A stretch of 59,352 nucleotides of DNA from Thermoplasmata archaeon. GTDB taxonomy: Archaea; Thermoplasmatota; E2; JACPAO01; JAHFTW01. Below are positions 1-59,352 of the stretch, in pieces. The DNA is taken from positions 1 to 59,352 of the forward strand of contig JAXDQP010000023.1 of assembly GCA_034667745.1 (NCBI GenBank), in the 5' to 3' direction. Numbering within the stretch: the stretch's first letter is position 1; every line of letters begins with the position of its first letter. A program made the position numbers and the translations under genes. Below the pieces are notes generated by a model. That model was not told the origin of the DNA, did not search any database, and saw only the letters and a list, made by a program, of their open reading frames with translations.

Positions 1-3
1 TCG

Positions 4-837
4 CTACGCGGCCAACTTGCGCTTCATCAGGTGGATTGCCAGCATCGGGAACACGATGGCCGCCACGACGAGGTACAGGATGGGCAGCAGCGGCACCTCA
101 AGCGGCAGCCCCAGGGTCAGCGGCCGCACGATGAGCACCGCGTTGGTGAGGGGCAGCAGCTTTGCCACCAGTTGGGCGCCGGCCGGGAGTTGTGTCAGCG
201 GGAAGAAAGTCCCGGCGAACAGCATCATCGGTGTCATGAAGAGGTACATCGCGAACGAGAAGCCGTCGATGCCCTTGACGAGGGCGCTCCAGCACAGGCC
301 GATGCCGGCGAACCCCATCCCGACCAGGAGGGCGACCGGGATGATGAGCGGCAGCATCGCCCACGGCAGCAGGCCGAAGGCGGCGACGACGACGGCCATC
401 AGGAAGGCGTTGATGGCGCCCTTGATGGCGGCCCACACCAGCTCCCCGACCAGGATGTCGTCGAGCGTCATCGGCGTGGCGGTGATGGCCTCCCAGGTCT
501 TCTGGAACCACATCCGGATGAACGAGTTGTAGGTGGTCTCGCCGAAGCTGACCTGCATCATGGTGATGGCGATGATGCCGCCCGCCACGAACTGGCGGTA
601 GCTGATGCGGTGGCCGGCGCCGTCGTCGATGCCGCTGATGAGCGCGCCGACGCCGATGCCGATGGAGAGCAGGTAGAGCAGCGGCTCGACCAGGGGAGGG
701 ATGAAGTTGGTCTTCCAGGTCTTGAGGTAGACGTCGCGGTTGCGCTTCACCATCGACCAGGCGCCACGGAGGTCGATGTCCAACGGCGCGACCGGAGCCT
801 TCGTGTTGCCCTGCACGGGCGCGGGCCATTCGGCCAT
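4..837 (-). CDS. ABC-2 type transporter permease (NodJ-like)
   Basis: About six hydrophobic helices; motifs PLLYL, ATPM, FAGTFFPL, LPLTNAV typical of ABC-2 membrane domains; downstream of a cognate ATPase. Confidence 0.9.
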   Translation of the reverse strand: MAEWPAPVQGNTKAPVAPLDIDLRGAWSMVKRNRDVYLKTWKTNFIPPLVEPLLYLLSIGIGVGALISGIDDGAGHRISYRQFVAGGIIAITMMQVSFGETTYNSFIRMWFQKTWEAITATPMTLDDILVGELVWAAIKGAINAFLMAVVVAAFGLLPWAMLPLIIPVALLVGMGFAGIGLCWSALVKGIDGFSFAMYLFMTPMMLFAGTFFPLTQLPAGAQLVAKLLPLTNAVLIVRPLTLGLPLEVPLLPILYLVVAAIVFPMLAIHLMKRKLAA

Positions 838-925
838 CTAGGCGCCCCCGACCAAACCGCGGATGGCACGGATTCCGTGGAAACCCTGTCGTCGCCCATC
901 CGCGCAACCCGGGGTCTGGCGGCCG

Positions 926-1855
926 TCAGTCACGCAGCGCCCTCCCGGTGAGGCGGAGGAACACGTCCTCCAGGGTCGCGCGCCGCCGGATGACCTCCTT
1001 GACGCCGAGCCGCGCCTGCAGGTCGGGGATGGCGGCCACCGCCTTGTCGCCGTAGCCGACGACGCGGTCGGGCAGGCGCTCGAACGGGATGCCGGCGGCC
1101 TTGAGGGCGTCGGCGCAGCGGGCGACGGGGGCGCCGTCCTCGCTCCAGCCGGCGACGAACTCGACGGCCTCGCCTTGGGTGTGCTTCTGGATGAGCTCCT
1201 TGGGGGCGCCCTGCTCCAGGATGCGGCCCTGGTCCATGACGACGAGGGTGTCGCAGAGCTGCTCGGCCTCGTCCATGTAGTGCGTGGTCAGGAGGATGGT
1301 CTTGCCCTGCCGACGGAGGCTCCTGATTTTCTCCCAGATGGTGTGGCGCGCCTGCGGGTCGAGGCCGGTGGTGGGCTCGTCCAGGATGAGCATGTCCGGG
1401 TCGTTGACGAGGGCGCGCGCGACGGTGAGGCGCCGCTTCATGCCGCCGGACAGGGTTGGGATGAGGGCGTCCCGCTTGTCGGCGAGCTGCACGAACTCCA
1501 GCAGGCGGTCGGCGCGGGCGGTCGCCTCCTTGGCTGGGATGCGGAAGAAGCGCGCGTACACGGTGAGGTTCTTGTGGACGGTGAAGTCGGGGTCGAGGTT
1601 GTTCTCCTGCGGCACCACGCCCACGCGCGCCTTGACCTTGCGCGCCTGCTTCGTCGTGTCCATGCCCAGCACCTCGAGGCTGCCGCCGGTGGGCGTGCTC
1701 TGCGCCTGCATCATGCGGATGGTCGTCGTCTTACCAGCCCCGTTGGGGCCGAGCAGGCCGAAGCAGGTGCCGGTGGGGATGGCGAGCGTCACGCCGTTGA
1801 CCGCGTGCAGGTCGCCGAAGCTCTTGCGCAGGTCCCGGGCCACGACGGCGTCCAC
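926..1855 (-). CDS. ABC transporter ATP-binding protein (NodI/DrrA-like)
   Basis: Walker A GPNGAGKTT, signature LSGGMKRR, Walker B LILDEPTTGLD, C-terminal ATLEDVF. Confidence 0.95.
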   Translation of the reverse strand: MDAVVARDLRKSFGDLHAVNGVTLAIPTGTCFGLLGPNGAGKTTTIRMMQAQSTPTGGSLEVLGMDTTKQARKVKARVGVVPQENNLDPDFTVHKNLTVYARFFRIPAKEATARADRLLEFVQLADKRDALIPTLSGGMKRRLTVARALVNDPDMLILDEPTTGLDPQARHTIWEKIRSLRRQGKTILLTTHYMDEAEQLCDTLVVMDQGRILEQGAPKELIQKHTQGEAVEFVAGWSEDGAPVARCADALKAAGIPFERLPDRVVGYGDKAVAAIPDLQARLGVKEVIRRRATLEDVFLRLTGRALRD

Positions 1856-1938
1856 GCTGGGCGGACCGGGGGGTGGGTCTTGAACGTAGGCGCAGGGGTG
1901 CCCGCAACCTCCATCTCCCCCCGCAGGTCTGGAGCGCC

Positions 1939-3414
1939 ATGCACAAGCTCGCCGCCCTCCTGGTCGCCGTGCCCCTCCTGGCCGGCTGCCTCAGCCAGTC
2001 CGCCGACCTGGCCAAGCAGGCGGGGCAGGCGCTCTCGCTGGAGGGCGCGCTCTACGATGGCCTGGAGGCCAGGATTGGCGCCCCCATCGGCGAGGATGGC
2101 AACGTCCCCGGCGTGCCGGACCAGATCAACCTCGCGCGGCTGGCCACGCTCTCCGGCACCGAGGGGCGCACGCCGCAGCCGACGGAGGGCTACGTCGAGA
2201 CCGCGGTGAAGGGCGGCTACGCCTACCTGTGCCGCACCGGTCCCGACCAGGGCCTCGTCATCTTCGACGTGCACGACCTTGCGCACCCCAAGCAGGTCGG
2301 CTACCTCAACCTCGAGGCGGGCTTCGAGGCGGACGTCGAGGTCAGCGACGACGGCAAGTGGGCGTTCTGGGAGACGCAGCGTTTCCCGACCTCGGGCGAG
2401 ACCCCTGGCACCAGCCCGAACCCGGGCAGCGTCCTGATGCACGGCATCAGCATCATCGACATCTCCGACAAGGCCAACCCGCGCTGGGCAGGCTTCCAGC
2501 CCGTGACCCCGGACGGCCCGCACAGCATCACCTACGCCAACATCACGGGGCCTGACGGCGTCCACCGCCACATCCTCTTCGCGAGCGCCTACTCGTACGC
2601 CTACGTGCGCGCCAACGTGAACGTCCCGATGCAGCAGCGCGAGATCATCTACGAGCTGGACACCACCACCGCCCCCGGCGTCGCGACGCTGAAGGAGCTC
2701 TACACCTACACGGACCCCAACGCGGGCCAGCTCTCGCCCGTCAACCGCGACGAGGAGTTCCCGCACGACGTCACGGTCTCCGTCCACCCGCTGACGCACC
2801 GCACCTACGCCTACATCTCGTACTGGAACCTGGGCGTCGTCATCCTCGACGTCACCATCCCCTCCAACCCCGTCCGCGTCGGGCAGGCCATCGACTTCGG
2901 CGCCGCCCCCACCCGCGAAATCCACATGGCGCGCCAGTCCGAGGGCCTCATCGACGGCAAGGTCATCCTCGTGACGGAGCCCGAGATTGGCGCCCAGCCC
3001 ACGACGGGCTACATGTCGCACATCGATATCAGCGACCCGACCCACCCGGTCTTCCTGAGCAACTGGAAGATTCCCGGCAACGCCACGAGCGCCGGCGGCG
3101 GGCGCGGACCCCACTACTTCGACCTGCGCGAGGGCCGCGTCGCGATGGCGAGCTACTCGGCGGGCTTCTGGGTGTACGACATCCACGACCACGCCAACCT
3201 GCTGCGCCCGCGCACCGTGGCCTATGCCCTCGTGCAGCCCGGCGGCGGCGCGGGCCTGCCCGGTCCTCTCGCGGGGCTCGGCGGCGGCAGCGCGTTCGAC
3301 GCCTGGTGGGCCGACCGGACCCATGTCATCGGCTCCGACACCGGCAAGGGCCTCGTCGTGTTCGAGTACCTGGGCCCGGCGCCGCCCGTGGACGTCCCCG
3401 CGACCGTCTCCTAG
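1939..3414 (+). CDS. LVIVD-repeat beta-propeller lipoprotein
   Basis: ATG at 1939, lipobox LLAGC; repeats GLVIFDV, GISIIDISD, GVVILDVT, HIDISDP, FWVYDI. Confidence 0.8.
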   Translation: MHKLAALLVAVPLLAGCLSQSADLAKQAGQALSLEGALYDGLEARIGAPIGEDGNVPGVPDQINLARLATLSGTEGRTPQPTEGYVETAVKGGYAYLCRTGPDQGLVIFDVHDLAHPKQVGYLNLEAGFEADVEVSDDGKWAFWETQRFPTSGETPGTSPNPGSVLMHGISIIDISDKANPRWAGFQPVTPDGPHSITYANITGPDGVHRHILFASAYSYAYVRANVNVPMQQREIIYELDTTTAPGVATLKELYTYTDPNAGQLSPVNRDEEFPHDVTVSVHPLTHRTYAYISYWNLGVVILDVTIPSNPVRVGQAIDFGAAPTREIHMARQSEGLIDGKVILVTEPEIGAQPTTGYMSHIDISDPTHPVFLSNWKIPGNATSAGGGRGPHYFDLREGRVAMASYSAGFWVYDIHDHANLLRPRTVAYALVQPGGGAGLPGPLAGLGGGSAFDAWWADRTHVIGSDTGKGLVVFEYLGPAPPVDVPATVS

Positions 3415-4286
3415 CCCGGCACGTTGCGGTCCAGGGTGGCGTGGAAGTCCGCCAGCAGCCGCGCCCCGGCCGCGCCTCCTTCCGAGCGGGCCGCCTGCGC
3501 CAGCCGCATCCTGAGCTCGGCCACGGTCCCGGCCGTCAACGCCACGCGGTTGTGTGCCACGGCCAAGGGATAGGGATAGCCGACATACACCGCGTCACGG
3601 CTGAGGGGCACGAGCGCCGCAACCCAGTCCGGCTCCCCCGCATCGACGCGGAAGGCGTGCGGGGCGAGCGGATGCAGCTTGGCAACGTGGACGCCCGGCT
3701 CGACCTCGGCGCGCCACGGCCCGGCGGGCCCGACGCCGTGGAGGTGGGGCACGAGCGGCACGCCGTCGCGCTCCAGGGCGCTGCGCTTGGCCACCGCCAT
3801 GAGGCGCACGCCGTGCCCGGTCGCCAGCTTCTGGAGGCAGTCGGCCATCTGCTGCGCGCCGGGGGGAAGGCCGACGAGGGCGCCGTCCAGCAGGACGATG
3901 CCGGCGGGCGGGGCGCTGGCGATGGCGGACTGGGCTGCCTCGAACTCCCGCAGCGCCCGCCACGCCTCGGCCCAGGCGGTCGCCGTCGCGGCGCGGGGCG
4001 GGTCGAGGCCGTGCGCGAGGTAGGCCGCCGAGATGCCGTCCTGCGCCTCCTGGGCTTTTGCGGCGTGAATCTCCGGCTCGGCCGCCAGCGACGGGCCGGG
4101 CCAGGTGACGGCGGCCGCGCGGGTGGCGACCACCCAGACGGAGCCGTTGTCGACCAGGACCGCGTGGCTGCCATCGACCGCGGCGACCGGGCCGGGCTCG
4201 GCTGCGGCCAAGGGGACGAAGACGGCGGACGGCAAGACAGCGGGCTGCGCACCCAGCAGGAGCCGCACCGCCGACGCCGCGTCCAC
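3411..4286 (-). CDS. nurA: NurA-family 5'-3' nuclease
   Basis: Motifs AAVDGS, LLDGAL, AVAKRS and C-terminal GYPYPLAVAH match NurA. Confidence 0.8.
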   Translation of the reverse strand: MDAASAVRLLLGAQPAVLPSAVFVPLAAAEPGPVAAVDGSHAVLVDNGSVWVVATRAAAVTWPGPSLAAEPEIHAAKAQEAQDGISAAYLAHGLDPPRAATATAWAEAWRALREFEAAQSAIASAPPAGIVLLDGALVGLPPGAQQMADCLQKLATGHGVRLMAVAKRSALERDGVPLVPHLHGVGPAGPWRAEVEPGVHVAKLHPLAPHAFRVDAGEPDWVAALVPLSRDAVYVGYPYPLAVAHNRVALTAGTVAELRMRLAQAARSEGGAAGARLLADFHATLDRNVPG

Positions 4287-4381
4287 GCCCAGCCCAGCGG
4301 GCCGGGCCTCTTCCGGTTTTGGGCAGCGTCGCGCACACCACTCGAAGGGTCTATTTCCTGTCGAGCGGGTCCACGGCCGGG

Positions 4382-5623
4382 ATGCACATGGGGACGGTCG
4401 TCCACCTGCTGGAGCACTTGCTGGGCCGCCACGGCCACACCGTCAGCCTGGACACCGACCTGGAGGGGCGCAGCGGCGCCATCTACACCGTGCCTTTGCT
4501 GGCCGAGCGCGAGTCCGCCATCCTCGTTACCGGCCACCTCGAGCCGACCCCCCTCACCGCCGAGCGCGTCGCCGCCTTCGCCGACACCGTTGCCGACACC
4601 GGCGCCGCCGTGGGCGTCCTCGTCCACCTCGGCCCCGTTGAGGCCGGCGCCGCAGCCGCAGGGCAAGGCCTCGTCGCCCTGTGGAGCCGCGACCAGCTTG
4701 TCCGCCTCCTGGGCGAGACCGAACTCTGCGAAGCCCTCGGCCACGACCTGCCGGACCTGCCGCTGGAGGCCACCCGCGCCGTGCGCGGCCCCGCCGTGGC
4801 GGAATCCATCTCGGACCTCCTGCCGCAGGCCTTCAACGAGCCCGAGCCGCAGTTGGATATCACCGGCCTGGACCTGGGCGCCCTCGTCGCGGAAGCCGCC
4901 ACCGCCCCGCCACCGGCCCACCTGCCGCCGCCCACCCGCAGCCTGCATCCCGCTCCTGCTGCGCCTGCATACGCGCCCCCTCTTCCTCCTCCCACGCCGG
5001 TCGCTCCCCTTCCGCCGCCACCGCCGCCCCGCCCGATGGCGAGCCGGCCGCTGCTGCCGGTACGCGTCACCGAGCAGGACGCCCGCCGCAAGGTCAAGGA
5101 CAAGCTGTTTGGCATCGAGCGCGTCGAGCTGCTGCTCCAGCCCGTCCACCTCTTCGACTACGAGTGCGACCAGCTCAAGGAGGGCTCGCTCGCCTACGAC
5201 ACCCTCGACGGCCGCGTGCAGGTCAACGCCAGCGACAAGACGCTGCTGGACGTGGACCCCGACGTCGCCAACCCCGACGCGCCCACCCTCCTGGCGGCCA
5301 ACCACGGCCTGCCCGTCGTCGAGCGCGTGGTGCGCATCCCCGAGGACCGCGCCCTGGAGCTGGCGCGCCAGCACGTCACCCGCAAGCACGTGCGCAGCGT
5401 CGAGGTGCGGGTGCCCGACCACCACAACTCGCTCATGTACACCGAGCGGCGCAAGGTGGAGCCGACGCCGGACCAGGTCCGCCTCCGCCCGCTGGGCATC
5501 CACTTCCGGCCGGTGTGGCGGATGCTGGGCCGCAACGGCCAGATCGACCTTGACGCGCTGGACGGCCGCGAGGTCTTCAGCGAGGTGCGCGGCGGCCGCA
5601 CCGACGCCATGGTCGTGGACTAG
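4382..5623 (+). CDS. Mrr-like restriction-endonuclease-fold protein (catalytic residues apparently lost) with Pro-rich linker and unknown C-terminal domain
   Basis: N-terminal LEGRSG..., V..F...V, LWSRDQL pattern of Mrr_cat-like domains; PPPP linker; start could be 4382 or 4388. Confidence 0.55.
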   Translation: MHMGTVVHLLEHLLGRHGHTVSLDTDLEGRSGAIYTVPLLAERESAILVTGHLEPTPLTAERVAAFADTVADTGAAVGVLVHLGPVEAGAAAAGQGLVALWSRDQLVRLLGETELCEALGHDLPDLPLEATRAVRGPAVAESISDLLPQAFNEPEPQLDITGLDLGALVAEAATAPPPAHLPPPTRSLHPAPAAPAYAPPLPPPTPVAPLPPPPPPRPMASRPLLPVRVTEQDARRKVKDKLFGIERVELLLQPVHLFDYECDQLKEGSLAYDTLDGRVQVNASDKTLLDVDPDVANPDAPTLLAANHGLPVVERVVRIPEDRALELARQHVTRKHVRSVEVRVPDHHNSLMYTERRKVEPTPDQVRLRPLGIHFRPVWRMLGRNGQIDLDALDGREVFSEVRGGRTDAMVVD

Positions 5624-5790
5624 TCCAGGCTGAGCTTGACCTTGCGCAGCTTGACTTCTTCGCCCACCACGACGAAGGCGACGTGGTCGCCCTGCTTCAC
5701 GTGCAATGCGTCCGCCACGTTCTTCGGGAGAACGACGCGCATGTGCTGGTCCACCAGCCGCGGATTGATGCCTTGGACGCCTCGTGCCAT
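5620..5790 (-). CDS. AbrB/MazE/SpoVT-family DNA-binding protein (56 aa)
   Basis: VDQHMRVVLPKNVADALHVKQGDHVAF swapped-hairpin signature; ATG preceded by a G-rich SD-like run. Confidence 0.85.
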   Translation of the reverse strand: MARGVQGINPRLVDQHMRVVLPKNVADALHVKQGDHVAFVVVGEEVKLRKVKLSLD

Positions 5791-5862
5791 GGTCCCCCCA
5801 AATGGGTAAGGGGGACATTCAATCTCACAGTAAATTGGAATCGTGCTAGTTGAGCGAATTAC

Positions 5863-5876
5863 CATAAAATTTTATG
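5863..5876. promoter_or_regulatory. Perfect 14-bp AT-rich palindrome CATAAAATTTTATG upstream of the AbrB gene (candidate operator/TATA)
   Basis: Directly visible palindrome in an AT-rich intergenic stretch. Confidence 0.4.
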
Positions 5877-6093
5877 AATGCCGCCGCGCGGGTTTTCCGG
5901 GTTTCCCCGGGGAGGGCGAAACCTGTGGCGAGGACACGGAAGGATAGCTGCTCCAAATCCAGGAGGAGACGGGCAGAATTTGACCTCTGCATTCTCCCGG
6001 CGCCGGACGAATGTTTCCGGCCGCTTCAATCGCCCAAAATGGCATCTAAATTCTTGACTAAAAACCCAGATAATTGTTCTAGGGGTTTCTAGG

Positions 6094-6732
6094 CTAAGGC
6101 CGCAAGGTCCACAGGACGCCCCTGCCGCGGGGTTCGACGTTCTCGACGTGCAGGCGGCGGCCAATCATGCTCGGGCGGCCGTCGAAGATGCTCGGTCCGG
6201 TCCCGCCGACGAGCACCGGCGCCTGGTAGAGCGTCCACTGGTCCACCAGGTCCGAGTTGAGGAACGCGCGCAGCACCTGGGCGCCCCCCTCCACCAGCAC
6301 CGAGCGCACGCCGCGGGCGTGCAGGAGCGCCATCGCCTCGGGCAGGCGGATGTGGCCGTGCTCGTCGAGCGGGACCTCCGCGTGCTGCGCGTGCGCCCAC
6401 GTGGCGCGGACGCCGGGGCCGTGCAGGATGAGCGTCGGCGCGCTGGCATCCACCACGCGGGCGGCGCGGGGGGTGCGTCCCCGGGCGTCCAAGACGACGC
6501 GCAGCAGCTTGCGCGTGGGGGAGATGGGCGCCAACTCCTCCTTCACCTTCAGGCTGGGGTCGTCCTTGAGGATGGTGCCGACGCCGACCAGGATGGCGTC
6601 GCTGCTGGCGCGCAGGTGGTGCACGCGGCGCCAGTCGGCCTCGTCGGAGAGCGGCAGGCTCTGGCCGTCCGGCGCGGCGAGCTTGCCGTCGAGGCTGGAG
6701 GCGCAGTTGAGGAGCACCTTGGGCCGGGCCAC
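6094..6732 (-). CDS. ribD: RibD C-terminal-domain reductase (2,5-diamino-6-ribosylamino-pyrimidinone 5'-phosphate reductase-like)
   Basis: ASSLDGK, HHLRASSDAILVGVGTILKDDPSL, LVEGG, APVLVGG; GTG start just over 20 nt from the CTTAAG box. Confidence 0.9.
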   Translation of the reverse strand: MARPKVLLNCASSLDGKLAAPDGQSLPLSDEADWRRVHHLRASSDAILVGVGTILKDDPSLKVKEELAPISPTRKLLRVVLDARGRTPRAARVVDASAPTLILHGPGVRATWAHAQHAEVPLDEHGHIRLPEAMALLHARGVRSVLVEGGAQVLRAFLNSDLVDQWTLYQAPVLVGGTGPSIFDGRPSMIGRRLHVENVEPRGRGVLWTLRP

Positions 6733-6753
6733 GCGCCCCGTATGGGGAATCGG

Positions 6754-6759
6754 CTTAAG
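6754..6759. promoter_or_regulatory. Palindromic TATA-like box CTTAAG, probably shared by the divergent ribD and traB genes
   Basis: Lies about 22-23 nt from both inferred start codons (6732 on -, 6782 on +). Confidence 0.45.
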
Positions 6760-6781
6760 GCCCGCGCCCGTGGGCGAACCT

Positions 6782-7624
6782 GTGCCCGCCGCGCCTGTCC
6801 CTGGAGCCCCCCCTCCGGCAGCGGCAACGCCTGGGACTCCCCCTTCTGGCCCGGCTCCGGCCGCCGGGGCCGCACCGCAGTTGACGCTGATTGGCGCCGG
6901 GCACGTCTTCCGCATCGAGGAGACGATTGCGCAGGCCATCCACGCCCTGCGGCCCGACATCGTGTTCGTGGAGCTGGACCCCGGGCGGCTGAACGCCCTG
7001 CTGGAGCGGCAGCGCACCGGCAAGATGCCCGAAGGCGGCGCCGGGTTCGTTCACAAGCGCTTGGCGGCGTTCCAGAAGGACGTCGCGGGGATGTACGGGG
7101 CGGACGTCGGCGGCGAGATGCTGGCGGCGGTGCAGGCGGGGCAGGCCGTCGGCGCGCGCGTGGCCCTCGTGGACGACCCGGCCGAGCAGACGCTGGCGCG
7201 TGCCCTGAAGGAGGTCACCCTGCGCGAGAAGCTGCGCGCCGGGGGCCTGTTCCTCGCGAGCGTGGCCAAGTCGCTGCTGCCCAGGCGCGACGCGAAGGCC
7301 GAGGTGGAGGCGGAGCTGAAGCGCTACCAGGACGACCCCGCCGCCGTCCTGGAGCAGGTGCGCCGCCAGTTCCCGACCGTCCACCGCGTCCTCATCGCCG
7401 AGCGCGACCAGCGCATGGCGCAGCGCATCCGGCAGCACATGGCGGGGGCGCGGCACGGCGTGGCGGTGCTGGGGGACGGCCACCTGAACGGGATGCTGCC
7501 CCTGCTGGCCGACCTGAAGCCGACGGTCTATCGCCTGCCCGACGTGCGGGAGGGGCGGCTGCCGCGCGGCCTCGTCGCCACCGGGACGCCGGAGCGGGTC
7601 GGGTTCACGTTCCGCTACGGATAG
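6782..7624 (+). CDS. TraB/PrgY/GumN-family protein
   Basis: LIGAGHV, VFVELDPGR, GGEMLAA, LIAERDQRMA, VLGDGHL motifs; start uncertain (6770 or 6782). Confidence 0.85.
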   Translation: MPAAPVPGAPPPAAATPGTPPSGPAPAAGAAPQLTLIGAGHVFRIEETIAQAIHALRPDIVFVELDPGRLNALLERQRTGKMPEGGAGFVHKRLAAFQKDVAGMYGADVGGEMLAAVQAGQAVGARVALVDDPAEQTLARALKEVTLREKLRAGGLFLASVAKSLLPRRDAKAEVEAELKRYQDDPAAVLEQVRRQFPTVHRVLIAERDQRMAQRIRQHMAGARHGVAVLGDGHLNGMLPLLADLKPTVYRLPDVREGRLPRGLVATGTPERVGFTFRYG

Positions 7625-7685
7625 CCCTGGGCTCCGGCCGGCGGCGACCAGAACGCCTATGTTGGCCCCAGGGTGGTGGAGAGCG

Positions 7686-8768
7686 ATGCGCAAAGCCCTC
7701 GCGCTGCTCGCCCTCGTCCCGCTGCTGGCGGGCTGCATCTCCGGCAAGGCCCCCGTGACGGTCCCCGCGTTCCCCGTCGAGGCGCCCAAGGTGGACGCCG
7801 CGGCAGTCCTCAGCGACCTCGCGCAGTGGAGCGCGGCGCACCCGCTGCGCGTCAACAACCAGCCCGACCACGAGAACGCCCGCCTTGCGTTGGCGGCGCA
7901 GTTCCGCTCCTACGGCCTCGACGTGTGGCGGCAGGACTTCACCGCCGGCATCCCGCAGGCGAACATCGTGGGCATCAAGTGGGGCGAGGCGCGCGGCGAG
8001 TGGGTCGTCGTCGGCGCCCACTACGACGTGGTGCCCACCCCCGGCTGCGTCAACCCGCCCGCGCAGACCGGCCAGGGCCAGCAGTGCGCGCCCGGCTCCG
8101 CGGGCAGCGTGGTGACGCACGGCACCTACGACGACGGCTCCGGCACGATGCTGATGATGCACCTGGCCCAAGCGTACGCGAAGGTGCCGACGCGCTACTC
8201 CATCGCCTTCGCCGCCTTCGACGGCGAGGAGCGGGGCCTGCAGGGCTCGCGCAACTTTACCGAGTCCATCGTGGACGGCGCCACGCCCTACGCCAACGTG
8301 ACGGTGCGCGCGATGCTGGACCTCGACATGTTCGGCCTCAACTGGCCGGGCGTCGACTCCCCCATCTACTTCGACGACAACTCGCCGGAGCTGAAGGCGA
8401 CGGTCAAGGCGATGGTGGCGAGGCTGCACATGCCTCAGGACATGATTCTCTACCAGGGCATCGGCCTGGGCCGCAGCGACTACGACTCCTTCTTCAACAT
8501 CGGGGTGCCGACGGGGTTCTTCATCTCCGATTTCGAGCGCTACCAACTGCCCGCCGACGCGCCCGCGAACATGCCGGACCTCCCGGTGCAGCAGGCGAAG
8601 CAGGCCTACCCGTTCTGGCACCGCGAGGACACCTACGAGACGATGCGCCTGATGGCGGGCTCCGACGCGGACCTCCAGTCCGGATTCCAGACCGCCGCCG
8701 ACCTGTCGTCGGGGCTGCTGTTCCGCATGGCCATCGACCCGGCGCCGCTGACCACCGTCCAGCGGTGA
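7686..8768 (+). CDS. M28-family aminopeptidase, lipoprotein
   Basis: Lipobox LLAGC; GAHYD, GTYDDGSG, FDGEERGLQGS, LDLDM, RSD, FWH metal-binding motifs. Confidence 0.9.
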   Translation: MRKALALLALVPLLAGCISGKAPVTVPAFPVEAPKVDAAAVLSDLAQWSAAHPLRVNNQPDHENARLALAAQFRSYGLDVWRQDFTAGIPQANIVGIKWGEARGEWVVVGAHYDVVPTPGCVNPPAQTGQGQQCAPGSAGSVVTHGTYDDGSGTMLMMHLAQAYAKVPTRYSIAFAAFDGEERGLQGSRNFTESIVDGATPYANVTVRAMLDLDMFGLNWPGVDSPIYFDDNSPELKATVKAMVARLHMPQDMILYQGIGLGRSDYDSFFNIGVPTGFFISDFERYQLPADAPANMPDLPVQQAKQAYPFWHREDTYETMRLMAGSDADLQSGFQTAADLSSGLLFRMAIDPAPLTTVQR

Positions 8769-8815
8769 GGGGAACCTCCCACAACCCTGAAGTGGTTCCT
8801 GGCCTCGCATCGGGC

Positions 8816-9961
8816 ATGCGCACCCTCGCGGTCCTCGCCGTCCTGCTCCTGGCCGGCCTGGCCGGCTGCCTCCAGTCCCCCACCCCCACGACGCCCCCGA
8901 CGGGCCTCCCCGACCCCGCCGCGTTCGTGGTCCCCGCCGTGCCCAAGCTCGACGTCCCGGCCCTCCTGGCCGACCTCAAGGCGTTCGCCGCCGCCCACCC
9001 GCAGCGCCGCGACAACCTGCCCACCCACGAGTCGGCCCGCGCCGCCATCGCCAAGTCGTTCGCGGACGACGGCCTGCAGGTCTGGCGCCAGAACTTCACC
9101 ATGGGCGGCCTGGCGCAGGCCAACATCGTCGGCCTCCACTGGGGCACCGTGCGCGACCAGTGGGTCGTGGTGGGCGGCCACTACGACACCACGCACGACG
9201 ACTGCTTCGTCGGCAGCACCCCCTCCTTCGGCCCCGTCCCGGCCGTGCCCAACCCGACCGAGTGCGCCACCGACGCGCAGAGCCAGGGCGCCTACGACGA
9301 CGGCTCCGGGACGATGCTCACGATGCACCTCGCGAAGGCGTGGCGCAACGTGCCGACCTACTACACCGTCGCCTTCGTGGCGTACGACGGCGAGGAGCGC
9401 GGCACCCAGGGCGCGCAGGCCTTCGCCGAGGAGATGCTCACCGGCAACACGACGTTCGGCGACGTCCGCTTCCACGCGGCGCTCGACCTCGACATGTTCG
9501 GCATCACCTGGCCCGGCACCAACGCGCCGACGCAGATTCTCGACAACTCGCTGGCGCTGAACAAGGTGTTCCACGCGGCCCGCAAGGAAATCGGGATGCC
9601 CGACAGCATGGTCTACTGCGAGGACGCGGTGACCCTCGGCTCGAGCGACTTCAAGGTCTTCTTCGACCTCAAGGTGCCGACGGCGTTCTTCTCCAGCGAC
9701 TTCGGCCGCTGGGCCCCGCCCAATAGCCCCGCCCCGGCCCCGATGGGGACCTACCCCCACTGGCACCTCATCGACACCTACGCGACGATGGAGGCGATGG
9801 CCGGCGGCGCGACGCAGCTCCAGCAGGGTTTCACGACGGCGACCCACCTCGCGGCGGCCGAGCTGCACGCGATGGCGGACCAGCCCGGGCTCGCGCTCGA
9901 CGTGCACGACCCGCCCAGCGACGACACGGCCGGCCTCGCGGACCGCGCCTCCTGCACCTAG
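8816..9961 (+). CDS. M28-family aminopeptidase, lipoprotein (tandem paralog)
   Basis: Lipobox LAGC; GGHYD, GAYDDGSG, YDGEERG, LDLDM, SSD, HWH. Confidence 0.9.
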   Translation: MRTLAVLAVLLLAGLAGCLQSPTPTTPPTGLPDPAAFVVPAVPKLDVPALLADLKAFAAAHPQRRDNLPTHESARAAIAKSFADDGLQVWRQNFTMGGLAQANIVGLHWGTVRDQWVVVGGHYDTTHDDCFVGSTPSFGPVPAVPNPTECATDAQSQGAYDDGSGTMLTMHLAKAWRNVPTYYTVAFVAYDGEERGTQGAQAFAEEMLTGNTTFGDVRFHAALDLDMFGITWPGTNAPTQILDNSLALNKVFHAARKEIGMPDSMVYCEDAVTLGSSDFKVFFDLKVPTAFFSSDFGRWAPPNSPAPAPMGTYPHWHLIDTYATMEAMAGGATQLQQGFTTATHLAAAELHAMADQPGLALDVHDPPSDDTAGLADRASCT

Positions 9962-9975
9962 CCTGAGCCTGCGCG

Positions 9976-10158
9976 CTACTTCTCCATCCCGCGCAGCGTC
10001 TCGACGATGTCCGCGAGATAGGTCAGCGCCTGCTCGGCGTGCTGGATCTTCTCCTTGACCTCGACGGCCTCCTCGGCCCACAGCAGCAGCACGCGGATGT
10101 CGCTGAGGTTCTTGTTGATGGTCAGCTTCAGCGAGTCCTCGTACAGCTTGTTACTCAT
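9976..10158 (-). CDS. Small helical hypothetical protein (60 aa)
   Basis: Strong SD GGAGGTG upstream, genome-typical codon usage, amphipathic helices. Confidence 0.7.
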   Translation of the reverse strand: MSNKLYEDSLKLTINKNLSDIRVLLLWAEEAVEVKEKIQHAEQALTYLADIVETLRGMEK

Positions 10159-10230
10159 GCGCGCACCTCCCGTGCGCGCATGGGCCCGCCGCCGTTCCCG
10201 CCGCAACCGACGCCATTGAAGTGTGGTCCA

Positions 10231-10962
10231 TCACGTGCAAACCCCCCCTGGCCGCCGCGCCGCCGCCCAGTCCGCCCGGTCCGCCGCGCCGAAGTGGTCG
10301 TAGGTGGCGTTGCCCGCCCACGCCAGGGTGCGCGCGTCGTCCCAGGCGGCGTTGAGCACCGCCGCCGGGTCCCTGTCATGCCCAGCAGGCCCTTCGCGCT
10401 CTTGAATGTCGGGGTCCTGGACCGGGACGCCCTGGTTGACCAGCCCCAGCGCGTGGCCGACCTGGTGCAGCAGCACCGCCAGCGCCACCGGCCCCACCGG
10501 CCGCCCAGCCTGCTGCGCGCCCGCCATCACGCTGTCGAGCGCCACCACGACGGTGCCGGGCCGTGCCACGAAGCCGGTCGCCGGCTCGGCCATCGAGCCG
10601 ACCCAGAGGACCCGCAGCGTCACGGTGCGCTGGCCGAGGTAGGGCCCCGCCTCCGCCGCCAGCCGCGCGCGGTCCCAGCCGCCCGCCGGCACCGCCGGCC
10701 CTTCGCGCTGCGCGACCGAGAAGGCGGACAGGCCGCGGCCGCTGAGGTCGGCGAGGACCTCCACGAGCCGCGCCAGGACCGGCGTGGCGTTGAGGCGCAC
10801 GTCCGGCCCCAGCCATGACTCCACCACGACGGCGTCCGCCTGCACGGGGTCCAGGATGGCACAGGTGAACCCAAGCGTCGTGCTGGGCCCCTCGCGCAGG
10901 AGCTGGAAGCAGCCGGCCGTCAGCAGCGGCAGCAGGACGACCACGACCGTCCAGGGGCGCAC
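10231..10962 (-). CDS. Zincin-like lipoprotein with HQxxH in place of HExxH
   Basis: Lipobox LTAGC; LLHQVGHALGLVN. Confidence 0.65.
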   Translation of the reverse strand: MRPWTVVVVLLPLLTAGCFQLLREGPSTTLGFTCAILDPVQADAVVVESWLGPDVRLNATPVLARLVEVLADLSGRGLSAFSVAQREGPAVPAGGWDRARLAAEAGPYLGQRTVTLRVLWVGSMAEPATGFVARPGTVVVALDSVMAGAQQAGRPVGPVALAVLLHQVGHALGLVNQGVPVQDPDIQEREGPAGHDRDPAAVLNAAWDDARTLAWAGNATYDHFGAADRADWAAARRPGGVCT

Positions 10963-11013
10963 GCCGGACGATGCCGGCGGGAGGCCTTGGGGTTTGCGAA
11001 CGGCTGCGCCCGC

Positions 11014-12189
11014 CTAAGGCCCGGGCGTGAAGCGGCCGACGATGCCCTGCGCGTTGTGGATGGAGGGGTCCGCCTGGGCGTAGGCGGGGGCGAGCGCGCC
11101 GTCCGCCGCCGCGTTGCCCGTGCGCACGTTGGAGTAGGGCAGGGGGTCGCCGGTCTCCGGCGTGTAGGTGCCGCTCAGGACGGCCGGCGCGGTCGCGGAG
11201 AGGTGCTTGGCGATGATGCGCAGTGTCAGCTCCTTGCCGGCCGACTGGTGGTCCGGCAGGCCGAGGCCTTGGACGCCAGTCGGGTAGAGCGCCGGGTTCG
11301 CGGGGTCCGGGGTGTGGATGGTGCCGCGGAACGGGACCGTGTACATCGTGACCGGCACGCCCTGCGAGGTGAGGACGGCCTGGAGCTGGACGCCGTGGTC
11401 GGGCGGCACGATGCTGTCGCCCGCCTCGTAGAGGAGGTAGGCGCGCGTGAGGCCGGCGCCGCTCCACGCCACCGGGTTGAGCGCGGGCGACGACGGGACC
11501 AGGTCCGCCTCGTGGCCCGCGTAGGCAGCCGCGACCGCCTGGAGGAGCGTGATGCCGCCGAGGCAGCCGTTCGTGGAGGTCGTCGAGGTGGGCTCCTTGC
11601 ACGGGTCCGGCGCGAGCGGCGCGGTGGCCTCGCTCCAGCCGTAGGTCGCGCCCCACACGGCGCCGCCGGGCACGAGCGTGGCCAGAAGCTCCGGGATGTT
11701 GGTGGGGCCGACATCGTCCACGAGGTAATCGGCGAGGCCAGGGTTCTGCATGACGGCGAGGGCCGAGATATGGCCGCCCATCGAGGTGCCCCACAGGACG
11801 ACGCGGGTCAGGTTCGGGCACTGCGCCCGCAGGTCCGCGACGGCGGCGGCCGTGTCCTCGGCGCCCGCGAACACCTTGTAGACGTTGCTGGCGCCACGGA
11901 AGTCCAGCGCGACCGCGACGGCGCCCGCCTTCGACAGCGTCGTCAGCGTGCCGCCCATCGTGGAGGCCTTGCCGCCGTAGCCGTGCGCGACCAGGACCAG
12001 CGTGTCGCCCGCGACGGCCGGCCAGGCGTAGAAGCCGTCCGCCACCTGGGAGCCGACGGCCACGCCATAGGGGGTCGCCGTGTTGGCGCCGGCCCCGGAG
12101 CAGGTCACCGTGGTGGCGGGCGTGGCGGCGGAGGGGACCGGGGCGAGGGCCACGGAGGCAAGCAGCACGGCGACGGCGGCAACGCGCAT
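11014..12189 (-). CDS. Secreted alpha/beta hydrolase (esterase/peptidase S9-like)
   Basis: Signal peptide; AHGYGG, LDFRG, nucleophile elbow GTSMGG, DSIVPP. Confidence 0.85.
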   Translation of the reverse strand: MRVAAVAVLLASVALAPVPSAATPATTVTCSGAGANTATPYGVAVGSQVADGFYAWPAVAGDTLVLVAHGYGGKASTMGGTLTTLSKAGAVAVALDFRGASNVYKVFAGAEDTAAAVADLRAQCPNLTRVVLWGTSMGGHISALAVMQNPGLADYLVDDVGPTNIPELLATLVPGGAVWGATYGWSEATAPLAPDPCKEPTSTTSTNGCLGGITLLQAVAAAYAGHEADLVPSSPALNPVAWSGAGLTRAYLLYEAGDSIVPPDHGVQLQAVLTSQGVPVTMYTVPFRGTIHTPDPANPALYPTGVQGLGLPDHQSAGKELTLRIIAKHLSATAPAVLSGTYTPETGDPLPYSNVRTGNAAADGALAPAYAQADPSIHNAQGIVGRFTPGP

Positions 12190-12253
12190 CGGCCGCGCAG
12201 CCCGGCGTCCCGACATGAACGTTGCGCGGGGGTTCCCGAAGCCGAACCGAACA

Positions 12254-12326
12254 CGCGCCCGGTGAGATTCGAACTCACGACCTCCGGCTTAGGAGGCCGG
12301 TGCCTTATCCACTAGACTACGGGCGC
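12254..12326 (-). tRNA. tRNA-Arg(CCT)
   Basis: Reverse complement GCGCCCGTAGTCTAGTGGATAAGGCACCGGCCTCCTAAGCCGGAGGTCGTGAGTTCGAATCTCACCGGGCGCG folds as a cloverleaf; anticodon CCT; no encoded CCA. Confidence 0.97.
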
Positions 12327-12482
12327 AGCGCTTCGGCGAGGGGGCGCCTCCTTTCAAGCCTTGCACAGCGGCCCTGCCATCCTCCACCCCCGGACGTTCT
12401 TTCCCTTCGATTCCGCCCGTTCATACTTAAGGTCATTAGGAGGGCTTAACCGATGCCTCAAGAGAGTCAAGGGTGGTTCCGG

Positions 12483-12932
12483 ATGAAAGCCAAGCAAGCC
12501 TTCGAGTCCGACGAGGCCGTGAGCCCCGTCGTCGCGGTCGTCCTGATGGTGGCCATCATGGTGGTGCTGGCCGGCATCGTCCTCATCCTGGTGAACGGCT
12601 TCAACAAGACCGACGCCACGCCGCCCTCGAACGTCTCCGCCAGCCAGGACAAGGGCGCGCAGACGCTGAGCATCGTGAGCGCAGATTTGCGCGCCGACTG
12701 GAGGAACATTCTCGTCTCCTTCGGCTCGCCCGCCAGCACCTGCACGTTCAGCCTCAATGGCGGGCCGCCAAGCGCGGCCGTCACGGTCCCCACCGCGGTC
12801 ATCCCGAGCGGCCAGCCGCTCAAGGCGGGCGATGTCCTCAAGGTGGCCGGCTGCGCCCCCGGCATCAGCGTCCTGACCCTGACGGACTCCTCGTCCAACC
12901 TGCTGCTCGGCACCTGGTCGTTCACGTTCTGA
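12483..12932 (+). CDS. Archaeal type IV pilin (class III signal peptide, DUF1628/Pilin_N-like)
   Basis: DEAVSPVVAVVLMVAIMVVLAGIV; start could be 12453. Confidence 0.9.
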   Translation: MKAKQAFESDEAVSPVVAVVLMVAIMVVLAGIVLILVNGFNKTDATPPSNVSASQDKGAQTLSIVSADLRADWRNILVSFGSPASTCTFSLNGGPPSAAVTVPTAVIPSGQPLKAGDVLKVAGCAPGISVLTLTDSSSNLLLGTWSFTF

Positions 12933-13014
12933 CTAGCCAAGGCCGGCACGTTCTGAGCTAGGAAGGCCGGCCGACGGACCACGGACGCTATGGCTGGCGC
13001 GGCGTGGCCTTGCC

Positions 13015-14676
13015 GTGCACGCGCTGCTGGCCGCCGCCGTTGCGCTCCAGCCGTTCCTCGCCGGCGTCGCCCCCGAGCTGCCCGGCGCGGGTCCCGGCGA
13101 CGAGGCCTTCGCGGTCGGCTCCAGCGTCGCGGTGGAGCTCACGGGACTCAAGGTGACGGACGGCGAAGGCACCTGGGCATTCCCGACCGGGACCCACTTG
13201 CCCGCGAACGGGACGCTCTGGGTCGTTGGGGACCTCGCGCTGTGGCGGCGGCTTGGCGGCGCGGAGCCAGCCATCGCCCTCGCCAGCGGCACGGCGGCGG
13301 GGGCCTTCGCGCTGGGCAACGGCGGCGACTCGCTGCGCCTGGTGGACGCGGCCGGGACGACGCTCGACTCGTTCTCCTGGGACGCAGGACCGCCGGGCCT
13401 CCTCCGCCTGCGCGACCCAGAGGGCGGATGGGTGACGCCGCGCCTGCACCGCGTCGGGGAGTCAACGCTCGACCGGCCGACGTTCCTCGCGGAGCGGGTC
13501 ACTCTCTACGCCTCGCCGGACAACAGCTTCGGGGTCTTGACCGCCCTCGTCGCGAACGCCACGCAGCGGCTGCACCTCCACGTGTACGACCTGCGTTCTG
13601 CGGCCCTGGTGGACGCGCTCGTCGTCGCGCGGCAGGCCCGTCCAGGCCTCGACCTGCAAGTCTTCGTGGACGGCAACCCCGTGGGGCAGACGGCGCCGGA
13701 ACGCCACGCCACGGCCGACGCGCTGCGCCGCATCCAGGCCGCGGGCGGGACCGCGACGCTTGGCGGGCCAGGGCGCTACGACGACTTCCACCTCAAGGTC
13801 CTGCTCGCGGACGACGCGGTCGCCGTGCAGTCGGAGAACTGGGTGGAGGCCGGCGTGCCGCAGGAGCCGTCGTGGGGCAACCGGGGATGGGGCGCCGTCG
13901 TCACGAGCCCGGCGATGGCGGCGTGGTTCTCGGAGTGGATGGCCGCAGACCGTCGCTCCTGGGACGCGCAGCCGTTCAACCTGTCCGCCTACGACCCGCT
14001 GTTCGTCCCGCCGCCCCGCCTCGCGCCGCGCACCGGCTCGTATGGCCCAGTCGTCGCGCCGCTCGTGCTGCAAAACGTCTCCGTGACGCCGTGGGTGGCG
14101 CCGGACCACACGCAGGACCCGCGCTCCGACCCCATCGCCCGGCTTGTCGCCACCGCGCGGCGCCGCGTCGACGCGGAGCAGTTGGTCCTCGCGACGGCGG
14201 CCTCGAACTCGCTGGGCTGGCGCTCGCCCGACCCGCTGTTCACGGCGCTCTCTGAGGCAGCCGGGCGGGGTGTCGCGGTCCGCGTCTTGGCGGCGGCTCC
14301 GTTCTCCGCCACGGACGCTGGCAACACGGCGGCCCTGGAGGCATTGGCGGCGCGCGGCGTGCAGGCGGCCGCGTTCCAGCGGCCCGGCGTCCAGGCGCTG
14401 CACAACAAGGGCCTCGTCGTGGACGACGCCGTCGTCCTGGGCAGCCTGAACGGCGGCCACCACAGCCGCAGCGCCAACCGCGAGGTGGACCTCCTGCTGC
14501 GCGGCCCCAGCGTCGCCGCCTACTTCGAGGCGCTGTTCGCCTCCGACTGGGACCCGCCCCCGCCGGCCTCCGCCCCCGGCGCCATCGGGCGCGACCTGCG
14601 AGCGCTGCCGGCCGCCCCTGTGCCAACCCTTTTTGTGGCCATGGCGGTCGTTGCCCTGTTGCGGTCCCGCCCATGA
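13015..14676 (+). CDS. Phospholipase D-family protein with N-terminal lamin-tail-like domain and C-terminal membrane anchor
   Basis: Two HKD motifs (HLKVLLADD, HNKGLVVDD), SENW, NRGWG, NRE; N-terminal VTDGEG/LGNGGD pattern. Confidence 0.85.
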   Translation: MHALLAAAVALQPFLAGVAPELPGAGPGDEAFAVGSSVAVELTGLKVTDGEGTWAFPTGTHLPANGTLWVVGDLALWRRLGGAEPAIALASGTAAGAFALGNGGDSLRLVDAAGTTLDSFSWDAGPPGLLRLRDPEGGWVTPRLHRVGESTLDRPTFLAERVTLYASPDNSFGVLTALVANATQRLHLHVYDLRSAALVDALVVARQARPGLDLQVFVDGNPVGQTAPERHATADALRRIQAAGGTATLGGPGRYDDFHLKVLLADDAVAVQSENWVEAGVPQEPSWGNRGWGAVVTSPAMAAWFSEWMAADRRSWDAQPFNLSAYDPLFVPPPRLAPRTGSYGPVVAPLVLQNVSVTPWVAPDHTQDPRSDPIARLVATARRRVDAEQLVLATAASNSLGWRSPDPLFTALSEAAGRGVAVRVLAAAPFSATDAGNTAALEALAARGVQAAAFQRPGVQALHNKGLVVDDAVVLGSLNGGHHSRSANREVDLLLRGPSVAAYFEALFASDWDPPPPASAPGAIGRDLRALPAAPVPTLFVAMAVVALLRSRP

Positions 14677-15671
14677 TGCTCTCGCTGGTCTCCTGGGTCG
14701 CGGTGGCCATCATCGCCGCCGCCTTCGCGGTGGCGTGGAGCAAGCGGTTCCTCGCCAGCGGCGTCCTGGCCATCGCCAACTGCGCCGTCTTCGCCCTCAC
14801 CTTCCTCGGCCCGGGCCGCGAAGGCGTCCTGGGCGCGCTGTCCGGCCCCACCGCCACCGCCCACATCTCGGCCATCCAGGGCGAGCTGGGCCTCTACACG
14901 CCCAACCTCGTCGCGCTGCGGCCGCTGGGCGGGCTCCAGCTCGTCACCAACCTGTTCGTGCACGCCGGCGTGCTCCACCTGCTGTTCAACATGGTCGCGC
15001 TGGTGGCGTTCGGGCTGCCGTTCGAGGAGCGCATCGGCCACCGCAAGTTCCTGCTCATCTACGTGGCCGCCGGGCTGGCGGGCTCGCTGGCCGAGACCTT
15101 CCTCAACGTCGGCGCCCCCACGCTCATGATGGGCGCGTCCGGCGCCATCTTCGGCGTCCTCGGCGCCTTCGCCGCGCGCTACCCCAACCAGGTGGTGGGC
15201 GTGCCGCTGCCGTTCATCCTCATCCTGCCGATGCGCGTCATCGTCGGGGCGCTCATCTACGTGGCCCTCCAGCTGTTCTACGTCCTGTATGCCGTCACGG
15301 CGCAGGGGGGCCCGGTCGACCACACCGCCTACGGCGCTCATTTCGGCGGCCTCGCGATGGGCATCCTGCTCGCGCTCACGGTGCTGCCCAAGCCTGGCCG
15401 GGGCGTGCAGGGGCCCGTGGCGGTGGACCTCGGCGCCTTCACGGCCTTCGCCCGCGACGCGCAGACGCAGACCGTGCTGGCGCAGATGCGCAGCAACAAC
15501 GACGAGCCGGCGGTCTTCCAGGCGTGGCTCGACCGCTTCTTCCGCACCGCGACCTGCCCCACGTGCAGCCACCGCGTCATGCCGCGCCACGGCGGCCAGA
15601 TTGTCTGCACGCAGGGCCACAAGTTCGACGTCCGCAAGGGCGCCCCGGCGGCCGCCACCGCCACGCCGTGA
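14673..15671 (+). CDS. Rhomboid intramembrane serine protease with C-terminal zinc ribbon
   Basis: HLLFNM, EERIG, GASGAIFG, AHFGG; CPTC...CTQGH tail; ATGA overlap with the PLD gene. Confidence 0.92.
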   Translation: MMLSLVSWVAVAIIAAAFAVAWSKRFLASGVLAIANCAVFALTFLGPGREGVLGALSGPTATAHISAIQGELGLYTPNLVALRPLGGLQLVTNLFVHAGVLHLLFNMVALVAFGLPFEERIGHRKFLLIYVAAGLAGSLAETFLNVGAPTLMMGASGAIFGVLGAFAARYPNQVVGVPLPFILILPMRVIVGALIYVALQLFYVLYAVTAQGGPVDHTAYGAHFGGLAMGILLALTVLPKPGRGVQGPVAVDLGAFTAFARDAQTQTVLAQMRSNNDEPAVFQAWLDRFFRTATCPTCSHRVMPRHGGQIVCTQGHKFDVRKGAPAAATATP

Positions 15672-15775
15672 CGGACCACGATGGTCAGCAGGATTTCCCG
15701 CGCATCAGCTGCATGAGGCGCCAGTTCGGCCAGAAACGCCAAGAACGGCCCAGGATTCTTTTGCGTGGGATTTCC

Positions 15776-16147
15776 ATGCCCAACCTTCTGTCAACCCTCT
15801 GTATGTCGATGGCCCTGCTTGGGGCGACCGCCGTGTTCGCCTCCCCTGCCGAGGCCGTGATGTTCTGCGCCGGGACGAACCTGGTCTGCATCTGGGTCCT
15901 GCAGCCGCCCAACGCCTGCGCGGTGGATGTGCGCTCCACGACCGGCACCTTCCTGGGGACCATCGACCTCTGCATCACCAAGGACAACCCCACCAACAAC
16001 TGCCCCGTGCGCTTCGTGTACGAGGAGGTCAAGTGGGCCTACGTCTGCGCCCGCGAGCACCCGCCGCAGTTCGGCACCGGCACCTGCACCCTCATCTACA
16101 TCTCGACGGACGCCAGCACCACCAACGTCATCGACATTTGCCAATAG
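15776..16147 (+). CDS. Small secreted Cys-rich protein (123 aa)
   Basis: Signal peptide ending AEA; 8 Cys in the mature part; GC3-biased codons. Confidence 0.7.
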   Translation: MPNLLSTLCMSMALLGATAVFASPAEAVMFCAGTNLVCIWVLQPPNACAVDVRSTTGTFLGTIDLCITKDNPTNNCPVRFVYEEVKWAYVCAREHPPQFGTGTCTLIYISTDASTTNVIDICQ

Positions 16148-16258
16148 AGCCTCACGCGTCGGGCCTTCTCCTTTCTTCCATCCCGGCGGGCGGCTCGGTC
16201 GCACGGAGACCCGGCTGGAGGGCGGCAGGCTGAAACCCGCGCCCCCGGCTGCCCGGCC

Positions 16259-16825
16259 ATGGACCAGCCGCCCCGCACCGGGCCCACCGTGGCGCCGACC
16301 ATCCACCCGAGCAGCGTCCTCGCGCCGGGCGCCGTCGTCATCGGGCAGGTGACCATCGAGGCGGAGTGCTTCATCGGTCCCAACGCGGTGCTGCGCGGCG
16401 ACATCGAGCCCATCCTGGTGCGGCGCGGCAGCAACATCCAGGACAACTGCACGGTCCACACCGAGCGCGGCAGCCCCGTGGTCATCGGGCCGGACGCCTC
16501 CATCGGCCACGGCGCGGTCGTGCACGGCGCCACCATCGGGGAGCGCGCGCTCGTCGGCATGAACGCGGTCGTGCTGAACGGCGCCGTCGTGGGCGAGCGG
16601 GCCGTGGTGGGCGCCCTCACCCTCGTGCCGAACAACTTCCAGGTGCCGCCCCGCACCCTCGCCGTGGGCAGCCCCTGCGTCCTCAAGAAGCAGGGCGACC
16701 CCGCCATCGCGGAGATGGCGCACATGAACACCGAGCGCTACCACCGCTACCGCCTGGAGCACCTCGCCGGCCGTTGGGCGACGGTGGTCGGGCCGCGCAA
16801 CGACGACGGGACGTTCGGCCGCTGA
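16259..16825 (+). CDS. Gamma carbonic anhydrase / hexapeptide-repeat family protein
   Basis: VLRGD, NIQDNCTVH, IGHGAVVHG, LVGMNAVVL. Confidence 0.92.
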   Translation: MDQPPRTGPTVAPTIHPSSVLAPGAVVIGQVTIEAECFIGPNAVLRGDIEPILVRRGSNIQDNCTVHTERGSPVVIGPDASIGHGAVVHGATIGERALVGMNAVVLNGAVVGERAVVGALTLVPNNFQVPPRTLAVGSPCVLKKQGDPAIAEMAHMNTERYHRYRLEHLAGRWATVVGPRNDDGTFGR

Positions 16826-17358
16826 TGCCCGCCATCGCGCCCTTCCGCGCCACCGGCGTCGACCCGCAGGACCCCGCCCGGCGGGAGGCGCGGCCCGCGT
16901 TCTACCTCGTCGAGGCGACGGGCCCGCGCGGCACGCGGCGCGGCCTGCTGGCCCTGCTCGCCACCGAGGGCGCCCCCGCCATGCCCGCAAATGGGACGGG
17001 GCCGGCGGTGCTGCGCTACGAGGACCCGCGCGGCTGGGTGGAGGAGCTCCTGTCCTCCAACGCGTTCGAGGAGGTCGCGCGCCTCCAGGACGCCGAGGGC
17101 GAGCAGCGCGTCTGGCGCGTGGACCGGGCGGAGGCCGTCGGCGAACTGGTCGCGCAGTTCGATGACCGCGCCTTGGCCCTGCTGCGCGCGCCCGGCCCGC
17201 ATGCTCCGGGAGCCGTGCTCGCGTTCCTGGTGCGGGGCGACGGCTGGCTGCCGCGCGCTCCCGGCGGGCCCACCTTTGCCGTGGCGGCCGGCGAGCCCGT
17301 GCCCAAGCCGTGGAGCGGCGAGGCCGGCCCCGCGCAGTGGCGCCCGCCGCCGCTCTAG
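16825..17358 (+). CDS. Hypothetical protein, shortened DUF1015-like
   Basis: TGATG overlap with the previous gene; MPAIAPFRA, PAFYLVE, RRGLLALL, GPAVLRYED resemble DUF1015 blocks. Confidence 0.5.
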   Translation: MPAIAPFRATGVDPQDPARREARPAFYLVEATGPRGTRRGLLALLATEGAPAMPANGTGPAVLRYEDPRGWVEELLSSNAFEEVARLQDAEGEQRVWRVDRAEAVGELVAQFDDRALALLRAPGPHAPGAVLAFLVRGDGWLPRAPGGPTFAVAAGEPVPKPWSGEAGPAQWRPPPL

Positions 17359-17361
17359 GCT

Positions 17362-18081
17362 CTAGCGGCTGTAGGTCCCGGACTCGAAGTCGTAGCCGAG
17401 GAAGTCGGCCAGCGACAGCCGCGCGCCGTCGCAGTAGAACGCGTCGATGCGGCTCAGGCGCTCGTGGCCGTGCGCGTCCTTGGCGCCGGGGTCTGAGGTG
17501 AGCGCGAGGTCGATGCCGTCGGCGCCCGTGGTGAGGAAGGTGGAGTCGAAGACGAGCGTCCCCGGCAGCGCCTTGGCGTCGCGGCTGTCGAAGGCGAGGT
17601 CGATGGCGCGCTCGCCGCCCTGGTAGCCCGGCGGCATGGGGCTCGGGAAGTTGACGTAGGTCGCCGGCTCGCTCAGGATGATGGGCGCCTGCGACAGCGG
17701 CGGGACCGCGAGGGTGCCGGTGCGGGTGCGCGCCTCGAGGTTGACCGCGATGGCGGACCAGCCGCCCGGCAAGGGGTCCACGAGCGGGACCGGCAGGCGC
17801 GTTGGGACCAGGTCCTGCGCGGCGGGCACCGGGTTGACGCCCCACGCCCACGCGGCGCGCTCCAGGCGGTCGCGGCCCTTGACGAAGCCCTGCGGCGCGA
17901 GGAACCGGGTCTCCACGGTGCAGTTCAGCAGCTTGGGCGCGGGCGCGGTCGCCTCCGGCGCGGAGGCTTGCCGCATTGGGGCGGGCTTGGCTGTCTCGGA
18001 CAGGCAGCCCGGCAGCAGCAGAGCAACTGTCACGAGCGCCGGGAGCAGGCGCAGCGGGGCGGCGGCAGGGCGCGCGGGCAT
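17362..18081 (-). CDS. Hypothetical lipoprotein
   Basis: Lipobox LLPGC; starts 2 nt after the last array gene. Confidence 0.7.
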   Translation of the reverse strand: MPARPAAAPLRLLPALVTVALLLPGCLSETAKPAPMRQASAPEATAPAPKLLNCTVETRFLAPQGFVKGRDRLERAAWAWGVNPVPAAQDLVPTRLPVPLVDPLPGGWSAIAVNLEARTRTGTLAVPPLSQAPIILSEPATYVNFPSPMPPGYQGGERAIDLAFDSRDAKALPGTLVFDSTFLTTGADGIDLALTSDPGAKDAHGHERLSRIDAFYCDGARLSLADFLGYDFESGTYSR

Positions 18082-18083
18082 GG

Positions 18084-19019
18084 CTAGAACGGGAAGGGGT
18101 CGCTGTTGGCGAACGACCAGCCCGCCGGGGGCTTGGCGTTGTAGAAGTTCGTCTGGAAGACCTGGAACTCCTGGTTGATGCCGACGCCCGCCTCCTGGCC
18201 GGACGCCTTCTTGATGCTGCCCAGGATCTCCAGGTCGGTCTGGCCGGCGGGGTCGATCATCTTGCGGGTGTCGCCCTGCTCGTTGGGGCCGACGACGCCG
18301 GTCTCCAGGCGGAGCAGGATGGGGCTTGCGCCCTCGGCGAGGCCGTACCAGTCGCCCGCGGTGCGCTTCTGGAAGCTGATGAGGATGCCCATCTGGTCGG
18401 AGGTGCCCTGGCCGTTGGAGGCGAACACCAGCTCCAGCACCATCGTCTGCCAGTTGGGGCCGACGCTGGTGTTGAAGTCGCGCGCGTCTCCCTGCACCTT
18501 GCGCAGCTCGGGCGCGCAGCCGCCGGGGCAGGTGGGGCTGATGGAGCTGTAGTCGGTCACGCAGGGCGCGGTGATGATGGGGCCCTGGTAGCCGCAGGTG
18601 ATGAGGCCCTTGAACTTGTACTGCTCGTGGTAGGGCTTGGCCGTGAAGAGGGCCTCCATCAGCACGCGCGTGATCTGCGGCTCCGCGCCGGCCTTCACCT
18701 CGACGCTGGTCTGCACGGGCTTGTAGAGCAGGTGCGAGAAGGAGAGGAAGTAGGTGCCGGGCTGGAGGCCGCCGAAGGTGAAGCGGCCCTGCGCGTCGGT
18801 GGTGGCGGTCTTGTTGCCGGTGGGCGTGGCGAGGGCGACGGCGACCTTGCCGATGGGGACGATGGCCTGGTCCACGACGATGCCGCGGATGCCGCCCGTG
18901 GTGGCCGAGACGTCCACCGTGAGGCCGTTGAAGGCGTTGGGGTCGACGCCGTTGTTGGAGCCGGAGGAGGCGCAGCCCGAGAGCAGCAGGACGCAGGCGG
19001 CGGCCAGGAGGGCGCGCAT
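18084..19019 (-). CDS. Carboxypeptidase-regulatory-like domain lipoprotein (array copy 4)
   Basis: Lipobox LSGC; TGGIRGIVVD..IVPI, TTDAQGRFTFGGLQPGTY; C-terminal FYNAKPPAGWSF. Confidence 0.85.
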   Translation of the reverse strand: MRALLAAACVLLLSGCASSGSNNGVDPNAFNGLTVDVSATTGGIRGIVVDQAIVPIGKVAVALATPTGNKTATTDAQGRFTFGGLQPGTYFLSFSHLLYKPVQTSVEVKAGAEPQITRVLMEALFTAKPYHEQYKFKGLITCGYQGPIITAPCVTDYSSISPTCPGGCAPELRKVQGDARDFNTSVGPNWQTMVLELVFASNGQGTSDQMGILISFQKRTAGDWYGLAEGASPILLRLETGVVGPNEQGDTRKMIDPAGQTDLEILGSIKKASGQEAGVGINQEFQVFQTNFYNAKPPAGWSFANSDPFPF

Positions 19020-19043
19020 GCCGGTCGGAGTCCACGCCCGCAC

Positions 19044-19054
19044 GATAACGGTTT
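19044..19054 (-). promoter_or_regulatory. Conserved BRE/TATA-like motif AAACCGTTATC
   Basis: Identical 11-mer 25 nt upstream of ATG 19019; also at 20080 and 21104. Confidence 0.7.
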
Positions 19055-19129
19055 CGCCCGTGCCCGGTCCTTGCGGGGTGCCTGAAACGTCGCGTTCCCT
19101 CCTGTCGGGGTGGAGCGCGGTGTCGCTTG

Positions 19130-20056
19130 CTAGAACGGCGGCTCGTCGCCCTTGGCGAAGGACCATCCCTCGGGCGGCTTGGCGTTGTAGAACGTCGTCT
19201 CGAAGACCTGGAGCTCCTGCTGGTAGGCCACCGCGACGGGGGAGCCGGGGCCGGGCGCCTCGTTGAGGAACAGGTAGAGGTCGTCCTCGCCCGAGGCGTT
19301 GATGAGCGGCCGCTTGGCGCCCTGCTCCGTCGGGTGGCGCACGCCGGTCTCGAAGCGCAGCAGGAGCGGGCTGGGGCCGGCGACGCTGCCGAAGCTCTCG
19401 GCGGAGGTGCGGCCCGTGTAGCTCAGGCTCATGAGCATGCTCTCCGCGTTGCCGGCCGAGGGCTTGTCGAACGCGACCTCGACCACCAGGGTCTCCCAGC
19501 GCGCGCCGACGGTGAGGTTGAACGAGCGGCGGTCGCCCTGCGCGTGCTGCAGCTGCTCGTGCCGCTCCGGGACGCAGCCGCCGCCGCAGGCCAGTTGCGT
19601 GTAGTCGAGGACGCAGATGGAGCTGAGGGCCGGCGTGCCGTAGCCGCACAGCAGCGTCCCCTTCAGCTTGATTTGCTCGTGGTAGGGCGTGGCCGTGAAG
19701 ACCGGGGCCAGCTGGACGCGGGTGGGGGAGGGCGCGCTGCCGGCGTGGACCTCCACGGCGGTGCGGGTGGGCAGGTAGAGAAGGTGCTCGAAGGCCACGA
19801 CGTAGGTGCCGGGCGGGAGGCCGCCGAACGCGAAGCGCCCGCCGGAGTCCGTGGCCGTGGTGCGGTTGCCGCCGCCGGGCAGCGCGAGCGCGACGTGGAC
19901 CTTGGCGATGGGCGCGATGGCGAGGTCGACGACGATGCCGTTGATTGCGCCCGTGGAGCCGGTGACGCCCTCGGGCAGGACCTCCGCCTTGGGGGCGCTG
20001 CTGCACCCGGCCAGGACGAGGGCGAGCAGGAGCAGGGTCGCGCGTCCGCCACGCAT
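19130..20056 (-). CDS. Carboxypeptidase-regulatory-like domain lipoprotein (array copy 3)
   Basis: Lipobox LAGC; TGAINGIVVD, TDSGGRFAFGGLPPGTY; C-terminal FYNAKPPEGWSF. Confidence 0.85.
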   Translation of the reverse strand: MRGGRATLLLLALVLAGCSSAPKAEVLPEGVTGSTGAINGIVVDLAIAPIAKVHVALALPGGGNRTTATDSGGRFAFGGLPPGTYVVAFEHLLYLPTRTAVEVHAGSAPSPTRVQLAPVFTATPYHEQIKLKGTLLCGYGTPALSSICVLDYTQLACGGGCVPERHEQLQHAQGDRRSFNLTVGARWETLVVEVAFDKPSAGNAESMLMSLSYTGRTSAESFGSVAGPSPLLLRFETGVRHPTEQGAKRPLINASGEDDLYLFLNEAPGPGSPVAVAYQQELQVFETTFYNAKPPEGWSFAKGDEPPF

Positions 20057-20079
20057 GCGGAGGCATCCTGCGGCGTCGC

Positions 20080-20090
20080 GATAACGGTTT
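20080..20090 (-). promoter_or_regulatory. Conserved BRE/TATA-like motif AAACCGTTATC
   Basis: 24 nt upstream of ATG 20056. Confidence 0.7.
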
Positions 20091-20114
20091 GGGCGTTTGC
20101 ACACTCCGTGTCGC

Positions 20115-21080
20115 CTAGAAGGGGTAGGGGTCGCCCTTCACGAACGACCAGCCGTCCGGCGGGGTGCCGTAGTAGAACTGCGTCACGAAGACCTCGAAGT
20201 CCTGGTTGAGCGCGATTCCGGGCGCGGGGCTGCCGGCGTCGCGGCGCACCGAGACGAAGTAGCTCATCCGGCCCATGCCCTCCGCCGGCACCGTGGTCGG
20301 CTCGACGTCGGCGCCGGTCTCGTGCTGCTTGCCGACGTCCAGCTCGAAGCGCATCGGGCTGGGGCTCGCCACGTTGGCGAACGAGTGCGTGGGGTCGCGC
20401 GTGGCCTTGTCGGTGCTGACCACCATCCCCATGCGGGGCGAACTGCCCTGCGCGGTCGGCTGCCACACCATCTCGAAGACCATCGCCTGCCAGCCGGCGC
20501 CCACGTCGGTGTGCCACTCGCGCGACTGGCTCGTGACGTTGTCCATCGCCTTGGTGGGCAGCCCGTTGCAGGTCGAGGGGTCCATGACGAGCGGGCACTG
20601 GTCGGTGACGCAGTTGCTGGAGGAGTAGACGCCCGCCCCGTTCTGGCTGCACTCGAAGAAGCCCTTCTGCTTGATGGCGTTGTGGAACGGCTTCTGGCTG
20701 AACAGGGGCTGCAATTGGATTTTGGTGATGGCCGGGTCCACGCCCGCCTTGACCTCGGCGGAGGCCTGCGCGGCGTGGTACAGCGGCGCGCTCGCGGTCA
20801 GGAAGTAGGTGCCCGCGGCGAGGCCCGCGAAGACGAAGCGGCCCTCCTTGTCGGTCGTGGCGGTCTTGTTGCCGCCGGCGGGGAGCGCGAGGCTGACCTT
20901 GGCGCCCGCGATGGGGACGATGGCCGCGTCCACCACGACGCCCTTGATGCCGCCCGTCGTCTCCGTGACGGCGACGTCGATGCCCTTGAACTGGTCCGCG
21001 CCCGCCTGGGCCGAGCCGGAGCTTGCGCACCCGGGCAACAGGAGGGAGAGCACCGTCGCCGCGACAATCCAGCCACGCAT
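20115..21080 (-). CDS. Carboxypeptidase-regulatory-like domain lipoprotein (array copy 2)
   Basis: Lipobox LPGC; TGGIKGVVVD, TTDKEGRFVFAGLAAGTY; C-terminal FYYGTPPDGWSF. Confidence 0.85.
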   Translation of the reverse strand: MRGWIVAATVLSLLLPGCASSGSAQAGADQFKGIDVAVTETTGGIKGVVVDAAIVPIAGAKVSLALPAGGNKTATTDKEGRFVFAGLAAGTYFLTASAPLYHAAQASAEVKAGVDPAITKIQLQPLFSQKPFHNAIKQKGFFECSQNGAGVYSSSNCVTDQCPLVMDPSTCNGLPTKAMDNVTSQSREWHTDVGAGWQAMVFEMVWQPTAQGSSPRMGMVVSTDKATRDPTHSFANVASPSPMRFELDVGKQHETGADVEPTTVPAEGMGRMSYFVSVRRDAGSPAPGIALNQDFEVFVTQFYYGTPPDGWSFVKGDPYPF

Positions 21081-21103
21081 GCGGGGCCAGCCGACGGCGC
21101 GCG

Positions 21104-21114
21104 GATAACGGTTT
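21104..21114 (-). promoter_or_regulatory. Conserved BRE/TATA-like motif AAACCGTTATC
   Basis: 24 nt upstream of ATG 21080. Confidence 0.7.
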
Positions 21115-21142
21115 CGGCCCTGCCGGGCCGCCGCGCCGCGGC

Positions 21143-22084
21143 TCAGCCGATGGGGTACTGGTCCTGCGTCTCGAACGTCCAGCCGTCGGCCGCCTTGTAG
21201 TTGTGGAACAGGGTCGTGATGACGGTGAACTGGAAGTTCGTCGCCGTGGAGAAGCTGTTCCAGTTCAGGAAGCCGCGCGAGGCGACGTGCTTGCCCAGGG
21301 GCATGGTGGCGTTGTCCTTGTCCGCGTCGAGGCGGGCGAAGGTCGGGCTCTTCTGGTACACCAGGAGGTAGTCGGTGTCCGAGCAGTCGCACGAGTTGTC
21401 GATGGGCGTCGAGGAGAGCGTCACCATCAGGTCCGGCACCTTGTCGTCGGTCCAGAACGCCTCCTGGATGATGGTGGCGGTGTCGGGGGTGACGTCGAAG
21501 TACTGCGTGTTGGTGCCCGACATGACGTTGCGGGGCGCCGGGTAGGGCGCGGTGCCGTTGGCCTCGTCGTAGGCGGTGCGGACGCCGAAGTCGCACTGGT
21601 CGGTGATGATGGGCGTGACGCCGGGGAGGCCGAACGAGAAGGCGCACTCGTAGAAGCCGTTGAGCTTGTAGACCTCCATGTAGGGCTGCTTGCCGGGCAT
21701 GCGGTCAATCTGGACCTTCACGACGGGCGGGGCGGCGTCGCCGGCCTTGACGGTGGCGGTGGCCTGCACGGTGGTGTAGCCGGGCTTGGAGACGGTGAAG
21801 AAGTAGTCGCCGGGCTTGAGGCCGGAGAAGGTGAACAGGCCGGACTTGTCGCTGACCGTGTTCTGCGCGCCGTTGGCCATCGCGACCTTGGCGCCGGCCA
21901 CGGGGGTGATGGCGGAGTCGACGACCACGCCGCGGATGCCGCCGGTCTGCTGGTCCACCTTCAGCTCGGGGGCGCCGGCGCCGGCGCTACCCGTGTCAAT
22001 CGGCTGGTCGCCGGCCTTGCTGGCGCAGCCGGCCAGCAGGGCGGCGGAAAGGAGGGCAATCGCGGCTAGGGAGACCCAACGCAC
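21143..22084 (-). CDS. Carboxypeptidase-regulatory-like domain lipoprotein (array copy 1)
   Basis: GTG start; lipobox LAGC; TGGIRGVVVD, SDKSGLFTFSGLKPGDY; C-terminal FHNYKAADGWTF. Confidence 0.85.
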   Translation of the reverse strand: MRWVSLAAIALLSAALLAGCASKAGDQPIDTGSAGAGAPELKVDQQTGGIRGVVVDSAITPVAGAKVAMANGAQNTVSDKSGLFTFSGLKPGDYFFTVSKPGYTTVQATATVKAGDAAPPVVKVQIDRMPGKQPYMEVYKLNGFYECAFSFGLPGVTPIITDQCDFGVRTAYDEANGTAPYPAPRNVMSGTNTQYFDVTPDTATIIQEAFWTDDKVPDLMVTLSSTPIDNSCDCSDTDYLLVYQKSPTFARLDADKDNATMPLGKHVASRGFLNWNSFSTATNFQFTVITTLFHNYKAADGWTFETQDQYPIG

Positions 22085-22182
22085 GACGCGTCGAGGCGCG
22101 CCCCAGGAGAAAAGCCTTGGGGCCAGTGCCGCCCCCTGGGCCAGGGAGAGCGCGGAGGCCGGGGGCGGGACGGGACCGGCGG

Positions 22183-22611
22183 CTAGGCGAGGGGGGAGGT
22201 GCAGTGGGGGCAGCGGCGGGCGGCCAGGGGGATGGGGCTGGCGCACTCGGGGCAGGTCTTGTTCTCGGGCGTCGTCGGCTGGCGGCGCTTGAGGCGGTTG
22301 ACCTGCTTGATGAGGAGGAAGATGGCGAACGCGACGATGACGAACTCGAGGACGATGTTCAGGAACTGGCCGTAGTTGACGGTGACCGCGCCCTGCGCCT
22401 TGGCGTCGGCGAGGGTCTTGGTGTGGTTGCCGCGCAGGGTCCAGAACTTGTTGGCGAAGTCGGCGTTGCCCAGCAGCAGCGAGATGGGCGGCATGATGAC
22501 GTCGTTGACGAGGCTGGTGACAATCTTGCCGAACGCGGCGCCGATGATGACGCCGACCGCGAGGTCCACGACGCTGCCCCGGATGGCGAACTCGCGGAAC
22601 TCCTTCAGCAC
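22183..22611 (-). CDS. mscL: Large-conductance mechanosensitive channel with C-terminal zinc ribbon
   Basis: [37 protein letters not shown]; CPEC/CPHC tail. Confidence 0.95.
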
Positions 22612-22715
22612 CTTCACGGCCCCCGCAGCGCGCGGCACGGAAAAAGGGCGCGCAGCCGCATGGCGCCGTCCGGCACGGCCCGACGACTTTTCTACGCGGG
22701 GCCGGTCGCCGCCGC

Positions 22716-23219
22716 ATGGACGAGACCGCCCCGCCCCCCCAGGAGCCCGTGCCCCAGGAGGCCGCCCCCGCCCCGGGCGCCGAGGCGCAACTGGCGGAGC
22801 TGCGCGAGAAGGTGCTGCGGGCGCGCGCCGACTACGACAACCTGGCCCGCCGCACCGCCCGCGAGGCGCAGGTGGAGCGCGAGCGCAACAAGGCGCGCGT
22901 CCTGGAGGGCTTCCTGCCGCTGGCAGAGCTGGCGCACATGGCGGCGCGGCAGGCCGAGGCGCACCCCGGCCCCCTGACGGAGGGCGTCGTGATGCTGGCG
23001 CGCGAGTTCGACCGCCTGCTGGAGCGCGAGGGCGTCACCCGCATCGGCGAGGTCGGCGAGGCGGCGGACCCGGCGCGGCACGAGGTGCTGGCCACCGAGG
23101 CCGCCGAGGGCGTGGCGGCCGGCTGCGTCACCCGCGTCATCCAGCCCGGCTACCTCATGGGCGCCAAGGTGCTGCGCTACGCCAAGGTCGCCGTGGCCCC
23201 CGCCTCCCCGGCCGCCTAG
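22716..23219 (+). CDS. grpE: Nucleotide exchange factor GrpE
   Basis: [33 protein letters not shown]. Confidence 0.92.
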
Positions 23220-23543
23220 GCCGCCTCAGGAGTCCAGCCGCCGCGCCCGCCGCCACGGCACCAGCCACCACGCCGCCCATGCGCTGCGCGAACACGATGA
23301 AGTCTTGGCTGTGGTCGAGCCGCGGCGTGAAGCGGTGGTAGCTCGCCGGCACCAGCAGGAACAACAGCGCCAGCGCCGTGCACGGCACCCCCACGAAGTT
23401 CGCCACCCGCGCCGCCGCCGGCAGGTCCGGGAAGCTCTGCTGGAACGCCACCACGAGCTGGAAGCCGAAGATGGCCCCGAGCGCCGGAACGATGATGCGG
23501 AACTCGCCCATCAGCGCCTCGATTTCTCGACCTCGTGGGCCAC
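23220..23543 (-). pseudogene. Degraded DUF6328-like membrane protein
   Basis: EFRIIVPALGAIFGFQL..FQQSF, PASYHR; probable 1-nt frameshift near the start, a missing C-terminal helix, and read-through into grpE antisense. Confidence 0.5.
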
Positions 23544-23678
23544 GCGGCCGGATGCGCAGGGCGCGGGAAGCTGGATTGGAATGGGCAAATGCCCCCTGAA
23601 CCAATTTTTTATAGAAGTCCTAACTGACCGTTTCTTCGACGACAGGCTCCGCGTGAGCCTGCAACAGGAGAGAACCAC

Positions 23679-25568
<1,890 letters not shown>

Positions 25569-25621
25569 GCGCGCCGCGAGCGGGTCGGCACCTTCATGGC
25601 CCGCCGCCCCGATGCCGCGGC

Positions 25622-25846
25622 ATGGAGCTTCCCTCCAAGCGCAAGGTGAAGAAGACGCTCGCCAAGGCCACCAAGACGGTGAAGGCGAAGGCGGCGGACG
25701 CCACCAAGAAAGCGGTCAAGGCGACCAAGGCGAAGGCCAAGCGCGCGGAGAAGGCGACGCGCAAGGACCGCAAGCTCCTGTCCAAGCACGTGAAGCAGGC
25801 GGCCCACGACGCCGCCGACGCCGTCCGCGACGCCGTCAAGGCGTGA
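25622..25846 (+). CDS. Small Lys/Ala-rich basic protein (74 aa; histone-H1-like composition)
   Basis: MELPSKRKVKKTLAKATKTVKAK...; about 20 Lys; strong AAG/GCC codon bias. Confidence 0.75.
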   Translation: MELPSKRKVKKTLAKATKTVKAKAADATKKAVKATKAKAKRAEKATRKDRKLLSKHVKQAAHDAADAVRDAVKA

Positions 25847-25886
25847 GCCGGGGCAGCCTTTTCCATCCCCCCGCCCTGGGCGGCGC

Positions 25887-26168
25887 GTGGAGGCAAGCCT
25901 GCAGGCGGCGGCCATCAGCGCCGGCGTCGTCGCGGTCCTGTGCGGCACCGTCGCCTTCGCCTCGTGGCGGGCCATGCTGCGCACCGGCAACCCCCGCATC
26001 CGGCTCGTCGTCTTCGCCTTCGCGCTGCTGGCGGCCAAGAACCTCGTGAAGTCCGTCCGCCTCGCCTCCGGCGCGCCCGAGAGCGGCGGCCTGGAGCTGG
26101 CCTTCAGCCTCGTCGACCTCGCCGCCGTCGCCCTCATCGCGTGGCCGCTCGTGACCCGGAGGGCGTGA
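25887..26168 (+). CDS. Small 3-TM membrane protein
   Basis: Three hydrophobic helices, WRAMLRTGNPR loop; TGATG overlap with the downstream HTH gene. Confidence 0.75.
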   Translation: MEASLQAAAISAGVVAVLCGTVAFASWRAMLRTGNPRIRLVVFAFALLAAKNLVKSVRLASGAPESGGLELAFSLVDLAAVALIAWPLVTRRA

Positions 26169-26683
26169 TGGCCCGCCCCACCCGCGTCGCCGTCCTGCAG
26201 GCCGTGGCCGACTTCCCCGGCATCCACGTGCGCGAGATGGAGCGCCACCTCGGCCTGAGCAGCCGCCTCGCCGCCTACCACCTCGGCCTGCTCGAGGAGG
26301 AGGGCGCCGTGCAGCGCGTGCAGGAGACGGGCTACGCGCGCTACTTCCCCGCGCTCGGCCACCCGAAGTGGAGCCGCCGCGACGTCGCGTTCCTCTGCCT
26401 GATGCGCCGCGCCGCCGCCTTCCACGTCACGCTGCTGCTGCTCTCCGCCGGGGAGTTGGGGCGCACCGAGCTTGCGCAGCGCCTGCGGCTGGCGCCGGCG
26501 AGCGTGAGCTACCACCTCGACCTCCTGCAGCGGGCGGGCGTGGTGGCGGCGCGCACGGAGGGGCGCAAGCGCCTGTACGCGCTGCACGACGAGGCGCACA
26601 CCCGGGGCGTGCTCGCGAACTTCACGCCGCTGCCCGAGGAGCTGGAACCCTTCGAGTCGGTCTGGAATGACCTGTTCCACTAG
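26168..26683 (+). CDS. Tandem winged-helix (ArsR-like) transcriptional regulator
   Basis: PGIHVREMERHLGL...YHLGLL and ELAQRLRLAPASVSYHLDLL...GRKRLY. Confidence 0.88.
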   Translation: MARPTRVAVLQAVADFPGIHVREMERHLGLSSRLAAYHLGLLEEEGAVQRVQETGYARYFPALGHPKWSRRDVAFLCLMRRAAAFHVTLLLLSAGELGRTELAQRLRLAPASVSYHLDLLQRAGVVAARTEGRKRLYALHDEAHTRGVLANFTPLPEELEPFESVWNDLFH

Positions 26684-26745
26684 CCGGGGCGGCCACCTGT
26701 CGATAAGTGCGGAAAGCTTATTTCTCTCCCGGGGTCGGTTGGGGC

Positions 26746-28269
26746 GTGCCCTCCGCGCCCGCCCTCGCGCTCCTGGCCGCCTGCGCCGTCGCGCTGGCGG
26801 GCTGCGGCGGCAAGAGCGAAGCCGCGAAGGAAGCCGGCAGCGACTCAACGGGCCTGCCGCTGGACGACCGCCTCCACGTTCCGCTCGTGGCCAACCGCAC
26901 CATCGCGCCCGCCCTTGGCCTCCAGGTGGCGAGCGCCGCCGTGGCCGTGAGCGTGCCCGGCCACCGCACGAGCGAGTTCACGGTGGCGCGCGACCCAACG
27001 AACCCCTACCACCTCGTCGCGGCCGGCATGGACTGGGACTCCCCCGACGGGACCGTGCAGTGCGCCGCGTTCGTGTCGCGCGACGGCGGCGGCTCGTGGA
27101 CGGCGGCGCAGGCGCTGCCCGGCCACGTCGGCACCTCGGAGGACACCGACCCCTGGGTCGCCATCGACGCCAAGGGCGTCACCTACCTCACCTGCACCGA
27201 GGCCGGCACCGGCCTGCTGCTGGGCAAGAGCCTCGACGGCGGCGCGACGTGGCAGCCCGCACAGGTCGTCCCCACCGGCGGGACCGCGGCCAAGGACGCC
27301 CTCGGCGCGTTCGGCGACGGCCAGCTCTACCTCTGCTACCAGACGAGCGTGCTGCACGTGCTCATCTCCAAGGACGGCGGCGGCGCCTGGAACGACGCGG
27401 GCTTCGGCCAGATTCCCGCCGGCTGCAACGGCGTCGTGCAGGGGCCCGGCGGCGAGGTCTACGTCGTCTGGCAGGGCGCCGCCACCATCGAGGCCGACCG
27501 CCTGACGCCCGGGCCGCCGTCGCTCGGCATCGTCCTGACGCGCGACGGCGGCGCGCACTGGGAGGACCTGACCCTGAGCAGCGACACGGGCGCCGCGCCG
27601 CAGAACCTTCCCGCCGCACCGCAGTCGGCCGCGCCCTCGCTTGCCGTGAGCAGCGTCACGGGCGCCGTGTTCGTGGCCGCGCAGCGCTACCAGAACGCCG
27701 AGGTCGTTGGCCCCCTCGGCTCGGCGACGCACGCCGACGGCCTCCTGTTCCGCAGCCGCGACCACGGCCGCACGTTCCAGGGCCTCGCGCTGCCGGCGTT
27801 CCCGAGCGAGGCGTGCGCGGCCTGCAACCTCGTCCACCCCACGCTGGCGGTCGACGACGGCGGCCGCCTCGTCCTGCAGGCCACCCTCTCCAGCGACGAC
27901 AGCACGCAGAAGGAGGTCTGGCTCGCCGTCTCCGGCGACGAGGGCGCGACCTGGCTCGCCCCGGTCCAGCTCGCCGGCACCGGGCCCGACGCGTCCTACG
28001 CCTCGCCCGGCAACTTCCTGCCCGACCCCGCGCGGGTGGCGCAGGACGCCCAGGACATCGCCAAGGACCCCGGCCACGCGCCCGCCGCCGCGCAGGCGCT
28101 CGCCACGCACCAGACCTGGCCCGTCTTCCACCGCGACGGCGGCGAGTATTACGGCATCACGACCCTCCCCGGCGCCGCGCTCGGCCTGTGGGTGCAGCAC
28201 GCGCCCGACGGCCGCAACGCCATCCTCGCCCGCCCCGTCTCCATCCTCTCCCCGAAGGCGACCCCATGA
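26746..28269 (+). CDS. Sialidase-like (BNR/Asp-box) beta-propeller lipoprotein
   Basis: Lipobox LAGC; six Asp boxes SRDGGGSW, SLDGGATW, SKDGGGAW, TRDGGAHW, SRDHGRTF, SGDEGATW. Confidence 0.85.
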   Translation: MPSAPALALLAACAVALAGCGGKSEAAKEAGSDSTGLPLDDRLHVPLVANRTIAPALGLQVASAAVAVSVPGHRTSEFTVARDPTNPYHLVAAGMDWDSPDGTVQCAAFVSRDGGGSWTAAQALPGHVGTSEDTDPWVAIDAKGVTYLTCTEAGTGLLLGKSLDGGATWQPAQVVPTGGTAAKDALGAFGDGQLYLCYQTSVLHVLISKDGGGAWNDAGFGQIPAGCNGVVQGPGGEVYVVWQGAATIEADRLTPGPPSLGIVLTRDGGAHWEDLTLSSDTGAAPQNLPAAPQSAAPSLAVSSVTGAVFVAAQRYQNAEVVGPLGSATHADGLLFRSRDHGRTFQGLALPAFPSEACAACNLVHPTLAVDDGGRLVLQATLSSDDSTQKEVWLAVSGDEGATWLAPVQLAGTGPDASYASPGNFLPDPARVAQDAQDIAKDPGHAPAAAQALATHQTWPVFHRDGGEYYGITTLPGAALGLWVQHAPDGRNAILARPVSILSPKATP

Positions 28270-29411
28270 CCCCGACCCCCTCGCGCGCCGCCGCGCTGAC
28301 CTGCCTGCTGCTTGCCCTCGCCGCGCTCGTGCCCGCCACGCACGCCGGCAGCTTCGCCCACATGGAGATTACGGACGACGACGATGACGCCGTGCCCGAC
28401 GGCGTCACTTGCCCCGTCGTGCCGGTGCCGTTCCTAGGCTGCCCCGGCTGGGACTTCATGGCGTGCGACGTGGACCTGCACGGCGGCTACGTCACCGACA
28501 CCCCCGACAGCGTCCTGCTCTCCATCTCGATGCGCAGCGACGTCGCGTTCACCACCGAGGCGGTCACGGGCTGCCTCGCCGCCAGCAGCGTGCCTGCGCC
28601 GACCCCGGGAACGGGCGACTTCGACTACCACTTCTTCGTCGATTCCAAGGGCAAGACCTACGACGCGAGCGCGCACCTGGCCTCGGACGGGACGTGGAGC
28701 GTGGGCGGCGTCGCCACCGTTGCCACCGTCACGCCCGCCCCCTCCGGCGCCTGCCCCGCCACGGCTTGCCCTTCGCTGACGCTCACGGTGCCGAAGGCGG
28801 CCCTGGGCGTGCAGGCGGGCGACGTTCTGACCCACCTCTACGCAACCGCGCACGGCGAGGACTCGGTCGATGGCGACTACTCGGTGGCCGACCGCGCGCC
28901 GAGCGCCAACTACGGCCTCGACTACACCATCCTCAACGGCACCGGCGCGGCGGCTCCCGTCTACGCGACGCTGCCCGGGCCGCGCGCCTCGGTGTCGCAG
29001 GCCTTCGGCGTGCCGCACGATGGCACCTACGTCTTCAACTGGACGAGCCCGGCCGGCTCCCTGTCGTTCCTGTTCAACGCGCAGCCCGTGGCGGGGACGC
29101 TCAGCCTCCGCATCGCGACGGCCAGCAACCAGACCCTCGACGCCGAGACGTTCACGGCCGCCACAGCGGGCAACAAGACGCTCACGGGCGCCAGCGGCCC
29201 GCTGACCGTCACGCTGCGCTACGTGGGCTACAACGGCACCTTCACGATGAGCCTCGCCGAGGCGAGGGCTTCACCGGGCACCACCGCCGGCGCGTCCCCC
29301 ACGCTCCCGGGCCCGTCCTCGACGACGGCGAAGAAAGGCACGCCCGCCCTAGGCTTGCTTGGCCTCGCTGGCGCCGTGGGCTTCGCGCTCTTGGTCCGGC
29401 GCCGCCTGTAG
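28266..29411 (+). CDS. Cell-surface glycoprotein with C-terminal TP-TM-RRR sorting signal
   Basis: Signal peptide; S/T/P linker; KKGTPALGLLGLAGAVGFALLVRRRL. Confidence 0.8.
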   Translation: MTPTPSRAAALTCLLLALAALVPATHAGSFAHMEITDDDDDAVPDGVTCPVVPVPFLGCPGWDFMACDVDLHGGYVTDTPDSVLLSISMRSDVAFTTEAVTGCLAASSVPAPTPGTGDFDYHFFVDSKGKTYDASAHLASDGTWSVGGVATVATVTPAPSGACPATACPSLTLTVPKAALGVQAGDVLTHLYATAHGEDSVDGDYSVADRAPSANYGLDYTILNGTGAAAPVYATLPGPRASVSQAFGVPHDGTYVFNWTSPAGSLSFLFNAQPVAGTLSLRIATASNQTLDAETFTAATAGNKTLTGASGPLTVTLRYVGYNGTFTMSLAEARASPGTTAGASPTLPGPSSTTAKKGTPALGLLGLAGAVGFALLVRRRL

Positions 29412-29424
29412 GCGGGTCGGACGC

Positions 29425-29781
29425 TCAGTCCAGAGTGATGCTAGCTTGGTGGAGCTGGTGCTGGAGGCAGAGCGCCGCCAGCGTCGCGCGCTGGGCGCCC
29501 GCGCCGAAGCGGCCGGAGACGCTCAGGCGCAGGCGGGTGACGGCGCCGTCGCCCTCCACGTCGCGGATGGAGAAGCTGGGCCGCGTCTGCGGGTTGCCGA
29601 GCCACTGCTTGAGGTGCGCCTCGATGGCGGCCTTGCCGGCGACGCGGCCGCCGGACCACGGGCTCTGGAACTCCGCGCCGGGCGTCAGCACCTTGGCGGC
29701 GCGGGCGGCGTCGTAGGTGCGCAGGCCCTCGAAGAACTCATGGACTGCGGGGTCCAGGACACCGCGGCCGACCGTGACCAT
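29425..29781 (-). CDS. SnoaL/NTF2-like protein
   Basis: VHEFFEGL..YD, AEFQSPW, GKAAIEAHL pattern. Confidence 0.7.
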   Translation of the reverse strand: MVTVGRGVLDPAVHEFFEGLRTYDAARAAKVLTPGAEFQSPWSGGRVAGKAAIEAHLKQWLGNPQTRPSFSIRDVEGDGAVTRLRLSVSGRFGAGAQRATLAALCLQHQLHQASITLD

Positions 29782-29812
29782 GATGGCGGCGAGCGGGTGG
29801 GGGCGAAAAAGG

Positions 29813-30913
29813 TTAGGTGGCGCGGCGCCGGGCGGCGGCCACGGCGGCCCCGAGGCCCGCCAGGAGAAGCAGCGCGCCCGCGGCGGGGGTGCCCTTGGTG
29901 GTGGAGCTGGTGGTGCCGGTGCCGCCCGTCGCGGTGCGGCTCGTGGTGCCGGGGCTCGCGGACGGGGTGCCGGTGCCGGTCGTCACGGGGACGGGAACGG
30001 CGCGGGGCGCGATGGAGAGCGTCAGGTTGCCCTTGAACGCGGTGTAGTTGATGGCAATGGTCCAGCGGCCCGCCTTGCCGGTGACGTTGAGGGTCACGCT
30101 GCTGTCGCGCAGGGCCTGGGTGACCACGGTGGCGTTGGCGGCGTCGCGCACCTGGACGGTGGCGTTGCCGGTGCCGTGGACGGCGAGGTGGACCGTGGCG
30201 TTGGCGGGGCCCTGCGTCCAGTTGTAGAGGTAGTGGGCGCTCGTCGCGTTGACGAAGCCCTGCGCGAGGTCCACCGTCGGCGTGTCGATGGTGCCGTGCA
30301 GGGTCTTGGCCAGGCCGCCGCCCGTGAGGACGTAGTCGGCACCGGCGCCGGAGTCGGGGGCGCGGTCCTTGATGGTGCCGGCCTGCCCCGCGGTCTTGCC
30401 GGTGGCGTCGATGGAGAGCTTGCTGAGGATGGCGCCCGCCGCGGGGCTGCCGATGGCGCTCTTGGGCACGGTGAGGACGATGAGGTGGTCGCCCGCCGCG
30501 ACCGCGCCGGTGGCCACGCCGCCGGGGGTGACGGCGCCGGTGCCGGGCTTGCCGGAGGCCTGCTCGGCGAGGTCCTGCACGGCGGAGGCGTCGTAGGTCT
30601 TGCCGCCCGCGTCGAAGTGGAAGACCCAGGTCGTGCTGGAGCTGGTGCTGGGGCTGCCGGTGCCGTGCACCTGGACGGTGAGCAGCAGGGAGTCGGCGGT
30701 CTCGGCGACCCAGCCGGCGAGCAGGTCCACGTTCAGGCCGACGGTGGTGCCGGCCGGGGGCTGGGTGGCGATGGGGACCACGCCGCCGACCGCCTGGTCG
30801 TCGGGGCCGTCGCTGATTTCCGGAACCGTGGAGCTGCCGGCGTTGCCGGGCGGGACCAGGCTGAGCAGGAGCAGGGCGGAGAGGAGCAGGATGGGCGTGC
30901 GCACGGCGGCCAC
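29813..30913 (-). CDS. Cell-surface glycoprotein with C-terminal TP-TM-RRR sorting signal (paralog of 28266-29411)
   Basis: Signal peptide; shared GKTYDASA, LTVPK, DRAP, YNWT blocks; KGTPAAGALLLLAGLGAAVAAARRRAT; start 30913 or 30904. Confidence 0.8.
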   Translation of the reverse strand: MAAVRTPILLLSALLLLSLVPPGNAGSSTVPEISDGPDDQAVGGVVPIATQPPAGTTVGLNVDLLAGWVAETADSLLLTVQVHGTGSPSTSSSTTWVFHFDAGGKTYDASAVQDLAEQASGKPGTGAVTPGGVATGAVAAGDHLIVLTVPKSAIGSPAAGAILSKLSIDATGKTAGQAGTIKDRAPDSGAGADYVLTGGGLAKTLHGTIDTPTVDLAQGFVNATSAHYLYNWTQGPANATVHLAVHGTGNATVQVRDAANATVVTQALRDSSVTLNVTGKAGRWTIAINYTAFKGNLTLSIAPRAVPVPVTTGTGTPSASPGTTSRTATGGTGTTSSTTKGTPAAGALLLLAGLGAAVAAARRRAT

Positions 30914-30953
30914 CGCACCCGCACGGGGGGGCCTGGATGAAAAGCCTGCGCGT

Positions 30954-32093
30954 CTAGCAGCGGCGGCGGGCAAGCACGGCCAGCCCGAGGCCGGCGACGA
31001 GCCCCGCCAACGGGAGGCCGGGGGTGCCTTCGCTGCTGGTGCCGCTCCTGGACGCGGAACTGGGGGCCGCGCTGCCTGGGCCAGAGGTGGCGCCCGACGC
31101 CGGCGCGGTCGTTCCGCTATGCGAGGCCGCGCCCGTGCCGGTGGGCCCCGGGGTGGGGCCGGGGGCGCCCGGCGGGGCGATGTCCAGCGTGGCGTTGCCC
31201 GTGAACGCCGTGAAGGAGACCAGGACGGTCCAGTTGCCGGCGGTGCCGTTGGTGAGGACGCTCATCGGGCCGGTGCCGTTGAGGCGGGCGACCGTCCGGT
31301 TGGCGGCGTCGACGACGCGGACGCTGGCGGTGCCGTTGCCGGCCAGGCGCAGCGTCACGTTGGCGGCGGCGGGGCCGCTCGTCCAGTTGTAGTGGTAGTT
31401 GGCCGTGGTGGCGTTGGCGAACGTCCACGCGTGGTGGAACGTCGCGTTGCTGTCCGTCGCGTGGACCGTCGCCACGGCGCCGCCGCCGGCGGGCAGTTGC
31501 TGGACGAAGGGCAGGCGGACCTGCCACGCGTGGTCTGGCGAGACGCCGCGCGGGTAGGCGAGCGAGGTGAAGCAGCCGCACGCGGAGTTCTCCATCGTCA
31601 CGACCATGGAGACCTTCGCGCCGGCCGGGATGGCGGTCGCCGCCACCGTCAGCGGGATGCGGTACTCCGTGATGGAGCCGGTCGGGTTGACGATGTCGTG
31701 CGTGACGCTGTTCTTGGCCAGGCTGACGGTGCCGGCCAGGACCTCGACCGTCACCTTGGTGCCGGGGGAGGGCGCGTTGTTGAAGCCCTTCATCCAGAGG
31801 AGCGCCTCGCCTGCGGTGCCAACGCCCGTGTAGGGGACGGCGGACGCCGCCACCTCGGCAATGGTGATTGTGAGGGGGTCGGGGCTGGGGTCGCCGGTGC
31901 TGGCTTGGTCCGTCTCGCCCTCGGGCGGCAGGAAGTCGAGGAAGGTGCCGGCGCCGGTGGGGTCGGTGAGCTTGTGCACGTACCACGTGGTGCCGGGCAG
32001 GGCGGCGTCGGCGGCGTGCGCAGAGGGCGCGAGGGCGGCGACGCAAAGCAGGATTAACAGGCCGACGGCTAGGGACAGGCGCAAAACAACCAC
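30954..32093 (-). CDS. Cell-surface glycoprotein with C-terminal TP-TM-RRR sorting signal
   Basis: Signal peptide AHA; many N-x-T sequons; EGTPGLPLAGLVAGLGLAVLARRRC. Confidence 0.8.
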   Translation of the reverse strand: MVVLRLSLAVGLLILLCVAALAPSAHAADAALPGTTWYVHKLTDPTGAGTFLDFLPPEGETDQASTGDPSPDPLTITIAEVAASAVPYTGVGTAGEALLWMKGFNNAPSPGTKVTVEVLAGTVSLAKNSVTHDIVNPTGSITEYRIPLTVAATAIPAGAKVSMVVTMENSACGCFTSLAYPRGVSPDHAWQVRLPFVQQLPAGGGAVATVHATDSNATFHHAWTFANATTANYHYNWTSGPAAANVTLRLAGNGTASVRVVDAANRTVARLNGTGPMSVLTNGTAGNWTVLVSFTAFTGNATLDIAPPGAPGPTPGPTGTGAASHSGTTAPASGATSGPGSAAPSSASRSGTSSEGTPGLPLAGLVAGLGLAVLARRRC

Positions 32094-32107
32094 CGGGGCG
32101 GCAGGGA

Positions 32108-32466
32108 CCTTGGTGGCTCAAAAGCCTGTGCGTAGCGACAGGAGGCGCCCAGGAGGGCGCTGGAATGCGAGAAGGAATGGTATCCGTGGACAGTCCTGCT
32201 GCGGCGGAAGACAGGTCCACAGCCCCAGTTCGTTCGAATCCAGCCGCCAGGGTCCGTTTTCCCGAAGGAAATGGCCTTGCGGATGGACACCCAGGTTTTC
32301 CCCCCTACCACGCCCTTGCGGGTGTGGCCTTCGGTTCGCTTGCCCAAGTCTGGCAATCCCTTGCCGGATTGGGTTGGAGGCGAGTTGGCCGCGCCTCTCT
32401 CCTGGATGCTGGAGGGCCAAACCGGCCGAGGCCGGTCTGTCCTGTCCCTTGGGGTGAGCCAAGGGG
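32108..32466. ncRNA. Candidate structured non-coding RNA of unknown family
   Basis: At least eight hairpins plus nested long-range helices (TGGCTCA/TGAGCCA, GACAGGA/TCCTGTC) in a non-coding region lacking codon bias. Confidence 0.55.
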
Positions 32467-32583
32467 CAACCCTATGCTTTGGTGCCCGAGCTACATAGAA
32501 GTTGGGGATAGGGAAACCGAAACTGCTCGCTTGTATACAGGAAAGCCGAGTTCCCCCCGCCCGGAACCGGGCAACGTGACCCC

Positions 32584-33069
32584 ATGGACCCCGCCGCCTT
32601 CGACTTCTCGCTGTTCAACTGGGTCGGCTTCGTGTTGGCCATCGTCGCCAACATGGTCATCGGCTTCGTCTGGTACGCGCCGTGGTTCCCCACCGGCAAG
32701 GTGTGGCTGCGCGACCAGGGCATGGACCCGAGCAACATGCCCAAGATGAAGGGCGCCCAGATGGCGGTCCCGATGGTCCTCATGGTCATCGGCGCGACGC
32801 TGATGATGTTCGTCTTCGCGCACACCAACGGCGTCTACCTCGACGCCTTCCGCAACACCGCCAGCGGCGGCCGCGCGGGCTACCACCTGAGCGTCATGGA
32901 CGGCATCATGGGCGGCTTCTTCACGTGGCTCGGGTTCGTCGTGCCGCTCAACCTGAACGCCGTCGCCTTCGACCGCAAGCCGTGGAGCACCTTCTTCGTC
33001 AACGCGGGCTACTACCTCGTCGCCTTGCTGGTGGCGGGCATCCTCATCGCCACCGTCGGCGCCAAGTAG
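32584..33069 (+). CDS. DUF1761-family membrane protein
   Basis: NWVGFVLAIVA..IGFVWYAP..GKVW, WLGFVVP, FDRKPW..FFVNAGY. Confidence 0.85.
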   Translation: MDPAAFDFSLFNWVGFVLAIVANMVIGFVWYAPWFPTGKVWLRDQGMDPSNMPKMKGAQMAVPMVLMVIGATLMMFVFAHTNGVYLDAFRNTASGGRAGYHLSVMDGIMGGFFTWLGFVVPLNLNAVAFDRKPWSTFFVNAGYYLVALLVAGILIATVGAK

Positions 33070-33077
33070 GCCCCGGT

Positions 33078-33135
33078 TCCGGTTCTCCATCCCTCCTTCC
33101 ATTCCCCCTATTCCCCCCACCCCCATTTTTTTCAG
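33078..33135 (+). terminator. Pyrimidine-rich/oligo-T tract (archaeal-type terminator)
   Basis: C/T tract ending in T7 right after the stop codon. Confidence 0.45.
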
Positions 33136-33157
33136 CCCCTTGCCCGTCGCCGCAGCC

Positions 33158-34279
33158 GTGGCCTCCGGCAAGCGCGACTATTACGACGTCCTCGGGGTGC
33201 CCCGGGACGCCGCCCCGGACGCCATCAAGAAGGCCTACCGCAGGCTCGCCATCCAGCTCCACCCCGACCGCAACAAGGCGGCCGACGCGGAGGACAGGTT
33301 CAAGGAGCTGAGCGAGGCCTACGCGGTGCTCTCCGACGCCGAGAAGAAGGCGCGCTACGACCAGTTCGGCCACTCCGGCATCGACCAGCGCTACAGCAGC
33401 GAGGACCTCTACCGCACCATCGACTTCAGCGACCTCTTCGGCGGCATGGGCTTCGAGTCCATCTTCGGCAACCTCTTCGGCGGGGGCGGCCGCCCGTCCG
33501 GCCCCAGCCGCGGCCGCGACCTGCAGACCCGCCACGCCATCACGCTCGAGGAGGCGTTCGGCGGCACGGAGGCGAAGATCGAGTACTGGCGCCTGGAGGG
33601 CTGCGAGCACTGCAAGGGCAGCGGCGCCGAGCCCGGCAGCAAGGTGGACACCTGCCCCACCTGCAAGGGCCACGGCCAGGTGCAGCGCCTCGTCCGCACC
33701 GCGTTCGGCACCCTGAGCCAGGTCAGCGCCTGCCCCGACTGCCGGGGCGAGGGGCGCCGCGTCGAGACCCCCTGCAAGCACTGCCACGGCTCGGGCCACG
33801 ACCGCCACCGCCGCACCGTCACCGTCACCATCCCCGCCGGCATCGAGGACGGCCAGACCCTGCGCGTGGGCGGCCAGGGCGAGGTGGGCGGGCGCGGCGG
33901 CCCCTACGGCGACCTCTACGTCGAGGTCGAGGTGCGGCCGCACGAGCGCTTCCACCGCGAGGGCGCCGAACTGGTGGTCGAGGTGCCGCTCTCGTTCCCC
34001 GAGGCGGTCCTGGGCGCGCAGCTCAAGGTGCCGACGCTGGACGGCGAGGTCGCCGTGGAGGTGCCGCCCGGCTCCGAGACCGGCAAGGTGCTGCGGGTGC
34101 GCGGCCGGGGCATGCCCCACCTGCGCGGCTCCGGAAGGGGCGACCTGCACGTCCGCCTCCGCGTCGCCGTGCCCGACAAGGTGAGCGACAACGCCCGCCG
34201 CCTCCTGGGGGAGTTGGCGAAGGAGCTGGACGTGGACGCCTCCCGCATGGGCAAGCGCAAGAAAGGCCTATTCGGATAG
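33158..34279 (+). CDS. dnaJ: Chaperone DnaJ
   Basis: KRDYYDVLGV, HPD, G/F region, four CxxCxGxG repeats. Confidence 0.97.
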   Translation: MASGKRDYYDVLGVPRDAAPDAIKKAYRRLAIQLHPDRNKAADAEDRFKELSEAYAVLSDAEKKARYDQFGHSGIDQRYSSEDLYRTIDFSDLFGGMGFESIFGNLFGGGGRPSGPSRGRDLQTRHAITLEEAFGGTEAKIEYWRLEGCEHCKGSGAEPGSKVDTCPTCKGHGQVQRLVRTAFGTLSQVSACPDCRGEGRRVETPCKHCHGSGHDRHRRTVTVTIPAGIEDGQTLRVGGQGEVGGRGGPYGDLYVEVEVRPHERFHREGAELVVEVPLSFPEAVLGAQLKVPTLDGEVAVEVPPGSETGKVLRVRGRGMPHLRGSGRGDLHVRLRVAVPDKVSDNARRLLGELAKELDVDASRMGKRKKGLFG

Positions 34280-34414
34280 GCCCCCGCCGGCCGGGCGCGG
34301 CCAGCGCGGTGGTGGCACCCCTTGGCCCCCTGCTGAAGGCGCGCCGCACCTGTTCGGGGACGGTTTCGCGCCGCGTCGGCAACGTTTAAGCTTCCGGCCT
34401 CGACTTGTGAAGCA

Positions 34415-35122
34415 ATGAGGGGCGCCTTGCCGGCACTCGCGGCCTTCCTGCTGGCCGGCTGCTTCTCCGCGGCCCCCGGCGCGCCCCCCGTGGCGACCGG
34501 CCGCATCGACGGCGCCGTGGTGGACGGCTTCCTCAACCCCTACGCGTTCCAGAACGTGACCCTGGTGAACCTGGGCCTCGTGGACCAGACGAGCAAGCTG
34601 GGCGGCTTCACGTTCCGCGACGTCCCCGCCGGCACCTACACCCTGGTGGCGCAGCGTCCCGGCACCGACGGCGACGTCAAGGTCGTCGAGGTGCGGCCCG
34701 ACCACATCACCCGCGTCATCCTCCAGATGCTGCCGCACCGCGACCCGCTGCCGTTCGTGAGCACCCTGAAGAACACGGCGCGCACCGACCTCGCGATGCC
34801 GGGCGCCGACTGCCCCGACTGCGCGTGGGGGACGTTCCTACTGGAGCAGCCCAAGGAGATGGTGCTGCAGGCGGCGTGGGACGCCGCGCCCGTCGGCGGC
34901 AACAGCCTGAGCCTCCAGCTCGTCACCGACGACGGCACCATCCTTGGCCAAGCCAGCGGCGAGAGCCCGCTGGAAATCATCGTGCACGAGAACCTGCCGA
35001 ACCAGCAGCGCGTCAAGGTCCTCGTCCATTTCGCGGACGACTTCACGCCACGGCCCTTTCAGATGGCCTCCATCCTGGCGCTCTACTACGTCCAGGACCG
35101 CGCCCACCAGGCCGGCCCGTAG
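34415..35122 (+). CDS. Carboxypeptidase-regulatory-like domain lipoprotein (divergent solo copy)
   Basis: Lipobox LAGC; TGRIDGAVVD, GGFTFRDVPAGTY; TTTAAG box about 24 nt upstream. Confidence 0.8.
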   Translation: MRGALPALAAFLLAGCFSAAPGAPPVATGRIDGAVVDGFLNPYAFQNVTLVNLGLVDQTSKLGGFTFRDVPAGTYTLVAQRPGTDGDVKVVEVRPDHITRVILQMLPHRDPLPFVSTLKNTARTDLAMPGADCPDCAWGTFLLEQPKEMVLQAAWDAAPVGGNSLSLQLVTDDGTILGQASGESPLEIIVHENLPNQQRVKVLVHFADDFTPRPFQMASILALYYVQDRAHQAGP

Positions 35123-35182
35123 CCGCCGCCCTCCTGTTGGGTGGTCGCATCCCTTAAGAGGAATCCGGGGGTCGGCCGCCCG

Positions 35183-37372
35183 ATGGCCATCAAGGCGCGC
35201 GACCTGGAACAGCTTGCTGCCCGCGTCGGCCGCGACAACGTCCTGGTGTCGGAGGCCGACCGCCTCGTCTACTCGACCGACGTCGGCGCGCCGCCGGCCA
35301 TCGTGGACCTGCTGGTCAAGCGCAGGGCGGACGCCGTGGTGCGCTGCCGCAGCATCGAGGACGTCGAGACCACCATCCAGTTCTGCCTCAAGCGCCGCAT
35401 CCCCGTCACGCCGCGCGCGGCGGCCACCAACGCCCTCGGCGGCGCGGTCCCGAAGCGCAAGGGCATCGTGCTCGACCTCACGCCGATGGACTCCTTCATC
35501 GCCATCGACGAGAAGGCGCTCACCGTCACCGCCGACGCCGGCGTCGTCGTCTGGGACCTCCAGAGGCGCCTCAACGACGTGGGCCTGGAGCTGCCCTGCT
35601 ACCCGACCTCGGCGCTGGCGGCGACCATCGGCGGCTTCGTCGCAATGGACGGCCACGGCATCCACTCGACGCGCTCCGGCAACATTGGCAAGAGCGTGCT
35701 GGAGGTCGAGGGCGTCAACCCCGACGGCACCCGCTTCCACCTGCGCGACCACGAGGGCCGCAGCTTCCTGGTTGGCCTCGGCGGCTCGACGGGCGTCATC
35801 ACGCGCATCAAGCTCAAGGTCGTGGAGGCCAGCGCCGACAGGCCCGTCCTCGTCACCGTGAAGGACGAGAGGGCCGTGCAGGCCGTCATCGCGGAGGCCA
35901 CGCAGAAGTGGAAGCTCAAGCACGCGATGTTCCACAACGAGGACTTCTTCGCCCTGCGCGCCGAGGCGGCGGGCGCCCGCAAGAACCCGTTCGCGGGCAA
36001 GTGCGCGGTGCTGCTCTGCTTCCGCGAGGCGGACCTCAACGCCGCCAAGCCGGACCTGGAGCGCATGGCGGCCCGCCTCGGCGGCGCCTTGGCCGACGAC
36101 AAGACGGCCGCCGACGAGTGGGCCGCGCGCTTCTACCCCATCCGCGCCAAGAGGCTCGGCCCCAGCCTCGTCGCGGGCGAGGTCTTCGTCCCCGTCGCCA
36201 AGCTCGCGGGCTACCTCCGGAAGCTGCGCGCCAAGGTCGCCGTCAAGGAGCTCTCCGTGGAGGGCCACGTGACCGACGACGGCCGCGTCTACTTCTTCAT
36301 CTTCGCCCTCGACGACGAGCGCCGCCCGAACTACCCGCTCGGCTGGGGCACCTCGGCCTGGATCCTGGGCCTCGCCAAGCGCATGGGCGGGACGGCGTAC
36401 CACCCCGGCGTCTGGCTGCAGTGGGAGGCCAAGCGCTCCTTCGGCGCCAACCGCTACCGCCAGCTCAAGGTGTACAAGGCGCAGGCCGACTACCGGAACC
36501 TGATGAACCCCGGCATGGTGTTCCCCCTGCCGGCGCCCATCCCCGAGTTCGTCTACAAGATGCAGGTCAAGGGCCCCACGCCCGCGCCCAGCCTCGGCTT
36601 CCAGCTCGCCGCCGGCAACCCCGTGCTGCGTCTCGTGGGCGGCTCCATGAAGTACCGCCGCCACAAGAGTTTGGGCGTCAAGGCGGCCGACATCGCTGCG
36701 GACCTGCCGCGCGGCCAGGACCTTGCCCTCTTCTCGGACGACATCTGGGGCGCCGACCTGCCCACCCTCCAGGCTCTCGCCAACCCGGGCAAGCTGCCGA
36801 TGACGCAGACCGTGCGCGGCAAAATGGTCCTCGCCAAGGCGTACCTCCAGAGCCGCATCGCGGACCCATGGAGCCTCAAGCCCGCGCTCGACGTTGCCGA
36901 CCCCGCGCCCGCCGAGGCCGCCGTCGTTCCCGACTACGCGCAGGTGCAGAAGGTCCTCGACGCGTTCCGCCGCGCCGTCGCCGCCGAGGGCGTCACCCTC
37001 ACTGTCAAAGCCGTCGAGGTCAAGGTCGCCGCGAAGGCCGACGCCAGCCACGACGTGGCCAAGGTGGCCGCCAAGAGCGTCAACGTCGAGGAGATCAAGA
37101 AGCAGGCCGCCGCAACGCCCGAGCCGAAGAAGGCGTGGGTGCTGGCCGCGGACTGCATCGTCTGCAACGGCTGCGAGGCCGCCTGCCCGACCAACGCCGC
37201 CATCGTCACCGACACCGCGCGCGTGGACCGCGACCTCTGCATCGCCGACGGCGCCTGCTTCGACGCCTGCCCCACTGGCGCCATCCGCCCCGGCATCGAG
37301 GACCCGGCCACCACCGCCGGCTGGCCGGCCGGCTCGCGCCTCGCGGGCAAGATGGGCAAGCCGCTGGCGTAG
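35183..37372 (+). CDS. FAD-binding oxidoreductase (GlcD/D-lactate dehydrogenase-like) fused to a C-terminal ferredoxin
   Basis: FAD_binding_4 motifs (ATIGG, GGSTGVIT, MNPG); CIVCNGCEAACP and CIADGACFDACP. Confidence 0.88.
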   Translation: MAIKARDLEQLAARVGRDNVLVSEADRLVYSTDVGAPPAIVDLLVKRRADAVVRCRSIEDVETTIQFCLKRRIPVTPRAAATNALGGAVPKRKGIVLDLTPMDSFIAIDEKALTVTADAGVVVWDLQRRLNDVGLELPCYPTSALAATIGGFVAMDGHGIHSTRSGNIGKSVLEVEGVNPDGTRFHLRDHEGRSFLVGLGGSTGVITRIKLKVVEASADRPVLVTVKDERAVQAVIAEATQKWKLKHAMFHNEDFFALRAEAAGARKNPFAGKCAVLLCFREADLNAAKPDLERMAARLGGALADDKTAADEWAARFYPIRAKRLGPSLVAGEVFVPVAKLAGYLRKLRAKVAVKELSVEGHVTDDGRVYFFIFALDDERRPNYPLGWGTSAWILGLAKRMGGTAYHPGVWLQWEAKRSFGANRYRQLKVYKAQADYRNLMNPGMVFPLPAPIPEFVYKMQVKGPTPAPSLGFQLAAGNPVLRLVGGSMKYRRHKSLGVKAADIAADLPRGQDLALFSDDIWGADLPTLQALANPGKLPMTQTVRGKMVLAKAYLQSRIADPWSLKPALDVADPAPAEAAVVPDYAQVQKVLDAFRRAVAAEGVTLTVKAVEVKVAAKADASHDVAKVAAKSVNVEEIKKQAAATPEPKKAWVLAADCIVCNGCEAACPTNAAIVTDTARVDRDLCIADGACFDACPTGAIRPGIEDPATTAGWPAGSRLAGKMGKPLA

Positions 37373-37381
37373 GAAGGAACC

Positions 37382-37771
37382 CTAGCTGTCTGCGACGGGC
37401 TCGATGAAGTGCAGGGCCACGCGCTGGCCGCCGACGTCTAGGGGCACGAGGACGACGTCCGTGTCCACGGGCTTGCCGTCCTTGCGCTTCCACGTCACCG
37501 GGATCGCGCACCCCGCGCCGTTCTGGATGGCGTCCTGGTAGGCGTCCACGAGCGTCTCCTGGGAATCGGGCTGCACGAAGGCGGTGGGAAAGCTGGTGGT
37601 CACGGCGGCCCACGCCTCGGGCGAGGGGTATCCCAGGAGGTCGGACATGCGGCGGTTGCACACCTTGTGGTGGTCGTCGAGGTAGGCGTACATCGCCTGC
37701 GCCGAGGTCTTGAACAGGGCTCCAAGCTGGTCGTTGAGGCTCCGCAGGATGTGGTCGGTCTGGGCTTGCAT
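37382..37771 (-). CDS. Stand-alone PAS-domain protein
   Basis: CNRRMSDLLGY, FVQPDS, WKRKDGK PAS/PAC pattern. Confidence 0.75.
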   Translation of the reverse strand: MQAQTDHILRSLNDQLGALFKTSAQAMYAYLDDHHKVCNRRMSDLLGYPSPEAWAAVTTSFPTAFVQPDSQETLVDAYQDAIQNGAGCAIPVTWKRKDGKPVDTDVVLVPLDVGGQRVALHFIEPVADS

Positions 37772-37851
37772 GGAAGGGACCCGGGCAGGATTGAGGGCCC
37801 GCTACATCACCGTGTGGGCTCGTGCGGTCCCGGCGGCGCAGCGCTTGGCCC

Positions 37852-39024
37852 TCAGAGGCCCGACTGGTAGGCCGCCAGGCGCTCCAGGCCCTCGGCGATG
37901 CGCTCGCGGCTCGTGGCGTAGCTGAAGCGGAGGTGGCCCTGGCCGCGCGCGCCGAAGCTGCTGCCGGCGGTGACCGCGATGTTGGCCTGCTCCAGGAGGC
38001 CGAGCGCCAGCTCCTCGTCGCGCAGGTTGCCCCAGTCGCGGCGGTCGAAGCGCGGGAAGACGTAGAACGCCCCCATCGGCTCGGGGCAGGTGACGCCGGG
38101 CAGGCGGCGCAGCCCCGCGACGATGAGGTCGCGGCGCGCCTGGAACTCCGCCTTCATCGCCGCGATGGAGCCCTGCGGCCCCTGCAGCGCCGCGACGGCG
38201 CCGTACTGCGCGAAGCTCGTGATGTGGGTGAGGCTGTGGCTCTGCAGCCGGTCGATGGCGCCGAAGGCGGGGCCGGGCGCGATGGCCCACCCCATGCGCC
38301 AGCCCGTCATCGCGAACGACTTGGAGAGGCCGTCGACGGTGATGGTGCGCTCGAGGGCGCCGGGGAGGGCGGCGGGGCTGAGCGCCTCGCCCTCGTACTG
38401 CAGGTGGCGGTAGATCTCGTCGCTGATGACCCAGAGGTCGTGGTCGACCGCCAGCTCGACGATGCCGCGCACGTCGGCGTGGGTGTTGACGCCGCCGGTC
38501 GGGTTGCTGGGGCTGTTGAGGATGATGGCCTTGCTGCGCGGCGTGATGGCCTGCGCCACCGCGTCCGGCGTCATGCGGAAACCGGCTTCGTCGTCCAGCG
38601 GCACCGGCGTGGGGTTGGCGTGCGCCCAGCGAATCATCGGCTCGTAGCTGACCCACGCCGGGTCGGGCAGCAGGACGTCGTCGCCGTGGTCGGCGATGGC
38701 GAGGAGGCTGTAGAGGACCGCCTGCTTGGCGGGCGCGACGAGGACGTTCTTGGCCTCGCACGGGATGCCCTGCTCGCGCTGCGCGGTGGCGGCGATGGCC
38801 TTGCGCAGCTCCGGGATGCCGGCGCCCGGCGTGTACTTCGTCTTCCCGGCGTCGAGCGCGTCCTTGGCCGCCTGCTTCACGTGCTCCGGGGTGTCGAAGT
38901 CGGGCTCCCCCACGCTGAAGCTGATGACGTCGACGCCGGCCGCCTTCTTCTGCGCCACGAGGTTGTTCATGGCGATGGTCGCGGAGCCGACGATGCGGCC
39001 CATGCGGGGGCTCAGGCGGGGCAC
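37852..39024 (-). CDS. Class I/II PLP aminotransferase (aspartate aminotransferase-like)
   Basis: GEPDFDTP, NSPSNPTG, SDEIY, SKSFAMTGWRMG, GAFYVFP. Confidence 0.95.
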   Translation of the reverse strand: MPRLSPRMGRIVGSATIAMNNLVAQKKAAGVDVISFSVGEPDFDTPEHVKQAAKDALDAGKTKYTPGAGIPELRKAIAATAQREQGIPCEAKNVLVAPAKQAVLYSLLAIADHGDDVLLPDPAWVSYEPMIRWAHANPTPVPLDDEAGFRMTPDAVAQAITPRSKAIILNSPSNPTGGVNTHADVRGIVELAVDHDLWVISDEIYRHLQYEGEALSPAALPGALERTITVDGLSKSFAMTGWRMGWAIAPGPAFGAIDRLQSHSLTHITSFAQYGAVAALQGPQGSIAAMKAEFQARRDLIVAGLRRLPGVTCPEPMGAFYVFPRFDRRDWGNLRDEELALGLLEQANIAVTAGSSFGARGQGHLRFSYATSRERIAEGLERLAAYQSGL

Positions 39025-39144
39025 ACGCCGGGCACCCCGGACCGGCTCATGAAGGGTTCCACCGCGCGCGGGCCCAAGGAGCCGCACGCGCCGCCAAAAA
39101 AGGGGTTGAGAAGGAGGGGAAGTGAAGGGGAAGGGGCCCGCGGC

Positions 39145-41280
39145 TCAGAGCAGGTGCGTCGTCGCGATGAGGCCGGCGAAGAGCAGGCTCACCGTGTTGA
39201 TGACCTTGATGAGGGCGTTGATGGAGGGGCCCGCGGTGTCCTTGTAGGGGTCGCCGACGGTGTCGCCCACCACGGCCGCGGCGTGGGCGGGGGAGCCCTT
39301 GCCGCCGTGGTTGCCCTTCTCGATGAACTTCTTGGCGTTGTCCCACGCGCCGCCGCCGTTCGACATGGCGAGGGCGAGCATGAGGCCGGACACCAGGACG
39401 CCGATGAGCAGGCCGCCGAGGGCGAGGGGGCCCCAGACGAAGCCGACGATGAGCGGCGCGGCGACGGCGGTGATGCCGGGCAGGGCCATCTCCTTGAGGG
39501 CGGCCTTGGTGACGATGTCGACGCAGGCGGCGTAGTCGGGCTTCGCGGTGCCCTCCATGATGCCCTTGATCTCGCGGAACTGGCGGCGCACCTCGGTGAT
39601 GATGCTGCCGGCGGCCTTGCCCACCGCCTCCATGAGGAAGCTGGAGAACAGGAAGGGCAGCATGCCGCCAATCAGCAGGCCGAGCAGGATGCGGGGCGCG
39701 TCGGGGCCGTTGAGGTCGAAGACGAGGGGGGCGCCGCCGACGCTCTCCGCCGCGATGCGGTGGGTGTAGTCGGCGAAGAGCGCCAGGGCGGCCAGCGCGG
39801 CCGAGCCGATGGCGTACCCCTTGGTGACGGCCTTGGTGGTGTTGCCAACCGCGTCGAGCGCGTCGGTCGTCTTGCGGACGTCCTCGGGCTGGTGGCTCAT
39901 CTCCGCGATGCCGCCGGCGTTGTCGGTGATGGGGCCGTAGGTGTCCATCGCGACGATCATGCCGGTGACCGAGAGCATGGCGACCGCCGCGATGGCGATG
40001 CCGTACAGCCCGGCCAGGTTGAAGGCGGCGAACATCGCGACCGCGATGACCAGGACGGTGCCGAAGGTGGACTGCATGCCGACCGCGAGGCCGGAGATGA
40101 GGTTCGTGGCCGGGCCGGTGACCGACGCCTTGGCGATGCGGCGCACCGGCGCGTACTGGGTCGCCGTGTAGTACTCGGTGATGAACATCATCAGCACCAT
40201 GACGGCCATGCCGACCAGGCTGGCGTAGAACAGGTTCATCGGGGTGACGCCGGGGCCGAAGTTGCCGTTGTAGACAGCGAAGCTGAAGCCCTTGGGGAAC
40301 ACCTGGTTGGTGACGATGTAGAAGCCCACGGCGGCGATGGCGGCCGAGGCGTAGACGCCCTTGTAGAGCGCGCCCATGATGGACTGGCTCTTGCCCAGGC
40401 GGACGAAGAAGATGCCCGCGATGGAGGCCACGATGGCCACCGCGCACAGCATCAGCGGGTACTCGACGAGCCGGTGGTCGCCGGCGGCCCACGCGCCCTT
40501 GCTGAACAGGAAGCCCAGGAAGATGGCGGCGATGGCGGTGACGGCGTAGGTCTCGAACAGGTCGGCGCCCATGCCGGCGCAGTCGCCCACGTTGTCGCCC
40601 ACGTTGTCCGCGATGACGGCCGGGTTGCGCGGGTCGTCCTCGGGGATGCCCGCCTCGACCTTGCCCACCAGGTCGGCGCCGACGTCGGCGGCCTTGGTGT
40701 AGATGCCGCCGCCCACGCGGGCGAACAGCGAAATGAGCGAGGCGCCGAAGGCGAAGCCGATGAGCGGCGTCACGGGGTCGGCCACGAGGGCGAGGTTGGA
40801 GCCGTTCGCGAAGTAGTAGAAGAAGCCCGAGACGCCCAGCAGCGCGAGGCCCGCCACCGCGAGGCCGGCGACGGCGCCGCCGCGGAAGGCGAGGCGGAGC
40901 GCGGGGCCGAGGCCGCCCTTGGCGGCGTGCGCGACGCGGACGTTGCTGCGCACCGAGATGAACATCCCGATGTAGCCGGCGAGCGCGGAGAAGCCGGCGC
41001 CGACGGCGAAGCCGACGGTGGTCCAGATCCACTGCGTCTGCTCGGCGGCGGTGTTGCGGGTGTAGGTGACGCCCAGCAGGACGGCCAGGATGGCGACCGC
41101 CGCGATGGCGATGGTGCGGTACTGGCGGTTCATGAAGGCCATGGCGCCTTCGCGGACGGCATCCGAGATCTCGACCATGCGGGCCTCGCCCGTCTTGGCC
41201 TTCAGGATGCTCTGCACGAGGAGGGCGGCGGCGGCGAGGGCCAACAGGCCGGCCACGGGGGCAAGCACGAGGGGAATCAT
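39145..41280 (-). CDS. hppA: Membrane-bound H+-translocating pyrophosphatase, K+-independent type
   Basis: [33 protein letters not shown]; GNTTKA (Lys at the K+-dependence position). Confidence 0.97.
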
Positions 41281-41366
41281 GGGGGGTTGCTCCGGAGGGG
41301 AGATGACGGCGAAGGGGAAGGCGGGAGGAGGAAGGAAGAGGAAGGGTTGGGGAGAGTGCGGGCCGG

Positions 41367-42017
41367 CTAGAGGCTGGCCTCGAAGTCGTCGACGGTCTTG
41401 CCGAAGGCCGAGCGGTCCTTCAGCTCGCCGCGCGCGGCCAGGATCTCGCGGGCCAGGAGCCAGTAGACCAGCGCCAGGCTGCGGCGGCCCTTGTTGTTGG
41501 CCGGGATGACCGCGTCGAGGTTCTTGACCTCGTTGTTGGAGTCGCACAGGCCGATGATGGGGACCTTGATGTTCAGGGCCTCGCGCAGCGCCTGGGCGTC
41601 GCCGAGGGGGTCGGTCAGCACCAGGATCTCGGGCTCCATGAAGTTGGGCGTGAGCGGGTTGGTGAGGCTGCCCGGCATGAAGCGGCCCGCGATGGCGGTG
41701 GCGCCCACGGCCATGGCGGCCTCCTTGACCGGCTTCTGGCCGTACTGGCGCTGGCTCACGAAGAGGATGCGCTTGGGGTCGTACTTGGCCAGCTTCTCGG
41801 CCGCCGCGCGGATGGCGGCGTCGGTCTTCGCGACGTCCAGGACGAACAGGCCGTCGTTGCGGACGCGGAAGATGTACGGCTTCATGTCGGCCGTCTTGTG
41901 CTGGGTGCCGATGTGGACACCCGAGGTCAGGTACTCGTCCTCGGGGACCAGAAGCTCGGTGCCCGGGGGCGCGCTGGAGGCGCTCTGCTGGGGCTCGAGG
42001 AAGGTTTCGTCGCTCAC
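41367..42017 (-). CDS. rps2: 30S ribosomal protein uS2 (archaeal type)
   Basis: [44 protein letters not shown]; GTGA overlap with rpoK. Confidence 0.97.
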
Positions 42018-42235
42018 TGTTTCACCTGGTGGGTCGCGTTGCGCTTGACGGTGAGGGGGATGGCGTTGGCCTCGTACTCCAGCATCGAGACGCGCACGGG
42101 GTTGCGGACGTCCGCCGGGATCTCGATGAGGGGCGGCGCCCCCATGGAGAGCTGCAGAGCGCGGGCGCCCACGATGCGGGCCTTCTCGAAGCGGGTGTAG
42201 TCCAACGGAGTCACCTTCACCGGGGATGCGAACAC
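42014..42235 (-). CDS. rpoK: DNA-directed RNA polymerase subunit K (Rpo6)
   Basis: [22 protein letters not shown]...IPLTV; TTTATAT box at about 42267-42273; start uncertain. Confidence 0.95.
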
Positions 42236-42487
42236 CCCTGGCGTCGGTGCGGGGACGGGGGGATGGATATAAACGGTTGCCCTGCGCCGGAAGCGGACGC
42301 TGTCTAGGGAAAACGGGAGTCGTCGCCGCGCCGGGGACCAAGCCGCCCCGCGCCGCCATGCCGCCTGCGCGGCATCTGCTCCTTGGCCGACGCAAGCGCG
42401 CCGCGATATTTGAGGTTCTGGGAGCGGCGAGAAACTGAGGGGAAAAGGAGGAAGGAGGGAAAGACGCTGGAGCGTGCCTCACAACGC

Positions 42488-42958
42488 TTACTTGGCGCCC
42501 CAGAACCCGATGGGGACGCCGCCGGGCGCCTGCACGATGGCAATCCAGCCCATGCCGCCGGGAATCTCGTCGGGCGGGAACATCTCCGTGGCGCCGGCCT
42601 TGAGCGCGTTCGCGTAGGCGGCCTTGATGTCGGCGACCTCGGCGTAGGGGATGGAGCCGGGGCCCTCGGGCGGGTTGTTGTTGCGGATGCCGCCGCCGAC
42701 GTTGTCGCCGAAGCTCCACATGTGGTAGTCGCCGTTCGGGGTCGGCATGGAGGGCCCGAACTTCCAGCCCAGCACCTTCTGGCACCACGCCTTGGTGGCG
42801 GCGGGGTCGCGGCTGGCCAGCTCGGTGTGCGCGATGAAGCCGGGCCGGACCTGGCGGGCGCGGGACGCGGCCTTCTTGGAGGATGGTGCGCTCTTGCTGG
42901 AGGCCTTCTTGGCGGCCTTCCTGGAGGTGCTGGACTTCTTCGCGGTCTTCTTCGCCAT
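42488..42958 (-). CDS. VOC/glyoxalase-family protein with N-terminal Lys/Ser/Ala-rich tail
   Basis: [34 protein letters not shown]; [10 protein letters not shown]... extension. Confidence 0.88.
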
Positions 42959-43023
42959 GTCGTCGCCTTGCCGGGGTCGGCGGCGGCGCAGCCGGCGGGG
43001 CGTTGAAATCGCCTTGGGTGTGG

Positions 43024-43740
<717 letters not shown>

Positions 43741-43741
43741 G

Positions 43742-45046
43742 TCACTCCCCCCGCAGCGTCTCGGCGGGACGCACCTTGGAGATGAGGTAGGCGGGCACGG
43801 TGCTGCCGAGCACCGCGATGGCGAGGACGGCGCCGAGGCCCAGCAGGAGCAGCATCGGGTCGGCGTGCGTCGTCAGGGTCGTGGCCTGCGCGATGCCGCC
43901 GATGCCGCCGCCCCCGCCGAAGCCTCCGCCGCCGAAGCCGCCGCGCCCCGCGCCCGTGGCAGTGTTGGTGGAGACGAGCGCGCGCAGGACGGCGTCGCTG
44001 GCCCACAGCCCGACGAGGGCGCCGAAGGCGGTGGCCAGGGCGGTGAGGGTGACCGACTCGGCGACGAACTGCAGCACGACGCGGCCGTTGGCGGCGCCCA
44101 GCGACTTGAGGACGCCAATCTCGCGGCGGCGCTCGCGCACGACGAGGACCATGGCGAGCAGGAGGATGGCGGCGGCCGCGCCGACGGCGCCCAGCAGGCT
44201 GTAGAGCGAGATGTCGGCCACCGTCTGGAGCGGCGCGAGGGCGGCGGCGATGCGGTCCTCGGGGTTGATGACGCGCGCCGCGCCGCCCAAGCTGGCCTGG
44301 AGGGCGGTGGCGACGGCAGGCACGTTGGCCGCGGAGTCCGCGTACACCAGGACCTGCGAGACCTCGCCGGTGCGGTTGGCGATGGCCTGCAGCGCCTGGA
44401 TGGGGAACAGGACGGCGCGGTTGGTGAACTGGTTTCCGGCGTCGAACACGCCCGCCACCGTGATGGGCGCGCCGAACGCGGTGAAGGTGGAGCCCGGCGC
44501 GAGGCTGTTGTTGTCGGCCACGCCCTTCCCGACGAGCGCGACGCGGTCGGCGCCGGCCGGGTCGAAGAGGGCGCCGGACGTGAGCGTGAAGGTGCCGCCG
44601 CCGAGGGCCTGCGAGACGGTCAGGTCGCTCGCCCCGATGGCGGTCAGCGGCGGGTTGAAGCGCCCCTGCCCGCCCCGGCCGCCGGGTCCGCCGACCGGCC
44701 CCCCGGTGAACGCGGGCGCCTTGAGCGAGGTCTGGGCCGTGTCCATGCGGACGGTGAGGACCTGCACCGCCTTCGCCACGTGCGGCGTGGCCAGGATGGT
44801 GGTGAGGTTGGACTGGCTGAGCGGCTGGTTCGTGTCGGGCCCGCCGCCGAAGCCGGTGTCCGCGGGCGAGACCTGGATGGCGGTGACGGCGTCGGAGGTG
44901 ACGGCGTCGATGCGGCCCTGCACGGCGCCGTGCGCCAGCAGCATGCAGAGGGCCAGCGCGATGGCCAGCCCGAGAATCAGCGTCACTCCCATCGTCCGCC
45001 CGCCGTTGCGGAAGGCGTTGCGGCCCCCGCGCCCAATCGCGCTCAC
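43742..45046 (-). CDS. FtsX/MacB-like ABC permease
   Basis: RNAFRN, extracellular domain, VRERRREIGVLKSLGA, PAYLISKVRPAETLR. Confidence 0.92.
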   Translation of the reverse strand: MSAIGRGGRNAFRNGGRTMGVTLILGLAIALALCMLLAHGAVQGRIDAVTSDAVTAIQVSPADTGFGGGPDTNQPLSQSNLTTILATPHVAKAVQVLTVRMDTAQTSLKAPAFTGGPVGGPGGRGGQGRFNPPLTAIGASDLTVSQALGGGTFTLTSGALFDPAGADRVALVGKGVADNNSLAPGSTFTAFGAPITVAGVFDAGNQFTNRAVLFPIQALQAIANRTGEVSQVLVYADSAANVPAVATALQASLGGAARVINPEDRIAAALAPLQTVADISLYSLLGAVGAAAAILLLAMVLVVRERRREIGVLKSLGAANGRVVLQFVAESVTLTALATAFGALVGLWASDAVLRALVSTNTATGAGRGGFGGGGFGGGGGIGGIAQATTLTTHADPMLLLLGLGAVLAIAVLGSTVPAYLISKVRPAETLRGE

Positions 45047-45092
45047 AGGCGAGCCACGCCCGGGTTCCTTCTCAAGGCTTCGAACAAATCCT

Positions 45093-45371
45093 CTAGAGGT
45101 GGATTCCAAAGTCCTGCATCGCGCGGTCGACGCGGCGCAGTTCCTCGAGCGCCAAGGCGCCGCGCTGGGTGAGGGTCCACGCCGAGCGGTCGCCGTCGGA
45201 GGTGCCCTGCACCAGGCCGTTGGCTTCGAACTCGGCGAGGTGCTCCTGGACACGGCCGTGCGTGAGGTTGGCGACGCTGGTGAGGCGCGTCACGCCGACG
45301 GGGCCCTCGCGCTGGAGCGTCGCAAGGATTTCCATGACGACGCGGCCCCGCGAGCGGTACGCCTTGGCCAT
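45093..45371 (-). CDS. Archaeal winged-helix transcriptional regulator
   Basis: RSR..VVMEIL, TRL..VANL, L..NGLV, LTQRG pattern; 1 nt after the upstream stop. Confidence 0.85.
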   Translation of the reverse strand: MAKAYRSRGRVVMEILATLQREGPVGVTRLTSVANLTHGRVQEHLAEFEANGLVQGTSDGDRSAWTLTQRGALALEELRRVDRAMQDFGIHL

Positions 45372-45372
45372 C

Positions 45373-46068
45373 TTACTTCGTCCCCGGGAGCGCCTGCACC
45401 AGGAGGACGATGCCGACCAGGCCGAGGATGTCGCCGATGCCGCTGCGGCCCATGCCGGGCTGGTGGGAGAGGAAGAACAGGAAGTGGCCCACGAAGAAGA
45501 GCAGGAACCCGAGCGCGACCTGGACGGCCCCGGCGCTGCGGCGCTCGACGTGGTTGATGAAGGCGCGGCAGGCGAGGTAGAGGGTGAGGCCCGCCTCCAG
45601 CGCGAGCATCAGCGGCACGAGGCTGCCGAGGAGGGCGAAGGGCGAGAACGCGAGGGCGGGCGCGAGGGTGGCGACCGCCTCGGTGGGCGGGCGGCGGTGC
45701 CCGAAGGCCCACACCGCGACGACGAGGCTGGCGAGCATCGCGGCGTGCGCGCCGGCGAGGAGGATGTTGACGCGCTCGGTGCCCTCGGGCCGCAGGAAGC
45801 CGCGGTCGAAGGGCGGCCGGGTGCCGTTGAGGCCGTGGTCGCGCGCCGCGTCGCCGAACGGGGCCGGGGTGCCGGAGGCGGCGCCCACCTGCCAGACGGC
45901 CTGGAGGACCAAGGCGACCGCGAACAGCGCGAAGAACCACGCGAGGGCGGTCAGGCGCCGGTCGCTGGCGAAGCGCTGCAGGCGGACGCAGCGCACGGCG
46001 CCGTACACCGCCGCGCCTGCGGCGGCGAGCTGCACCAGCGCGCCCGCGACCTGGTTCCCGTCGAGCAC
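45373..46068 (-). CDS. Multi-pass membrane protein (about 6-7 TM)
   Basis: Hydrophobic helices in two similar halves; coupled to the HTH gene. Confidence 0.75.
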   Translation of the reverse strand: MLDGNQVAGALVQLAAAGAAVYGAVRCVRLQRFASDRRLTALAWFFALFAVALVLQAVWQVGAASGTPAPFGDAARDHGLNGTRPPFDRGFLRPEGTERVNILLAGAHAAMLASLVVAVWAFGHRRPPTEAVATLAPALAFSPFALLGSLVPLMLALEAGLTLYLACRAFINHVERRSAGAVQVALGFLLFFVGHFLFFLSHQPGMGRSGIGDILGLVGIVLLVQALPGTK

Positions 46069-46286
46069 GGCTCCACAATCCAGGCGCCCGTATATTTACG
46101 GCTCATGGACGAATCCTCTGGGCCGTGCCGGAGGCTCCGCTTTCTGCGAATTGGGATTGAAGGGCCCCGAAGGCGAACCTGTTGGGGCCCAGCGAGCGGT
46201 CCAGGAAAAGGGGAGCCGCCCGGGCCGGAGTTCATCCCGGCAGCCTTGGCATGGCGCGGCCCGCCTTGAAGCTTCAGGTCCGCGTG

Positions 46287-47258
46287 CTACGTGAAGGTGA
46301 ACAGCACCACGAGGTCCTGGAAGTCCGCGGCCGGCAGGGTGACGTCGGGCGAGAACTCGAAGAGCAGGATGGCCTGGTTGGCCTGCAGCACGATTTCCTT
46401 GGTCTGGGTGTCCACGTAGGGCGCCAGGAAGGTCGCGAGCGGCGCCTGGCCGCCGAAGGCCGCCTTGTTGGGGGCGGAGTCGCCGTCCTTGAGCACCATC
46501 ACGTGCGGGTCGCCGCTGAGCGAGTCGTAGAGGGCGTTGAAGGTGCCATAGCTCGCCAGCGCCTGCATGCCGATGCGGGGCCCGGCCGAGAGGCCCGTCA
46601 TGACCAGGTCGTCGCCCGCCACGACGGAGTGGCCGCTGAACAGGACCTCGTAGGTGTCGCCGCCGTCCATCGAGAGCTTGGTGGTGATGGGGATGGCGGG
46701 GCCGCCGGCGCCGTAGGTGAGCGAGGTGCCGATGATGTCGGCGCGCACGTTGGAGGCGTCCAGCAGGTCGAGGCCGCCGCCGGGGGCGATGCCGAACACC
46801 GGCGACTGCGAGATGGGCGGCGAGGTGAGGGGCGGGAAGGAGAAGACGACGTCCTTGGCGGTGGCGACCTTGGCCTCCACCTGCTTGACGTTGGGGATGA
46901 GGCAGGGGGGCGGGCCGGCGAGGCAGATGGTCTCGCCCGCGTGCCACACCTTGCCGTCCTTCAGCTGCGGCGCGAGGTCGGCGAGGGGGCGGGTCTGCGG
47001 CACGCCGTCGAGGACCAGCAGGAGCCTGCCGTCGGCGAGCGGGATGTCGTCGGGGCCGAGCGCCTTGATGGTGTAGGCGCCGCCCTGGAACTGCGAGGTG
47101 CCGGAGGCCTGCACGGGCTTGTGGTGCTGGCTGGCGATGGGGCTGACGGACATCCAGACGACGGCCGCGAGGCCAGCGGTGATGCCGAGGAGAATGGCGA
47201 TTCCCGCGACGGCGGAGACGGCCGAATCGTGGGAGCGCATGGAGATGCGGCCCAACAT
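46287..47258 (-). CDS. Large pilin-like protein (class III signal) with C-terminal acidic DUF4114-like domain
   Basis: DSAVSAVAGIAILLGITAGLAAVVW; C-terminal LFE....DFQDLVV. Confidence 0.7.
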   Translation of the reverse strand: MLGRISMRSHDSAVSAVAGIAILLGITAGLAAVVWMSVSPIASQHHKPVQASGTSQFQGGAYTIKALGPDDIPLADGRLLLVLDGVPQTRPLADLAPQLKDGKVWHAGETICLAGPPPCLIPNVKQVEAKVATAKDVVFSFPPLTSPPISQSPVFGIAPGGGLDLLDASNVRADIIGTSLTYGAGGPAIPITTKLSMDGGDTYEVLFSGHSVVAGDDLVMTGLSAGPRIGMQALASYGTFNALYDSLSGDPHVMVLKDGDSAPNKAAFGGQAPLATFLAPYVDTQTKEIVLQANQAILLFEFSPDVTLPAADFQDLVVLFTFT

Positions 47259-47330
47259 GGTTGTCCGTGTCGTTGGACGTTGTATTTAGTCCCGTGCCGG
47301 AGCCTTAAGAATAGAGGCGGGGGCCCTTTA

Positions 47331-47609
47331 TCAGGACGCCGCGCCGAGCAGGCCCTCGAGGCCGCGCGGCACCTTGTTCTTCTTGAGGGAGTCGCGCACG
47401 CCCTTCAGGTCGGGGCCGGCCTGGAAGAAGCGCTTGGGGCTTTGGTAATCGAGGGCGCCGGCGCGGCGGAGGTAGCCGTCCAGGTGGGGAATCTTCTGCT
47501 GCTCGACGTAGGCGGTCATCTCCTTGAGGGGGATGGTGCCCTGGGCGAAGCGCTCCTCCAGCTCATTGAGGATCTTGACGAGGCGCTTGGAGAGTTCCGG
47601 GTCGGCCAT
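47331..47609 (-). CDS. Hypothetical protein (92 aa)
   Basis: Typical codon usage; strong TATA region about 25 nt upstream. Confidence 0.75.
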   Translation of the reverse strand: MADPELSKRLVKILNELEERFAQGTIPLKEMTAYVEQQKIPHLDGYLRRAGALDYQSPKRFFQAGPDLKGVRDSLKKNKVPRGLEGLLGAAS

Positions 47610-47630
47610 GCCGGGGGCAATACGGGGGAC

Positions 47631-47646
47631 TTTTAATATTTATATC
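47631..47646. promoter_or_regulatory. AT-rich divergent promoter TTTTAATATTTATAT
   Basis: AT island between divergent genes in very GC-rich DNA. Confidence 0.6.
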
Positions 47647-47690
47647 CCTGTGCGAGCAACGGCCCAGGGGACCCTCTTCTGGGCCAGGGG

Positions 47691-49481
47691 ATGCGGATGC
47701 ACCGGGCCACGCTCACCATGGTCCTCCTGCTGGCGGTCAGCTTGGGCGCCGCGGCCCAGGCCCCCGCCCTCCGGAGCGCCACGCTGGCGACCGACCCCTC
47801 CGGCGACCAGGCCATCGTCGGCCCGCAGGTGCCCAACCCCGCCGCCCCGGCGCCGGCCTACCGCAACGTGGACATCACGGCGGTCCTGGCGGTGCAGGCG
47901 ACGCAGAGCCCCACGCTCGTGCGGCTCTACGTCAACTTCTCCGCGCCGCCCACCGCGCGCCAGGCGGTCGAGTTCCAGTTCATCGTCGCGAAGGGGCCCG
48001 ACAGCGCGCCGGGCAGCACGGCCAGCGGCGCCGCCAAGACCGTCACCGTCACGGGCACCACCGTCACCGGCGCCGAGGGGGCGACAGCGGGCGCAAGCGG
48101 CAGCCAGCTCTTCATCGACCTGCCCTACACCAGCATCGGCGCCGCGCCGGGCGACCGCATCGAGAGCCTCGTGGTGACCGCGAGCGACCGCGACGGCGGC
48201 CCCACCGGCGGCGGCCCTCTGCCGGACACGGTTCCCACGGACGACTCCTCGGCCAGCGACCGCGCGCCCGACGGCGGCGCCGCCGCGCCCTTCACGCTCC
48301 AGCCGCCGCCGTTCCGCAGCGACCTGGTGGCCACGGTCCAGGGCGGCGAGCTGAGCGACCGCAACGGCACCCACGCGGTCGTGGGCGGCACCTTCGCCAC
48401 CCGCGACGGCAACGCCACGGTGGAGCTCGACCTCGTGGTCGCGAACCATGCCGGCGCCGCCGACGCAGTCCGCATCGGCTTGCTGGACCCGCCGCTGCGC
48501 GCGCAGGCCACCCTGCCCGCCGTCTTCACCGTCCCCGCCGGCGGCGAGTCGAGCCAGCGCGTGCTCATCCAGCTGCAAGGCGCGGCGCCCGGCACGCTCA
48601 CCTTCCGCCTCCAGGCCAAGGGGCTGGCGGGCGAGTCCACCGCCACGGCCACCGTCGTCGTCCTGCCGCCGCTGCCGCCGGGCCACCACGCCATCCCGTC
48701 CGCGCTCGCGTTCCTGACGCCGCTCGTCACCTCGCTCGGCCTCGACGACCCGCTGGGCAACTACGCAGAGCTGGCGTTCCTCCTGTTCCTGGTCCTGGTG
48801 GCGGTCGTCACGCTGTTCCTGGCCCTGTTCCTCGTCCAGACGCCCTGGCTGCGCGTGGCCGTCGAGCCGCGCCGCGCCCTGGCCGCCCCCGGCGGCGTGG
48901 CCGAGTTCCGCATCCGCCTCGACAAGGCCCGGCGCGGCGTGGCCTCCGCGAAGGCGGTGCTGCGCCGCGCGCCGTGGGCCTCCGCGTTCCGCTTCCGCGG
49001 CCCCGTGCCGGCCATGGGCTCGGTCCAGCTCGACCCCGCCAACCCCGCCGAGGGCATCCTGCGCGTCGAGGTCCCGCCCGGCACGCCCAGCCTGGAGCGC
49101 GAGACGGTCGAGTTCGACATCGTGCCGCTGGACGCCGACGGCGCCGAGATGCCGCGCCACCGCGCCCGCAGCCACGTCACGGTGCAGGCGCTCCAGCCGG
49201 CCCGCACCGACCCCCGCGTCCCGAAGGCGCGCGACATCCAGCTCGCCGCCGTCCGCCACGACCCGCCCGACCCGCTGCCGGGCGGCACGGTGACCACGCA
49301 CGCCACCATCCGCAACGACGGCAGCGGCCCCTCCGCCCTGCGCGTCGTGCTGCTGGTGGACGGCCACCCCGTGGTGGAGGAGCGCATCGAGCTGGCGGCG
49401 CGCGCCACCCGCGACGTCGCCCTGCCGTGGACGGCGGGCGCGGGCAAGAACCAGGTCAAGGTCCAGGTGTTCCTGGCATAA
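47691..49481 (+). CDS. Single-pass membrane protein with surface module, Ig-like domains and C-terminal CARDB-like domain
   Basis: Signal peptide; TDPSGD/DRAPD module; internal TM LAFLLFLVLVAVVTLFLALFLV; ATIRNDG...LLVDG...LPWTA.AG CARDB pattern. Confidence 0.75.
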   Translation: MRMHRATLTMVLLLAVSLGAAAQAPALRSATLATDPSGDQAIVGPQVPNPAAPAPAYRNVDITAVLAVQATQSPTLVRLYVNFSAPPTARQAVEFQFIVAKGPDSAPGSTASGAAKTVTVTGTTVTGAEGATAGASGSQLFIDLPYTSIGAAPGDRIESLVVTASDRDGGPTGGGPLPDTVPTDDSSASDRAPDGGAAAPFTLQPPPFRSDLVATVQGGELSDRNGTHAVVGGTFATRDGNATVELDLVVANHAGAADAVRIGLLDPPLRAQATLPAVFTVPAGGESSQRVLIQLQGAAPGTLTFRLQAKGLAGESTATATVVVLPPLPPGHHAIPSALAFLTPLVTSLGLDDPLGNYAELAFLLFLVLVAVVTLFLALFLVQTPWLRVAVEPRRALAAPGGVAEFRIRLDKARRGVASAKAVLRRAPWASAFRFRGPVPAMGSVQLDPANPAEGILRVEVPPGTPSLERETVEFDIVPLDADGAEMPRHRARSHVTVQALQPARTDPRVPKARDIQLAAVRHDPPDPLPGGTVTTHATIRNDGSGPSALRVVLLVDGHPVVEERIELAARATRDVALPWTAGAGKNQVKVQVFLA

Positions 49482-49550
49482 CTGCGCTAACCAGGTCAAT
49501 TTTCAAATTGAACGGGAACGATTCCTATGATTAGATAAAGGGACGTCCGT

Positions 49551-50039
49551 ATGTTAGGAACCGTGGCGACTACACAACCCGTTCGGCAGGGAGTCTTTGA
49601 GGCTTGGCTAGACGCGGAAATGTATACCAGATATCTTCGTCGGTTGGTTCAAAACCGTCGCCGACTTGAGTTCACCTTCTCAATTCTTATGACATTTACT
49701 GCATCCGGAACCTTTGTCCAACTGGTTGCCTCCACAACTAATTTTTTCACCGTATTGACGGGCTTGGCAACTGCGTTGCTTGGAGTCGTAAACACAGCCC
49801 TGACTTCCAAATCTCCTATTGCGGAATGGTCTGAGCTTGCTGCCGCCTGGTCAAAGCGCTGCCGGCCTTGGAACAATCTGTGGCTCTCAGTTAAGAATGG
49901 GGAAACTATCACACTCCTTCAACTTCAGTCGGAGTTGGGAAACGAGGTTGAGTTGGAGGCAAAGAGTGGCAATTTCCCCCATAAGAAAAAGCTCATTCGG
50001 AAAATACAAGGTGAGGTTCGACATTCTTTGGGATTGTAG
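49551..50039 (+). CDS. Low-GC 2-TM protein, SLATT-like
   Basis: Helix, two TM segments, then helical C-terminus (W..LW); AT-rich codon usage unlike neighbours. Confidence 0.6.
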   Translation: MLGTVATTQPVRQGVFEAWLDAEMYTRYLRRLVQNRRRLEFTFSILMTFTASGTFVQLVASTTNFFTVLTGLATALLGVVNTALTSKSPIAEWSELAAAWSKRCRPWNNLWLSVKNGETITLLQLQSELGNEVELEAKSGNFPHKKKLIRKIQGEVRHSLGL

Positions 50040-50047
50040 GCGACAAG

Positions 50048-50182
50048 ATGCGTAACCCTGACAGCGACTCGAAAGCTAACTCTAAGCCCAGTAACATCCG
50101 GAAGTCGATTCGTACAGACCCCTGGCCGGAAGCCCCCCAGCCGAAGGAGCCCGCTGAAAAGCCCGCGAAGAAGAAAAAGTAG
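50048..50182 (+). CDS. Putative 44-aa Pro/Lys-rich micropeptide
   Basis: MRNPDSDSKANSKPSNIRKSIRTDPWPEAPQPKEPAEKPAKKKK; ATG 8 nt after the upstream stop. Confidence 0.45.
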   Translation: MRNPDSDSKANSKPSNIRKSIRTDPWPEAPQPKEPAEKPAKKKK

Positions 50183-50279
50183 CTGACGGCCGGCTTCTTT
50201 GGCCTCAGCGAAGCCTTTATCAAAATCCACGGGTCGGCCAGGGTGCCCCTGGTGGGGCAACCAGTAGGAGCGCCGCACG

Positions 50280-51215
50280 ATGACCGCCGCCGAATCCGCC
50301 AGCCCGCCCAAGACCGAGACGACGACCGTCCCCGACGGCGAGGCAGCCAAGCCCGCGGCCCCGGTGGACGTGCGCAACCTGCAGGACAAGTTCAACAACC
50401 TCATCGAGCAGCGCAACCAGACCAACGACCTGGCGCGCGCCGCCGCCGAGCAGCGCAACCAGCTCAACGAGCAGCGCCGCGTCAAGAGCCAGGAGATCGA
50501 GACCCACAAGGCCGCCCGCGACGCCGCCAACGAGGTCATGCGCACCCACCGCGCCGCGCGCGACGCCTACCAGGAGCAGGCGAAGTCCCTCATCGCCCAG
50601 AAGAAGGGCAAGACCGGCTCCATCGACCGCAGCCTCCACCTCCAGGTCCGCAAGCTCCAGAACGACATCGCCGCGATGGTCGAGCAGCAGCAGACCGCCG
50701 TGATGTCCCCCTCGAAGGAGAAGGTGCTGGTCGAGAAGATCCGCGACCTGTTCCTCGAGCTGAAGACCAAGGAGGCCGAGCTCAAGTCGCAGAAGACCGT
50801 CGAGATCGACCTCTCGGACACCGACGGCAGCATCGACGGCTTCTTCGCGAAGGCCGACGAGGAGCACGCCAAGGTGGTCGCCGCCCTCAAGGAGGCGCAG
50901 GGCCACCACGAGAAGTTCATCGCCGGCGTCAAGGAGGTGCGCCTGCTGGTCTCCGAGGCCAACAAGAAGCACGCCGAGTTCGTCGCCCACAAGGAGAAGG
51001 CCGACGAGTGCCACACCAAGGCGATGGAGCTGCGCGAGAAGGTCATGGCCGTCCGCGGCGAGAAGAAGGCGGAGTACGACGCCCAGCGCAAGGAGATCCA
51101 GCAGGTCAACCAGACCGCGCGCAAGAACGTGGCCGACCCCCGCGCCCTCGACCGCATCAAGGACGATGCGCTGGAGCAGCTGAAGAAGGGCGGGAAGATT
51201 TCCCTCGGCTTCTGA
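50280..51215 (+). CDS. Conserved archaeal coiled-coil protein (COG1340-like)
   Basis: Long heptad pattern, QQTAVMSPSKEKVLVEKI, ADE.H repeats, C-terminal LKKGGKISL; SD AGGAG. Confidence 0.85.
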   Translation: MTAAESASPPKTETTTVPDGEAAKPAAPVDVRNLQDKFNNLIEQRNQTNDLARAAAEQRNQLNEQRRVKSQEIETHKAARDAANEVMRTHRAARDAYQEQAKSLIAQKKGKTGSIDRSLHLQVRKLQNDIAAMVEQQQTAVMSPSKEKVLVEKIRDLFLELKTKEAELKSQKTVEIDLSDTDGSIDGFFAKADEEHAKVVAALKEAQGHHEKFIAGVKEVRLLVSEANKKHAEFVAHKEKADECHTKAMELREKVMAVRGEKKAEYDAQRKEIQQVNQTARKNVADPRALDRIKDDALEQLKKGGKISLGF

Positions 51216-51282
51216 GCCCACGCTCCGCCGCGCCCCCGCTTTGGCCGTCGCCGCTATAACGGCAGGCGCGCCTGCCCCGCCC

Positions 51283-52536
51283 ATGCTCCGCAGCGTCCTC
51301 GCCGCCCTCCTGTTGACCGCCCTCCTGGCGATGCCGGCGCTGGCGGACGCGCCCCGCGACGAGCGGCAGGAGCGCCGCCAGGCCGCGATGGAGCGCTGGC
51401 AGGGACTCAACGAGACGCAGCGCGAGCGGGGCCTGGAGCGCGCCGAGGCGCACGGCCTGTTCGCCCGCCTCACCTACGACGCCGGCACCGGGCAGGCCAG
51501 CGGGGCGTTCCTGCGCCTCACCGTGCAGCCGACCGTGGGCGGCCTCCAGGACGTGCGGGTGCGGGCCAACCGGACGGTCGCGCTGACGCCGCTGCTGGCC
51601 TCCGTCGTCCCCACGCCGTTCGCGCTGCAGGACGGCCCGACGGTGCGCGGCGCGACGCTGCTCCTCAACGGGGCTGGCGTCGACTTCGCGGCGCACAACG
51701 ACCCCACGGCGGCCCTCACCTGGCGCGCCTCCGCCGCGACCAACCTCACCTTCACCCTGGCGCCGGGCCTCAAGGCGGTCGTCTCCGACGCCCACGAGGT
51801 GCGCATCACGGTCGGCGCCACGCACGGCCACATCGTCTCCAACGGCGCGGCGCCGCTCAAGATGCTGGACGACCACACCGTCGTCGCCTCGCTCGCCGCC
51901 GGCGACGCCGCCGCCGTCCGCCTCCACCCGCTGCACGGCGGCGAGGCGCTGCACGACCTCATCGCGGCGCTCAAGGCGCACCGCCTCGGCGCGTTCCTGC
52001 GCGTGGCCGACGCGGGCGGCGTCCCGGCCGAGGACGGCGAGGCGGGCGACGTGCAGGCGACGACCCGCTCCATCGCGCGCGGCCGCGTGGTCTGGGACAT
52101 CGCCTCCGAGCAGCACGAGGGCCGCGTTCTGTTCCTGACGCTGGACAACACGACGCTCGACCTGGCGCGCCTCGACCAGGCCGTCGCGACCCTGAACGGC
52201 ACCGGCCTCACGCGCGTGGCCACCACCGCCGCCGTGGTGGCCGCGGCCAACGGCGCCTTCGCGCTGGTGCGCAGCGACGACGGGCAGACCGTCACCCTCG
52301 CGGTGTCCGTGCCGCACTTCAGCAGCTACGCGCTCGCCCTCAGCCAGCCGGTGGCCAGCGAAACGGGCAGCGGCACGGGCGGCCCGAGCAGCAGCCCGGC
52401 GACCGGCGGCTCGTCCTCGCCCGGCCCCAGCAACGCGGTGGGGACCAGCGGCGCGACCCGCCGCACCCCGGGGCCTGAGGCGGCGGGCGCCATCGCCGTC
52501 CTGGGCCTTGCCCTCCTCCTGCGGCGGCGGGCATGA
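51283..52536 (+). CDS. Cell-surface protein with C-terminal TP-TM-RRR sorting signal
   Basis: Signal peptide ALA; VPHFS motif before the S/G/T linker; RRTPGPEAAGAIAVLGLALLLRRRA. Confidence 0.8.
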   Translation: MLRSVLAALLLTALLAMPALADAPRDERQERRQAAMERWQGLNETQRERGLERAEAHGLFARLTYDAGTGQASGAFLRLTVQPTVGGLQDVRVRANRTVALTPLLASVVPTPFALQDGPTVRGATLLLNGAGVDFAAHNDPTAALTWRASAATNLTFTLAPGLKAVVSDAHEVRITVGATHGHIVSNGAAPLKMLDDHTVVASLAAGDAAAVRLHPLHGGEALHDLIAALKAHRLGAFLRVADAGGVPAEDGEAGDVQATTRSIARGRVVWDIASEQHEGRVLFLTLDNTTLDLARLDQAVATLNGTGLTRVATTAAVVAAANGAFALVRSDDGQTVTLAVSVPHFSSYALALSQPVASETGSGTGGPSSSPATGGSSSPGPSNAVGTSGATRRTPGPEAAGAIAVLGLALLLRRRA

Positions 52537-53972
52537 ACGGGCCCGAGACCGCCGCCCTCGCCCTGCCGGTCCTGTGCGGCCTGGGGCTGGTGGGCATCGC
52601 CGTCCTCGTGGCGCGCACCGGGTGGCAGCACCGCCACAACCGCCTCTTCGCCAGCCTCTACCTGCTGTCCGGCCTGAACAGCATCAGCCAGGGGTTGTCG
52701 AGCCAGATTGCGCAATCGTCCCCCGCGGACCCCGCGACGGTGGCCGACCTGTTCCACCAGAGCTCCGCCTACTTCCCCGACTCCACGGTGCTGTTCTACG
52801 TCCAGGTCGTCTGCACGGTGCTCATGCTGCCGCTGCTGTTCCTGTTCGTGCTGAACTTCCCGCGGCCGATGCCGTGGACGGTGCGCCACCCGCGCCTGCA
52901 GTGGCTCGCGTTCTCGGTGTCGCTGCTGTTCGGCTCCATCTTCATCTTCCAGCCGCAGGCGGTCCCGCTCCAGCTCGCGCTGGAGTCCTTCAACGTCCTC
53001 GCGACGGCGGTCATCCTGGCCGCCACGTTCGTGCTGTGGCGCACCGAGGCGCGCTCGCCCTCCGGCATCGAGCGGCAGCAGGCGGGCTACCTGCTCATCG
53101 GGTTCCTGCCGGCCTTCGCGGCCACGGGCGCCATCACGCTGCTGGGCTACGCCTTCGGGCCGCTGGCCGCCCACTACCAGCAGCCGCTCATCTACTACAT
53201 CGACCCGCCGCTGGAGCTCATCGCGGCGGCGGTGACGGCGTTTGCCATCCTGAAGTACCGGCTGCTGGACTTCGAGCTGAAGGTGCGCGGCGGCATGCGC
53301 TACGTGGTGCTGACGCTCATCCTGGGCACCTTCTTCTTCGTCGTCGAGGTCTACGTCGGGAACTTCATCCTGCAGAACCGCGTGTTCAGCTTCCTCGGCC
53401 CATACGGCTCGGCCGGCCTGGCCGGCGTGGCGGGCCTCGTCCTGTTCAAGCCCGTGCACGCCCTCTCGGGCAAGGTGACGGACAAGCTGTTCCCCGACGC
53501 GGCCGGGCCGAAGGTGGACTACGAGCGGCAGCGCTCGCGGGAAATCTACCAGGCGCAGGCGACCCATGTCCTGCGCGACGCGAAGGTGACCGACCGCGAG
53601 ATGGCGTTCCTGCACACGCTGCGCGACCAGCTTGGCCTGTCGGCGGCCGAGGCGGAGCAGATCGAGGAGTCGGTCGAGACGACGCTCGGCGTGGACAGCG
53701 ACAGGACCGGGCAGGTCCACATCCCCGCCCCGTTGCGCGTCCTGCGGCAGGCCCCTCCGCCTCCCACCGCGCCGCCCCTGGCCCCGCCGCCGCAACCCAG
53801 GAACATCGTGCGTCCCGCCGCGCCGGCGCCCCGCGCCCCGGCCAAGGCGGCCGTGAAGCCGGCTGCGACCGCGCAGAAGGCTCCGGCCAGGGCGCCCGCG
53901 AAGGCAGCCGCCCCGAAGGCCGCGCCCGCCAAGCCCAAGGCGCCCGCCAAGCCGAAGCCCAAGGCGAAGTAG
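52533..53972 (+). CDS. Multi-TM (7TM-sensor-like) membrane protein with helical C-terminal domain and PAKA tail; no kinase domain
   Basis: NRLF, FVLNFP, FAILKYRLLDFE typical of N-terminal 7TM sensor modules; DAKVTDREMAFLHTLRDQLGLS. Confidence 0.7.
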   Translation: MNGPETAALALPVLCGLGLVGIAVLVARTGWQHRHNRLFASLYLLSGLNSISQGLSSQIAQSSPADPATVADLFHQSSAYFPDSTVLFYVQVVCTVLMLPLLFLFVLNFPRPMPWTVRHPRLQWLAFSVSLLFGSIFIFQPQAVPLQLALESFNVLATAVILAATFVLWRTEARSPSGIERQQAGYLLIGFLPAFAATGAITLLGYAFGPLAAHYQQPLIYYIDPPLELIAAAVTAFAILKYRLLDFELKVRGGMRYVVLTLILGTFFFVVEVYVGNFILQNRVFSFLGPYGSAGLAGVAGLVLFKPVHALSGKVTDKLFPDAAGPKVDYERQRSREIYQAQATHVLRDAKVTDREMAFLHTLRDQLGLSAAEAEQIEESVETTLGVDSDRTGQVHIPAPLRVLRQAPPPPTAPPLAPPPQPRNIVRPAAPAPRAPAKAAVKPAATAQKAPARAPAKAAAPKAAPAKPKAPAKPKPKAK

Positions 53973-54016
53973 CGCGCGCTGCGGCAGTGTTTTGCCGGAC
54001 ACGCCCTTGCAACGGC

Positions 54017-55102
54017 ATGGCCAAGCTCCCCGCGCTCGCCTGCGCCGCGCTCCTTGCCGCGCTGCTGCCCGGCTGCGCCGTGGGCGAGGCGCGCACGGAG
54101 TGGGCCTTCGACGTCACCCAGTTCACCCAGCTGGCCAGCGCGGGCCGCACCGGGCACGGCGTCGTGGTGGCTCTCCTCGACACCGGCATCAGCCCGCAGC
54201 ACTCGGCCCTCAAGCACCTCTTCGACGGCAGCGCCGCCAACGGCGAGGTGACGGGGTTCCGCGACCTCGTGAACGGCCGCGACGGCGTCGCGAACGCCTA
54301 CGACGACGAGGGGCACGGCAGCCACGTCGCCGGCATCCTGGCCGCCAGCGGCTCCAGCCTGTCCGACAAGCTCTCCTACGGGGGCGTGAACCTGCTGGGC
54401 GGCGCCCCGGGCGTCCAGCTTCTCGTGGCGAAGGTGTGCGGCACGAGCGACTGCCCCACCGACGCGGTGACGCGGGGCGTGGAGTGGGCCGCCGCGCAGC
54501 ACGCGCAGGTCATCAGCATGAGCCTGGGCGCGCGGGCCGGCTTCAGCCTCCTGGGGCTCACCGACTCGCAGGCCACCGCGCTCCGCAACGCCGTCCAGTC
54601 CGCCCTCGACCACGGCATCGTCGTGGTGGCCGCCGCCGGCAACGACGGCTCGCAGGCAAGCGACGTCTCCACGCCCGCCAGCATCCCCGGCGTCCTCGCC
54701 GTCGGCGCAATCCAGGAGGACGGCGCGGTGTGGGCGCAGTCCAGCCGGGGCGACAATGCTGGCCAGCCCTGCCGCACGCTTCCCCTGGTTGGGCAATCCG
54801 GCCGCTGCGACCCCAACAAGAAGCCGGAACTGGTGGCGCCCGGCGTCAACATCCTGTCCGCCTGGATGGGGGACGGCTACGCCCGCGCCAGCGGCACGAG
54901 CCAGGCCACCCCGTTCGTCGCGGCGGCCGTCGCCCTCCTGTTGGAGGGCCGCCCAGCCCTGCGCGACGCCGCCGGGGTGCAGCACCTCAAGCAGGTCCTG
55001 GAGCAGACGGCCAAGCCGGTCCCCGGCCAAGCCACGCCACACGACGACGCGGCGGGCTACGGCCTGCTCCAGGCGAAGGCTGCCCTGGCCGCCTATCCAT
55101 AA
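54017..55102 (+). CDS. Subtilisin-like S8 serine protease, lipoprotein
   Basis: Lipobox LPGC; triad LLDTG / GHGSHVAG / SGTSQATP; AAAGN. Confidence 0.93.
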   Translation: MAKLPALACAALLAALLPGCAVGEARTEWAFDVTQFTQLASAGRTGHGVVVALLDTGISPQHSALKHLFDGSAANGEVTGFRDLVNGRDGVANAYDDEGHGSHVAGILAASGSSLSDKLSYGGVNLLGGAPGVQLLVAKVCGTSDCPTDAVTRGVEWAAAQHAQVISMSLGARAGFSLLGLTDSQATALRNAVQSALDHGIVVVAAAGNDGSQASDVSTPASIPGVLAVGAIQEDGAVWAQSSRGDNAGQPCRTLPLVGQSGRCDPNKKPELVAPGVNILSAWMGDGYARASGTSQATPFVAAAVALLLEGRPALRDAAGVQHLKQVLEQTAKPVPGQATPHDDAAGYGLLQAKAALAAYP

Positions 55103-55319
55103 GAATCCTCAAATAGCCCGAGCTGCACTCCGCAACCCGGAGACGGCCCCGGGTTGCCATTTGGCGCCCCGCGCCACATCCCTTCACGCTCATCGCCGGA
55201 CCCTGTCCGGCACCCTGGCTTCGCGCCTCCTTCCGCCCCCACGGAACCGGCCCGCGCGACACCGACGGCCCCCTGGGCCGCGTGAGCACCTGAGGGCCGC
55301 CTCCAGGAAACGCACCACC

Positions 55320-56789
55320 ATGGTCGTCGACCCCAGCACCACCAAGTACCTGATCCGCGCCACCGTCAACGCCGACGGCGTGGTCGAGAAGCCCGACATC
55401 ATCGGCGCCGTCTTCGGCCAGACCGAGGGCCTGCTCGGCAACGAGCTCGACCTGCGCGACCTCCAGAAGAGCGCCCGCATCGGCCGCGTCGAGGTCGACA
55501 TCGAGACCCGCAACGGCAAGACCACGGGCACCATCATCCTGCCCTCCGCCCTCGACAAGGTCGAGTCCGCCATCCTGGCGGCCGGCCTCGAGACCATCGA
55601 CCGCATCGGCCCCGCCAAGGCGCTCATCCGGGTCACCTCCATCGAGGACACCCGCGAGGCGCGCCGCAAGAGCGTCGTGGACCGCGCCAAGGAGCTGCTC
55701 TCCACCATCAACGAGGGCAGCGGCCAGGACTCCAGCAAGATCGCCGACGAGGTCCGCTCCGCCGTCCAGGTGGCCGAGGTCACCAAGTTCCGCAACACCA
55801 AGCTGCCCGCCGGCCCCAACGTGGACTCGTCGGACTCGGTCATCCTGGTGGAGGGCCGCAACGACGTCATCAACCTCCTCAAGTGCGGCATCAAGAACGC
55901 CGTCGCCGTCGAGGGCACCAACATCCCCGACGAGATCAAGGAGCTGTCCAAGGAGAAGACCACCATCGTCTTCGTGGACGGCGACCGCGGCGGCGAGCTG
56001 ATCGCCAAGGAGATCCTCCAGACCTGCGAGGTCGACTTCGTGGCCCGCGCGCCCCCGACCCGCGAGGTCGAGGAGCTGCCCCACAAGCTCGTGATGAAGT
56101 GCCTCAAGAACAAGGTCACCGCCGAGCAGTTCACCTCCCAGATGGGCATCGTCCTGCGCAAGCCCGAGGGCGGCGCCAAGGGCGAGGCCCGCGCGGAGCG
56201 CTCGGAGGAGCCCCGCCAGGAGCGCGGCGAGCGGCCGGAGCGCCGCGACGAGCGCCAGGGCGGCCGCGAGGGTGGCCGTGACGGCGCCCGCGAGGGCGGG
56301 CGCGACGGCGGCCGCAGCGAGCGCCCGGCCCGCGAGGAGCGCCAGGAGCGCGAGCCCCGCGAGGGCGGCGACGACCGCCGCGGCCGCGGCGGCCGTGGGC
56401 GCGGCGGCCGGGGCCGCCGCGACGACGCCGAGGGCGGCGAGGAGCAGGCCGCGGAGCCCGGCGAGGCGGCCCCGGTCGCCGTCCGCGAGGGCGACCCCCG
56501 CACCCAGTTCAAGCAGATTCTCGGCACCCTGTCGGGCAGCCTGAAGGCGGTCCTGCTGGACGACACCGGCAAGACGCTCCAGGGCGAGCTGGCCGTGCGC
56601 GAGCTGGCCGACACCCTGAAGGGCTCCAAGGACGGCGTGCACGCGGTCGTCTTCGACGGCGTCATCACGCAGCGCCTGCTGGACATCGCGGCGGAGAAGA
56701 AGATCGCCACCGTCGTCGGCGTCAAGATGGGCAACGTCACCAAGGTGCCCGACACCGTGGAGATCCTCACCCGCGACGACCTCCAGTAG
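55320..56789 (+). CDS. dnaG: Archaeal DnaG (TOPRIM; exosome-associated)
   Basis: GVVEKPDIIGAVFGQTEGLLG, LVEGRNDV, FVDGDRGG, VFDGVITQRLLD. Confidence 0.96.
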   Translation: MVVDPSTTKYLIRATVNADGVVEKPDIIGAVFGQTEGLLGNELDLRDLQKSARIGRVEVDIETRNGKTTGTIILPSALDKVESAILAAGLETIDRIGPAKALIRVTSIEDTREARRKSVVDRAKELLSTINEGSGQDSSKIADEVRSAVQVAEVTKFRNTKLPAGPNVDSSDSVILVEGRNDVINLLKCGIKNAVAVEGTNIPDEIKELSKEKTTIVFVDGDRGGELIAKEILQTCEVDFVARAPPTREVEELPHKLVMKCLKNKVTAEQFTSQMGIVLRKPEGGAKGEARAERSEEPRQERGERPERRDERQGGREGGRDGAREGGRDGGRSERPAREERQEREPREGGDDRRGRGGRGRGGRGRRDDAEGGEEQAAEPGEAAPVAVREGDPRTQFKQILGTLSGSLKAVLLDDTGKTLQGELAVRELADTLKGSKDGVHAVVFDGVITQRLLDIAAEKKIATVVGVKMGNVTKVPDTVEILTRDDLQ

Positions 56790-56796
56790 GCTGCGG

Positions 56797-56835
56797 TTTC
56801 GCGTTCCTTTTCCTTCTTTTTCCTTCGGTTTTCCT
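56797..56835 (+). terminator. Oligo-T/pyrimidine terminator tract
   Basis: TTCCTTTTCCTTCTTTTTCCTT immediately after the dnaG stop. Confidence 0.5.
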
Positions 56836-57010
56836 GCGATTTTTGCCGAGGTTTCAGAGAGCCGAAACCTGGAGATTTTCCAGCTCTTTCCTGGTCTGCG
56901 CTTGACCCTGTTTATTCGACTCTTTTTGGAGTAACGACCAGAAAATCCCTTGTTCTCCTGGGATTTAGGCACCAATCTATATATGGGATGGTTTCGTTTC
57001 GCCGAATGGG

Positions 57011-57364
57011 ATGCACAAAGACGAGCTGCTGCAGCTTCACAGCTTGCTGTGCCAGATGAAGCGGTATTTCGAGGAGTGCGGGCTGCCCCTGGTGGGGGAG
57101 TTCAAGGAATATGAAGGGCTCAGCGTCAGCCCCCAGCACATCCACAAGTCGAAGACGGACCACAAGCGGGCCGTCTTCCTGCTCGGCAAGGGCCTCAGCG
57201 AAGTGGTCATGCAGGGGAACCCTGACCACCAAGCCCGGCTCCGCGAGCGCTTCATCCGGCTGGCAACGGCCGCCACCAGCGACGAGGACGACGAGGACCT
57301 GCCCACCGGCAACAGCCGGGACCGCAACCTCCCCGCCTTCGCCCTGGCGGCCCTGAGCCACTGA
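57011..57364 (+). CDS. UPF0058-family protein
   Basis: MHKDELLQLH, Y..L.VSPQHIHKSKTDHKRAVFLLG; CTATATAT box about 26 nt upstream. Confidence 0.92.
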   Translation: MHKDELLQLHSLLCQMKRYFEECGLPLVGEFKEYEGLSVSPQHIHKSKTDHKRAVFLLGKGLSEVVMQGNPDHQARLRERFIRLATAATSDEDDEDLPTGNSRDRNLPAFALAALSH

Positions 57365-57438
57365 AGCCGCAGCCTGCCGCCAACCGGGGGCGCTTCGCCC
57401 CTCACCGTGGCCGGGCCGTCGAATGACGGGCCGTGCCG

Positions 57439-57879
57439 CTACCCGAGGGGCTGGGCCATGCGGACCGCGTCGCCGCCGTCGCTGTAGACGTGGCTCTCCA
57501 GGCCCTCGGGCGCGAAGCCGTGCCGGACGTAGAACTCCTGCGCGGCGCGGTCCTCGAAGCGGACCTCGAGCTTGAGCCGGAGCGCCCCGGCGCGGGCCAT
57601 CTCCTGCCGGACGTTGCGCAGCAGGGCCGACCCGATGCCGGCGCCCCGGTATCCCTCGTCCACGGCGATGGCGAGGATGTGCCCCTCCAGGGACTCGCTG
57701 GCGGCGAGCGCGAACCCGACCACCTTGTTGGTGGGGACGTCGCGGGCGACGAGGCAGGTGCTGCCGCCGTGGGCGTGCTCCGCCAGCCAGGCGGGGTCGT
57801 AGGACTCCGTCAGGGTGCGGGCCGCGAGATGGGCCACGGGCAGGGCGTCCCCGCTTTTCATCGGCTCCACGACAAGCAT
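57439..57879 (-). CDS. GNAT N-acetyltransferase (RimI/Ard1-like)
   Basis: HILAIAV..YRGAGIGSALL, LEVR, FY..HGF, YSDGGDAVRM. Confidence 0.9.
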   Translation of the reverse strand: MLVVEPMKSGDALPVAHLAARTLTESYDPAWLAEHAHGGSTCLVARDVPTNKVVGFALAASESLEGHILAIAVDEGYRGAGIGSALLRNVRQEMARAGALRLKLEVRFEDRAAQEFYVRHGFAPEGLESHVYSDGGDAVRMAQPLG

Positions 57880-57981
57880 GCCTTACCCTCAGACTCCTGA
57901 CGATATACGACTTTCCGTGTTGCCAAGCTTATAAGCTCCAGGAGAGGAGCTTGAACCCGTCAATGCGGACGGGGCGGTTGG

Positions 57982-59310
57982 TCAGCGGGCGACGGGACCG
58001 TTGGCCGGGATGCCTTTGCCCAGGGCCAGGCCGTCGGTGATGGCCACGCGGTTGTCCAGGACATTGTCCGCGCCCCGGTGGGCGTAGATGACGTAGGCGC
58101 GGCCGTCCGGGCCCACGTCGGCCTGCAGGAAGTCGCCCAGCTGCCGCCCGAAGTCGCCCTTCAGGACATGCTCGGGGTCGGGCCGGCCCGTCCGGAACGT
58201 GGGCGCGGCGGAGGCGCCGTCCACCGTCGCGGCGACCACGAGGTCCCACACGGCATCCTTGGCCTGCGCCTTGGTCTGGTTGGTGCCGTACCACGCAAGG
58301 ACGAACTTCCCCGCGTCCCCGGCGGCGCCCCACGGCTTCTCGTTCCACGTTCCCGGCGCCGACACCTCGAACGGCCCCACGACGCTGCCGTCGGGGCGCA
58401 CGACGTCCACGAAGACGCCCTGCGTGGTGCCGTCGCGGTTGGTCGCGTAGGTGAACGGGACGTAGACGTTGCCCACGGCGTCGGACACGGGGGGCATGAA
58501 GGGGTCGGTGCCGGTGCCGTTGCGCAGGGCCGTCAGCGGCGGGTTGGCGGGCACGGGGAGCTGGATGGGCTGCCCGAAGCTGGCGCCGCCGTCCGTGCTG
58601 GCCCAGAGGCGGGGCAGGCCAGGGCAGCCGGCCGCGAAGAGGCGGTCGCGCGCGGGGCCCTGGCCGAACACCATGAGGCCGCAGTCGAAGCCGGTCGGCG
58701 TGACGCTCCAGGTGAGGCCGCCGTCCGTGCTATGGTAGAGGTTCGTCGCGAAGCCCGTGTTGTAGAACACCCACACCTCGTCGGCCTTGCCGGCGCGCAC
58801 CCACGGCCGGTCCACCAGGGGCGGGAACGCGTCGGCCTTGGTGAACACGTGCGTGCCGTCCGCGCGGTACTTCGAGAAGTAGGTGGAGGCGGCCGAGATG
58901 TCGAAGAAGAACACGTTGCCGGCGTCGTCCATCGCGAAGTCGCCCTCGATGCCGAAGGCGTCGCGCACGAGCCCGGTGCGGTCGGCGAAGGGCAGCAGGT
59001 GGAAGCTGCGCCCGGCGTCGCGGCTGACCCAGATGGGCGGGCTGCGGCCGACGCAGCAGGTCGCCGAGGCCCAGACGGTGCCGTCGCCGGCCACCTCGAT
59101 GACGGGCTCGCCGAAGGCACCGCAGTTGGCGCGGAAGGCGGCGTCCTGGGCCTGGTTGATGGGGTCCTCGGCGCGGCAGGAGAGGCGCACCGGCGGCAGG
59201 AACTCCAGCGCAGGAAGGCCGGACGCGGCGGGCGGGGCCGGGTCGGCGGGCCTCTGGACCTGGACGCAACCGGAGAGCAGCAGGAGAGCCAGCAGGACGG
59301 GGACGCGCAC
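57982..59310 (-). CDS. Sialidase-like (Asp-box) beta-propeller lipoprotein
   Basis: Lipobox LSGC; SRDAGRSF, STDGGLTW, STDGGASF, DRPW, LGDF; start 59310 or 59334. Confidence 0.8.
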   Translation of the reverse strand: MRVPVLLALLLLSGCVQVQRPADPAPPAASGLPALEFLPPVRLSCRAEDPINQAQDAAFRANCGAFGEPVIEVAGDGTVWASATCCVGRSPPIWVSRDAGRSFHLLPFADRTGLVRDAFGIEGDFAMDDAGNVFFFDISAASTYFSKYRADGTHVFTKADAFPPLVDRPWVRAGKADEVWVFYNTGFATNLYHSTDGGLTWSVTPTGFDCGLMVFGQGPARDRLFAAGCPGLPRLWASTDGGASFGQPIQLPVPANPPLTALRNGTGTDPFMPPVSDAVGNVYVPFTYATNRDGTTQGVFVDVVRPDGSVVGPFEVSAPGTWNEKPWGAAGDAGKFVLAWYGTNQTKAQAKDAVWDLVVAATVDGASAAPTFRTGRPDPEHVLKGDFGRQLGDFLQADVGPDGRAYVIYAHRGADNVLDNRVAITDGLALGKGIPANGPVAR

Positions 59311-59352
59311 GCGGCAACAGGCGGGGGGCCGCACTTCACGTTTGCCGACGCG

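Follow-up and report, generated by a model that had tools for sequence, protein, structure and literature searches.

A structured noncoding RNA of about 340 nucleotides, probably a stand-alone gene, beside chaperone genes of uncultured soil Thermoplasmatota

Introduction

Large RNAs that combine an intricate fold with an invariant core are uncommon; historically, they have proved to act as ribozymes, to sense ligands, or to form machines with proteins. To our knowledge, nearly all orphan classes of large RNA come from bacteria. Among the described classes, ROOL, GOLLD, and OLE RNAs have been found to assemble into multimers, and the raiA RNA, whose motif presumably has an Rfam model, was named after its neighbouring gene. 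In cobalamin and lysine riboswitches, a junction core of invariant nucleotides is locked by a loop-loop interaction. One preprint (bioRxiv 10.1101/2024.12.08.627333) refers to Rfam models for OLE, ROOL, and GOLLD, cites a reference whose title calls raiA a noncoding RNA, and reports that a kissing loop of ROOL, earlier read from covariation as intramolecular, is intermolecular.

We analysed a stretch of 59,352 nucleotides (the window) from a Thermoplasmata archaeon whose clade consists of uncultured soil Thermoplasmatota. A preliminary description had singled out one gap between genes and offered three readings of it: a large archaeal RNA not yet described, a leader or switch that regulates in cis, or a non-autonomous element. 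Our results favour, at a probability of roughly 0.6, a stand-alone gene for a structured noncoding RNA of ~340 nt, on the plus strand and of a family outside Rfam.

Results and discussion

Position and extent of the element

The existence of the unusually long gap is confirmed: 490 nt (32094-32583) separate a minus-strand open reading frame (ORF) at 30954-32093 from the plus-strand DUF1761 gene at 32584-33069. The conserved element within it is a plus-strand structured RNA of ~340 nt at about 32167-32505, so the span first proposed (32108-32466) lies about 60 nt too far 5' and ends about 40 nt short at the 3' side. The genome has one copy in its 1.78-Mb assembly, which is 77% complete. Features of the element and its neighbours are given in Table 1.

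Homologues of the RNA occur in two classes. A purine-rich motif stands ahead of P2 in both of them. In the 3' tail, a tentative helix P11 (32472-76/32494-98, with AUUGG in its loop) is formed in the minimum free energy (MFE) fold, and each of the two classes has AUUGG and UAUA..CUUUG-type motifs. The A/U-richer stretch of this tail may be a terminator; by eye, both classes show such an A/U-rich tail after the RNA. We also considered a helix around AUUGG that would close the 5' and 3' ends, and inspection of relatives gave it no consistent partner.

Table 1. Features of the RNA and of its neighbourhood (positions in the window)
Feature	Position	Strand	Remarks
SnoaL_2/NTF2-like gene	29425-29781	-	divergent upstream neighbour of the RNA; co-inherited
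Purine-rich 5' leader	32167-32185	+	AAGGA/GAAGGU-type motif a few nt before P2
P2 hairpin	32186-32220	+	outer stem 32186-91/32215-20
PK1 5' half	32202-32205	+	CGGC in P2 loop; partner 32388-32391
P3 5' strand	32221-32227	+	partner 32410-32418; 2-nt bulge
P4 mini-hairpin	32229-32238	+	UUYC-type tetraloop
P5 variable hairpin	32239-32287	+	long in the window's genome, short in most relatives
P6 5' strand	32288-32295	+	partner 32401-32408
J6/7a junction strand	32296-32307	+	pyrimidine-rich, GGUUUUYCCCC type; columns invariant or nearly so
P7a variable hairpin	32308-32327	+	hairpin of at least 4 bp in 42/44 distinct sequences
J7a/7b junction strand	32328-32341	+	consensus CCUYCGGUUCRSUU
P7b variable hairpin	32343-32373	+	hairpin of at least 4 bp in 38/44 distinct sequences
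P8 hairpin	32376-32398	+	7 bp; loop GAGUnnGCCG with PK1 3' half 32388-91
P6 and P3 3' strands	P6 32401-08, P3 32410-18	+	from covariation counts
P9 short variable hairpin	32421-32436	+	sequence-varying hairpin at the same place in aligned relatives, by inspection
UGUCC	32438-32442	+	invariant in the 13-sequence alignment; UGUGC in the second class
P10 hairpin, then conserved GCAAC	32445-32470	+	RNAalifold prediction with compensatory changes
3' tail	32472-32505	+	tentative P11 and an A/U-richer stretch
DUF1761	32584-33069	+	downstream gene; Pfam match
dnaJ	33140-34279	+	downstream gene; Pfam match

Folding energy and covariation

The gap folds better than shuffled sequence. On the plus strand the whole gap gave z = -3.13, with 0 of 100 shuffles as good, and the minus strand gave z = -1.86, with 4 of 100 as good. 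The span first proposed (32108-32466) reached z = -2.65 (1 of 100 shuffles as good) and a refined span (32170-32505) z = -2.60 (0 of 100).

The predicted helices are kept by compensatory changes. In an alignment of 13 sequences, 95.1% of the cells were paired, compared with 38 to 47% when the partners were slid, and 18 pairs changed on both sides versus 5 to 6 after sliding. The observed values were reached by 0 of 500 shuffles, but slid partners are the fairer control, as the counted sequences are related and shuffle statistics overstate their independence. With 36 distinct sequences, 93.1% of the cells were paired (42 to 53% when slid) and 14 of 17 pairs changed on both sides.

Secondary structure

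Covariation shows two stacked multi-helix junctions, whose junction strands are invariant, and a kissing-loop pseudoknot that covaries as well. The long-range helix P3 closes a four-way junction of P3, P4, P5, and P6, from which P6 leads to a second four-way junction of P6, P7a, P7b, and P8, and near-invariant single strands join both junctions. The pseudoknot, PK1, consists of four base pairs between the loops of P2 and P8. P5, P7a, P7b, P9, and P10 appear from the alignments as variable peripheral hairpins that tolerate large insertions. Its length of ~340 nt, its pair of four-way junctions with their invariant strands, and PK1 place the element among the large ornate noncoding RNAs, which form a descriptive class and not a homology family.

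In the 13-sequence analysis, the outer stem of P2 was 96% paired with two pairs changing on both sides, and P3 was 94.5% paired, with a C-G to U-A double change in 4 of the 13 sequences; owing to misalignment by MAFFT, the column counts of P3 lose strength among the most diverged sequences. The P2 loop carries a near-invariant UGCGGC (32200-05), a motif present in 36 of 36 tabulated sequences. PK1 is complementary in 35 of these 36, with two kinds of double change: 29 sequences have CGGC/GCCG, four CGAC/GUCG, and two CGGU/ACCG, and the remaining one has a C:U mismatch. All three pairs of P4 change on both sides, its stems including UUC/GAA, AGC/GCU, GCC/GGC, CCC/GGG, GGA/UCC, and CCG/CGG. Among the 36 distinct sequences, 7 of the 8 pairs of P6 and 5 of the 7 pairs of P8 change on both sides, with 91.3% and 98.4% of the cells paired, respectively.

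The peripheral hairpins vary in length. P5 ranges from ~20 to ~55 nt across the alignments, and its two foot base pairs covary. Among 44 distinct sequences, P7a measures 12 to 79 nt and P7b 10 to 34 nt, and insertions at the P7a site reach ~180 nt in loci L019 and L072 and 112 nt in genome G017. Some genera lack P10, as does the second class. The J7a/7b strand between P7a and P7b occurs in 16 variants among the 44 sequences, all of them near the consensus. Upstream of DUF1761, a GGGAAAC box could pair with J6/7a in part of the genomes of the genus; the remaining ones lack this pairing.

The eight local hairpins listed in the preliminary description are all present in the window sequence, and six are kept in relatives: those now named P2, P7a, P7b, and P9, the tip of P5 (32258-32271), and P10 (there 32446-32465). 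The other two (32125-32142 and 32145-32160) fall outside the conserved RNA, on its 5' side, and relatives lack them. None of the three long-range helices proposed to close the domain (32114-20/32455-61, 32137-43/32440-46, and 32181-87/32279-85) is kept in relatives, and the long-range pairings that do covary are P3, P6, and PK1. Competing alternative folds had been suggested as well. One such candidate, a closing helix "P1" that would join the purine-rich 5' leader to the loop and 5' half of P4, was rejected, as its cognate duplexes were no stabler than permuted ones: of 5000 permutations, 1151 did as well with wide windows, 1290 with tight windows, and 1303 when the targets were restricted to unique ones. 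By eye, "P1" looks compensatory in several lineages.

The strand of the RNA is plus, as conserved G.U pairs would be A.C pairs if read on the minus strand. The basal pair of P8 is G.U in 29 of the 36 distinct sequences, in agreement with the earlier remark that G-U pairs favour the plus strand, and one pair of P3 is U.G in 9 of 13 sequences, which is likewise strand-specific.

These observations bear on whether the gap encodes a functional plus-strand RNA at all, or whether it codes for protein, is transcribed from the minus strand, or merely folds by chance as GC-rich DNA. GC-rich DNA does fold well by chance (the plus strand of the whole gap has -232 kcal/mol, against a shuffled mean of -211 kcal/mol), and each strand has long ORFs across the region, such as 32165-32749 (plus) and 32118-32462 (minus). 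However, the compensatory changes in many helices refute these alternatives in practice, and the hairpin insertions have lengths that are not multiples of three, P7a ranging from 12 to 79 nt. The conserved G.U pairs and the poorer z-score of the minus strand speak against a minus-strand transcript. We consider this whole group of explanations scarcely credible.

Comparison with known RNA families

At gathering thresholds, Rfam 15 matched only a tRNA in the whole window. A permissive search of the gap returned chance-level matches only (best E = 2.1), and the same search at 10 homologous loci had a best E of 0.52, with matches outside the element or irrelevant. The element is not the RNase P RNA, as it has no RNaseP_arch match and the genome's own candidate lies on another contig (G000:C28:31740-32049; 60.8 bits, E = 1.2e-16, below the curated cutoff of 84 bits). 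Nor is it the SRP RNA: it has no Archaea_SRP match, and the genome's SRP RNA is found on another contig (G000:C14:15368-15672; 133 bits, above the cutoff). In the literature, as judged from listings, we found no archaeal equivalent, no RNA tied to DUF1761, dnaJ, or SnoaL genes, and nothing relevant on structured noncoding RNA of Thermoplasmatota or Thermoplasmata.

Deep archaeal variants can escape Rfam models, as the score of the genome's RNase P candidate illustrates, and the element might thus be a diverged RNase P RNA, SRP RNA, known riboswitch, or known large noncoding RNA that the models miss. Yet nothing better than E = 0.5 was obtained for 11 homologous sequences in permissive mode, the RNase P and SRP RNAs are already placed elsewhere in the genome, and the helix order and invariant strands do not appear to resemble those of these families. 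Such an origin is very improbable. The element is almost certainly a real structured plus-strand RNA of a new family, and the suggestion of an undescribed large archaeal RNA is upheld by the lack of a match in Rfam 15, the strong covariation, and its near-universal presence in one Thermoplasmatota family.

Distribution and gene neighbourhood

Homologues were found by blastn in 8 of 39 relatives. A pattern scan over one genome per GTDB species gave 38 loci, with the other motifs in only 10, which are labelled Thermoplasmatota/Thermoplasmata (eight), "Halobacteriales archaeon" (one), and "bacterium" (one). Covariance models, which in all searches comprised the 3' core only, matched 29 of the 30 remaining genomes in the window's GTDB family (29 of 31 family genomes in another count) and 0 of 119 genomes in nine other families of the class. 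In the second class, the RNA is patchy (5 of 21 genomes by the same core models), and the between-class scores of 84 to 92 bits equal the level reached inside the family. Genomes other than that of the window have one to three copies, and some relatives carry tandem arrays of two to three copies and extra loci.

In the window, grpE, dnaK, and dnaJ surround the RNA. The family order of dnaK, SnoaL (opposite strand), RNA, DUF1761 (in part of the loci), and dnaJ is kept across genera, and the synteny is stable across 10 genera. In sister families, dnaJ directly follows dnaK, without the RNA there. Orthologues of the SnoaL-like gene occur in the window's genome and in 27 of 30 other genomes of the family but in 0 of 119 genomes of the nine other families. 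This gene has the same phyletic pattern as the RNA and is adjacent and divergent to it in most loci, and its SnoaL_2/NTF2-like protein is a possible partner of the RNA. At the G013 locus beside the SnoaL-like gene, no RNA was detected even with filters off.

This distribution could also be that of a selfish, mobile, or defence-type element whose guide or scaffold RNA spread by transfer and duplication. The patchy occurrence across two classes, the between-class scores at within-family level, and the tandem arrays and extra loci are compatible with such spread, and in the family the RNA and the small gene look like an insertion that splits the dnaK-dnaJ pair. However, the window's genome has a single copy, the synteny is stable, and among the genes adjacent to the RNA in the loci scanned, Pfam gave no match to a transposase, integrase, reverse transcriptase, or nuclease. 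Viral contigs gave 0 matches to one consensus pattern, which does not match the window's own variant. A mobile origin is therefore improbable in our view. The non-autonomous (MITE-type) element raised in the preliminary description finds no support in the window's genome, given the single copy and conserved synteny there, the tandem and extra copies of some relatives notwithstanding.

Stand-alone gene or leader

In 15 loci of the family, including the window, the next same-strand gene is DUF1761 or dnaJ, 110 to 260 nt past the core. Two genomes of the second class have an FKBP26-type gene downstream of the RNA, and in G195 this gene begins ~110 to 150 nt after one copy. These arrangements would suit a cis-acting 5' leader of the DUF1761-dnaJ operon, and of the FKBP gene in the second class, acting as a riboswitch, RNA thermosensor, or protein-binding attenuator. 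The tandem copies recall tandem aptamers, the invariant junction strands resemble a ligand pocket, and heat shock genes are plausible targets of a thermosensor.

Against this, the next annotated downstream gene is convergent in at least 11 loci (L064, L065, L071, L075, L087 to L091, L095, and L097), including all tandem arrays examined; these genes were called from Pfam matches on raw ORFs, and small unannotated genes in between are possible. A leader should have a same-strand gene downstream in essentially all instances, and the count is 15 family loci versus 11 convergent ones. Paralogous copies occur in unrelated contexts, no known riboswitch class was matched in Rfam, and "P1", the candidate 5' switch helix, was not superior to its permuted counterparts. 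Putative A/T-rich, TATA-like boxes, seen by eye, stand between the RNA and the start codons, directly upstream of the downstream genes. The convergent genes and the nonsignificant tests of alternative 5' pairing weaken the leader or switch reading of the preliminary description, and we judge it unlikely. It is because of the convergent genes that we read the RNA as a stand-alone gene, and it is probably not an obligate cis-leader.

As a stand-alone RNA, distinct from the 5' leader of the downstream gene, the molecule would form a compact folded particle whose functional site is the conserved junction core held by the kissing loop. This core might bind a protein or ligand, be a catalytic centre, or provide an interface for RNA-RNA assembly. 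The repeated place beside chaperone genes, dnaK and dnaJ in this family and an FKBP-type isomerase gene in the second class, would be consistent with a role in, or coregulation with, the protein-folding stress response. We propose a link to proteostasis only tentatively; the neighbourhood involves two lineages and may be a historical accident.

Comparison with described large RNAs and significance

A bolder proposal goes beyond the stand-alone gene. The element could be the first representative in Archaea of the "ornate" classes of large RNA: a self-contained machine, and not a regulator, that forms head-to-tail multimers, has the SnoaL/NTF2-like protein as its partner, and works within a protein-folding stress network. 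The invariant junction core would then be its catalytic or ligand- or protein-binding centre, and the P2 and P8 loops would pair between molecules rather than within one, giving the head-to-tail multimers. The intermolecular kissing loop of ROOL bears on this reading of PK1. A particle in such a network would explain the insertion between dnaK and dnaJ and the FKBP neighbour in the other class. Taken as a whole, the proposal is speculative and rather unlikely to be correct in full.

The element offers a concrete target of ~340 nt with a covariation-backed structure, a pseudoknot, and more than 40 natural variants, and its context supplies leads in the co-inherited small protein and the recurring chaperone gene neighbourhood. 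A tie to the Hsp70/Hsp40 system would make it a new type of participant in archaeal proteostasis, whereas a ribozyme or a self-assembling RNA would extend those phenomena to Archaea. Should it prove to be a lineage-specific scaffold with a modest function, it would still be a new family of RNA that merits deposition.

Among known systems, kissing-loop riboswitches with multi-way junctions share with the element a loop-locked core of invariant junction nucleotides, tandem copies, and a frequent place upstream of a same-strand gene. They differ in that many copies of the element have no same-strand downstream gene and that no riboswitch model matches it. Archaeal RNase P and SRP RNAs are similar in size (~300 nt), long-range helices, and loop-loop tertiary contacts, and the element is housekeeping-like in being single copy and near-universal in its family. 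However, those RNAs are universal, whereas the element is found only in parts of one phylum and their models do not match it. From the raiA motif, OLE, ROOL, and GOLLD it is set apart by the lack of sequence or model similarity (Rfam 15 has no match to the element) and, as these RNAs are bacterial, by its archaeal host and chaperone locus context; at ~340 nt it is also smaller than OLE, ROOL, and GOLLD. With all four it nevertheless shares a length above 200 nt, a multi-junction fold with covarying loop-loop contacts, invariant junction nucleotides, varying peripheral stems, and a narrow range of lineages.

A conserved RNA in the Hsp70 chaperone locus

The gap between a Pfam-negative ORF and a DUF1761 gene holds a conserved, plus-strand structured RNA that represents a new family; its fold is defined and includes a kissing-loop contact. 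Since grpE, dnaK and dnaJ flank this gap, it lies inside an Hsp70 chaperone locus, with an HTH regulator gene also upstream together with grpE and dnaK. The source genome (G000), a 77% complete archaeal MAG, comprises 84 contigs totaling 1.78 Mb.

Features of the window around the RNA
Feature	Position	Strand	Remark
tRNA gene	12254-12326	-	Sole Rfam match in the window, 70.2 bits
grpE	22716-23219		Upstream of the gap
dnaK	23679-25568		Upstream of the gap
SnoaL_2/NTF2-like gene	29425-29781	-	About 120 aa; upstream of the RNA, divergent
ORF	30954-32093	-	379 aa, no Pfam match; left flank of the gap
Gap holding the RNA	32094-32583		490 nt
P2 loop (PK1)	32202-32205	+	Kissing loop, with P8 loop
P8 loop (PK1)	32388-32391	+	Kissing loop, with P2 loop
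DUF1761 gene	32584-33069	+	Right flank of the gap
dnaJ	33140-34279	+	Follows DUF1761

The preliminary description had placed the element in no recognised family and had set it apart from SRP RNA and RNase P RNA, and both statements held. Apart from the tRNA, Rfam 15 at gathering thresholds returned nothing from the whole window, and permissive scans of the gap and ten homologous loci gave only chance-level matches. The SRP RNA of the genome is on contig 14 (133 bits) and its RNase P RNA candidate is on contig 28 (G000:C28:31740-32049), ruling out either identity for the element. The RNase P candidate scored 60.8 bits against an Rfam cut-off of 84, indicating that the RNase P RNA of this lineage has diverged from the curated model. 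The element itself is present as a single copy in the G000 assembly.

On the plus strand, the whole gap folded at -231.8 kcal/mol (z = -3.13), and none of 100 dinucleotide shuffles was as good; for the minus strand, the z score was -1.86, with 4 of 100 shuffles as good. The refined span (32170-32505) gave a z score of -2.60, and the span first proposed (32108-32466) was likewise better than chance (z = -2.65). The earlier hint that G-U pairs favor the plus strand was borne out by the alignments: P8 begins with a basal G.U in 29 of 36 sequences, and U.G occupies one position of P3 in 9 of 13, and either would turn into an A.C mismatch on the minus strand. Minimum free energy folding of the single sequence recovered the local hairpins and missed P3, P6, and P8.

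Distribution

Blastn against 39 relatives yielded 8 matches, whose shared core lies at about 32179-32475. Scanning a single genome from each GTDB species for an exact pattern gave 38 loci, which is about the chance expectation for the pattern by our estimate, and the other motifs of the element were present in only 10 of them. These 10 were labeled Thermoplasmatota/Thermoplasmata (8 loci), 'Halobacteriales' (1), and 'bacterium' (1), and 8 were identical to loci previously collected. A longer pattern added three loci on JGI metagenome contigs.

All model searches rest on the 3' core, which spans 134 nt in model R1; model R2 was built from 38 matches. Of the 31 genomes in the GTDB family, R1 matched 29, representing 10 of 11 genera, and it found none in the six genomes of two sister families. 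R2 matched 29 of 30 family genomes and none of the 119 genomes sampled from nine further families in the class. The single R2-negative family genome is 71% complete, and its SnoaL locus was without the RNA even when filters were off. In a phylum-wide sample of 151 genomes, strong matches of 74 to 92 bits pointed to a second class, where one family had the RNA in 4 of 6 genomes and another in 1 of 9; the other 133 genomes gave no match. A search of that class itself was positive for 5 of 21 genomes. The RNA is thus nearly universal in one soil Thermoplasmatota family and patchy in a second class.

Genomic context and copy number

Mapping with tblastn and Pfam gave the ancestral order in the family as dnaK (+), SnoaL_2/NTF2-like (-), RNA (+), an optional DUF1761 (+), and dnaJ (+). 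The dnaJ start is 110 to 260 nt past the core in five genera, and DUF1761 lies between the RNA and dnaJ in the source genus. In the window, about 7.5 kb of inserted genes and the RNA separate dnaK from dnaJ. Two genomes from one sister family (loci L084 and L086) have dnaJ directly after dnaK and no RNA; two other sister genomes examined have different neighbors upstream of dnaJ, again with no RNA. Judged from these gene orders, the RNA and the SnoaL-like gene look like an insertion into a dnaK-dnaJ operon.

The SnoaL-like protein was found in G000 and 27 of 30 other family genomes but in none of the 119 genomes representing nine other families (E <= 1e-15), a phyletic pattern that it shares with the RNA. 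Where the two are on the same contig, the gene is always upstream and divergent. The matching pattern and constant position make the protein a possible partner of the RNA.

Most genomes carry one copy of the RNA. In the first family, one genus has a tandem pair (G021:C44:10061-10380, G044:C262:2316-2639, and G045:C65:7675-7992), and second-class genomes have up to three, including a three-copy tandem array spaced at about 430 nt (G205:C8:24167-25149). Second loci were found in two genera. These paralogous copies (L087-L091) have unrelated contexts and a CGAC/GUCG kissing loop; in one genus a tryptophan 2,3-dioxygenase gene faces the RNA convergently, and in the other the RNA comes just after a GyrI-like gene, with a glyoxalase gene in convergent orientation.

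None of dnaK, dnaJ, SnoaL, or DUF1761 was near the second-class loci. An FKBP26-type peptidyl-prolyl isomerase gene follows one RNA copy on the same strand by about 110 to 150 nt in G195 (L096, G195:C13, about 4060-4929) and by about 1 kb in G249 (L098, G249:C64, 932-1684), which is a second, independent association of the RNA with a protein-folding gene. At L095, L096, L097, and L099, each RNA copy has upstream of it a strong hairpin rich in GC, followed by a conserved leader of the GUGUGAAGGUC type; this may represent a terminator lying upstream, a site of processing, or a portion of the RNA.

Transcription unit and possible role

The RNA probably forms its own, stand-alone transcription unit (probability about 0.65). 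A cis-acting leader is unlikely: at L064, L065, L071, and L075, at all five paralogous loci, and at second-class L095 and L097, the first annotated gene past the RNA is in convergent orientation. The tandem arrays hold complete RNA copies, with a convergent gene after every array examined. By eye, putative TATA-like boxes lie just 5' of the downstream genes (TTGTATAC at 32533-40 in the window), and an A/U-rich tail follows the RNA in both classes.

Between 32506 and 32583, the window has a conserved GGGAAACCGAAAC box and a TTGAATA-like box upstream of DUF1761, as well as a GCCC...GGGC hairpin directly before a GUGA Shine-Dalgarno-like motif. The same features occur in L004, L005, L006, L010, L021, and L052 of the genus and are absent from other members; this region is probably the promoter and 5' untranslated region of DUF1761. 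As for the RNA itself, its working part may be the invariant junction core, and it may have some connection with protein-folding stress.

Covariation-supported structure

An alignment of 13 sequences was scored on P2, P3, P4, the P5 base, P6, the P7a base, P8, and the kissing loop PK1; P9, P10, and a tentative P11 were outside the formal pair counts. Pairing was possible in 95.1% of cells, compared to 38 to 47% when the 3' partners were slid by 1 to 3 columns, and changes on both sides of a pair numbered 18 versus 5 to 6. No shuffle out of 500 matched these values, but because the sequences are related, sliding the partners is the fairer control. The most diverged members align imperfectly in the 5' domain. 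Among 36 distinct sequences, 93.1% of cells were paired versus 42 to 53% when slid, in an alignment that was fitted to the model and so leans toward the structure. Both-side changes occurred in this 36-sequence alignment in 14 of 17 pairs (P6, 7 of 8; P8, 5 of 7). A protein-coding explanation is ruled out by the compensatory changes combined with hairpin length differences that do not come in multiples of three.

P4 is a 3-bp hairpin with a UUYC-type loop whose stem occurs in at least eight complementary forms. Hairpins of at least 4 bp are present at P7a in 42 of 44 distinct sequences (12 to 79 nt) and at P7b in 38 of 44 (10 to 34 nt). Extra sequence of about 180 nt in L019/L072 (G007:C8) and of 112 nt in L093 (G017:C84) shows that the P7a arm is an expansion site tolerated by the RNA. 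The strands between helices are near-invariant (GGUUUUYCCCC, CCUYCGGUUCRSUU, and UGUCC), as is the P8 loop, GAGUnnGCCG. A candidate switch helix pairing the purine-rich 5' leader with the 5' half of P4 did not outperform permuted partners and was set aside as unsupported.

In PK1, the P2 and P8 loops are complementary over four bases, reading CGGC/GCCG in 29 of the 36 sequences, CGAC/GUCG in 4 (from at least three genera), and CGGU/ACCG in 2, with a single mismatch in 1. This covariation is compatible with an intramolecular and an intermolecular contact alike. A preprint on ROOL, GOLLD, and OLE reports that one ROOL kissing loop, for which covariation had earlier suggested a tertiary contact, turned out to be quaternary (bioRxiv 10.1101/2024.12.08.627333).
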